Shown here piece by piece: positions 1-64,000 of a stretch of 64,000 nucleotides of DNA (its first letter is position 1; each line of letters begins with the position of its first letter). Both the position numbers and the translations under genes were made by a program. This DNA comes from Pavona decussata (Eukaryota), in the NCBI GenBank assembly GCA_977016875.1, contig CDRNST010000086.1, forward strand, positions 1,674,001 to 1,738,000, read 5' to 3'. The notes below the pieces were generated by a model that had not been told where the DNA came from, searched no databases, and was given only the letters and a program-made list of their open reading frames with translations.

Positions 1-239
1 GATGAAAAAGTCACTTTATAGATATTGCAAAAGAAACAATCCATAAACATACAAACTACAAAAGATAAGTTGATGGGTAATTGTGCTCCAAATTAACTAA
101 CATTCTTATTATTCAGATCAAGCACACATTTACACACATTTGCAGAAGTTTAAATGGCCTCAATCTCTGAAGACAACAAATTGGTCTTTATTGCAGCTTT
201 TTTAAATTAGAATTCATTTCCTAGATATACATGTAGTGT

Positions 240-1787
240 TCACTTGTAGAGGAATTCTTCGTTACTGTGCACCCAAGGTGTCCAAACATAGTCGTACAGC
301 TCTGGTTTGGAAGCAGGATCAGGCTCTGGGTAACGCACGGGCACAGCCGTGGCATTATATTGCTTGATTTTCTCCATCAATGCTGACACCATTTCTGGAT
401 AAACCTCAGACATATCATTTCTTTCTTCTGGATCCTCTCGTATGTTGAAAAGAAAGGTGCTGTTAATGTTGTCAAAAAGATTTGGTGCATGTTTGATGGT
501 GTGGGGACTTTCTGCTGGTGGGACCCAACTTCCATTTCCTGGACAGCCGGTCAAAAGTTTCCAGTCGCCAACTCGTATTGCAGCTTGTCGACAGTGCTTG
601 TAAGGCTCATTGTAAAAGTTCCAGTAAGCATCTATAGGATCAATACTATGCAAAATTTCCTTTCTAGGTGAGGGCTTCCCACTACTCAATGTGTCCCATA
701 CATTGTAACCATCCAATGGCAATCCATCAACTGATCCCCCAGCCAGATGCACAATTGTAGGGAACCAATCAGTGACATGGATCATCTCCGAGTTAATCTG
801 ACCAGGTGTTGATAACAGTTGACTGTGAACAAGCGCCACCCCTCTCATTCCACCCTCCCACAGTGATTCTTTCCAGCCACGCAAAGGCCAGTTGTTACCA
901 CCATAATGCACTTGCCCGCCATTGTCAGTACTGAAAATGAGCACTGTGTCATTCCACAAGCCATACTCTTCTAGAGCTTTGGTTATGTTGCCAATGCCTT
1001 CGTCCATGCAAGACACCATTCCTGCATATGTCCTGCGATTGTAGTCCTTTATATCACCGTACGGTTCGGTATAATGTGAGGGTACCTCCATAGGTGAATG
1101 GACTGCTTGGTACGCCACAAAAAGAAACAAAGGCTTTTCTGCTTCATGAGAGGAAATTACTTTCACTGCTTCATCTGTGAACAAGTAGGTCGAATAATTC
1201 CCAACAGCGTCACGAGCCACTTCTTCATTTCTTCGCAAATCATAACCATTCAAAGCAATAAATTCATCAGTTTTCCCTGGGAATCCCAGATCGTTCTTAT
1301 GCCAATAATAGTCTTCCCCACCGGTCAAGTAGCCAAAGAACGAATCGAAACCGCGTTGAGTTGGGATCAACTCTCGTTTGTAGAATCCAATATGCCACTT
1401 TCCAACCATGTGGGTACTATAGCCACTCTCTTTCAACTTATTTGCAATCGTGGTCTCGTTCTCGGGGAGTGCATTCGCCTGAGATGGCCAAATTATTCCG
1501 TGTTGTAAGCCAGTATGGATTTGATACCTTCCGGAAAACAATTGGCTTCTGGTTGGTGTGCAAATTGGTTGTACGTAATAACTCTCGAGACGCACTCCAC
1601 CGGCGGCCAAGCTGTCAAGGTTCGGAGTTTTTATGCGAGGATTGTGATAACCAACGTCGTTGAACCCAAAATCATCGGCCAAAATGAACACAATGTGTGG
1701 TGGTTTTCCGAGAACACTGTACATGTGCAAGCAGCAAATAATAAAACATATTCCGAAAGCTGAAATCTGGTTGCTGTTCATGCCCAT
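240..1787 (-). CDS. ARSB: Arylsulfatase B-like (ARSB/I/J family) sulfatase, single coding exon, 515 aa
   Basis: Hydrophobic N-terminal signal-like peptide, PHIVFILADD, formylglycine motif CTPTRSQLFSGRY, GYSTHMVGKWH, STDNGG, NWPLRGxKxSLWEGG, and a C-terminal LFNIREDPEER...VPVRYP..DP..WTPW typical of ARSB/I/J. Family is secure; exact orthologue is not. Confidence 0.92.
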   Translation of the reverse strand: MGMNSNQISAFGICFIICCLHMYSVLGKPPHIVFILADDFGFNDVGYHNPRIKTPNLDSLAAGGVRLESYYVQPICTPTRSQLFSGRYQIHTGLQHGIIWPSQANALPENETTIANKLKESGYSTHMVGKWHIGFYKRELIPTQRGFDSFFGYLTGGEDYYWHKNDLGFPGKTDEFIALNGYDLRRNEEVARDAVGNYSTYLFTDEAVKVISSHEAEKPLFLFVAYQAVHSPMEVPSHYTEPYGDIKDYNRRTYAGMVSCMDEGIGNITKALEEYGLWNDTVLIFSTDNGGQVHYGGNNWPLRGWKESLWEGGMRGVALVHSQLLSTPGQINSEMIHVTDWFPTIVHLAGGSVDGLPLDGYNVWDTLSSGKPSPRKEILHSIDPIDAYWNFYNEPYKHCRQAAIRVGDWKLLTGCPGNGSWVPPAESPHTIKHAPNLFDNINSTFLFNIREDPEERNDMSEVYPEMVSALMEKIKQYNATAVPVRYPEPDPASKPELYDYVWTPWVHSNEEFLYK

Positions 1788-2142
1788 GGTTGTCTGAACG
1801 GTCCGTCAAAACCCGGAACCAATCAGAAGATTGTCACGTGAAGCAACGAGGAGATGGAATCGAGCTCGCGGATCACACTACCATCGCAAAATCTGTAAAC
1901 AATCTGAACAGTGTACAAACGAAAGAAAAATGTACCACAAAAAATTTTTTGAACCCAATCCTCCTCCGGAACACCGCATGGAACATTCGTTCTTCAAAAG
2001 GAGAACTGGGAACGAAGGGGTTTGTTTACATCTCTGTCTGTTTTCAATAATTTTTGACACGTTGTTCGGGTTTCCCCGTAACAGCTAGATAATCTGGAAT
2101 CTGACAATTTTTCCAGTTTCGTTTCCCCCCGGCCGTGTAGTT
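1788..2142. promoter_or_regulatory. Putative bidirectional promoter (sulfatase / LPCAT-A)
   Basis: Divergent ATGs at 1787 (-) and 2143 (+) with 355 bp between them. ETS-like CCGGAA 1813-1818, CCAAT 1819-1823, E-box TCACGTGA 1834-1841. Confidence 0.65.
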
Positions 2143-5100
2143 ATGCTCCCAATAGTCGAGGATGAAGTTAAACGTTTTTATAGTGAGCTCAGCCTGAAAG
2201 AGCCGATTGTTCGCAATCCATTCATTCATCGAGTACAAATATCGGGTTGGCAGAAGAAATTCGAGGTAAGAGAGGATGGCCCACAAATCTGTTGTATATA
2301 CTTGTTAGATCAAGTTATGACATTATCCCATTTATTTTGCCTTAAAAAAGACGGATGCAGGCATTTGTTGTCGTGCAATGAGGTCTATACGAATATTCGA
2401 ACGCAACGCCTCCCCCTAATGACAAGAAAGCGAAAATGATCTGTAAACGTTACAATGAATCTCAGTAGAAAAATATATTTCGTGTGTCAAATCGATGGAT
2501 TTTTTTTTTCTCTGATTCATTTGGTCATTTTTCCAAGGATCATCACAAATATTTTCTTAGATTTAGGTCTTGTCGATTCAATGCGCTGTATAGTATCAAT
2601 CCACTGCCCCACAAGCATCCTACGGTTTTATTAATCTCTAACAATATTAACACGTTAAATGTAGAAACTCTTACGGCTGTTTACATACACAGTCGATTAA
2701 CTTTTGTTTGCTCATGAAAGCACTGTCATTTAAAGTCAAGAGCATATTCCGTCGATTTTTCACTTTTAAGACATTTATTTATTTAAATGCGGTGATTTGC
2801 AAAACAAAACTTGAAGTTGGATTTCTGACAGTATTTTTAATTTATGATGTCGGTCTTTATAGTACCTGTTATGAAAACGCATTTTAATTATTGTTTTATC
2901 CACGCAGTCAATGCAGATTTTATTAATGCAAACATATTAGTTACATTCCATGTATACACTTGTATTTGCACATTGTATCATTCTTTTATGTTTTGTAATT
3001 GGTTTGTGATAATAATTTCCAGCAAATATCTAACTACAAATTATGGCCATTTAGCATTTTTAGCTCCGCGGTTTTCGCTTATGTGAACACAAATTGTGAA
3101 CCCCTTGGGTTGGGGGAATGTTTGTTCATTTAAAAATGACAAGAAGAGACCCTGAAGCCAATTATAATTTATATTATTAATAACGTCTATCCCAGAAAAC
3201 ACTTTGTACAAAACTAAAACTTGAAAGTCACCGTGTCTTTCTTGGCATTTCAACAAGCATCTAGTTGATATTAGATTAAAAATAGCCACCAGAATCTTAC
3301 AATCTAATTAAAATATTATAATAGATACTTGAAAAAATTCAAGTCCACCCTCGATCTTCTTCCCTGGCCAAAAGAGATCAATATAAACAAATAAATGATG
3401 TGTACATAACATATTGTACTGGTAGTTCACATTGAAAACAGTTTCTGTACATCTTCAGCAGTTACATTGCTCAGGTAGTTAACGACTGGACAAGCCATTT
3501 AAGTTAATGGCTGGATTTTTAACAGTGCCTTTAAAGGCACTGTTTCATTACCATAAATCCTGCTTATAAGTAATGGACTTATGCCAGTTCGTAAGGGGCA
3601 TAGACATTTTACTTTAAATTAGTAATAAATTATCCACCATTTATGAAAAGGTCTGTTTTGTTGTGTTTTGACAGATTGTTTTGGGCTTCATTTTTCTTCT
3701 TCCAATTCGTCTTTTGGTTGGTGTTATTCTCATCCTCTTTGCTGGAGTTTGGTGTTTTGCTATTACTGCAGGATGGAATCCACCAGACTTGAGGACTCCA
3801 CTGACTCCATGGAGAAGGTAAATAAGTAGAGTATCAGAAGACTAATCACTATGAAATGGCATTTAATTAATTAATTATTTTTTTATTTACTTATTTATTT
3901 ATTTATTGAGTTTCCTACATGTAATTCCCTCACCCCAGCCATGTGTCCTCTTCTTTTCTCTATTTACAGTAATCAACTAAAATTTTGATGTATTGTACAA
4001 AGTTTACATAAGGGCTGCTTTCTAGTAAAATCAATTGTTTTTTACATTTATATAATTTCCGTTTACAGTTATTTACTTATTATATAATAATTAATATATG
4101 AGCAAGCACTGCCAAACTTTCCAACTTAATTTCTGAAATTTATTTGGAAACATTTTAGTGTGACAGGTTAATAATAATAAAAAAATGGTTTTAATGTATA
4201 GAAAGGGTTAAAACAGCATAGTGAGTATTTACTAAATTATGTCAGTTACTCTTTTAAGTACATGTACCACCCACAACAGCTGAAAGCTTTGTTATTGTTT
4301 TTCTAATTTTTAAGAAGCTTTCTTTCTATTAAATTTGTTATGTGTTTGCGTTGTTTCATAAATGTCATCATAGTCTTAAATTTTTCAGAAGTTAAATTTT
4401 AATAAGTTTTGAGTGCTTCCGTAAGAAGAAGAGAGGGAGGTATGATTAATGAATTTTTGAAAATTTGAGAAAGCAAAATTGAGTTTGAAGAAACATACAA
4501 GTTTAAATTAATAGATGGACGTAGTTCAAAACAGTTTGTTCTTAACCTGCTGTACAGTAATGCATGGTAACTATAACTGCACACATCCTTTAAGTTTCAT
4601 TAAAAATTAGTTACCCATTGACTCCTTAAAAGCATCAGAAGCCATCATCATCATCATCATCATCATCAGTCTATGTATTAATAAAAAGCAAAACTGGGTG
4701 CAATCAGGCCTCCTAAGGGTATTTTGTTGGAACAACTTAAGAATTACTGTCTTTTACATTTATAGACACATTGACAGTACCCGAAATGTTAAACAAGGTC
4801 GTTTCATTTCATGGCTATTTTGATGGGCCTTATCTAGAATCCAGTGTACACAGTTGGGAATTGTTTTGTTCTTCAGGAAAATGAAAGATGGCATTCCTGC
4901 TATTGTCCGATTACTGCTGTTTGTCTTGGGCTTTCACAAGATCAAGATTAAAGGCAAATTGGCTTCACCATCAGAAGCTCCTTTAACTGTTATTGCCCCT
5001 CATTCTTCATTCCTTGATATATTACTGCTGTGTGAATATGGTACTGCACCTTCTGGCATTTCAAAAATGGAAAATCTGGAGAGCCGTACCCTTGGACGTA

Positions 5101-8100
5101 AGTTAAGGGGCATGCATGTAAACACTTACTAAGGATGGTCAGTTAACATGAGAATGGAATTTAGAATGTGCATCAATAAATGAATAATGATAATAATTTT
5201 ATTATTGCTATAGCGTGAAATTCATTAATAGATTATCTAATGCACTTTACAAATTGATAAAATGGAGACTAACTAATAGTACCATAATAATGATTATTAG
5301 TTAATCAATTAAGCTAACACAAACATTTACTTGCTAGAAAATCTTCTACGGCTGTGAGTTGGTGGTTTGTTTTTGTGCTTAACACTTTCACGCATTTGTT
5401 ACTATAATTATTTATCACTGATATTGATACACGTATATAAAATATATAATTAAAAGAAAATAGATGTTAATCACTGCAATGTACAAGTGAAGTGTGTGTG
5501 CAGTCTAGTGGAATGACCATAATAAAAATGAATCTGGATTCAAGGCTGTTGCCCAAGAAAAATTCAAGGAGCTCACAAGGCCGAAAGCCAAGAGGGTAGA
5601 AGCCCAGCATGTGAAGTGTTAGATGCTGCTGCAAAAAATTTGCATGCCCAGAGCATTTTCTTGGATGCCCCAGACTACTAGACTCCTGTCAGGCTGCAGC
5701 CGAGTCAGGATGGCTAATAGTGGGGAGCAATGCAAGCTAAATTGCAATACTAGCAAAGCAAGAAGACTCGTTTTTTTCCCACTCTGACGTTGTTATTCGT
5801 TTGTGTGGTGATTTTCGTTGCTCCCCACTATCTGAATGCCTGAAACAGGCCAGCTCCAACCTACAACCTTGATCATACAGCAGACCTCATGGATTATAAT
5901 TTCTTGTCTTTCAGCATTTTTTCAGTCACTTGAAGTCATTGGTGTTTCAAGAGACAATACAAAATCAAGGCAAGCAGCTGTCAAGGAACTGCAATACAGA
6001 GCAATTACAACAAAAGGGCAGTGGCCCCATATCTGCATTTTCCCTGAAGGTGCACTTTCTATTAATATGTTTATTCAGTGGTAGATTTAGGAGAAGACCC
6101 TAGGGTAAGATTGCTGTACTGGCCTTCCCCCTTCCCCCTCCCCTTCAGGAGTAGTTTTATTCTCTTGTTTAGCAAACAGAAACACCCAACAGTTCATTTT
6201 GGGATGGCCTTGATAGCCTCAGAAATTAGGATTTAATTATAAAGAAAACCTAGTGCACTTTTCTTCAGCGAAGTGTCAACTCAAAACTTGACATAACACT
6301 GAAAAACTAGTTCCTTTTGATTTTGAAGGGGAAAATATGACATTTAAAATGTGGAAAAAAGCATTTTCATAAAACCATCAACAGCTAGTAAATTTGGAGA
6401 ATAAATGTGTTTACGTACGCATTAGTAGCCAGGCTGTAGCTAGTGCTACTGAAACGTGTTATAAGAAGATACAAAGGGACAACAATATTGTATTTTAAAA
6501 ATTTATTTTCAGGTACTTGCACAAATAGAAAAAGCTTAATATCATTTAAACCTGGTGAGTTATAAGCTGTATGTTTCAGATAATTTGTGTTGGTTGGCAT
6601 TTTTAGTTTGTTTTCCATGGCCAGTGTACACATACTTCCTGGTGGATGTATCCATTTGTATTTGACTGTACATGTGCATTAAGCCATTTATCAGGATGTT
6701 TGCTATTGCTTCAAATATATATATTTTTTTCAGCTTAATGCTTGCTTTACAGTTGTATTGTGTTGTGATTTTAATTTTGGTTTTGGTTAAGAACTTTTTA
6801 AAACCAGTTTAACCCTTTCAGGACGACCCCTGCAAATATCGTACAAATTCGTACAATGACGTAAAATGTGTCTATAGCAATGCGTTTTTGTGTACCGGTT
6901 CTGAAAATACCCTGGGTTTTCCCTTTAGGCCCCGCCAATCATTGTCTCACCCTTTGTTTGTCCTCTTTTGCCATTGGCTGCGGTATGGTTTTAAATCCTT
7001 TGTTCCTGAAAATGGTGATGAATTTCAGGCACTGAAGGAAAATAAAAATCTAACTGGTTCCAAAAACAAAAGTCAACCAAAGCTAGTAGCAATGAGCTTG
7101 AATTAATATACTACTAATCCTGTTTTGCACTCTGTAGGAGCCTTTATACCAGGATGTCCAGTTCAACCAGTGTGCCTCCGTTTTCCTGGTCAACCTGTAA
7201 GTACCATTTGTTTTTAAAAATGCAACTTTATTGGGTATTTAAACTATAAAAATTAATGAAAAAGAAAAAAATTATTATGAACCCAAGAGGGTAGACCACG
7301 AATGGGACACAAGGGCCCATGTGAGCACTGCCAAATTGTTAAGTTAAAACTATAATAATTATAACATTCAGCCAGAGGTGAATGTTGAGCTTTGTGTAGA
7401 GTGGGGCCCATGCAGATTGAAAATGTTTGAATATTTAATTTAAAGTGTTTGGCCCTTATGTTCGCCTTGGATCTGCCACTGATTATTGATAGCAAGACTA
7501 TATAAGACCCTGTTTATGTGGTCTCTGGACCATAATATTATAAACATATAGACTTTTAAAAAGTTTGAAACTATAGTCAGCATCTAAATTTATTATTAGA
7601 CTTTTTTTTTAATTTCTTAATAATGTTGTTCAGTTGGTTGATAATAATGTCATGCAGACTTAAATTGTCATTTTGTTTTCCCAGGATATTTATTCTTGGA
7701 CATGGGATGGCCCTGGAACGTAAGCATTATTAAATAAATAAATATGTTCTGGTTAAAAAATTGAAAAACTATCTTGACTAACTGTTTCACTGCAAGTGAC
7801 TTATTAACTTATTATTTTTTTAGGCTATTATTGACTGTTCTTCTTCTATGCATGCTGAATAATGTAGCTGAAATAGAGGTAAGCTTATTATTATTACTAA
7901 GTTTTCATTTATTCCATCAAACTTAAGATAAGAACCTATGGTCAAGGTTTTAAGTTAGATTAACAAAGTATTCGTCACAAGTGGAGGTTAGGTGCCATAA
8001 GGGGGAGGGGTGGGAGGGGAAAATGCAATCAATGAACAAACAGCTAACTGGTTCAATGCCATGCATGAAAGTACGCTGTAATACAAGCTTGATGCAATGC

Positions 8101-11100
8101 CAGCTAGCCTGAGCTTCAGAGAAGACCACTAACTGTTTCTAAGATCAGGCAATCTCGTATCCAGAGTCCTCAGGCTCTTGGGTAATTACCTCACGTGACA
8201 AGCCCAGCTCACCAATCTCGTACCCAGAGTCCTCAGGCTCTTTGGCCAGTGGTTAGTCGCCAGGAGAGACCCTGGGGACTTCGAATTTTATTACTGCAGG
8301 ATTTCTGTAGTAAAACAATGGAAACCGTTACGGAACAGCCAATCAGAAAATTTACATCTTTACGAAGTCCCCAGAGTCTCTCCTGGCGCCCACCAGCTGA
8401 ACAAAAAGCATGAGGACTCTGGGTACGAGATTGAAGATCAGGAGCCCAGGAACCAAAACCACTGACCACCTACAGTGGAAAAGTGGACCCACAATAAAGC
8501 CCACCATAAAAACTTCTGGATACCCCAACTGCCAAAAAATGCTAAAAACGCCTACCACTAAACACCAACAGAAACGGCAACATGCTAAAATGCTCAAGAC
8601 ATTAACACACAAACCGTCACTAAATGCCACCTGAGTAGACAATTCAAGCTGAACCCCAGACCCCACAACGAAGACATGGGAGACTGCCAACAAGCTTGCT
8701 CCTTGTTGTTAAATATATGCATGTTAAATTTCATTCAACTATTAATATATATTAAACATACATATTCTGATACACAAATCATTTCTTTAGCAGCCTTTAG
8801 CAGGTCTAGACTGCGAGCGGTCTCTCTTTTGCTCGTGAATCTGTGGAGAAGAATGCAAAAACTGAGCACAACATTTGGGGGGTGTTTCAGCATGAGCCTT
8901 CTTGCACCCATGCTGCTCATGGTTTTGCTGCTCGTGCGCATGACTTGCACTTCAAATATCTTGCATTCTCCCCTGCGGATTCTCGAGCAAAAGGCTCAGA
9001 CTGCTTGCAGTCTATATCAGGTGTGATTTTCTGGAGATGCACACATTCTCAAAGATCTCTGAATTGTAGCCATTAAATCGCCTCTAGCTTTCAAAAAACT
9101 TGACAATGTGTGAACCTCTGGTAACTCTAAGACATGACATCCCTGGAATCCTTCAAGCCCAAATATTATCAGAAATTCAATGCAAACACTGTACTTAATG
9201 CCATTGTCATGCCGTAGACATGCTTTACAGTGGCCTGAGTTACATTAGCTTTGTGTTAATTTTGGTGTTATGTTTTGGCCGGGTTATTTAATTTATAATA
9301 TTTACTTTTGAGTTAAACATTCTTGCATGCATACCAAATAATGTGTTTTGTGTAGTGGAAGTACTGTCAGTGATATGATTTTACAAATTTAAGACGATGA
9401 ACCAAGCCACGCTCCTGTTAATAAAATTAATATTAATATTATTGCACAGGCAGCATTTTCAAATTGTCTTGTTTGTTGATGATTAAGGCTGTCTTTCCTC
9501 AATAAGCATACATGCAGTTCATTTTAAAACTGTCAAAAAGTAATTCTCATGTTTTTACATCCTATGTAACAGTTCCTGCCAGTATGGAACCCCACTGAGG
9601 AGGTATGATATATATAATTATTGTTTTACCAAGTTGCTCTTTCTTATATATTTTAATAGGACATTTTCACTATGGCGTCATTTGACTACAACTACCAGAA
9701 TCCTTCAATTTTTGTTTTCTCATGCTAAGTAGAGCTATTGTTCTTTGCTCTCCACTGGGATTACAAAATTTGAATTTGAAAAGGAAAACAAAATGAATTC
9801 TGGTAGTTGTAGTCAAATGACGCCATCATGAAAATGGCCTATTGGGCTCTGTAACGTCACGTGATAGTTGTTATCCAATAGGATGCAAGATTTTACATGT
9901 GCTCGCGATCTTGTAGAGGACTTTTGGGGTGAACCGTCTCATGGATTAAAATATCATTTGTTCACGTTTATAAGAACTGTTTTTGTTGCTCAGCAAAGCC
10001 ACAACGTTACAGGCTCTATATATAGTTTTAATAGCACCACGTGACAGTACTGTTTTTGTTTGAGGTAACTTTTCTTGCCTGTCAGAGTTCTTCCATTTCA
10101 TAGGTTTATTGAAAAGGAAGCCAACAGATCTAGAATGTTGTCAAAAAGATGCCAAAGTTTCTAAAACTGTATAGCTGTTTTAACAGTAGCACACAGTACT
10201 GCTTTTTCTGTAGGTAACTTTTATTTTTGAAAGTTTTGTGATGGCTTCTGTGTCAACTGAATTATGATCGCTCTTCCTGTCAGAGTTCTTTCATTTCATA
10301 AACTTATTGAAAAGGAAGCCATCAGAATGTTATCAAAATGAAGTCAAAGTTTTTTAAAACTAATGAAAACTTTAATAATTGACAATGATGTGGTGAACGG
10401 TACTGTGATATTTAAATATTTATTATCATTTTTATGTCAGTATACAAACCATTCATAACAATCAGCAAAATTTGGATTACCAAAAGATAAATGACTATAA
10501 TTTCATGTATTGTAAACATCAATAAAATTTGAATCATCCAAAAGTAAACAACTGTAAGTTATTTCATAATTTTGTTTCAGGAAAAAGAAAATCCTAAACT
10601 CTATGCTGAGCATGTTCAACAGTATATGTCAAGGTTGGTTGAGATCATCGCACATTGTTCATCCTTTCCCCGGGACCTAACTGACACTGCATGAACAAAT
10701 TTCAATATTTCTACCTCTAAATCAACTGCAAAAGCCAAGGACAAAGCAGCTCTCTGGGCAAAATTTGCTGGCAATGGCGTCTTTTCTCGCCAAGTGTGTC
10801 TATTGCTGCGGTCTTACTGCTTTAAAACATTTATGAGGGGATGGTTTTGTCATTGCTTAATCTTATACTAGCTAAGATCGTCTTGTTGTTTAAGAAAAAA
10901 TCGAACAAAAATTCTCAATATAACAAGGTCAACTTAGGTGTAAAAGGGGGTTAGTTTGTAAAGAAACTGCGGTGCTGTGTCAGGGCGTAAGGAGTAGAAA
11001 CGAATGTTTGGTTTACCAGCAGAGTTGATAACTAAAGGTAAATTGGCCACCGTAAAGAGTTCAAGTGCTGACGTTTCGAGCGTTAGCCCTTCGTCAGGTC

Positions 11101-14100
11101 AGAGCAAATCAGTGTAAAAAAAAAATAAATAAATAAAAATTAAGCCCCTTTTTGAGTGCATGACAGATGAGGTGACATCATCTGAGAAACACTGAAGAGT
11201 TTACTGCAAAAGGGGCGTACATTGCTGTTTGGCTAAAAAGTCAGAAAAATGCTCAAAACCTGCTCAGTTTACTCTGCACCGCAGATTTTGTACGCTCAAC
11301 CGCCCTTCAAGGTTTTTCAATTTCATATTGTTCAAAGGCTAACCTACCAGGAAGTTTGCCTCTGCTTTAATCTAGTGGCAGTTTCATGTTAATTATCAAA
11401 TCCTTTTAAATTTAACCTTTAGGCAAAAAGGAAAATATATGGCTTCACATTTAGCACCCAAAATCCACACTGCGTGCTGAAACTGGTCAAGTTTGAAGTG
11501 CTTTTCTGTCTTTGGTCAAAAGGATATACGCTCCTTTTACACAAATCCCTTATAAATCATGTTTTACCGTGGTTGTCGAGCTTCAAGACATAACTGACAG
11601 CTCTACAAGGTCTGTAGTCTCATTTTTGGTGGCTATCGTGTCACTATTGTTCAGTCGTGAATAGTGATTGAAGTAAATAGCTTTGTACGTTTTCGTCATA
11701 CAATAGCTTACAATGCGTGTTCGGATTGTATGGCAGAAGGAAAGCTGGAAAAGCTCGAAATATTAAAGCACTCAAAGCAGGGATGTATACAACCTCGTTC
11801 CCAGGGTCTCTCCTCTTTCCGTCCCCTGAGGGACCTTGGGAACGAGTTGGGATGAGCATCAATGAGAAACTCCGAATTACATGATTCTGATTCCATGATT
11901 TGAGTCTGGGTCTCATATGTAGAAGGCCAGATAATTACTGTTACTGCTGCTTCAGATCTGTAGCTTAACCCTATAAGTTGTACATCCTTCCGAATACGGT
12001 GTTTTATTTTGTTTATAGGTGTTTAAATCTTCCCGTGACAGGCCACTCATTCGAGGACACCCTTCTCATGGCCACCGCTACCAAGCTTGGCCTTCCACCT
12101 GAGGCCGGAGTCATAGAGTTCAATAATACTGCAGGCAAACTAGGGTGTGTACTGCAAAACAATTTAAATTAATTTCCTGTATGACATGGTCATTGGGAAA
12201 TGAATGTTTAAGTTTAGTAGAATCTCTTAATAATAGAGAGATTTAGAATCGCGTTTACGGCAAACAGCAAACGATAGATTCACGTTTGTGTTTTCTTGAA
12301 ACTGAAATAAGTACAAATATGACAATAGTGCAGAACCTTTGATGGTAACCCAAAAGAACTCAATTTACTGAGAAACTGGAAACAGTGAGCGGCTCTAAAA
12401 TATAGGACAAAGATGATCCCGTGGTCATTTCTGCCGTTTTGCGTAAACGTTAGAAACCCTTTTGATCCAGTGCGCATAGCAGGGCATGTCATAATTTTGT
12501 GTTGACATAAAGTCTGCAAAAACTATCAACACAAACTTTTCAAAAAGTATATGCTATAGTGCACTGCTTTCAAGAAACATTTCTCTAAAAATTTCAAGAC
12601 TAAATTCAATGCCCGTTTCAACGGTCACCTTTGGGACCACGATCTGTTGTCTGTAGTTGAGAAAGTCCGTCATTTTATTTATTACTTTCAGCCAGATTTC
12701 TGTCCGTAATAGAGCAGAGGTGTCCGCAAGCCGGGAGTTGGCTGTCTCGCTTTCAGCGGATGCTTTAAACTTCGTAGAAGATGACCGAACACTTGTCACA
12801 ATATTTCTAGGATGTGATTATTGCGAGAATTAGAACTTCGTTATACTTTTTGTACTAGTTGTCGCAAGGAATGCTCCAGAGTTTCCTACACCTTAGTCCT
12901 CTGTGTAACTTACAATGATTTTTGCAAATCGCTTCTTCACTAACTACATAGCCTAGAAGGGCGCCCGGGAAGCCTGTTCGCATGCTACAAACTACAGTTA
13001 GACACCACTGATTCCTAAAATGTAGCCAAGTAAGACCCCTCAAGGCAGCGTATCACTCACCGTTTCTGTATCAAGTGGAGAAAGCTTGCTCTTAACCATT
13101 ACAGAGTGAGAATTGCCTGAAGTGTAGCTTGGTGTAACCTTTAGGGACCTGCTTATTCTGTGTTGTGCAATACCATGCGAATAGAAAAGGTGTTTCCACT
13201 TTGAATTGACTTTGTTTTGTCAATCTCATTGCTAGCTATTCAATAAGATCTTAAACTGCATGCAATGTATGAGAATGACAGAACCACTTGACTGGTTTTT
13301 GCAACCAAATACCTCGTCTTCTGCTTTCTCCTGCTTTTCGACATTAACTGAACTGTTCACGGTTATCCGATCTCCACAGTGTCTCAGTGCTTCAAGAGGT
13401 AACTTGCATTTTGTTGTTTCCAGAGTAAACCTCGATTCTGCAAAGGAGCATCTTAACAGATTTGCACTTATGGACTCAGATAAAGATGGCCAGATTTCAC
13501 TGCAGGATTTTGCACTACATTACAAGTTACCCACCTCAACACCCGTAAAGGAGATCTTTTCAATTTTAGACAGGGTAAGATTTTGTGATAACATTACAGC
13601 ATCCTTCGCTCAACGGTGACGTTGTTCACGACCTTGAATAGGGAGCTTTATCAACGGCGACGGCAGCGAAAACGTCACTATTAAAATTATTTTCTCTTTT
13701 TGATGGTCCTCTATGTGCAGTTCATATATATAGTCCTTACCTTTACTTTGAATTCATTTATTTTGGTTTCTTGGTTACAAGTCTCCTTAAAGCGTATCTA
13801 AGCTGCTAGATGTGGAGTCTTGAGTGTTTTTTGACTACAAAATGACACGCGTTTTACTTCGTTTTGCAGGAAAATACAGGTTTTATTGACTTCCGGCAGT
13901 ACTTAGTAGGATCAGTTTGTTTGGCCAGGGTAGCAGCTAACAAAGAAGTGACCGAAAGTGCGTTAAAGGTAAGCTTACAGTGCCTTCATGTCTGGAGAAC
14001 TAGCACAGAAACTAGTATTAATTAGTGTAAATCTACTAGTGTTCTATCACGAATGACGTTCTCTGATTGGCTACGCTACTCGCTATCTATTCTGTGATAG

Positions 14101-14815
14101 ATAATGAGTAGCGGTTTTCAACAAAATCGCGGCCGCTTCTTCGCGTTTTCGAAGTGTTTGCGATGAGGAAATAGATAATTTACTTGTTTAGTTTTGACCG
14201 ACTAGTAGATTTATACTAAATAATTAGATTATTCGCTCTCGATTTCTATGCGTGATAGCTGATTCGGGCTGCGCCCTCATCAGCTATCACGCGATAGAAA
14301 TCTCGAGCTCATAATCTAATTGTTAATTATCTTTGGCTGCGTATATGATGGCTCGGATGGGAATGGATAGCAAACCAGAAAAAATTGGCCTTTTTTTTTC
14401 CAAGTTCTTCCTGTGTATTTTAGAGAAATCGTTAAAAACTGATTATAGTTTGCTCTTCCTCGGAGAAATCAGTTCATAATTTCCTGCTAGTGCTCTAACA
14501 GAAATTTTGTGTTAGAGAAAAGGTTCTTTGTCAAGCATGTGAATAGTTTTGACCACAATACAGAGACATCTATGGACTTTTAAGTGCCATCTGAAAACGC
14601 ACCTCTTTAAGGAAGCTTTTATTGATTGAACGTTTAATTTTTATCACCATGATCACTAGTACCAACATGCATTGTATATGTCGATTTTTATTGCGGTGTA
14701 TTATTTTTTAATAATTATTATTTAGATACTCTGTATTTGATTATTACAGATAGAAATCATGTAATGCGCACTTGATCATTTCATGGAAAGTGCGCAATAT
14801 AAGAATTAAAATTAC

Positions 14816-14854
<39 letters not shown>

Positions 14855-15028
14855 ATCAGTGGAAATTGTTCTTTTATCTTCTGAACCAAACCCATATGAA
14901 TTAGCTTTTATATATGAGATGTTGATATTTTACAATTTTATGACAGCAAACTGTAAAATCACTCAGGTATAAATAGGATTCAAACTGTAAATAATAAAGT
15001 TTTTTCATTATTAAAAAATTTTAAAAAA

Positions 15029-15064
<36 letters not shown>

Positions 15065-15108
15065 GAATAGCAATTTGCTTGAAATATGTTAATAAAGAGT
15101 TCTCATTA

Positions 15109-15161
<53 letters not shown>

Positions 15162-17638
15162 TATTATTATTATTAAATCACCGTGACAGTGCCCCTTCAA
15201 GTAGTTGCGAAAAGAAATCCATGAAAAAAAAAAGTCAGCCTTGAAAGTGAATCGAACCCACTACTTCTGCGATCTTGGTGCAGGGCTCGAGTTGCGAGCA
15301 TAACTGCGATGGTCTTCCTTGTATTTAGACGTTTCATCCGCAGTTCAAATACATTATATTTCCTGTAACTTTATAGCATAAAATGTGTGAAGAATCACAG
15401 ATAAATGTTTCTGACGCTAAACCAACCTACTCAGGCCAAAACACAGTTTAATGTCCCTGACTAGCTAACGTAGCTGGTGGCAAATGTTTAGTGCGCGCAA
15501 AGATAGCGCCATTAGGGAGCTTAAGCAACGACGACGGCGACGGCAACGACAACGCCACAAAACAATAGGTTTAATGAGCAAAAACAATCGCTCTGCACGT
15601 GCGTTTTACATTTTGGTACATTTCTTTACCGTCCTCTGCAAATCAACAACGTGAAATGACCAAATTTTAGGTTTTCTCGAGAACGGGAGCGTATGACGCA
15701 AAATCTTCTTTATTTTTCCTTACTTTGACGTCGTTCATACTAATTTAGTTCCTGGAGAGTTCGCCAGCATTTTTCAAGTTAAACAAATTTAAATGATTGC
15801 GAAAGAGTCACAAAAACGAGAAGTAATATTTTTAAATGACGTTCTCATTACCGTTGCCGTCCTCGTTTCTTTAACTCCCTAATAACGTGGAATGACCACA
15901 TTTAAGGTTTTGTGGAGAAAGTGAACGCACGACGGTGAATGTTTCATTTTTTTTTTCTTAGCTTGTACGCCACTCCTACCAATTTGGTTCCTGGATAGTT
16001 CGCCATTTTTGTAAAAGTTGAGCGAGTTGAAATAATCGCGAAGTAGCACAAATGAAATGAAGATTTATTTTCGGGTGATGTTTTCGTTGCCGTTGCCGTC
16101 GTCGTTGCTTAAGCTCCCTATTCTCGACGCTGCTCCGCCGCCAAAACTTTGTCACCCGTGAACAATGCCGCCAGCTGGCCAGCTTAGTTCTTGACCCATC
16201 TTTGTGTATTTTGTATGATTGTACCTAATAGTTGAAAACTGCTTGTCAGGTTTTACAGGAATATAGCAAGCCAAACCAAAGCGTTACCCCTAACAACAGC
16301 GTAGGAGACATTCTGGAAAGCGTTTTGCAGACAGTTGATGACACAAACTATGACAACCATAACGTGAGGAGTAGAAATGGTGAGATAGCTTGAAGTTTAT
16401 GGTGGTGCACGTGACACAATGCAGTTCAATATTTATATGTGCAGACATCCCGGGTGATTTCCATTTTATCAGATTGACAGGGCAGATTGACTATTTTGAC
16501 TATAAACTGTTGTAAAATGGAACATTTTCCAATCAAACCGGGCCAACCGAGAAGAATGGCTCTTTCCATTTTTGATTCCTTTCCCCAATCACCCACGTGA
16601 AGTGAAAATCTATTGAAGAGAAAGAGGGCATCGAACCGGTTTGTCAAAATGGAACGGCAAATTTCGAACCGACTGGTCAAATGGATCTACTTCAAAGGTG
16701 TTCCTTTTGTTTTTCTGGAAATTCAGTTCCGGTCGGATCGAACCGTTCCATTTGATTTGTAACCGGAATTTCCAGAATTTTTGGCATAATGGAAAGCATC
16801 CCCCGTCTCTTATCGCTCAATGCGCTGATTTAGGAAAAGCACGGGAACGTCATTTGAGGACGCGAGAGCGCGCGGAATAGTGTAGACGCGAGGCTATTTC
16901 GACTATCTTATGGGTATTCTTAATGCGCGCGCCGTTGTCAACTGACGCTCCCGTTCTGTTACTAAATCAGCCTAAATAACTCTCAGTGATAACTTGTAGC
17001 GCTCTGACCATTAGCCTGCCTTTTCCGCCTTTGGCGAAACAAAAGCCGGAAAGAGAGTCGCGAGAACTCCGACTGGACTCCACTAAAACGGACTTCTAAG
17101 GAAGTCTACGATTCGTGAAAATTTTGTATGGATCATTCTACATGTATTACCAGTTTGGGTTTCAAAACAAAAATAGGGACGCTTGGTTTTTCGTAGCTGA
17201 AGCGACAACACCTCTAAATTCTGAGTTACTTCAAATATTCTGAAAGCATCAAACTGTTTGTGTAACTTTGAACAAATTTGCTTTAGATAGACCGAAAATT
17301 ATGCTAGGAAACAGCAAATTGAACTTTTTAAACTTGCCTTTTCCTTAAATCTCCTCACCCCCAAAACCAGTGGCTTTTTCTTTGCAGTAATAGGATGCAC
17401 CTTGAGAGTAAGCCTTCCTTGTTCCCCTAAAAGAGCTTGTTTGCGGCTACTTGAATTTTCAGTACAATGTTAATTAATTTGAGAGAGCCTCATATTTATT
17501 GTTATGTTTTTTTTTACCATTGCAGAAGAGTTTCAAGAATTTCTTTCCAGTCATCAAGAACTGACTACATTACTCTCAAGTCTGCTGCCAGGCGAAACGT
17601 TTGTTGAAAATCATGTGAGAGAGTCAATACTCATATGA
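2143..17638 (+). CDS. Lysophosphatidylcholine acyltransferase LPCAT1/2-like, paralogue A (15 exons, ~510 aa; EF-hands degenerate)
   Basis: GT-AG exons in continuous frame: 2143-2265, 3675-3817, 4877-5097, 5915-6049, 6513-6554, 7138-7196, 7685-7719, 7824-7878, 9573-9602, 10581-10633, 12019-12144, 13424-13574, 13870-13968, 16232-16379 (acceptor less certain), 17526-17638 (TGA). Motifs: PHSSFLD (HxxxxD), [37 protein letters not shown], EF-like DSDKDGQISLQDF. Confidence 0.9.
8150..8433. mobile_element. MITE with CAATCTCGTACCCAGAGTCCTC TIRs, doubled left end and 9-bp TSD
   Basis: TIR copies at 8150 and 8213; inverted copy ends at 8433. AAGATCAGG flanks both sides (8141-8149, 8434-8442). Confidence 0.85.
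9655..9843. mobile_element. Hairpin MITE
   Basis: AATAGGACATTTTCACTATGGCGTCATTTGACTACAACTACCAGAAT ... ATTCTGGTAGTTGTAGTCAAATGACGCCATCATGAAAATGGCCTATT (~47-bp inverted repeat). Confidence 0.8.
10026..10361. repeat. Diverged local tandem duplication (~150-180 bp units)
   Basis: CAGTACTG...GGTAACTTT...CCTGTCAGAGTTCTT.CATTTCATA...TTATTGAAAAGGAAGCCA...CAAAGTTT.TAAAACT occurs twice. Confidence 0.75.
10947..11110 (-). mobile_element. Penelope-like solo terminal-repeat fragment containing a hammerhead motif (family 1)
   Basis: Shares GGGTTAGTT..AGAAA.TG.GGTGCTG, CAGAGTTGATA, TTGGCCACC.TAAAGAG and GCTGACGTTTCGAGCGTTAGC with copies at 33443-33660 and (opposite strand) 20690-20878. Confidence 0.7.
11067..11105 (-). 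ncRNA. Minimal type I hammerhead ribozyme motif
   Basis: Minus strand: GCU-(CUGAC duplication)-CUGACGA-A-GGGC-UAAC-GCUC-GAAA-CGU-C-AGC. Core intact, palindromic stem III ACGU. Confidence 0.7.
12233..12460. mobile_element. MITE fragment, TAGAGAGATTTAGAATCGCGTTTACGGCAAAC family
   Basis: Homologous along its length to the more complete copy at 31505-31748. Confidence 0.65.
14022..14326. mobile_element. Double-hairpin interspersed repeat (uninterrupted copy of the element split at 50712-52775)
   Basis: Two adjacent inverted-repeat units: TTAGTGTAAATCTACTAGT...ACTAGTAGATTTATACTAA and AATTAGATTAT..GATTTCTATGCGTGATAGCTGA...TCAGCTATCACGCGATAGAAATC..ATAATCTAATT. Near-identical to 50712-50910 plus 52665-52775. 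Confidence 0.85.
14560..14852 (+). mobile_element. 5'-truncated LINE (L2/CR1-type) 3' end with (ATT)n tail
   Basis: Reads TFKCHLKTHLFKEAFID*, a typical ORF2 C-terminus, followed by a TGCGCACTT...AAGTGCGCA stem-loop and an ATT microsatellite tail. Confidence 0.7.
15030..15175. repeat. (ATT)n microsatellites
   Basis: Runs at ~15030-15063 and ~15105-15175. Confidence 0.95.
15514..16119. mobile_element. AGGGAGCTTAAGCAACGACGACGGC-family MITE (Harbinger-like, 3-bp TSD) nested in an older MITE (~15462-16187)
   Basis: Long TIRs; ATT on both sides (15511-15513, 16120-16122); an internal second right end at ~15850-15880. Related copies at ~13640-13680, 24553-24925, 26795-27585 and 32203-32540. Confidence 0.8.
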
Positions 17639-18997
17639 GAGGAACTAGGAAAAAAGATGTTTTAATAATTGTACGATTTTTGTTGCTCGCCATTTTTACC
17701 AGCGTTTTTGGGACTGGTTGGTTTTTTTGAAAATTTTGAGAAAAAAATGGAAAGGGATGACAAAAGAAATGAATTGAAGACGAATTGAATTATTGGCTGG
17801 CTAAAACAGCAGCGAAGAGAACTTTTTCATTAGCTATAAATAGCAGGTTGTTTTGTTTCGTTGGATTTTTACTACCGTAAGTAAGTAACTAGAAATTACA
17901 TCAAAAACAGAATGTTGGTAATTTACTTACTTAATTACATTATTACATTATTTAATTAATTATTTAATCAAATTTGTTATTATTTAATGAAGTATATTGT
18001 AAGATTTAAAAAATTTAGGTAGGAAATTGACAGACGGAGATTAATTGTTATAATTAAACAGCAATTTTGAATTGTAATTGAGCATCAAATGTTTAATAGT
18101 TATATATCGACTGAAAATCTGACAGGAATTGAGAATTTGTAGCGGATTGATAACTACTACTACGATCTACTGATAGTAAAAGAATTATAGCCATTGTAGA
18201 ATAGTAGTATGAATGTCAATCTTGTGAAGGTCACCAAACTAATGAAGGTATTTCAAATTGTGCATAATATTTAAATTCAGCTTTTGTTGATGTAAACGAG
18301 AAGGTGTATTACTGGACAAGATTTTGTACGCCAGAGCGTTTTTCACAAAGGATATTTGTTATTTAAAAGAAATTTAAGAACCACGGTACTGAGTTTGTGT
18401 ACAGCCGACTGCGCAATCACTTACAGTGGTAGTATATTAATTTTTAGTGAAGTGGAAAAGAAGATTATTGGTTTGACGTGAAAAGATTTATTAAAGATAT
18501 TTGATAGGCTTTAGGTGCGTTTTCATTTTTGTGCTTGTCCTTGTTTTCATCGCTGGCCAGTTTTCGTAACCTCTCCGGCATCTGTCCTTACACCACAAGC
18601 CCAAGAGTCCATACAAACATTGGCGGTCTTCATGTACGTGCGCCGGTTTTAACTGGTGATTTTGCCTACGTCGCTCACGAATCAAGACTGGAAATGCTGT
18701 ATATGAAGTATTTGAAGCCAGGAAGTCGCATACGTCCTTGGGAGGGGGGGGGGGGGTATTTTTTTGTCGTGGTTCCTTTTCATGGAACATAAAAGCGAGG
18801 CAAAGGAAGACCGCATTTTTGGGGTGAAGAGGGTGGGGGGCTTTAAATCATCGAGGGGAGACGCCAATGGAGGAAAGCTTGAATGTGATTTTAATGGTCT
18901 TGCTTGCTTTCTCATGGACTAATGTAGCTCTGTTGCTAAACCGCTGTTTGGTTTACCCCCGCCATTGGGGACGGGGGAGAGGTGGTACCCAGCCCTG

Positions 18998-18999
18998 TT

Positions 19000-19062
<63 letters not shown>

Positions 19063-19065
19063 TTT
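18998..19065. repeat. (TTTA)n microsatellite, probably the tail of a minus-strand retroelement fragment (~19066-19220)
   Basis: About 17 TTTA units; the retroelement link is inferred. Confidence 0.85.
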
Positions 19066-19763
19066 CACTTAGCCAAGTGATAATTGAGATAAAAGAGACA
19101 AAAGTAAACATTATACTAGAGAATATACAAGAGAAAAAAATAAATACAAACATAACAGATGTATTTGGGTGGTAGGCTACCAGAAACCACAGGGCTTTTA
19201 CACGGGGCCTCCCAGGGACCTTGATAGGTGATAATTAATTGTATTGATTGATAAAAAAAAAAAGTAAGCATTGGGTGGGGTATTCTAGACTAGACTCCAA
19301 AAATCCCTACCCTATCCCAGACTAATTGACCATTTTCAGACTAAATTGCTTTTTCTCAATGATACCCATGCAATTCTAGTTGTCTATATCCTATCCCACA
19401 CTGAACTGCATATATATCACTCGGTTAGCTATATGGGTAATCCGGGCCCTTTGCCTAGTTACTTCAATTTATATATTATTATATTATTCTTACTTTAATT
19501 TGAAAACTTCCGCGCCGTCAATCAGCGATAAATCGAATAAAACCCCACGGAAACGCTGTTTCATCTCCTGTATTGGTCCCGTTTTTGGATTCCATTTATG
19601 GTAATGATGACCATATTTGGGTAGCACAACACCGTATTTTCAAAACTATTTTGCGAAAATTTCTAAAAGTGCTGTAGATTGTTTTTCAGTTTCCTAAGGC
19701 TTCCAGTGATATGCCTAATAGCTAAGCACTTCAAATCGAAGTGGTTGAAAAGTTCAGCTCAAA

Positions 19764-22700
19764 ATGTCGGAATTGCCTAAGAGAAAAGTCATTTTGCGAG
19801 CCAAATCATTCATTGAACCTGAGGTTCAAAACCCGTTCACATACACTTTGCAGCTCACAGTTTTGGATAAACTAAAGGTGAGTTGAAATACTTTTAAAGG
19901 TTTTCCCTAGTTTAATTATTTTAGAGACGTAGAAAAAAATTCCTGTATAATTTATAAACGTCAAAAAATTCGTTAGAGTAAGAAACTATATAAATACCTC
20001 GAGGAAAGAGCAACAGTACATCCTACGTACACAGCTGGAAGAAAGTAAACAAACTAACCGATCAAGATCTCTTCTATACATGGTCGGTCGGCCTTCTTTG
20101 TAGTAAGCCTCAAAATATACGTTTTTGTAATTGTAGGGTGTAAATTTGGTTTCATTCTGAGAAAATGACGTTTCAATTGTCCTGCAATTGTGTAAATTGC
20201 GAAAAATTCTGATCTTTTCTAAATTTACTAATAATATGTTCAATGCCTTTTACGACCCATTTATAATTAGCTTACTGCAATGTCAAGTTTTGAGTTTTTA
20301 CTAAGCCCCTATACAGATGTTCTTTGGATTCATCACACACAATTCCATAGGGGATGAGTGCATGATGAGTTCAGAGCAAGAGCAGCTATGTAGGAGCCTC
20401 CTTAGAGGGAATTTAGAGTATGTTGGCCTTATCAGGTTTATATTAGCATCTCAGAATTTCAGTGAGGAACGCAGGTGTTCAAATCTGCCCTCTCGATGTA
20501 GATCATGCTGTTCCCTTTGAGGCCCAGTCTGCAGAGTGTGTTGATGAGATCGTGCACACACGCAGATCAGTCATTTTCTGAAAGAAATAAAATAGGCATT
20601 TTCTGAAAACTTGTGTGTGCATTTGCCATGTTCTGCAGACTGGCCTAAGGCTGATTTGCATGTTACGCAAACACAAGTACAAGCTGAGGATTCACTCTTG
20701 CAAAGGGCTAAGGCTCGAAACATCAGCAGTTGAAGGTCTTTATTGTGGCCACCGTAAAGACATTCAAGTGATGATGATGTATTTACTTTTAGTCATCAAC
20801 TCTGTTGATAAACCAACTCATTCATTTCTACTCCCGACCGACACAGCACTGCAGTCTCTTTAGAAATTAACCCCCTTATCCACAGCACAAGAGACCCAAG
20901 TGTAACTCGTTCAATCTTGAAAGCACAAATGCAAGGTCAAGAATGTACAGGAGAATTGTCTTTAAGGCTGGTTTTCACTAGGACATAAGCAGAAGCTCCA
21001 ATTCCCTTAAGCAAGTGAGAACACTTGCGGTATAAGCATAAGCATAAGCACAAGTTCTTTCCAGTTTATGCTTATGCTTATGTCATGTTATGTCGCTGTT
21101 TTTACCAGTGATAACAGGGACAACATAAGCACAAGCACAAGGCGGCATATAATTCATGGTAAGCAGGGCAGTCAACCGTTTTGTCCGCCATCTTGCTTAA
21201 CATTGAGGGGGGCTGGTATCGAGAATTCCGTCAAGAAATGGTTTTCTGCGCGTGCGTCTGTTCTTATGCATATGTAGCTAGAGTTCTCACTTGCTTATCC
21301 TTACACTTATGCTTATGTCCTAGTGAACACCTTGTCTTCAATGAGCTTGCAGAGCTCAAGCTAGTGTCATTGTTAATTGTATCATTTTACTCACCTTGTT
21401 TTGTATTCCCCCTCCTCCTCTTATCTGGAAATTCCGATTCACCTGACCAAAAAAGAAAAATATATGCTGGAGCCTCTGAAATATAACAATGATGAGATAA
21501 GAGAGGAGACAGGTTCACGGGACCGGTATATGTCAGAAGTGTTCTTGGTGTGCAACAGAGTTAATGATCTTTTTTTTACTTTGCCTACACTTTCATTTCA
21601 GGTTGCAGTTCTTACTTTCACCCTGTTTCCCATAAGGCTTCTGTGTCTGATCCTGCTTGTTTTGCTGGCCAGTTTAATAGCAGCACTAACAACTGCATGC
21701 ATGAAAAAGGAGGAAGAGCCTGAACCCTTGAGGGGGTACAGAAGGTACTATTTTTACTACAGGTTCAGATCATTGACGATAATAATAATGGGGTGGAATA
21801 AAGTATTGTTGTTGTCGTTGTTGTTGTTAAAGCAATGTCCTTCACATCCTCAGAGACCCAGGGGCAGTTAGTCGGGTAGCAGGGATTTTTGTGGGCAAAA
21901 GTTTATTGCAAGAATGGGACAAGCCCCTGGGCAATTACTCTTTCAAATATTTTTCTGGCCAATCAAAATTGGGGAATTCAAATGCTTTTGGATCTGGTTC
22001 AGTAAGAGTAATTGCCCAGGGGCTTGTCCCATTCTTACAGTAAACTTTCACCCGCAAAAATCCCTGCTACCCGACTAACTGCCCCTGGGTCTCCGAGGAT
22101 GCATCCTTCATGATCTGTGCAAGGTACTACAGTATCATTCAAGATCATGGTAGTGCATGATCATTCAATATCTTTAGGATCGTTGTGCAGGAACCATAAT
22201 GATCTTTGCAAGTATTTCAAGGATCATTTGCAAGACAGATACTGCAAATTCTAATCTTTAAAAATTGTGAGTTCTGGGAAATATCCATACCCCTCCACCC
22301 CCTTCCCAGAAGAGATTACAAATTCCAGGAGGTGAGGGAGTCTCAAAGACCAAATACTTTAAAGGAATGTGTGAAGCTTAATTTAAATTTCCAGAGGAAA
22401 GGGGGTGAGGGAGCTTAGAAAATAAAATGATCCTTTTCCTCTTTTTGATTACATGAATTTGAAACATTGATTCTAGCTAGCTGGGGACGCTGTTTACAAG
22501 TACATCCTAGATTTAAGAGTACATGAACTAGGTTCTTAAATATATAAGCAGCTTGACTTCAGTAAATTTCCCTGGTTGGGGAGCAGGGATGGCGCAGTGG
22601 TGAGAGCACTCCCCTCCCACCAATGTGGCCCAGGTTGGATTCCCTGACTCGACGTCATATGTGGGTTGAGAATGTTCTTGGTTCTCGTCTTTGCTCCAAG

Positions 22701-25700
22701 AGGTTTTTTCCGGAGTACTCCAGTTTTCCCCTCTCCTCAAAGAACCGACACTTCTAAATTCCAATTTGATCTGGAAAGTGTCTCCAATAAGTGCTCTGTG
22801 CTAAATACATTGACACTTACATAAAGTGATTTTATTTTTTTCTCTTTAGGATTATGAGAAAACCATTACGTGGCATTGGACGAGCCATGCTATTCTGCAT
22901 GGGTTTTCATTGGATCAAAGTTAAAGGCAAACTTTGTAGCTCGGAAGAGGCTCCAATTCTTGCTGTAGCTCCACATTCATCTTTCGTTGATGCTCTGGCG
23001 TTAGCTGTCATTTGCCTGACCTCTGGTGTTTCTCGCAAGGAAAATGATTCAATACCACTTATAGGAGGTTTGTTGACATTTGCTCTCTCAGTGCATTTTT
23101 AGTTACCAAAAGCTCTTTATGATGAACCTATGGTTACAGAAAATTTAATATGCTTCAAAAACTCATTAATAATTCATTGACCTATCAAATGGTTGATAAA
23201 ACATCACATGCAGTGGTTTTATATCTGATAAAACCTCCTCCTTATTAGTAATTGCAGTGTTTAATGTTTTTCTCGTATGCTAATTTCCAACGTTCACAAA
23301 GGCGTCATTGTTATGAACTCTGTAGACACGCTTTTCCAGGAATGTTTTTGAAGCCATTCAAAAAACTCGCAGCATTTGTTTTATCGGGTCTTAAACCACT
23401 AAATCCCGATAAAACACTGCTGCTCGTGTTTTAAACATTACATAAGGTCAGGTGTGAGAATCATTTGTACTGAATATTTTTAATCCTGTCAACCAGGTAA
23501 AACAGAAAACAGTAAATTTGCTGTTATATGTAGGGATGGAATTAACCCATCAAGCTGCAGGTATAAAGTGTTATGTTTCCTATTGCCCATCTGACAGTAC
23601 ATTACTGCCAGTAAATACTTTAAACTGGTGACATTTCAAATAAAAAGACCCACTAACTACGTATTATTTTATAACTCAAATATACATAAATTACAACTTG
23701 TAAAGTTATATTTTAAAAAGTACTAACTGGAAATAAAAATGGCCACTGAAGGCAAAAATTTTATTTTATTTTTTCAAATATTAATCATTATAATTCTCTA
23801 TTATCTACAGCTTGTATTCGTGCCACTCAGCCTGTCTATGTGTCAAGAACAGATCCAAATTCACGAAAAAAGACAATTTCAGAAATAAAAAGACGAGCAA
23901 ATTCTGGTGGAAAGTGGCCCCACATAGCGATATTTCCAGAAGGTTAGTTGAAATTTATTCACATCATCCCTGGTGAATACTTATACATGATTTCTGCTAC
24001 TTCTCTCATTCTGAACATTTACGTTTTCTTTGCAGGAACTTGTACAAATAGAAAATGCCTGATCACATTCAAACCAGGTTGGTTAAGTGCTTTCTATACA
24101 ACTGTTAGACTGTCGTTGATATTCCCATTTTAGTGGCATTATTTGTAAAAATGATATTGTATCATGATGTAAATAGCCTTTAAATTTTAATTTATTTGTT
24201 TGTTTATTTGTTTTATTTTTATTTGTTAGTTATTCTAAACTTGACTTATCTGCTACTTAAGCTAGGAGCCTGTAATAAGCTCCAGGTCCTCGAGTATAAA
24301 TGAAGTTATGTAGTTATGTTATGATACTGGTAAATAAATTATCTTTAGGTAATAAAAGTACTTTTTCCATACTAAAGTCTTATAGTATAACAGGAGAGGC
24401 AAGCATGCTGTTTCAGGATTTCCACTATGCACAAATTAGATTTTAAATAGTTCTAAGTGGGAATGTGGTGGTTTAGTGGTTTAAAAGAGCATTCATGGTT
24501 ATCAGATCTGGAGATCAGTGCTCGAGACCTGAGGTTCTACCTTCATGATATTAGGGAACTTTAAAGCAACAACAACAATGACAGAAATGGAAATGTGACA
24601 TGAACATACATTTTAATGTTATTTGTGCTACTTTGCAATAATTATTTCAACTCATTCAACTTGTACATATTAAAGGCAAACTTTCCAAGAACCAAATTCC
24701 TAGGTATGGTTAATTGAATTAAGAAAGAGAATGAAAAATTCACCATTGACTGTTCACGTTCTCCACAACACCTTGAATTTGGTCACCTCACTTTTTGTTT
24801 TGCATATATGGGATAGCAGAGAAATGTGCGAAAATATAAAACGCACGTGCAGAATGGTTGCTTTTCCTCATTAAACCTATTGTTTTGCAACATTGTTGCT
24901 GGCGTTATCGTTGCTTAAGTTTCCTACATGTATTTCTTTAGACAAGAAACTTTGCTTTTTTGAGGGTACAAGTGACACACTGAGAGTGCATGGGAATGGG
25001 AGGAGTGGTATTTCTCCTGTGGCTTTGGTGGACTTTACCCTTTTTTACGCTTAAATATAATGTAGTCAAATTCATTTGTCACTAGATTTTAAAAATAATA
25101 TTAATAACATTGTCCTTGATCTGAGTCTCTTTACATGTTGGTCTTTTTGATAGGTGCTTTTTATACTGGATGTGCAGTGCAACCAGTGGCATTGAAATAC
25201 CCTAACAGATTGGTAAGTGATAAACCGGATTGTTACATTGTTACACCCACTCATCGCAGCAGTTGAGTTAATCTTATGATATAGTATCTGATAATAGTTT
25301 TGTTTACCTCCATCGAATGAATTCAAAATAAGTTTATGCATTAATTTCATTTTTATTGTGATTGTAGGACACTGTGACATGGACTTGGTCTGGACCAAGT
25401 GCGTAAGTTACCATTGCTCTTGTTAAAACAACTAGTGAGCTCCAAGATTGTCGAATTATGTCATTTTTCCAACCTTGTCTCAATGCCCACTGACTGGTAA
25501 ACGGAAGCTGAGAAATGCTTGTCTTGAAAACCTGGGAGAGCACCTACTAGGCACGGCAATGATTCCCTCAGTTGTGTTTGCCTTCTAAATTAATGAATAA
25601 TCAACCTAACTAACCTTAACTTCAGTGTAACTTTTTTAGTAACATTCAGCATGCCATTAGTTCTTAGGGTCTAAAGCCTGCTTTTTACTACTCCCAGGAG

Positions 25701-28700
25701 AGCTTTGATTAGTGGACCACCTGACCAAATGCAGCTAGAAGAAGGGGTAAATACTGTCGTCAATCCCAAAACTGACATGAGAATTTACTGCCGCCCTTCA
25801 GCCAACTTGTGTGAAAGTCCCATAACATTAAATGTTAATTTATCGTTGACAAGCTAATTCTAACTTTAATCACTTGATTCAATCTTTCATCTATAGACTT
25901 ACTCTTCTTTGGCTAACGTTGTGCCAGTTTCACAACTATATGGAAATAGAGGTACAAGTTTATTTGCCACGTAAAATATACACAATATAATAACTAACGT
26001 TGGGCAAATTGCATGATGTGAAAATTAAGGTTGTACTCACCTTTCAGGTAATAAAATCAGTGTTGGTGTCCTGAACATCTTTTCTCTCATACAGTTGTTT
26101 GTTAAATAAAGGGTTGGGAGCATAACCGACCTAAATGCATTTCAGATCTCATCACATTTTGTTGTTTTAGGTCAGATTCACATCCGGAGTTTTTCCATGT
26201 CATGTTTTGTCCGCTGCTTTTCACTTCATGTGCAATAAAAACCTGTGATTGTGGGCAAGATTTCTGTTTTTATCGCAAAACGAACCACGAAGCGTAAAAC
26301 ATTGGAGCAATGTTTCAAAACCTATGATTGTGGGCAAGATTTCTGTTTTTATCGCAAATTGAAGCAGGAAGCATAAAATATTGCAGCAACGTTTTAAAAC
26401 CTATGATTGTAGGCAAGATTTCTGATATAACAATGTCAAAAAAGAAACTGGCCTTCCCTCGTCCACTTAGACCTTTCTAAAGTAATGAAACCTTGCTCCC
26501 TTACTATACCTTTAGTGGTGATTTCAGACTGTTTCTAGGTAGCTCCTGTGTCTTTTTTTACTGAGACATTATAGTGAGAGGTTATGCAATGTTGCACAGG
26601 TTTTTAAGGTATTTCTCCCAGTTGTTCCCACTTTCCTGTCCCCCCACTGTAGCGTTATTTTAAATTGCATTTACTGGGACAACTGTAAGTGATTATTTTA
26701 AGCCATCGCCTTCAGACAGCCTTACCGAAATGCTGCAATTCCATTGGACAGTTTGGGAATGGGTTATCAGACTGACCAGATCTAGAGTGCTGTTAGGGAC
26801 CCTAAGTAGCGGCGATGATTACGACTCCAACGAGAACTTTAGAAAACAATAGTGTTAATTGGCGAAACACCGGTCCTGCACGTGTGTTATACACGTTGGT
26901 ACATTTCTTTGTCGTTGCCCACAAACAGCAACGTGAAATGACCAAATTCAAGGTTTTATGGAGAACGTGGCCACACGAGGGTAGATTCTGAACTCGAAAG
27001 CCACCCCTATGAATTCAGTTCCTGGTTAGGTCGGCCACATTACGTAAATTATATTAGTTGGAATAGGCGCCTTTTGATATATTAAAATTCAGCTTGACAG
27101 TGAGGCCAAGAGGACACAAACAATGGAAATTAAATAATCATGTTTATTCCTTTCGGTTGTTTGTGTCCTCTGAGCCTAGATATCAAGTTGAATTTTAATA
27201 TTTCGAAAGGAACCTATTATTACAAGTTAGTTCAGAGAATGCAAAATCAAGTTTAGTTACTACGGTCACTTTACCTAATGCCAGCCTTCAACCAACTTGT
27301 GCGAGAGGCGCATAACATGTGAGTGGCATGCCAATGCTAACTTTAATTACTTGATTCAATCTTTCGTCTATAGACTATGGATTTTCCTTTCTCTTTCTGA
27401 ACTTGAAAGCTGCTCCTATGAATTCAGTTCCTGGTTAGGTCGGCCGCATTATGCAAATTAAATTAGTTGGTATTGTCGTTTTCGGTAACCTAAAAAATTA
27501 ATTTTACGTTTTCTGAACTGTTTTGCAATAATACCAACTAATTTGCCTTGCGTAATGTGGGGTATCTTTGCTGTCTAAGGTCCCTATTAGTAATACAAGA
27601 AATATTGCATCGGACACTTAAAAGAGAAAAATGTGTAAGTGTATGTTATTGTCATTGTGGTCCATACCTCAGCTGATTTGATTTCTCTTTTCTGTTTTAA
27701 GCTTCTGCCAGTATACAAGCCTGATACTGANNNNNNNNNNNNNNNNNNNNNNNNNNNNNNNNNNNNNNNNNNNNNNNNNNNNNNNNNNNNNNNNNNNNNN
27801 NNNNNNNNNNNNNNNNNNNNNNNNNNNNNNNNNNNNNNNNNNNNNNNNNNNNNNNNNNNNNNNNNNNNNNNNNNNNNNNNNNNNNNNNNNNNNNNNNNNN
27901 NNNNNNNNNNNNNNNNNNNNNNNNNNNNNNNNNNNNNNNNNNNNNNNNNNNNNNNNNNNNNNNNNNNNNNNNNNNNNNNNNNNNNNNNNNNNNNNNNNNN
28001 NNNNNNNNNNNNNNNNNNNNNNNNNNNNNNNNNNNNNNNNNNNNNNNNNNNNNNNNNNNNNNNNNNNNNNNNNNATTAGTGAGCTTGAAGAGGCTCGTTA
28101 CAAAAAATTACGTGTATCTACCAATGAAAAAATCTACAACAAATATGTATCAATAAAATGTAAAACCTAAAAAGTCTACAACAACAAAGCATTTAATAAA
28201 ATCTAAAGCTAAAATAGATAGAAGGCCTATGATAAAGATCCAATCAATACATTGCGTCTAAACTTGCTCTATATATATTACATATATTTTTTACATGTTC
28301 TGAGACCAATCCTTAACCCTTTTCAATATTTCCTTTTCATAATTGCGCTTTTTTTTTTTTGGGTCATCCTTGAGCTTACCTAAATTTGTAAATTTGTACA
28401 GCACGTAATTCCATCACGAGATGATCAAATGCTGTTTACAGTATGGAGACACTCTCCAGATCAAATTGGAATTTGGAAATGATGGTTTTAAAGAGAGGAG
28501 AAAACTGGAGTACCTGGTGAAAAACCTCTCGGAGCAAGGAGGAAAACCAGCAATGAACTCAACCCACGTTTGATGCCGAGTCTGGGAATCGAACCCGAGC
28601 CGCATTGGTGGGAGGCGAGTGCTCTCACCACTATGCAATCCCTGCTCCCCGCAAAATTTACGCGGCGGACTTGCCAAACCGGGGCGTGTCCACCTGACTG

Positions 28701-31700
28701 GACAAATAAAAGTACATGCCAACCTGAGGAAATAGTAATGTTTTGTGGCATTACCACTGGGGGAACCTGTAGTCGTGCCAAAAATAGGCCTTCTGTTTTC
28801 TCAGGCTATCCTTTGGTTGAGGAAACCTTTTCCCAATGGGCTTGTAACTTGACCAAGTTTCAAAGATTGCCAAGGATTGACCCTGAGATTTAAGGCTCCA
28901 GTTTTTGTCATTTGTAGAATGAAAATAGAAGTTTACCTATAATCCTATGGAATCTGTTTTCAGGAAATCCATGATGGGAAGCTCTTTGCAAGAAATGTCC
29001 GAGAGCAAGTTGCAAGGTTTGATAAATGTTATTAGATATTTTAAGCATTCCTGCAGGGGAAATCTCATATAGAAGTGATGCGTGTACCTCTTGTACCTTT
29101 TGAGGGTTAAAATTTGTGTTTGTTGCAATACCATCTACTGATGTTTATTCAACTTGACCACCTTAAAGTTATTCTCAAACCTAACCAACCCAAAACGCCA
29201 GCTAAAAATTTACAGGGAGATTAACTACTTACTAGAATTGTTTCCTTTCAGGGCATTGAAGATAACTCAGTCTACGCCCACAAATTACAGTGCAACGAAC
29301 TCAACCTGGGCCACCGAAAAGACCGACACTTTGAAACTTAAAGAAATGTTCTCCTTTTTGTTTGCTTTATAAACTACCAAAACCAGACTCCTTTGTTGTA
29401 AACGTGACCTGTGATTGGCTGATCGGTTGAGTTCGTTGCTCTGTAAAACAACTTGAGGGGTTTCGTTTTATTTTCGACAAGCATCCTGTTCATATGGAAG
29501 TTCCTCCTATCGATTTCGCTAGCCTGGCCGGTCAGTTTGAAAATGGCATGCGAGATTTTGTAGAGAGTTAGCTCTAAAGACTCTTTAAAATGCACATTCT
29601 AGGAATGGTTTGTGCCCGCATTTTGAAGGAGTTCGAGCAACTAGCATTCACCTGAGCCAGTTCTTAGCTTGTGAAATAACCGGTCTGACCAGCGTAAAAC
29701 TTGTTTTCTCTCGTTGCTGATGTAGAGTTTTAAATGTTCCTGTCACGGAACACACATATGAAGACACAAGGCTGATGGTTCAAGCATCGCAACAGAACTT
29801 GCCATCCATGGCTGGGCTGGTGGAATACCAGAAAATAAGCAACAAATTGAGGTGAGAGCTGTGTTTGCTGTTACACTTAAAATACATTGGGTCCCTCGAG
29901 TGTGTTGATTGTGTAACTTCTTCACTGACACATAAACCCCTTTAAAGTGAAGGTGAAGCAAATGGTAAATAGACAGTTGGACTAGCATTCTTTTGTGTTA
30001 GCCAGCTATCTTTATTTCCTTTTTCTTTTCTTGGAAAAAAAAGCCGAGACTTTATTGTGGCTTAGCTGAAAAATCGAGACTGCACTTTCGTGGTTGTTTT
30101 TAACGTACAGAGGAAGAGAGCTGTGTGGACAAAAATATGAATGGGATTTTTTTTTTCGATTCTTATACGAGTCTCGAGAACAACATTAGCATTTGATCAA
30201 GCAAATAAAAAAAATTCTATCATATAAACTTTAAAATCTGTCTTCGTGAAATCCAGTCCGGTGGAAACTTTGTCGCTCGACACACATGCTTCGCTCCTTG
30301 AGAAGTCGATTTTTTGGCAAGTCTAGCGACGTCTGAATTTGCATTTGATTTTTGTCACAGTATCAGAATTGACAGCATGAAAGAGCTGCTGAATAGGTTT
30401 GCTGTAATAGACTCCAACAGGGATGGACTGGTTGATTTGGAGGAGTTTGCCGAGTATCTTAACCTACCTGTCACTCGTCACATCAAACATCTGTTCTCCC
30501 TGTATGACAGGGTAAGTATTTACACTTCATGATTGCTAGAGCGGTTTTCAATTCAGTGTCGTAAAACCAAAACCAAAGTAATTACTCTAGCCAATCGCAA
30601 CAGATGTAAACAACGCAACGAGTTAATCAGAATCCGAAGCAAATACATGTAACTGGCGCCAAGCGCGGGAAAACGCGGCGTGCGGCCAAAACACGATTGG
30701 TGTTGGTTTGGATTCCATTAGTTGAGAAAGTGGCGCGAGTTTTGTTAACCAATCAGAGCTTAGTAATGCAAAACCAAAGGAAACGCGAAATTACTTTCGA
30801 CACTCAGCTGAAAACCGCTCTAACAATGTTAGTACATTAAAAGCACTTGTGGAGGCACAGTTTTGTAGTAGTCAGGGAGGCCAGTAAGCTTTGGAGAAGC
30901 TGGCCTCACAAGGAAATTAAGTATCAGGTTAGGAACAAAAGAAAGTCTCCAAGCCTTGTTGTCTTTTAACCATTCTTTTAAGGACGGTGGCTGGCCATAA
31001 TATTCGACTGCCAGCCACTGATTACAGTAACAGCAAACCCACTGATGTAGTTTGCGTGTTTTTCAGGATGACTCCGGCTACTTGGATTTCCGTGAATATC
31101 TGATTGGCCTGGCGCTAGTGTCCCAACCAGCCAACTCTGAAGAGGTGATGCGGGTGGCTTTTGAAGTAAGTTGCCAGCAAACACTTGAACTGTATTTATA
31201 AATGCAGAAAGAGTGGACATTATTCTTTCATTACCAGAAGGTGTTAAACAGTATTTTCCTGTAGTGCTGTTTATTATTCGCTACAAGGTGATTTTAACTG
31301 TCGACGGCCTTATGGATCATGATTGAATCCTAAAGTGAGACCATTCCATCTTAAGCTACTTGGCAGTACTTCCCGGTGTTGTTGCCGATTTAATAATGCT
31401 GGACAAGGTGATTGCAGCTTTTAACCGGCAAATCTTTAAAATTGAAGATAGCAAAGAATTAAAACTCGGAAACACGACATGCCACGCGGTACGAACGTTC
31501 TTAATAGCGAGATTAAGAATCGCGTTTGAGGCAAACGGTAAACGTGAGATTCGCGTTTATGTTTTCTTGAAATAAAGAGTACAAAGATGAAAATAGTGCA
31601 AACTAATTCTGGCTTTTTATACTAACGCAAAACTACTCGATTTGACAGAGAAACTGAAAACAGCAAGCGGCAAATATAGGATAAATGGTCACGTGGTCAC

Positions 31701-33304
31701 ATCTCACGTTTTTGCCGTTTGCCGTAGACGTCATTCTTAATCCCTCTAATAACTCTCAACGTGTCGTCGCCAACAAAGATAGCTTAGGTTGCTCGTGGTA
31801 ACTCCCGGTGAGGACGCGGAAGTCTTACAAAGTGTCTGATTTACAGCATATTTGTTCTCTTTTATGCTAGGCGTTTGATATGAACGGTGACGGCAGAGTG
31901 GACGAAACAGAACTGCGTCATATTCTTCAGAGCGCATACCCTTCCATAACAGACCTGAATGTGAACTGCTTGTTTAATCAGGTGGATGTAAAGCGCAGAG
32001 GAGCTGTAACCTACGGTGAGTGCAGGACAACATTTCAACTAATCTGTAGCCTGCTCTAGGCTTTCAGATAGTGGGTAGCGGCGCGAAGAAAACTGCTTTG
32101 CGAGCAAATCATAATTGGGTGAGGAGAGAAGGCGAGAGAACGTACGCTTGAACCCCCCCCCCCCCCCCCTAGTCTTTCTCGTTATTTCGCGCCGCTCCCT
32201 ACTAGGGAACTTAAGCAATGATGACGGCAACAACAACGCCACAAAACAATAGGTGTAATGGGGAAAAACAATCGCTCTGTACGTGCGTTTTAAATTTTGG
32301 TACATTTCTTTGCCGTCTTCTGCAAAACCGAACAACGTTAAATAGCCAATTCCAAGGTTATGGGGAGACCTTGTGCTTTTTCATTTTCTTTCTTGATTTG
32401 AAAGCCGTTCGTACCAATTTTGCTCCTGGATTGTTCGGCCACATTATACAGTTTGAACGGGTTGGAATAATCGCGATGAGATGAAATAGCGTGGAGTGCT
32501 ATTTAAGAGACGTTTTCGTTCGCGTTGCCTTCGTCGCTGTTATCTGAACACCTAGAGCTGGCTAACTGACTTGCGATCGGGTAAACTTGATGTTGCATTT
32601 GAACTTGGTTTTTCATTCGTGAGCAAGCGATGGTAGTGATGATTCTTTCTCGGTATATGTAGCTGAACGCGTTGGCTATGGTGTATTTTCTCTACCAGTT
32701 TGGTGTTTATTGACTAATCATTTGTGGAAGAGCGCGCTAGTCAAGTGTTCGGTGTACAATGTCCTAGTTAACTTGTGTCTGTCTCCGTCCAAGTGCATAA
32801 ATTAGTAACAGAGAATTGTGTGGGACCTCCCAAAATATCGGGTGTAACCCTTTGATGGGCCGGGGAGTTCTTCTACTCCTATTTGTTTCTAGCCTGTAGT
32901 GCATGGGGAGCGGGACGAAGAAAAACAAATGGCGTGGGAAATACGGCATTTATTGTCTCGCTATTTGTTTGTTTGTTTGTTTGTTTTTTATTAATTTATT
33001 TTATTTTCGCCGCTCCGCACCATCTGAATGCCTGTAACAGGCTGAGTTATTTCATGCTTCAGAAACCGGGTTGACGGTGTGGGTGACCTGTGACCCGAAT
33101 GTGACTTTAGCCATACTTGAGTTATGATTTATAGCAGATGTAATTAATTTACTCCGATTCTTTGCAGAGGAGTTTCGTGATTTCGCGCTGTCTCACCCGG
33201 AGTATGCTGTCCTGTTTACACAATTCAAGAAAGATCAAACGGATTCAGCGAGTGCGAACAGCAGTCCAGACCAGGAACACGTACAGCTGGAGGCTGAAGC
33301 ATAA
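19764..33304 (+). CDS. LPCAT2: Lysophosphatidylcholine acyltransferase LPCAT1/2-like, paralogue B (15 exons, ~512 aa; intact EF-hands)
   Basis: Exons: 19764-19877, 21602-21744, 22850-23067, 23811-23942, 24036-24077, 25154-25212, 25368-25402, 25897-25951, 27702-~27731 (end falls in the N gap), 28964-29016, 29726-29851, 30361-30511, 31067-31165, 31871-32015, 33168-33304 (TAA). Motifs: [39 protein letters not shown], EF loops DSNRDGLVDLEE, DRDDSGYLDFRE, DMNGDGRVDETE. The symbol denotes the LPCAT1/2 family. Confidence 0.9.
20690..20878 (+). mobile_element. Penelope-like solo repeat (family 1) with a decayed hammerhead core
   Basis: ACT-CTTGCAA-A-GGGC-TAAG-GCTC-GAAA-CAT-C-AGC at 20694-20727, then TCAACTCTGTTGATAAACCAA ... 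TTAGAAATTAACCCC (reverse complement of the 10947 and 33443 copies). Confidence 0.65.
20963..21340. mobile_element. MITE with CATAAG/CTTATG sub-repeats
   Basis: GGTTTTCACTAGGACATAAGC ... GCTTATGTCCTAGTGAACACC inverted ends. Confidence 0.7.
21845..22101. mobile_element. Foldback MITE with ~95-bp TIRs and a decayed 9-bp TSD
   Basis: CATCCTCAGAGACCCAGGGGCAGTTAGTCGGGTAGCAGGGATTTTTG...AATTACTCTT mirrored at the right end; flanks TGTCCTTCA / CATCCTTCA. Confidence 0.88.
22578..22807 (+). mobile_element. tRNA-derived SINE
   Basis: Pol III A box TGGCGCAGTGG, B-box-like GGTTGGATTCC, central TCCGGAGTACTCCAGTTTTCCCC, 3' TTCCAATTTGATCTGGA. Second copy at 28431-28650 (-). Confidence 0.85.
26238..26425. 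repeat. Tandem repeat, ~79-bp unit, ~2.4 copies
   Basis: AAAACCT.TGATTGT.GGCAAGATTTCTG recurs at ~26238, ~26317 and ~26396. Confidence 0.85.
27062..27217. mobile_element. Hairpin MITE nested inside the 26795-27585 element
   Basis: AATAGG..CCTTT.GA.ATATTAAAATTCA.CTTGA ... GAGGACACAAACAA / TTGTTTGTGTCCTC ... TCAAGTTGAATTTTAATAT.TCGAAAGG..CCTATT. Confidence 0.8.
27731..28074. other. Assembly gap (344 N)
   Basis: N run; it hides the last base and donor of LPCAT-B exon 9. Confidence 1.
28431..28650 (-). mobile_element. tRNA-derived SINE (same family as 22578-22807)
   Basis: Minus strand reads GGGGAGCAGGGATTGCATAGTGGTGAGAGCACTCGCCTCCCACCAATGCGGCTCGGGTTCGATTCCC, with a canonical B box. Confidence 0.85.
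30537..30822. mobile_element. MITE (TAGAGCGGTTTTCA TIR)
   Basis: TAGAGCGGTTTTCAATTCAGTGTCG ... CGACACTCAGCTGAAAACCGCTCTA. Confidence 0.8.
31505..31748. mobile_element. MITE (TAG.GAGATTAAGAAT TIR)
   Basis: TAGCGAGATTAAGAATCGCGTTTGAGGCAAACGG ... CCGTTTGCCGTAGACGTCATTCTTAATCCCTCTA. Confidence 0.78.
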
Positions 33305-33549
33305 AGTCCGTGCAGCTTTTTAAAATAAATCTACAGGTGCGGGGAAGGGGGACAGCGGGGGAGGATTGGTTTGGAGGATTGGTTGGATTCAGGGAAGGGA
33401 GAAATAAGAAAAAATGCAATATAGACTAATATTTTGTGTAAGAGGGTTAGTTACTTGAGAAATTGTGGTGCTGCGTTGGTAGGGGAGGAGAAACAAATGT
33501 CTGGTTTTATCAACAGAGTTGATATTGGCCACCATAAAGAGATTCGAGT

Positions 33550-33583
33550 GCTGACGTTTCGAGCGTTAGCTCTTCCTCAGAGC
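33550..33583 (-). ncRNA. Minimal type I hammerhead ribozyme motif within a Penelope-like repeat (33443-33660)
   Basis: Minus strand: GCU-CUGAGGA-A-GAGC-UAAC-GCUC-GAAA-CGU-C-AGC. CUGANGA and GAAA cores, perfect stem II, 3-bp stem I, palindromic stem III, GUC cleavage triplet. Confidence 0.78.
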
Positions 33584-35494
33584 GATTACGTCAGTTCTCG
33601 AATCTCTTTATGGTAGCCAAATTACCCATCAACTCTTTTGTTAAACCAAACATTCATGATATTTTGTGTAGTTCTGGCTTTCGCTGTAGGTACGGCTGAG
33701 CTGTAAATGAATATTATACTTTTTTAGAACCGGCTTAATCCAGAAAGTACCATGGTATATTTTCAATTGGCCAATATTTGGAAAAATTACAAGGTTTTTA
33801 ACGGTTTTTTAGTGTGATTTGTAAAAAATTGCCAAATTTTTTCACATGATGTATCGTATGATTGCGTTGCCGGAGATAATAGTCATATTTGATTAAGAAA
33901 AATAAAATGGATTGGTGTTTAGGAAAGTCGTTTTTGTGCGAAAACACTCAAATTTTTCACAAATCGGCGGGTTTACTTGCGGGCTTATTTTCGTGAGTTT
34001 TTACATGACGTCCCTGCTACAGCTTTGGCGAAATTGATGGGATTAATAGACAAACAACAAACAAGTGGAGGAACGAACAAAACAGATAATGAATCGAGAT
34101 TTCTCTTATCACAAGTAAACGGCCCTTGTTCAATTGGTATTTTTTTTTTTTTTTTTTTTTTTAGCTATTTAAGGTTTAAGGTACATATGGTACAGTCTCC
34201 TAGTCTTTAAGTTCTTGGGGAACTAAACATTTAAAACGTTGTAATGCAATAACGGTCAGTATTCAAAACAGAATGTGAAGAGTTGGTAGAATTCGTACAT
34301 GAGGTTGGCTTCCTTACTTAAAAGTTGCAAATAGAATTGCTACAGTTGTAGTTCCGCACAGAATTATTTATTATACATGTAATACACTAAAGTAGAGACA
34401 TCTATCCTAAATTTCGCTTAGGACGAAATACTCTTCGCGTAACTTAAGAGCACTATTCCGCAACACTTGCAGCAAAAATTTACCAAAAAGTTGTAAAATT
34501 TCGTACCATTTATTTTTGCTATACAGGTGTATAGCCACTGATATCCTGTAATATACTGGTAAGCTATTTGCCTGTACTGAAATGCTCAAAGGAAGATTTG
34601 GGGGAGAAAGAGAATGCACTGAGCTGATGAACTCAGAGTTAACTCAGGTGCTTTGGACCATTTTCGACCCCAGGACCTTTTGCGCTCGGTCATACTCAAA
34701 AGAAAAGAGGGCTGGGGTCGAGAATGCGTGTGATAGATCTTCTCGCTGCCGCCTGCACTCACCTGTGTCAGCGTATTTCTCTTTAGGCCCCTATGAAGCC
34801 TTAGGAGGATCTAACGATAGAGGAAGTTATTTATTTTTTAATGTATTCTGCGCCTTTGTAACGTAAAATTAGTTCGTGTATGTGTTTTCCATTTGTAAAG
34901 GACACAAGGCGAAGTGTAAAGAAGAATCAATTTGCGAAGTTCAAATAAAGCAACCTCGCTAATTTCCCTCGTCTTTATTCATTCACAACTGTCTAAATAC
35001 GTGGGCTTTTATTTTAAGAGTAATCCTAATAAGATGGATGCATGTCCTTTATTGGATTTAACGTGACAGAAAAATAGTCCCCTCAGTTAAAGTTTCTTAC
35101 CTCAGTAAATAAAGACATGTCATAAAACAAACTGATGACCCGACGGAACTTAAGCTGGGGTCATTAAAAGCTTATTCGTTTAATTAAGCCAGCTTCAACG
35201 TATTGACTCAAATTTAATCGTTTTCAGTAATGATTGAGTGAGTATCCATGACAACAGACCGAAACAACAACTATGGAGGCGGGCACTCAACTGTCCAAAC
35301 AGAGAATATTGTCCCGTGGACAACCTTTATAGATATAAAAGGCCAGAGGCGTGAATAAATTTTCAAAGGAAAGTAACAAAAAAACAAAAGTGAAAAAGCG
35401 ACTTGTATGGCAAAGCGAGCAAGGGCAATCATGAACGGCATCGGTGACGAAACTACAGTGCTGTGTTTATAGAGGCATTGAAACTGGGGGGAAT

Positions 35495-36508
35495 ATGGTC
35501 AGAAATATGCCCCCAGCGTCAACGAATTATACTTTTACAGCTCCGCAAAACCCGACCGAAATAAAAAGCGCTGTTTTCACAGCCGTCGGAGCGCTGGTAG
35601 TTGCAGTTACAATGGCAGTAACGATCATTGGCGATTGTTTGATTTTCGCTGCTTTTTTGTCCAGCACGAGTATCCGTACACGTGCGAACTTGTTTTTTCT
35701 GTCGTTGATAACTGCAGACATCCTCCAAGCCTTTACTGTGATGCCCTTGGAGTTAGTTCGTATCGTGGACTTTCCGTTGTGGCCGTTCGGAGTTGCGGCG
35801 ACAAAAGTTTGGAATTCTATGTTTGTTTGTTTTGGCACAGCTTCTGCGAGTACTTTGGCGGCCATTGGTGTGGAGCGGTATCTCGCTATCTCGCGTCCTT
35901 TTTTTCATAGTGCTGTTATTATCTCAAATAAGGCGCTTGCTGGGCTATGCCTTGTTTGGTTTTACGCTATCTCAAGTGGCATTTTAAGCTTTTTTGCTTG
36001 GAAAACCCCGGACCACGCCGAAGCGGACAAGTCTGGATTTTCTATTTCCATCTGCTACGGTATTCCACTGTTAATTTTCGACAATCTCGTACCATTGATC
36101 ACCTGTGTGATCACATACACCCTCATATTCCGAATCTCGTTAGATCACTCGTACAGGTTGGGTCTGCTGTGTGGCTGGACTTTGGATGGCCACAGGTTAC
36201 GCATTTCAAAGGACAGGAAGACTCTCAGGACTCTTAGCCTTCTTGTAGGCACGTTCACCGTGTGTTCTCTACCATTTTTCGTCTTTCACGCCGTGGACAG
36301 TGCCTACGAAGAGGGACTTCCTTATCGTCAATATGCGAGTTACATCGTAAAGTGGATGTGCTATGTTAACTCCGCGTGCAACTGGGCATTGTACAGTTTT
36401 CTCAACCAGGAGTTTAGAGACGTTTTGTTTGCTGTGTGTAATAAAGGCTACTTCCGTATTCATTCAGCGTTATGTTTTACGAAGGCTAACCGTGTGGCAC
36501 CACTTTGA
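35495..36508 (+). CDS. Intronless class A (rhodopsin-like) GPCR with an aminergic-receptor-like scaffold, orphan (~337 aa)
   Basis: Seven hydrophobic segments; N-glycosylation site NYT, LITAD (TM2), WPFG, TAS...ERYLAI (TM3), W in TM4, FTVCSLPFF (TM6), YVNSACNWALY..LNQEFR (TM7/H8). First ATG is 35495; the ORF-track start at 35444 is a GTG. Confidence 0.88.
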   Translation: MVRNMPPASTNYTFTAPQNPTEIKSAVFTAVGALVVAVTMAVTIIGDCLIFAAFLSSTSIRTRANLFFLSLITADILQAFTVMPLELVRIVDFPLWPFGVAATKVWNSMFVCFGTASASTLAAIGVERYLAISRPFFHSAVIISNKALAGLCLVWFYAISSGILSFFAWKTPDHAEADKSGFSISICYGIPLLIFDNLVPLITCVITYTLIFRISLDHSYRLGLLCGWTLDGHRLRISKDRKTLRTLSLLVGTFTVCSLPFFVFHAVDSAYEEGLPYRQYASYIVKWMCYVNSACNWALYSFLNQEFRDVLFAVCNKGYFRIHSALCFTKANRVAPL

Positions 36509-39140
36509 AAGGCGCGAGTATCGAGTTAATTTCTCAGTTTAAGCTAATTTCTGGAACAATGGAGTTAGAATACCAACTTGAAAAATTCACGTGGGTCTGG
36601 GTCGCTCGATTTCACTTACCCACGAGAAAAATAGTCGATCACGTTCAATTGTCTGAGAAACATGCAACTCAATCAGTGCTTGATCAAGAATCATAAACTA
36701 AAAGTTATGCGACAAAGTCATGGCTATCTGTTACTCCAGACGGCTACAGCAAGTCAACACTGAATATTTACGGCGAGAAGGGAAAGGGGGGATTGTACAA
36801 AACATCTTAAATGCCATTTCAAATTAGGAAAGGTAAAATGTCCGCGTTGGTGTTTAAAAGTAAGGCTTTGTCCGGCATTGTATCAGTTTACTGTTTAATA
36901 GAAATAACTGCCACTAGCAAGCTAATCCGGCAATGACTGGTCAAAACACGCATGTAAAACGATACAGTAGCGAGAATGAGAGCAACCACACCCTAGACTT
37001 CGCATATGAGCAAACTAAAATAAAAGCGACAAATATACCCGCGAGATGTACGTGTGGGGAAACAGGGCGGGGTCAACGTTTACACGACCACCGCACTCGG
37101 CTTGAGCTACGCTGACGTGGAAATACTTGCAGAAAACTTGCTGAGGGACATGCTGGGGTCTGCAACACGCCCCAACTCATCAGGTATGCTCATTGGAAAA
37201 AATGTATTATAAAGAGAAGGACCTCTGGTATCTACCCTTCATTAACAAGTTGTCACGCGTGCATCAACGGTGTTGTTTCTCAAAATCGTAAGGTTTGCAG
37301 GCAAGCGTTTCCTCTCTTTTCTCCTCCCCACTTTAGGCTGTGGTTTAGGCGTGCAGGTACATTACATTTACAAATTAGTCATACAAACTGGGAAGTACGG
37401 TGTCGCATTATCCAATGGCGCCTGCTCTGAGTCCGGATCATGTGTCAAGTAGTCGCTTACGCGAGGTTAAAACAAAATTTCAGACCACCAGCCCAAAAAG
37501 TGGTCGCTGTCGCTTACGAGTTGTTTCAACTATGGTAATCTGACCAGGAAAATTTTGGTATTTTGGAAAAGTGCTCGCTTACGAGAGATGATGGTCACAC
37601 GCGGGAAGGATCGACTGTGCATGACCAAAAGGTGAAAGTTAAAGTTAAAGTTCAGAAAAGAAAAGAAAAAGAAGATACCTTCGTGGCCTCTTTCTTCAAC
37701 GGAACCTAAAAGTGTTACTATTCAAATGACAGCTGCACGGTGTTACCCCATGTAGTAAGGTGAAACTCAGTATAACCACAAGTCACAAAAATAAAATAAC
37801 TGAAATACAGCCGGTGGAAGTCACTCTCGGGGAATGGCTAAATGAGCGCTTTTAATACTAGAGGTTGCAACTTGACGGGAACATCCGATGTACTCGGGGA
37901 TGTTCCCAAACTAATGGCAACGAGATTGACCAAGTTTTTATAAAGGCCATCAAATTCTGGAAAAGGTAGAGGAGGTGGTCTTTAGGTACCTTGTGAGCCT
38001 ATATCATTTTCAAGGGACACATTCTCGTGTCACTGGTTAAAAGAGAATTTAATGAAAGAAGATGTAATGCTGAGAAGATTTGAACACAAAGTAACATGTT
38101 TACGGCGATTTGTGATTCTGAAAAATTGATAAACAGGGAATTCAATCGCCTGACAGGCTATGAGTGGTTAACCGTTTACTACAGGGTCAAGACAATAGAA
38201 ACAGCTCGTTGGGACTTGGTAAAGAGTGACTGCGACCGCTTAATAGAGGGTGGTGACCGCATTACACGGTGCTGCTCAATACAGCTTCAACTGTACAACC
38301 AGTCTAATTTATCTCTATAAAAATACTTTATTTCCATCATTTTTTTAATTTACAGCTAATTGATACAAAAATAAAAACACTTTTGATCGACCTGGATGGC
38401 CTGTCTTATTCTAATCAGTCCTAAAATACTGAAGCTTCAATCTCCATGCCAGGTGCAAGCATATAGAATGCTACGAAACAAAACAAAACAAATTCTTCGA
38501 AACACTTCTACCGCTCTACTTTTTACAAATACTACATAACAATGAGTGCAAAACTGTTAGCACTTTCGGTTTTCAGTGAGTTTTGTTGAAGTCATTTCGA
38601 AGAAAACATGCAAATTAATTTGAGGTGGCCACACTTTTGCAGCACCATAAAGTAAGGATGAGCCGTACCAGTTATTCAAAGGTAGGGTTCATGCAGACTA
38701 GAAACGAGTTAGGGAGAAAACGTAAGCTGTTCAACAACAGTACTCCATTCAAGTGAAGCACAAAAAAACAGTAAATTTTCTTGGGACTACAAACTGACGC
38801 TTTCATGAAAATAAAATTTATCGGAATACAGGGTAGAATGTACCCACCACTTCTTGTTTCAAGTGGTCCCGTGAAAGGTTTCAAAACAAAAGACATTTCT
38901 CATGAGTATTGATATTTTTGGATAGTACAGTACCTCTTCCAGACCTCTATTTTCATTGGTCTTCTAGTACAGTAGCTCCCATTGTTTTCTGTGGAGAATC
39001 TATTGTTCCCGACCAATGACCTATTGTTTCGTTCTCCAATCACAGACCTCGTCTGGATAGCTACTGTCTTTCTATCGAATATTTGGTATTGATACTGACA
39101 CACACTTACTATGGAAGGGTAGGGGACATGTTACTGTAAT

Positions 39141-39833
39141 AAACCCTTTAAGCCCAGTATCAACATGTGTTTTCTCCTCACCGTTTGTGATATATTTCTT
39201 ATGGTGGTAGTTGGGAGAACTTTACCAAACATTATGGTATCACAGGCTATCATCTCATGCTGGTCACTACTTGGACTTCAAGGGTTAGCAATAAGCTTTA
39301 CCGTCAATCTACCTGTACATCACGCATGACCGGTATTTTTTAGTTTTGAAATTAACATGTCGGTTTTGAACATCACCAGCAAGATTTCAGAGTTCCCATA
39401 GAAATTTCCCTGAGTTTATTGATGGTATAAAGCTATGAATTTTTCTTTACATTACAGCATTGAGTAATTTTTTTTTCAGTTAAATCGTGTCTTTTTCAGA
39501 AAGACTTCCAGAGAAATCTTCAAGATTCCATTCAAATGCCAAACATTACAAAGAGGAATTCAAATGTTCATTTCAATCTCGGAAATACTGGTCATGCGTG
39601 ACATGGACAGACTGGAAGCCCCAGTATCAACATGTGTATTCACCCCACTGTTTGCTTTAGATTTCTTATAGCACTAGTTAGGAGAATTTATTCAAACATC
39701 CAGACATTTATGGTACTGTATCTCGTTGGTGATCATTCCCTTAATTCTCATGACCTGTATGTTTGGTCCAGTAGTGATATTATAAGGAGAAATTACATGC
39801 TGATCACTATCACTTGAGACTTGAAGGATTAAC
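39141..39833. mobile_element. MITE cluster: two AAGCCCAGTATCAACATGTG-family copies flanking a hairpin element (39313-39610)
   Basis: Related copies at ~39141-39288 and ~39616-39833; CTGTACATCACGCATGACCGGTATTT / AAATACTGGTCATGCGTGACATGGACAG inverted pair. Confidence 0.65.
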
Positions 39834-42192
39834 TTAAACAAAACAATAAGATAGTTAATTGAATTCTCATCAAATGATAAAACCAAAGGGGACATCAGTG
39901 CATTAAAGCCCATTTCTCTCAAGCAGTTTGAAAAACTTGAGCCTGTCAGCCTGCCAAGATGCTCCTAATCAATATTCATAATTACACTTCCTATTCTGCA
40001 AACACAGTTCAATTCCACTTTCGTTACCTTCAAGACTAATGCATATTATCCATGCATGACTACAATTTAGTAAGTAAACATTATTTACAGTGTAGCCAGG
40101 CTGACAAAAGCAAATAATTTATCAATAAATGAATACCAAGCAATATTAGAGCTCGTGGCCCAAGGAAGATGATATGTTACTTGTAAACCTCATAGCTTGT
40201 CCCCCAACACCCCCACCCCCAGAAAAAAAAGGTTGCTCTTATCAAAGACAAATGAGGACAACAGTTTGTTGACCAAGATACTCAAAAATCAACATTCTCA
40301 GTGTAAATAGATCCTACATGCCACTTTGTTCCCACTGGTCACTGCAACCATGATATTATAGTGGTCAGTCTTCTCATGGGGAAAGGGGGGGGGGGGTATG
40401 TGTGTTTAAAGTTGCCAACCCTATTCCTACATACTGAAGCATATAGTGCAACCATTCAATCAAATTTCAGAGTAAAAACAAGGTAATCAGTAAGGCCAGA
40501 AAATGACAAAAAAAATATATTCTTGCAGACAAAGTAAACATTTTAGGGATACCTTGATCAAATTCAGAACAAGGTCAAAACAGCAAACTACCATGTCATT
40601 TATTCTGCCCCATCAGGAAAAATACATATAAAATGTGAAATAGAATTAAGCCTCTTACAGGGCTTCAAAACCATGAGACCCGACAGATTCCAAAAGGGGC
40701 TAAAAAGTGAAAATGAAAATTTAGTGACAATGATGCCCACAGCCACATTACATTCCCCATACAAACTGGTGCCCAGTAAAAAGGGAGGACACCAAAACAA
40801 TTCAAAAAAATCTAAAGGCAAAACCTGAAATTACTACACCACATTTTTCTGTATACATATAGTCAAAATAAAAAGTGGGACAATAATTATCTCCTTCCAA
40901 ATGATGTTGTAACGGTCAAATACAGAATAAAAAAGCATTTTTTGTTAATGTTTATGGTTTTGAGTGTACTTGTCAGAAGAATCGATCAAAATATTCAAAA
41001 TATTCACCACAGGAAAACATTACCGATCAAGTTTCATTAAATATATGTCCTACTGCCCACAAAATAGCCCAGTTTGACAGTAAACAATATGGGTGCTAAT
41101 TAATGACACCCCACTCACAGTCAGTAATGCAGTAACTGCATTTTGCAATCAACCAACATGTGTTGACCAAGTCGGAAGTGCTAGAAACCAGGACAGGTTA
41201 CTGGACAACAACAACTAGTATAATTTTTACACATTCACTAATTAGTCCAAGAACTCAAATCACCTAGCAGTTTTTTTCTTAGGACATTCAATGAATGCTA
41301 GTGACAACAGAAGCCACAAAAATTCCAAATTCCAAATTATTTTCTGTTATAAAACTTTATGCTGATGCAGACAAGGTAAAATATCTACACCAAATGTGAA
41401 TTTTTACAATAACCGAAAAACAGGCTTTCCTTTGTTTACGATAATTTGACTTTTAATTTTGGCAAAAGTTACGACACAAGGTAGTGTCAAACATAACAAA
41501 TTTCACAAAGAGGAACAAGAAAATTTACTGAGCAAATGTTTTGGTTTTGTTGCTATGTATTGCTGCATGAGAAATGCAATGATATGCAATATTATTTTCA
41601 TAAAAATTCTCAAGTGTATTATAAGCAGATACAATGATTGCACTTGGCCCAACCACATCAGTACTAATTAAAATATGCTAACAGTACTCTGTATATAGCA
41701 GATGTCACTTTAAACTTCTAAACAGCAGCAAGAAGTAGCAAAAAATCAAGACAACTACATGAAACTGCCAGTAGGAGTTTGCTACATGTAATACCAGTAT
41801 GCCTATCTTTGTAATCTAACAATATATACTAGCTTCTTGCAGGCAAGCATCAAATTAAGTGCCAGCTATGAAATGCTATCAGATAAAATTATCACTTACT
41901 AGACTACATATTTGCATAACAACCTGGTTTGGTGATGCTGCAGGCCGTTCTATTTCTGTAGCCACCAAGCTAACGTTACACCGCAAATCTGACAAGCTGC
42001 AGAAATGAAGGTGCATTCCAAATGATTCCACACTGTGCTAGCTTGGGGATCTGGTCGACGCTCCCTTGCTACAACCTATGTTGTTGAAGGCGCACAAATA
42101 ACATGGAGCCATGATTCTCAAGAGAGATGCAAAACATCTCCTGTGAGCAAGACTGCCTCAAAAATATTCCACCACACCAAAGAGCATCAATT

Positions 42193-45100
42193 CTATGTTT
42201 TGTCTTTCATTTTAGACATGATTGCCCTGACACGCTTTTGAGCTAAAGCCGCTGCTGAAACAGCGTTCTCAGCAGCTCTTGCTGCATCCATGGCTTTATC
42301 CCGTGATGCTGCAGCTCTGGAAAGTGCAATGTGTGACTTCTGTTCTGCCTTGTCAGCTGCATCTTGAGCTCCTTCACAAACTACACGGAGTCTTTGCTTG
42401 AATCGAGTCACAAGGGAAACCAATGGGCCCTTCTTTCTCACATCTGAAACTAGTTCATCATTTTTCCATTCCCCTTCAAGTTTTGTGCCATCAGGATAGG
42501 TTGCAACACCCAAACCATGACGCATGTTTTCACTCCATTCGCCAACATAGCTAAACCCATCACTGTCCTCAATGATTCCATAACCGTGGCGTTTGTCGTT
42601 CTTCCATTCTCCCTTGTAAGTCTCTATCAAGCGATTTTCTGCCCTTTGAATTTGTCCATTAGAATCAACAGTTTCCATCGTGTACGAGTGTGCCGAACCA
42701 CTTCCTGCTGTACTGTTCATTGACCCATTTTCACTTGGGGGTCTTGGGGATTGCGACTGGTTATCAGAAGTTTGAGAAGGGGTTTTTCGATGGCGTGGAT
42801 TGGACTTAATGTTCTGACCACCTGTAGGTACAACACCATTAGATTTAAAGTTATCCACGGTAGACTGTCTAGAAACACAGCGCTTGTAATGCCTTGTGGT
42901 GCTGTTTTCTCGTTTGACCTCACCACTTCGTATCGCATAGCCAGAGCGCATCCCTGTTTTCCACTGTCCATAATAATATCCTGAAAGATCAGGGAACAAG
43001 ATTTGATTAGCATTATGTTAATTATAAATTAAAAGTTAACAACTGCATGACACTGTATGGGAGATGGATGCCTGGGATATCCATGGGCCTCCACTGTGAC
43101 CAACCAACCCCTAGACAGTATACTGCTCTATGGCTAGCAATCCCCACAACCCATCCGTCAGCCTCCATGCTAAGTTCTCCAGGCAACCGTCACACTGTGA
43201 TAACAGTGCAAATGGGGGCAGGGGTGGGGAGGGTGGTGGGAGGACAATGAAGAAATGGACCAAAAAACATGCCTGAAAGAAAAATGAAGAGTTTGTTCGC
43301 ACACTCCGAAAACCTCCATATTTCAACACTAGTATGTTGAAAGAGTGCCTTATTTGAGTATGCTCTAATGTATTGATACCACTGACCCAGGACAAATACA
43401 AGCTTCTGTTTGTTGTTCACCCCTAGGGGGAAATCTTCACTTAGGAAAGAAGGGTCTATGGATGAAATCCCACAATATAAACAATCCAAATCAATTAAAA
43501 AGCCACTGAGCAGGACTTGAATGTTACATTGTGTTGTTTGTTCTTTAAAAAAATACAAATAGCCTCCAACAAGTGTTTAGGTCTTTGACAAGTACTTTTT
43601 TTTTTCTTCTGTAGAAGAGACATTCATGTACATAAGCAAAAAAGAACTTGCCAAGAAGATTCTCATACAAGCATGATTCCTGTCATCAGATACATTACAA
43701 TGTGCTTGCCCAGTCTGACAAATACAATTTTCTGGAAAATAATTCTTTATGTTCCTACATGTAGATATTTTGGTTTGACAGCGTTGTTATAATGTTCTAT
43801 TATTCATTATCATGTACAAGAGATTATTTGATGGTTTGGTGGACAGGGCTAAGCAAAATTTGTTTGGGTTAATCAAAACCAATACAGGAAGAATGGTGCC
43901 ATAAGAGGAACTCCTTGTTGCTCAAAACTAAGTTTCCAGCCCTGGGAAAGTGAGTTCTCTATATACATAAAGTGTTTAAGCCAGAAGGGTTTTCCAGGCA
44001 TCCAAAGGACAAGCATTTTTCTGGAAAAAAAATCATTGAAAATTCACCTTATCCTACAAACATTTTAAGATTTTTTTTTTTTTTTACAGCTTTTGGATTT
44101 CTGGCTAAAAGGCATACTCCAAACAAATTTCACCTGATTATAATATGTTCAATATCATTGCATAATGGTTGAATTAAGGTAACAACAACAACAACAACAA
44201 CAACAATTTATTTCAATATTCCCATATATATGGTAATATTTTCTAAATTCTCAACATATGGGCAAATGGTATTGAGATCTCACACAGTCACTGAAGCACA
44301 ATCACCCACTCAAAGGCTTGTCAAAAATTGTTTCTATTCAATTACCTTACTATGTTTATCTCTAATACCTTCCATAAAAGTTACTGAAAGTCGTTATGCA
44401 GGCTTTAATTGGTACAAAAACTATTAAATGCATCATTGATATATAATGTTGAACACTGAGTTTCAGACCACAAAAGGTTGTGCTTGACTGCTGAACAAAG
44501 CACAGATAACAGCTTAGTTCATTTTCTTGCCTCTGCAGGTGACTATAAGCCTGCCGCGAACAGAATTAGAAAAGAGCCTTGCTGATGTATTAATAAAACA
44601 TGAACAAAATTGTTGCCATATCAACCTGTAAGAAGCAACAACACCAACATAATTACAGAATTCCGAAATATTGGTTTGTAATGAATGGTGTTGCTTGAGA
44701 TAACACAGATTATTTGTACATAGGCATGCAATTTTCTGCTTCAATCAAGCATCACCAGATCACTGGCGTATGCAGCTCTGTTCTAGCCAAGACATACTCT
44801 CTACGAGGAGGCCAGACCAGTGACAACAATCTACTATAAACACCAGTGCTTGTTCAAGCTCACCAGGGCTCTTTAAGTTTTGTGACATCCTATTAAGTCA
44901 TGACAAGAAACTACAGATCTGTTTCCTTGGTACAGTACAGACTCAATCACATGGCAATTACCACCTAAACCCTGTCCCTCCTATTTGCACAGTGATGCAA
45001 ATTAGATCTATTTCTAAATCATGCCACCATTTTTCCAAAAATAAATGTGACTTTGCAAGAAAAAATCTACAGGAAGTATTCGGCATACATAATAAACAAT

Positions 45101-47251
45101 TACGTTCAGGACCGAGGCCTGTAGCTCATCAAATAACAAAGCTGAACCGCTTGGATCAGATAATTCCCATATGTGAAATTGCCTTTGATGTAAATCAAGA
45201 AAAATCACAGCCATGACCTAAACGACTGTGTCAATTAAAGAATTATTGACTAGCTAATTTCAACTCCATAAGAAACGCAGGGCCGACCAGAAAGGCAGAA
45301 AACAGGCAAACGAGCCTATCATGCGAAAAATTCGAGGCCGTGAAATCAAATCTTGAGACTTCAAGAAATAAAAGATGGGCGACCCTAAAACCGCCCTGAT
45401 TTCTGGAACCTATCTACTGTAAAAGGAATCAATCAGACGAAGTACAGAACAATCTGTTGTAAAACTCAGCTATTTTAGAGTTGAACTAAGCCATTCAATC
45501 ATTGAATAGCCAGCCACGTACTGAACAATAAAAACTGACAACACAATCAATAGTTCTCTCTCCAAGGGAGACGCGCCTAAACATTCCCGCTTCGAAAATG
45601 TTTTGGTGCCTTCTAGAACGTCCGATTTGAAATAATTGCCGCTAAAGCGTCCATTCGTTGACGAAAACGTTCGCTGAAAATATCAACAATCGTTTACTGT
45701 GTTGACAGATTGTCAGTTTGAGCACAGAGCTAGAGCACGAACCGAAGAAAATAATTTCGACCAGCACGTTTAACAGCCGATCTTTCCCTAGCTGTCGCAA
45801 ACTCCCAACGCTTCCATCGCCGTTGTCTATTCGAGTTCTTTACTAAGTGCTTTCCGATAGATTCATTTGCAAATACCGTATCCAGAGATTTGGGTGATTT
45901 CCAAACTTTAGCGAAACAGACGAGCTCAACAAACCCTCGCATGAGCCGAAGAATTAAACAGCCGCCAATATGCAGATATTTGAAATTCTGCTGAACAAGT
46001 CAAGCATAGAAAAGCAGTCTAGAAAATAGACAAATCTGGTCAAGACGTAGGTTTTGGCTATAGGAAGCCTTCCTACGACATAAAACAACAGCGAAAAATG
46101 CTAATCGCTTCAAACAAAACGCAGTTTGTAGAATTAGTTCACGACACAGGGTGAAGCGAAGTCTGCTTTTGTCAACTGTGTTTAACTTTATGTCTAAACT
46201 TCTATGTTTCGTCTTCAATACAATAACATAGCCATTGGCATTTTCACAGATATAATACTTTCTTAAATAAGCGAGCTATTTTTGATTGCTGTCGCCTATA
46301 TTCGACTTGATTGAATAATTCCTTTCGTTTCAACCATACGTACCTCGCAGAAGTTTTGAATCAAAGCAAGATTACAAATATTACCAGTATAAATCAAATG
46401 TTTTGTGGATTACCACAAGCATTGATACGGACTCTGCGTATAAAAACACGATCTTTGATAACGTCCGACATTCACAAAATAAGCTTAATTAGCAAGCACA
46501 GTTCTACGAAAAAACGTCCACAACTGTCAAATTGGTTATGTTCCCATAGGCACATACGAACCTCTATTAAAATCCGGAAAAAGGAAATCCAGGAAAAACA
46601 CATTAAAATCCGTTTAATGTAGCATAACAAGGGGACAAATGAAAGAAATCAAGCGAGTTTAGTATATGCTTATGGCAGAAAGTTAAGATAATTTTAACCG
46701 ACTCAAAAAAATACAGTAATGTATCGTAGTCTGGTGACACAAATGATCAATTGAGTTAATTTTCGGGCCTGTGTTCAGTTGCGCGAACTCAAGTTTAGTC
46801 TTATCTGCTACCGAATATACCAGCAAATCTTTCTTCCCCTACACTTAACGCTTGCTTGTTTGGACCAAAACCTACCTCCATCGGCATAGATCTCAATGCC
46901 ATAACCTTCCTGTAGTCCAGACGTCCAACTTCCTTCGTAACGAGCCCCGCTTTCGGACTTCTGTACTCCATATCGTGCTTTAAAACCTTCCTCCCATTCA
47001 CCTTGATATGTCCATTTTCCGCGATACTCAACCCCGAGTCCGTGTCTACGTCCACCGACCCAGTCGCCCTCAAAACGATGGCCGTTTGGCCAAACATACA
47101 CTCCGCAGAGTTCAAAACCGTTGTTCCACGAACCTTCGTAGCGTGCTTGGCCCTTCGGTCCAGTACAGATGCCATATCCGTGCGCTTTGCTGTTTTTCCA
47201 TTCTCCGCAGTAAGTTCCGCCATCTTCAAAGTCAAAGCGACCACCGCTCAT
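42193..47251 (-). CDS. JPH: Junctophilin (8 MORN repeats + alpha-helical domain), 2 coding exons, 387 aa as read
   Basis: Exon 1 47251-46876 ([18 protein letters not shown]...[14 protein letters not shown]...YADG, donor GTAGGT). Exon 2 42980-42193 (acceptor TTTCAG; [50 protein letters not shown], Ala-rich helix [26 protein letters not shown]). The phase-1 junction is in frame. Confidence 0.93.
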
Positions 47252-47749
47252 AATCAACCGCGGTAAGCATAGCTCGGTAGCAAGTAAAATTTGTATCAGT
47301 AAAGCGAGTCAATGCACCACTCTTACTTCGCTCGCATGTTTTACTTGACTGACACTAATTGACCGCTCGCGTTCGATCACTCTCCGGGACATTCCATGCA
47401 CGCATGACCTCTACACAAAACCGCTTTACACATGCTGCATTTCAATCAGGGCTCACGTACTCGCGTTTATTGCAGGACTAAACCGTAAATAAAAAATAAT
47501 AATTTTATATTAGTGAACGTGCAAAGCAGCCATTTAAAAAGAATTTTTAGAACATAAAACAAGGCTGGCCCCATAATCCGTGACTCCATACAGGCCGTTC
47601 AGTTCGCGCGCTAGCCTCCCACGCACTCGTTTTTAGGGGAGGAGGGTAACACGACACCCCTAAAAACGACTGCGTGGGCCGGGCATAACGTGATTAGGTA
47701 TAGTTGTTTACACGATGCCAACCGGAACGGTTCCAAAATTGGACCCCAG

Positions 47750-47989
47750 GGCCGTGTTGCTCAAAGCCCGATTAAACTAATCCTGGGTTAACGTGAACTT
47801 TGATTCGAGTATATTTACTAATCCATAAGGATTCGTCCAAAAGATTTTTGTCCCTCAGTTTTGCCTTAGACTTTTCTTTACCATTAGATTAAAATGAGCC
47901 TTTAAAATCATCTTTAATGAGCAAGCTAAAAACCTCGGTTAACTTTTAATCGTGGATTGGTGTTAATCGGCTTTCGAACAATCTGGCCC
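47750..47989. mobile_element. MITE (GGGCC..TTG.TC.AAAGCC.GATTAA TIR)
   Basis: GGGCCGTGTTGCTCAAAGCCCGATTAAACTAATCC ... GGATTGGTGTTAATCGGCTTTCGAACAATCTGGCCC. Confidence 0.7.
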
Positions 47990-50910
47990 CCAGGTCTGTT
48001 CAAAAAACAGACTGGATATTGGGAACGGATAGCCTGCCGGTACGGATTGCCGAGGTTCCGTGTGAACAAAAGGCCTACCGGTCCGATTCTTTGGACCGGA
48101 TCCATTTGGAACCTAACCTCTGCCTGACTGATCTAACACCAGGTCTAACACCAAGACCAGACCTTTACAGGCCGTAAGGAAGGGGGGGGGGGGGGAGGGG
48201 AGCCTACCGCCCTGAGCTACAACGTCGCTTCAACAAAACCAGAGTACATGAACAATCTCTGATCAGCACTACAACATAATTCACTTATCAATATGCCTAA
48301 TCAAACGCTATTGCTAGAAGTGAAATCAGTAATTACGAAACAGCTCCTCACACTGAAGTCATTACAGCAAACGAGTCTGCAACTGGTTACAATCAAACAA
48401 ACCGGAACCCTCAAGAAAACATTTAAAGGATTGCCCACTTCACACCCCCAACAACGACCCCCTGACGTGACGGATTATCCGGGCTAGCCCGAAACCAAAC
48501 GGCGACTTTTCTCCCTTGGGAATACCGAAGATCTGTCGGAGATCAGCAAAACGAAAAGCCGTAGCAAAACCCCGGGGTTACTATGACAACCCTAGGTTAA
48601 AACCTTCGCAATTTTAGGAAATGTGTGGGAAAACGCAGAAACGTTCCATTTGAAATTACATTGCTATGAATATTTAAATTTAGCTCAAAGCGAGACAAAA
48701 ATGTACTTCATTCGTTACGTTTAGTCATTGTTTTTTTTTTTCATCAAAATGGCGAATTGTAGCTGCGAATTGAAGGGTCTTAAACGTATAGTAAAGGAAA
48801 CGACCCGCACAAAACTCTTCAAATGACCGGCTAAAACTCGCCGTTTTTATTAAGTCTCACGACCCTTTCCCAGATGCCCTTGAACGAGTTAAGGTCAATG
48901 ACAGTTCCATGTATCTCCACATTCGGTTGCCACGTGTTCGCGCCACGCTGGTATTGAGAGATTTCCCTTGTCTCTCCGTTATTCGAATAAGATTAGATTT
49001 AGTTAAACATCATTTTTTTTTTCTTTTTTCTGTTTTCGTTATCCTTGAAAAATTGACCTTGACGTCAGTTCCCTTTCCGGGCAAAGGAAATTAAGTCCTC
49101 TACAATTCCTTCAGACCTGCACAGACACTCATCACATTTTAAAACTCTTTTCACCACTATATGCTTTTCCTTGATGTTGATTACAGGGATTTACAAAACG
49201 AAGAACTGTTTTACTCACCACTGAACGCAGAAACATCGATATCCTTACAAACAAAGGTGCTGAATTTTGACCTTGGGGCCGCAAACGTTATCATCATGTA
49301 TCCCGCAGACGTACCACCCCTATCGGCCGTAGATAACATAATACAACCACAAATTAAGTAATTGTTAGTGAAAGCTGTGTGTATTAGCAGCTAGCAACAG
49401 ACTTAGAGAAGCAATGTCACCTATGAATAGCCCAAAACATATGTTTGACAAATGAAACGTTACTGAAACAGTCAATGGTCCAGAGTCTGTTAACTGTTAC
49501 CGACTTTACCAGTTTACAGAATGTTTGATTGCGGATAGCAAGAATGGATATGGATTGTGACCTTAAAATAATTGACTAATTTTTCAGGTCCTCCCTCCTG
49601 TGTACTACAAACATCGCTAGAAACTGATTTTGAGAAATCACTTGAAGTTTTCTTCTCAGTACTCCACAAAGAAGAGCAGTTTTACCATATGTTTGAGCAA
49701 AGGCCGTAACCGCTATGTTACATATTTGTAATGTTGCAGTTTCCATTAAAAAAAAAAAAACCGGCGGCAAAATCTCTTTGACAATGTCTTAAGTTGTCCA
49801 GACCGTGATAAAGCCGTTTGTTCGTGGTTGTGCATGATCGTTGCACGTTAACATCAGACGGTGGTTTGCCGGTTCACTTACTATCATTCTAACGTTTACT
49901 TGATAATTAGACACCGATGCTCTATCAAGATGAACAAAGTTGTACATTTTAGCTGTCCTGCATCGTAATCCTTGCGCAGAAATTTGAAAGAAACCCAAAA
50001 TTTCAAATCCTACTCTTTCATCCGTACATGAGCTTCTTAATGAGTGAGGAAAACTCTTCATTTTAATTCAGTATACGGTCTTCCTTCCAAAACCACTACC
50101 AATGTAACAGACTTTAGGCTGGTAAAACAATCCAGATGCGCGCTGACCCAGTGATCAAACGATAGCATCCACATAAGGCATCTGAGATTAACGCGAATTA
50201 AATTAGGTATAGCGGAAACTGATATGTTTGATTAAGAAATTTAACCCTGGCTCAGAAATCTTGCAGTCTATTAATACACTGAAACCATTTATTAGAAAGA
50301 CAATTCAAATCATTATCAGCATCTGGGCATGGACTGACTGCTCACTAAAAATTGCCTATAAAGTTTCATAAAGTTAAATAAACTTGCCTTATGCTCAGGT
50401 GTCTTGAACGCGCTTATAATTACCTTCAAACTGCCTTGTGTAATTATCTTCTCCAAAAATCCCTTACGCAATTCAATTGAAAATTTGGACTTAAACAGTC
50501 CCAAAAGTCCGCGCTTTAAAACCCCATGCATAAAGTACACAGCCTTACGACTGTCAGAAGTGCGCACTTTACGACCCCTAACAGTGCGCACTTTGAGACT
50601 TCATAAAGTGGAAATTTTGGATCAATATTCGTCTCTGAGCAGTAGAAGTCGATTTGTATATCTAGCGCTCAAATAATAAAACACATATGTGTTACAGTAG
50701 TTTCAATCTACATTAGTATAAATCTACTAGTGTTCTATCACGAATGCCGTTCTCTGATTGGCTACGCTACTCGCTATCTATTCTGTGATAGATAGTGAGT
50801 AGCGGTTTTCAACAAAATGGCGGCCGCTTCGTCGCGTTTTCGAAGTGTCTGCGATGAGGAAATAGATAATTTTCTTGTTTAGTTTTGAACGACTAGTAGA
50901 TTTATACTAA

Positions 50911-59583: not shown

Positions 59584-62500
59584 ATAAGTATTTTTGTTGT
59601 TGTTGTTGTTGTTGTTGTTATCCAGTTTTATAGGTTTAATCTTGACTATGTTAAAATGTGCATTCCATGATAACGGTTTTGGTTTTCTTCGATTTCGCTT
59701 GGCGTCACTTGCAAGCCGTCCTTAATCTTGACCAGGCAGGCACACCGATAGACGTAAATGACACTCCGCATTCACCAAAACATTTAAATCCTGGAATCTG
59801 TGGTGGGAATTACGATTCGCGTCCTACCATCAAAGTGAAGTGTTAACAGCCAACTCTGCGGGAGAAGTAGTGATGTTTGCTGCGGACTCGATTAACGCAG
59901 CACATGACGTGGTTTACGGATGGATCCTCAGTTGCAAAGAGATCAGAAGAACGGTTCTCTAAATAATAAAACATACTGGAAACGTGCAGCCCGTGGGCTG
60001 CCTAAAGTCTCTTCGTTTGGCTACAGGAATCACCAGCAAATCTCATGTGACAGCCTCAAGCGTGATGCACAACAGCAGGTTTTCCTTTAAGAGTTTCAAT
60101 AAAAAAGAGTGTTTTTGCTCAATCTTGGGTTGATTCAGGTGCATGGCCAAATTCTTGTTCATAGTTTTAATTGGATGTTCTTTGCTCGTGAGAACAGTGA
60201 CTAAAAAATTTCCTTGTGGCATACAAAAACGACAACAAAACAGACAGAACAATAAAACAGAGCTAAAACATGCTGTTGTGCATCACGTTGAAAGCTACGT
60301 ATACACGATGGAGTAGGTAAAGGAAAGAATAGCAAACTAGAGACGCTTTCCATTTGTCCGAACTGGCCGGCCGAAGACTGGTTATTGCGCTGAATAAAAG
60401 CACGATTTTCAGGAAATGGCTCCTGTGCTACACCTTCAAGCTCCTTCAAATTGGGGTAAACCATTTCCAAAATGTGCATTTTGAAGAATCTTTTCAAAAT
60501 TTCTCGTTCTATTTTCAAACTGATTGGCCAAGCTGGTGCTTTCTGGCAAATGGAAAGCACTCTCAGTAGTACACAAGGAAAAATCAGCGCTTTAACAACA
60601 ATAAAGAAGATTGGGAAGAAAGAGTACTCGGAGATATTAGAGACGGGAGCCGCGAACGTTTGAAATTGGCGATGAGGAACTATTTTGGTGTTAGAAATTT
60701 TCTGGCGAACTATTTTGTGGACAAAAAACATTTGGTAGGGACCTCCATCTAGGGCTTTATGCAGAAAATTATGAACCCTTTTCCGTTAAGTACTGGGAAG
60801 TTGCACGTTTTAGGGATTCATTTTTAGTACGTTTGCAACAAGCCACCCGTCACTAATATACCTGAGTACCCAGTCAAGAGCAGCCAACATTGCTCCATGG
60901 TGACCCATACTAGATATTGTTCACCCTACAATATGGGTACCCATGGACCAATATTGGTATATAAGGGTACGCATGGACAAAATATTGACCAATATAGGTA
61001 CCCATGATCGAATAATATTGGTCAATATAGGCACCCATGGAAAAGTATTGGCCAATATGGGTAGCCATACACCAATATTGGCCAATATAGGTACCCAGGA
61101 AGCAATATTGGCCAATATGGGTAGCCATATACCAATATTGGCCAATATAGGTAACCAAAGACCAATATTGGCCAATACGGGTACCCAAGGACCAATATTG
61201 TCCAATATGGGCACCCAGGCACCAATATTGGCCAATATGGGTACCCAGGGTCCAACATTGGCCAATATGAGTATCCATGCAACAATATTGGTCCAATATG
61301 GGTACCTATTGACCAATATTGGCCAATATTGGTCACCAGCTACCCATATTGGCCAATATTGGTCCCAAGGACCCATACTGGCTAATCTGGGTACCTAGGG
61401 ACCTATACTGGCCAATATGGATACCCAGGGACTCATACTGGCCAAAATTGGTCCCTGGTCACCCATTTTGGCCAATACTAGTGCCCAGGGACCCATATTG
61501 GCCAATATGGGTACCCATGGACCAATATTTGCCACCAGGTACCCATATTGGCTAATATTGTTTCCTGGCACCCATATTGGCCAATATTGGTCCCTGGGTA
61601 ACCATAATTGCCTATATTGGTACCCAGGGACCCATATTGGCTAACATGGGTACCTAGGGACCCATACTGGCCAATATGGCTACCCAGCGACCCATGCATG
61701 CCAATGTTGGTACCCATGGACCAACATTGGCCAACATGGGTGCCCAGGGACCAATGTTGGCCAATATGGGTACCCAAGGACCAATATTGGCCAATATTGT
61801 TGCATGGACACCCATGTTGGCCAATATTGGTCCATGGGTACCCATGTTGGCCAATATTGGTGCCTGGGTACCCATATTGGACAATATTGGTCCATAGGTA
61901 CCTATATTGGCCAATATAGGTCCCTGGGTACTCATATTGGCCAATATTGGTCTTTAATTACCTATATTGGGCAATATTGGTATATGGCTAACCATATTGG
62001 CCAATATTGCTTCCTGGGTACTAATATTGACCAGTATTGGTTTATGGCTACCCATATTGGCCAATACTTTTCCATGGGTGCCTATATTGACCAATAGTAG
62101 TTCATGGGTACCTATATTGGTCCATGCGTACCCTTATATGCCAATATTGGTCCATGGGTACCCATATTGTAGGGTTGACAATTGCGAGTATTGGTCACCA
62201 TGGAGTAATGTTGGCTGCTCTTGACTGGGTACTCGGGTATATTAGTGACGGGTGGCTCGTTGCAAACGTACTAAAAGTGAATCCCCAAAACGTGCAACTT
62301 CGCAGTACTTAACGGAAAATGGTTCATAATTTTCTGCATAAAGCCCTAGATACAGGTCCCTACCAAATTTTTTTTGTCCACAAAATAGTTTGCCAGAAAA
62401 TTCTAACACCAAAATAGTTCTCTATCGCCAATTTCAAACTCCTATGAAGATCTCCGCGGCTCCCCGTCACTAATATCTCCGAGCACTCTTTCTTCCCAAT

Positions 62501-63495
62501 CTTTTATTGTTATTAAAGCGCTGATTTTTCATTGTACTAGAGTACTTTCCATTTGCCAGAACGTACCAGCTTGGCCAATCAGTTTGAAATAGAACGAGAA
62601 AGTTTGAAGAGTTAGCTCTAAAGATTCTTCATAATGCAGAATTTGGAAATGGTTTGCCCCAATTTGAAGGAGCTTGAAGGTGTAGCACAGGAGCCATTTC
62701 TTGAAAATCGTGCTTTTATTCAGCGGAATAACCAGCCAGTTCGGACAAATGGAAAGCGCCTCTAGTTTGCCATTTTTTCCTGTACCTACTCCATAGTATA
62801 TTCCGTCTTTTCAACGTGATGCACAACAGCATGTTTTAGCTCTGTTTTGTTGTCGTTTTTGTATGCCACAAGGAAATTTTTTAGTCACTTTTCTCACGAG
62901 CAAAGAACATCCAATTAAAACTATGAACAAGAATTTGGCCATGCACTTGAATCAGCATAAGATCGAACAAACGCACACTTTTTCATTGAAACTGTTCAGT
63001 AAAGGAAAAGCTGCCGTTGTGCATCACGCTCGAGGCTTTCACATGAGATGTGCTGGCGATTCCTGTAGACAAACGAAAAGACCTGAGGCAGCCCACGGGC
63101 TGCACGTTTCCAGTATGTTTTATTATTTAAAGAACTGTCCTTCTGTTCTCTTTGCAACTGAGGATTCAACCGGGAACCACGTCATGTGCCGCGTTAATCG
63201 AGCCCGCAGCAAGCATCATAACTGCTCCCGCAGAGTTGGCCGTTAACGTAGGACGCGAATCATGTAATTCCACCACAGATTCCGTGGATTAAATCTTTTG
63301 ATGCAGAGTGTCATTTACGTCTACCGGTGTGCCTGCCTGATCAAGAATAAGGACGGCTTGCAAGTGACGCCAAGCGAAATCGACGAGAGCCAAGAAAACC
63401 AAGACCGTTAGCCTGCAATGTACATTGTAACATACTCAAGATTAAGCTATAAAACTGGATAACAACAACAGCAACAACAACAAAAAAATACTTAT
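59584..63495. repeat. ~3.9-kb imperfect palindrome (foldback-like); arms ~59584-61300 and ~61770-63495
   Basis: Arms are reverse complements throughout, e.g. TTGGCGTCACTTGCAAGCCGTCCTTA (~59699) / TAAGGACGGCTTGCAAGTGACGCCAA (~63348) and TTCTTGTTCATAGTTTTAATTGGATGTTCTTTGCTCGTGAGAA (~60152) / its complement (~62892). Outer ends are the GTT and AAC tracts. Confidence 0.93.
60925..62170. repeat. Self-palindromic 30-bp minisatellite (with ~20-bp variants) at the palindrome centre
   Basis: Consensus GGTACCCATATTGGCCAATATTGGTCCCTG. It gives 10-aa repeats in every frame of the ORF track, and its orientation flips across the centre. Confidence 0.93.
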
Positions 63496-64000
63496 CTTTC
63501 TTTGATATATTGAATCACGGAAGGTGAACGCGATGGATTCACTGGTGCCTTTCAACTTTGCGAATTGAACAGCACTCATTTTCGTTCATAAACCAAGATC
63601 TGAGTTAACCGTCAATCTGAATGAATAACTTTTCAAACTCGAATACTGGTAAATGTGAATATATTATGTGCTACAAACTTCATGGTTCGTGCATTCCGAC
63701 ACGCCATGCAGGCTAATTTGCCTTTTTATTGATACTGCTACGTCGAACAATTAGTGTGAACAAAGTTTGTCAAATGATTAGTAATAATTTGGTAACCTTT
63801 ACAAAGGAAACTTATGGAATGACAGGTATGATTAGGGTTGATTGAAAGAAACGAAAAAACAAAAGGCGACAAGTGAACACAAAAGAAACGACCCCATTGA
63901 TAACGAAAAGCATGGTGTATACGAATGTGCTTTTATACGGGCTTTTTTCCCGCTACCCTGTTTTAATTCAGTAAAGTGGCGCTCAATGTATACTCTTCCC

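Follow-up and report, generated by a model that had tools for sequence, protein, structure and literature searches.

A satellite-centred palindrome in the coral Pavona decussata as the probable inner part of a truncated foldback-like DNA transposon

The window analysed here, a 64,000-nucleotide stretch of a Pavona decussata contig, carries near its right end a large diverged palindrome adjoining a retroelement remnant. A blastn comparison of the region with its own reverse complement returned a single alignment, which places 59584..63495 onto 63495..59584 over 4052 columns at 84.4% identity including gaps (E = 0). This is exactly the span of the 3.9-kb palindrome described in the original prediction. 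The unique inner parts of the arms, of about 1.35 kb each, lie at 59584-60928 (left, forward strand, assigned to clade A by arm alignment and tree) and at 62170-63495 (right, reverse strand, the mirror of the left part, assigned to clade B by self-alignment and tree). They share 92.9% identity over aligned bases and differ by 91 substitutions (49 transitions and 42 transversions) and 26 indel events, in agreement with the expected diverged reverse-complement arms. The outer part of the right arm follows at 63496..64000 on the reverse strand, where it is recognized by homology with other copies and runs on past the window edge.

Two features inside the arms had been read differently. A (TTG)n microsatellite at 59594..59619 (forward strand; (TTG)8.7 in TRF) has a counterpart at about 63457-63483 in the right arm, and such GTT/AAC tracts were thought to be the ends of the arms. 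Homology with other copies runs on outward past both tracts. Moreover, nearly all other copies have the microsatellite at this place in the arm and remain homologous beyond it; it is internal to the arm and does not mark an element end. The segment at 60345..60560 (forward strand), which has short inverted ends, was taken for a fragment of another MITE. A genome search gave 91 first-look candidates for the segment and 121 for the whole arm, and all 40 segment matches that were scored fell inside the arms of the foldback family described below. The segment is hence part of the arm in every scored case.

At the axis of the palindrome, a 30-bp quasi-palindromic satellite forms an array of 1.24 kb (60929..62169, TRF). 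The array comprises a forward block (60929-61323), a centre of mixed orientation (61324-61791), and a reverse block (61792-62169), with units in the order forward x12, mixed x9, forward x6, and reverse x13. The outer ~390 bp of the array are mirrored, unit-specific variants included, at 80-94% identity per 90 columns. The central ~450 bp consist of the same satellite, as had been proposed for a spacer of about 470 bp, yet form no clean mirror. Six other copies have the same outer blocks around a variable centre, and their arrays measure 1.17-2.28 kb. Accordingly, the mirrored unit variants noticed earlier are real, but they are a family-level trait inherited by every copy and not a local one. 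The extra unit ascribed to the right arm is not clear, as the global alignment has 14 extra bases on the left, at about 60976-61010. All scored satellite matches in the genome lie on contigs and coordinates that also bear arm or segment matches of the foldback family. The centre of the array may turn over by hairpin formation or slippage. An Rfam search of 58000-64000 (E <= 0.1) gave just sub-threshold miRNA-like hairpin matches in the satellite, far under gathering scores.

On its left, the palindrome abuts the 3' remnant of a Penelope-like retroelement (58850..59583, forward strand), a neighbour that is not part of the foldback element. At least 40 other genomic copies match the window from 59200 onward with 85-96% identity and stop at 59547 or at 59582-59591. 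These stop points confirm that a retroelement 3' end adjoins the palindrome, as the original prediction held. A frameshifted GIY-YIG-like motif was read by eye in the remnant, and Pfam gave no match for the retroelement ORFs to the left of the 59584 break. Other A arms continue outward for ~1520-1575 bp to a CACAGG terminus, and no outer-arm homology was found in window positions 1-59583. The window copy lacks its left outer arm (~1.5 kb) and terminus, being broken at 59584, and is therefore an immobile fossil.

The true ends of the element become apparent from the right side and from other copies. Homology extends 2184 bp past 63495 to a sharp terminus at G000:C86:1739679 (window-equivalent 65679), and genome matches to the sequence beyond the window's right edge break off abruptly at the corresponding position of that sequence (L031:1679-1681), with unrelated flank beyond. 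The real unit is thus larger than the 3.9 kb first proposed, by this extension and by the missing left outer arm. The conserved terminus, read inward, is CACAGGCAGCCC..., and the same terminus occurs at both element ends (5'-CACAGGCAGCCCAAGC... read inward); the ...GGGCTGCCTGTG terminus was found at each end of two-ended copies. Its 31 nt match 207 genome sites with <= 2 mismatches, against none for a reversed control, and plus/minus pairs of the terminus define elements from 256 bp to 10.5 kb. The two ends of copy C79 are 93.8% identical in inverted orientation over 566 bp.

Target-site duplications of 7 bp flank 17 of the 22 two-ended copies (15 perfect, two with 6/7 matches), and no duplication was found in the other five. 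The duplications differ in sequence from copy to copy. Four of the copies that have them (C79, C129, C230, and C26) carry the whole palindrome. In the large copy C195, the flanks are inverted repeats of each other, which, like the five copies without a duplication, counts against the transposon reading. The earlier statement that neither duplication nor transposase is visible is true of the window copy, where the duplication is not seen because the left outer end is missing; as regards the duplication, it does not extend to the family, in which the 7-bp duplications are present.

At least 45 arm matches occur elsewhere in the genome, many of them as inverted pairs 2.5-4.5 kb apart. When overlapping loci were merged to rebuild full copies, seven copies on different contigs shared the arm-satellite-arm layout. 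Overall, the family amounts to roughly 60-75 palindrome-bearing copies and ~200 recognizable termini in this 602-Mb coral genome. The 31-nt terminus also bounds elements of 256, 282, 360, 442, and 610 bp and of 2.2 kb, most of them with 7-bp duplications. The Foldback-type mobile unit suggested as one of two readings is therefore supported by multiple copies with the same arms, conserved termini, and 7-bp target-site duplications.

Arms of this family fall into two groups, clade A (support 100/100) and clade B (100/99), and A is paired with B in 5/5 complete copies of the lineage to which the window belongs. The K2P distance between A and B arms is 0.081-0.098 when both come from one copy and 0.094 when they come from different copies. 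Of the arm-to-arm substitutions in the window, 45/107 are A/B differences common to other copies. On this evidence, the master copy of the lineage carried unlike A and B arms from the outset, and much of the divergence between the window's arms was inherited. The arms have indeed diverged, as the original prediction noted, but these 45 substitutions were not acquired in place and cannot serve to date a local inversion. Copies with heteromorphic A/B arms carry intact duplications; the pairing therefore descends from the master and not from ectopic recombination. In copies C318 and C93a, each arm is most closely related to its own partner.

No coding capacity was found in the element. Pfam returned no domain above threshold for ORFs of the arms, outer arm, and satellite, and a 5.6-kb relative with the same termini (L046) is non-coding, with no ORF >= 120 aa inside. 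Another member with these termini, of 8.3 kb (L045), contains a nested long-repeat insert with a weak Pox_A32 packaging-ATPase match, and no transposase. No autonomous copy with these termini was found. Element fragments are present in a coral metatranscriptome library, as highly repeated unitigs of ~100 nt that are not assignable to this locus.

A transposase partner was sought among P-like loci. The genome has 27 PF21787 matches, and the comparison took in nine fetched P-like transposase loci (L048, L049, L073-L075, and L078-L081). None of the nine has CACAGG termini or similarity to the element. Two of them, C58 and C66, are true P-superfamily elements with other inverted ends, CATGG... and CATAG..., and with 7-bp duplications (CAATTCT and ATACCAC). 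The C58 ORF encodes TNP-like RNase H and GTP-binding domains (Pfam), and the C66 locus was identified by its PF21787 genome match alone. Members of the P superfamily (P, Galileo, and 1360) are mobilized by a THAP / RNase-H-like transposase and make duplications of 7-8 bp. The 7-bp duplications and CA ends of the foldback family fit this superfamily (Galileo-like), a resemblance that falls short of proving the assignment.

Taken together, the palindrome is very probably the inner part of a class II DNA transposon, foldback-like with long inverted repeats, that is non-autonomous and 5'-truncated. The family is multi-copy and moves as a unit; it has conserved inverted termini, a duplication of fixed length with unrelated flanks, and no internal transposase gene. 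As one broken copy of such a family, the window palindrome is therefore an ordinary kind of repeat and not a locus-specific rearrangement. Intact relatives of ~5.6-11 kb consist of a terminus, an outer arm of 1.5-2.2 kb, a 1.35-kb inner arm, the mirrored 30-bp satellite, and the second arm. A trans-acting transposase, most likely a P-superfamily enzyme, would cut and paste the entire palindrome in one piece, making a 7-bp staggered cut in the target. The same termini would also mobilize the 2.2-kb elements and the MITEs of 256-610 bp. The palindrome itself may have originated by inverted duplication at the self-complementary satellite, and the master copy of the lineage would already have carried the two unlike arms. 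In the window, the left outer arm and terminus were lost at 59584, the point at which the Penelope-like 3' end is joined.

Two alternatives treat the palindrome as peculiar to this locus. The other reading in the original prediction was an old snap-back (fold-back) inverted duplication, primed in the palindromic satellite and diverged in place. In its favour, the axis is occupied by a self-complementary satellite, and an event of this type may well explain how the family ancestor became palindromic. As an event at this locus, however, it is highly improbable and was rejected: other contigs carry this palindrome, A/B arm pair included, with target-site duplications, the right arm runs on into a transposon terminus, and the shared substitutions described above predate this copy. 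Even less credible is an assembly artefact in which two haplotypes or two copies were mis-joined through the satellite. Satellite-centred palindromes are a known failure mode of assemblers, and the public reads, as ~100-nt unitigs, are too short to span the locus. Nevertheless, the identical layout of the seven merged copies on different contigs, the matching 7-bp duplications at both ends of four palindrome-bearing copies, and the 26 arm indels, which follow the A/B clades, all count against a mis-join.

The remaining alternatives concern the history of the family. The palindromic module, made up of the inner arms, the satellite, and ~690 bp to either side, could be, or have been, a separate mobile unit with non-inverted ends, here termed lineage 2. 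It would have inserted into a 2.2-kb CACAGG element, at the junction of that element's left inverted repeat with its internal region, and would have travelled by means of the CACAGG termini ever since. Such nesting is conceivable, if on balance doubtful. In its favour, the left inverted repeat of the short family directly precedes the sequence that follows the B arm in large copies, and both junctions of the composite have similar heptamers, TCATACC and TGATACC. Four lineage-2 copies (L018, L020, L025, and L028) also end ~970 bp outside the arm at a common AAAGAGG... boundary with unrelated flanks. Yet the genome has just 11 ends of the AAAGAGG type, none of them paired; the predicted positions of partner ends (L051 and L052) were empty. 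In L050, L076, and L077, the other side of lineage 2 stops ~613-670 bp outside the arm, at a position that differs from the first and is not complementary to it, and no duplication was seen. In addition, the final ~130 bp of the lineage-2 end are missing from the composite, and the short family could equally stem from the composite by deletion of an unstable palindrome. That the module also exists as lineage 2, where its end is another one and unpaired and no duplication could be detected, is an observation that counts against the foldback transposon explanation.

A further proposal, which seems rather unlikely, is that the module is a mobile or self-renewing unit. Through its quasi-palindromic axial satellite, one strand would fold on itself and serve as template for the opposite arm, so that whole-element palindromes are repeatedly regenerated or homogenized. 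The sister arms of C318 and C93a and the occurrence of the module in two end contexts, one of them with non-inverted ends and no target-site duplication, would then point to hairpin-templated propagation. A P-like element would have captured the module secondarily, a history beyond plain cut-and-paste alone.

With the foldback transposon as the preferred reading, the closest comparison is Galileo, a P-superfamily element of Drosophila. Its inverted repeats are long and foldback-like, its duplications measure 7 bp, and some of its copies have two repeats but no middle (PMC3573991). Tandem repeats within its inverted repeats, CA-starting ends, and some copies whose arms come from different phylogenetic groups are also described (PMC3573991; PMC3688188). 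The coral element resembles Galileo in its very long inverted repeats containing tandem repeats, its 7-bp duplications, and its CA ends, and resembles the non-autonomous "two-TIR" copies in consisting of little more than two repeats with arms of different groups. Unlike in Galileo, the tandem repeats lie at the axis and not inside each repeat, the arms are much longer (~3-3.5 kb), heteromorphic A/B arms occur with intact duplications, and the host is a coral. For the coral element, the search revealed no linked P transposase, and its termini are unrelated in sequence to those of C58 and C66.

Drosophila Foldback (FB) elements have duplications of about 9 bp. Those of Tetris measure 8-10 bp, compared with 7 bp in the coral element, and most foldback elements have been placed in Mutator (PMC4079207). 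The coral family shares with FB and Tetris the foldback architecture, non-coding copies, association of transposon and satellite, and a variable centre (PMC4079207). Unlike their inverted repeats, which are largely tandem repeats, its arms are mostly unique, and the satellite is confined to the axis (60929-62169). Similar to MITEs that share termini with a master element, short elements and large palindromes are bounded by the same 31-nt terminus, whereas the window element is 20-40 times longer than MITEs and almost wholly palindromic. A literature search for coral foldback elements returned nothing specific.

An apparently unique "old palindrome" hence becomes an annotated repeat family that is useful for repeat masking and helps to explain assembly breaks. 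The annotation also marks places where hairpin RNA, cruciforms, and ectopic recombination are liable to arise, as has been shown for Galileo in Drosophila. The variable centre of its arrays offers a natural series for the study of palindromic satellite turnover. Moreover, the stable inheritance of two different arms indicates that near-perfect arm identity is not needed to mobilize a palindrome of several kilobases.

The palindrome at 59584-63495 belongs to a known kind of element, a non-autonomous DNA transposon of foldback-like structure, and is a truncated copy that can no longer move. When 59400-63700 was compared with its own reverse complement by blastn, a single alignment placed 59584..63495 onto 63495..59584 (4052 columns, 84.4% identity including gaps, E = 0), which matches the predicted position exactly. 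A repeat finder scored the mirrored gap-free blocks at 90-93%. Aligned globally, the unique arms (59584-60928, and 62170-63495 reverse-complemented) are 92.9% identical over aligned bases, with 91 substitutions (49 transitions and 42 transversions) and 26 indel events. Although the palindrome itself was called correctly, its interpretation needs revising: it is a truncated transposon copy, it belongs to a repeat family, and its true ends lie further out.

A search of the window's 602-Mb assembly with the left arm gave at least 45 matches (121 first-look candidates), many arranged as inverted pairs with 2.5-4.5 kb spacing on other contigs. Among 30 copies inspected outside the arm start, nearly all share one outward continuation, as does the right arm of the window, and homology between copies persists over all 1500 bp compared. 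The right arm extends 2184 bp past 63495 into the DNA right of the window (L031), where genome matches stop sharply at L031:1679-1681 and no repeated sequence was found beyond. In every copy, the element terminus reads ...GATATTGAGCTTGGGCTGCCTGTG and is followed by unrelated flank. The GTT/AAC tracts, including (TTG)8.7 at 59594-59619 in TRF, had been taken for the repeat ends; they are internal, as homology with other copies continues outward to this terminus. Likewise, the stretch at ~60345-60560 does not behave as a foreign MITE fragment, with no independent copy among 40 scored matches.

Unlike nearly all of the 30 copies, the left arm of the window adjoins unrelated DNA at 59584. No outer-arm homology was found in window 1-59583; the left outer arm (~1.5 kb) and its terminus have therefore been lost from this copy. 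The retroelement remnant predicted to adjoin the left end is borne out by at least 40 genomic copies that match from 59200 onward at 85-96% and end at 59547 or 59582-59591. Hence, the 59584 junction joins a retroelement 3' end to an internal arm position. Retroelement insertion accompanied by loss of target DNA probably removed the outer A arm. A frameshifted GIY-YIG-like motif was read by eye at 59060-59330, and a Pfam search of the retroelement gave no match; Rfam at E <= 0.1 yielded no hammerhead-like fold at 59460-59500. The remnant also contains a G+C-rich 63-bp tandem repeat at 58584-58755 (2.7 copies, 93% matches). Elsewhere in the assembly, the 3' region of this Penelope-like element recurs on one contig (G000:C89:1978952-2080117) at regular ~7233-bp and ~5350-bp spacing, which points to a larger, tandemly arrayed unit that contains this region. 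Further left in the window, a 661-aa open reading frame at 53744-55729 (+) lies within a region of strong positive GC and AT skew (54001-56000) and has no Pfam match at E <= 0.01.

The termini and their flanks identify the element as a transposon. The 31-nt terminus occurs at 207 genome sites with at most 2 mismatches, 55 of them exact, and its reversed control at none. Pairing plus and minus termini on the same contig delimits MITE-sized elements of 256, 282, 360, 442, and 610 bp, mid-sized elements of ~1.3 kb and, as a common class, ~2.2-2.3 kb, and larger ones of 3.1, 5.6, 6.6, 8.3, and 10.5 kb. Where both flanks of two-ended copies were read, a 7-bp target-site duplication was perfect in 15/22, matched at 6/7 positions in two, and was absent in five. 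Four whole-palindrome copies carry one: C79 (TCTTCAT), C129 (ACTAATA), C230 (GTTAGGA), and C26 (CTTTCTC / CTTTCTT). Together with the multi-copy arms, these data uphold the Foldback-type mobile unit of the original prediction. One copy with no duplication is a 10.5-kb A/B element (G000:C195:2453613 and 2464159; L053, L034), whose 20-bp outside flanks are exact inverted repeats of one another; a 73-bp terminus fragment lies 317 bp upstream. No Pfam domain scored above threshold in ORFs of the arms, outer arm, or satellite, and the element is non-coding. Another member of the terminus family, 8.3 kb long (L045, G000:C164:630900-639450), has a perfect duplication GTTTTAG and, at interior ~1900-6650, contains a nested insert that is itself bounded by long inverted ends. 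These hold identical 91-aa ORFs at 1913-2188 (minus) and 6356-6631 (plus). A 423-aa ORF of the insert contains a Walker-A motif and weakly matches the Pox_A32 packaging ATPase; the insert resembles part of a Polinton/Maverick element.

A maximum-likelihood tree of 31 arms separates clade A, containing the left arm of the window (support 100/100), from clade B, containing its right arm (100/99). All five copies of the lineage with both arms sampled (window, C195a, C79, C104, and C195b) pair A with B. K2P distances are 0.059 within A, 0.052 within B, 0.081-0.098 between A and B of the same copy (window, 0.088), and 0.094 between A and B of different copies. The window's arms differ by 107 substitutions: 45 A/B differences common to other copies, 30 private to the left arm, 25 private to the right, and seven unassigned. 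The constant pairing and the common differences indicate that the master element already had unlike arms and that the palindrome was copied in its entirety. Each window arm has diverged by only ~2% since insertion, and arm-to-arm homogenisation has not occurred in this copy. In two copies of other lineages (C318 and C93a), both arms are sisters (100/100; K2P 0.052 and 0.033), consistent with arms alike at insertion.

The axis is a 30-bp satellite at 60929-62169 (TRF), whose two consensus units are reverse complements of each other. As predicted, unit-specific variants are mirrored, over the outer ~390 bp, and the spacer is the same satellite, its central ~450 bp being a patchwork of units; unit order runs forward x12, mixed x9, forward x6, reverse x13. 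A 331-bp array piece has 74 candidate genome loci, and its scored matches share contigs and coordinates with arm or segment matches of the family. Other A/B copies match at 89-91% in the orthologous register and at 78-85% in shifted ones. The satellite belongs to the foldback family. All seven merged copies have a variable centre flanked by forward units on one side and reverse units on the other, with arrays of 1.17-2.28 kb (38-74 units), so the axis is the least stable region. Eighteen Rfam miRNA-precursor matches at 61046-61941, from unrelated families, scored 26-37 bits, below their gathering scores (70-128), and were rejected as genes, being generic hairpins of the quasi-palindromic satellite.

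The large element seems to be composite. In the abundant 2.2-kb family, a left inverted repeat of ~690 bp runs straight into the sequence that makes up the outer 1.5 kb of the B arm; in A arms, a different stretch of ~250 bp precedes the same terminal repeat (~670 bp). The layout of the large element accordingly resembles that of a 2.2-kb element whose left repeat and interior are separated by a ~5-kb palindrome; the heptamers at the two composite junctions are alike (TCATACC, TGATACC). The palindrome may have nested into the short element, or the short element may equally derive from palindrome loss. A second lineage (L018, L020, L025, and L028; oriented positions ~526-581) carries the same palindrome. 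One side stops ~970 bp beyond the arm at a common AAAGAGG... boundary (AAAGAGGTATTTATTT...) with unrelated flanks, an end found only 11 times genome-wide and never paired. The other side stops 613-670 bp beyond the arm, and no duplication is seen there.

Going by the duplication lengths typical of each superfamily, P is the best fit for an element with a fixed duplication of 7 bp and ends that start CA. The RNase H domain of P transposases (PF21787) has 27 genome matches, nine of which were compared with the element, and two are complete P elements. One on C58 (L075:755-8351, ~7.6 kb) has 32-bp inverted ends (CATGG...), duplication CAATTCT, and an ORF with TNP-like RNase H and GTP-binding domains in Pfam. 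The other, on C66 (L078:761-7116, ~6.4 kb), assigned to P by its PF21787 genome match, has 48-bp inverted ends (CATAG...) and duplication ATACCAC. P elements of Pavona decussata therefore make 7-bp duplications and start CAyrG. The foldback element (CACAG) resembles them in both respects; none of the nine loci has termini or any other sequence in common with it. Among described foldback elements, Galileo combines 7-bp duplications with long foldback-like repeats and includes two-repeat copies (PMC3573991), whose counterpart Tetris has 8-10-bp duplications; most foldback elements are placed in Mutator (PMC4079207). The odds that the element belongs to P are roughly even.

Public runs holding parts of the window are labelled coral or coral metagenome; their unitigs are ~100 nt, highly repeated, and span no junction. 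Mis-assembly of the palindrome is nonetheless very unlikely, because identical architecture with matching duplications occurs on many contigs. Family fragments are present in a metatranscriptome library, where DNA carry-over is possible. The finding is of modest interest, which lies in a body several kilobases long and almost wholly palindromic, in a quasi-palindromic axial satellite whose centre changes fast, and in unlike arms that are stably inherited, with termini common to MITEs.
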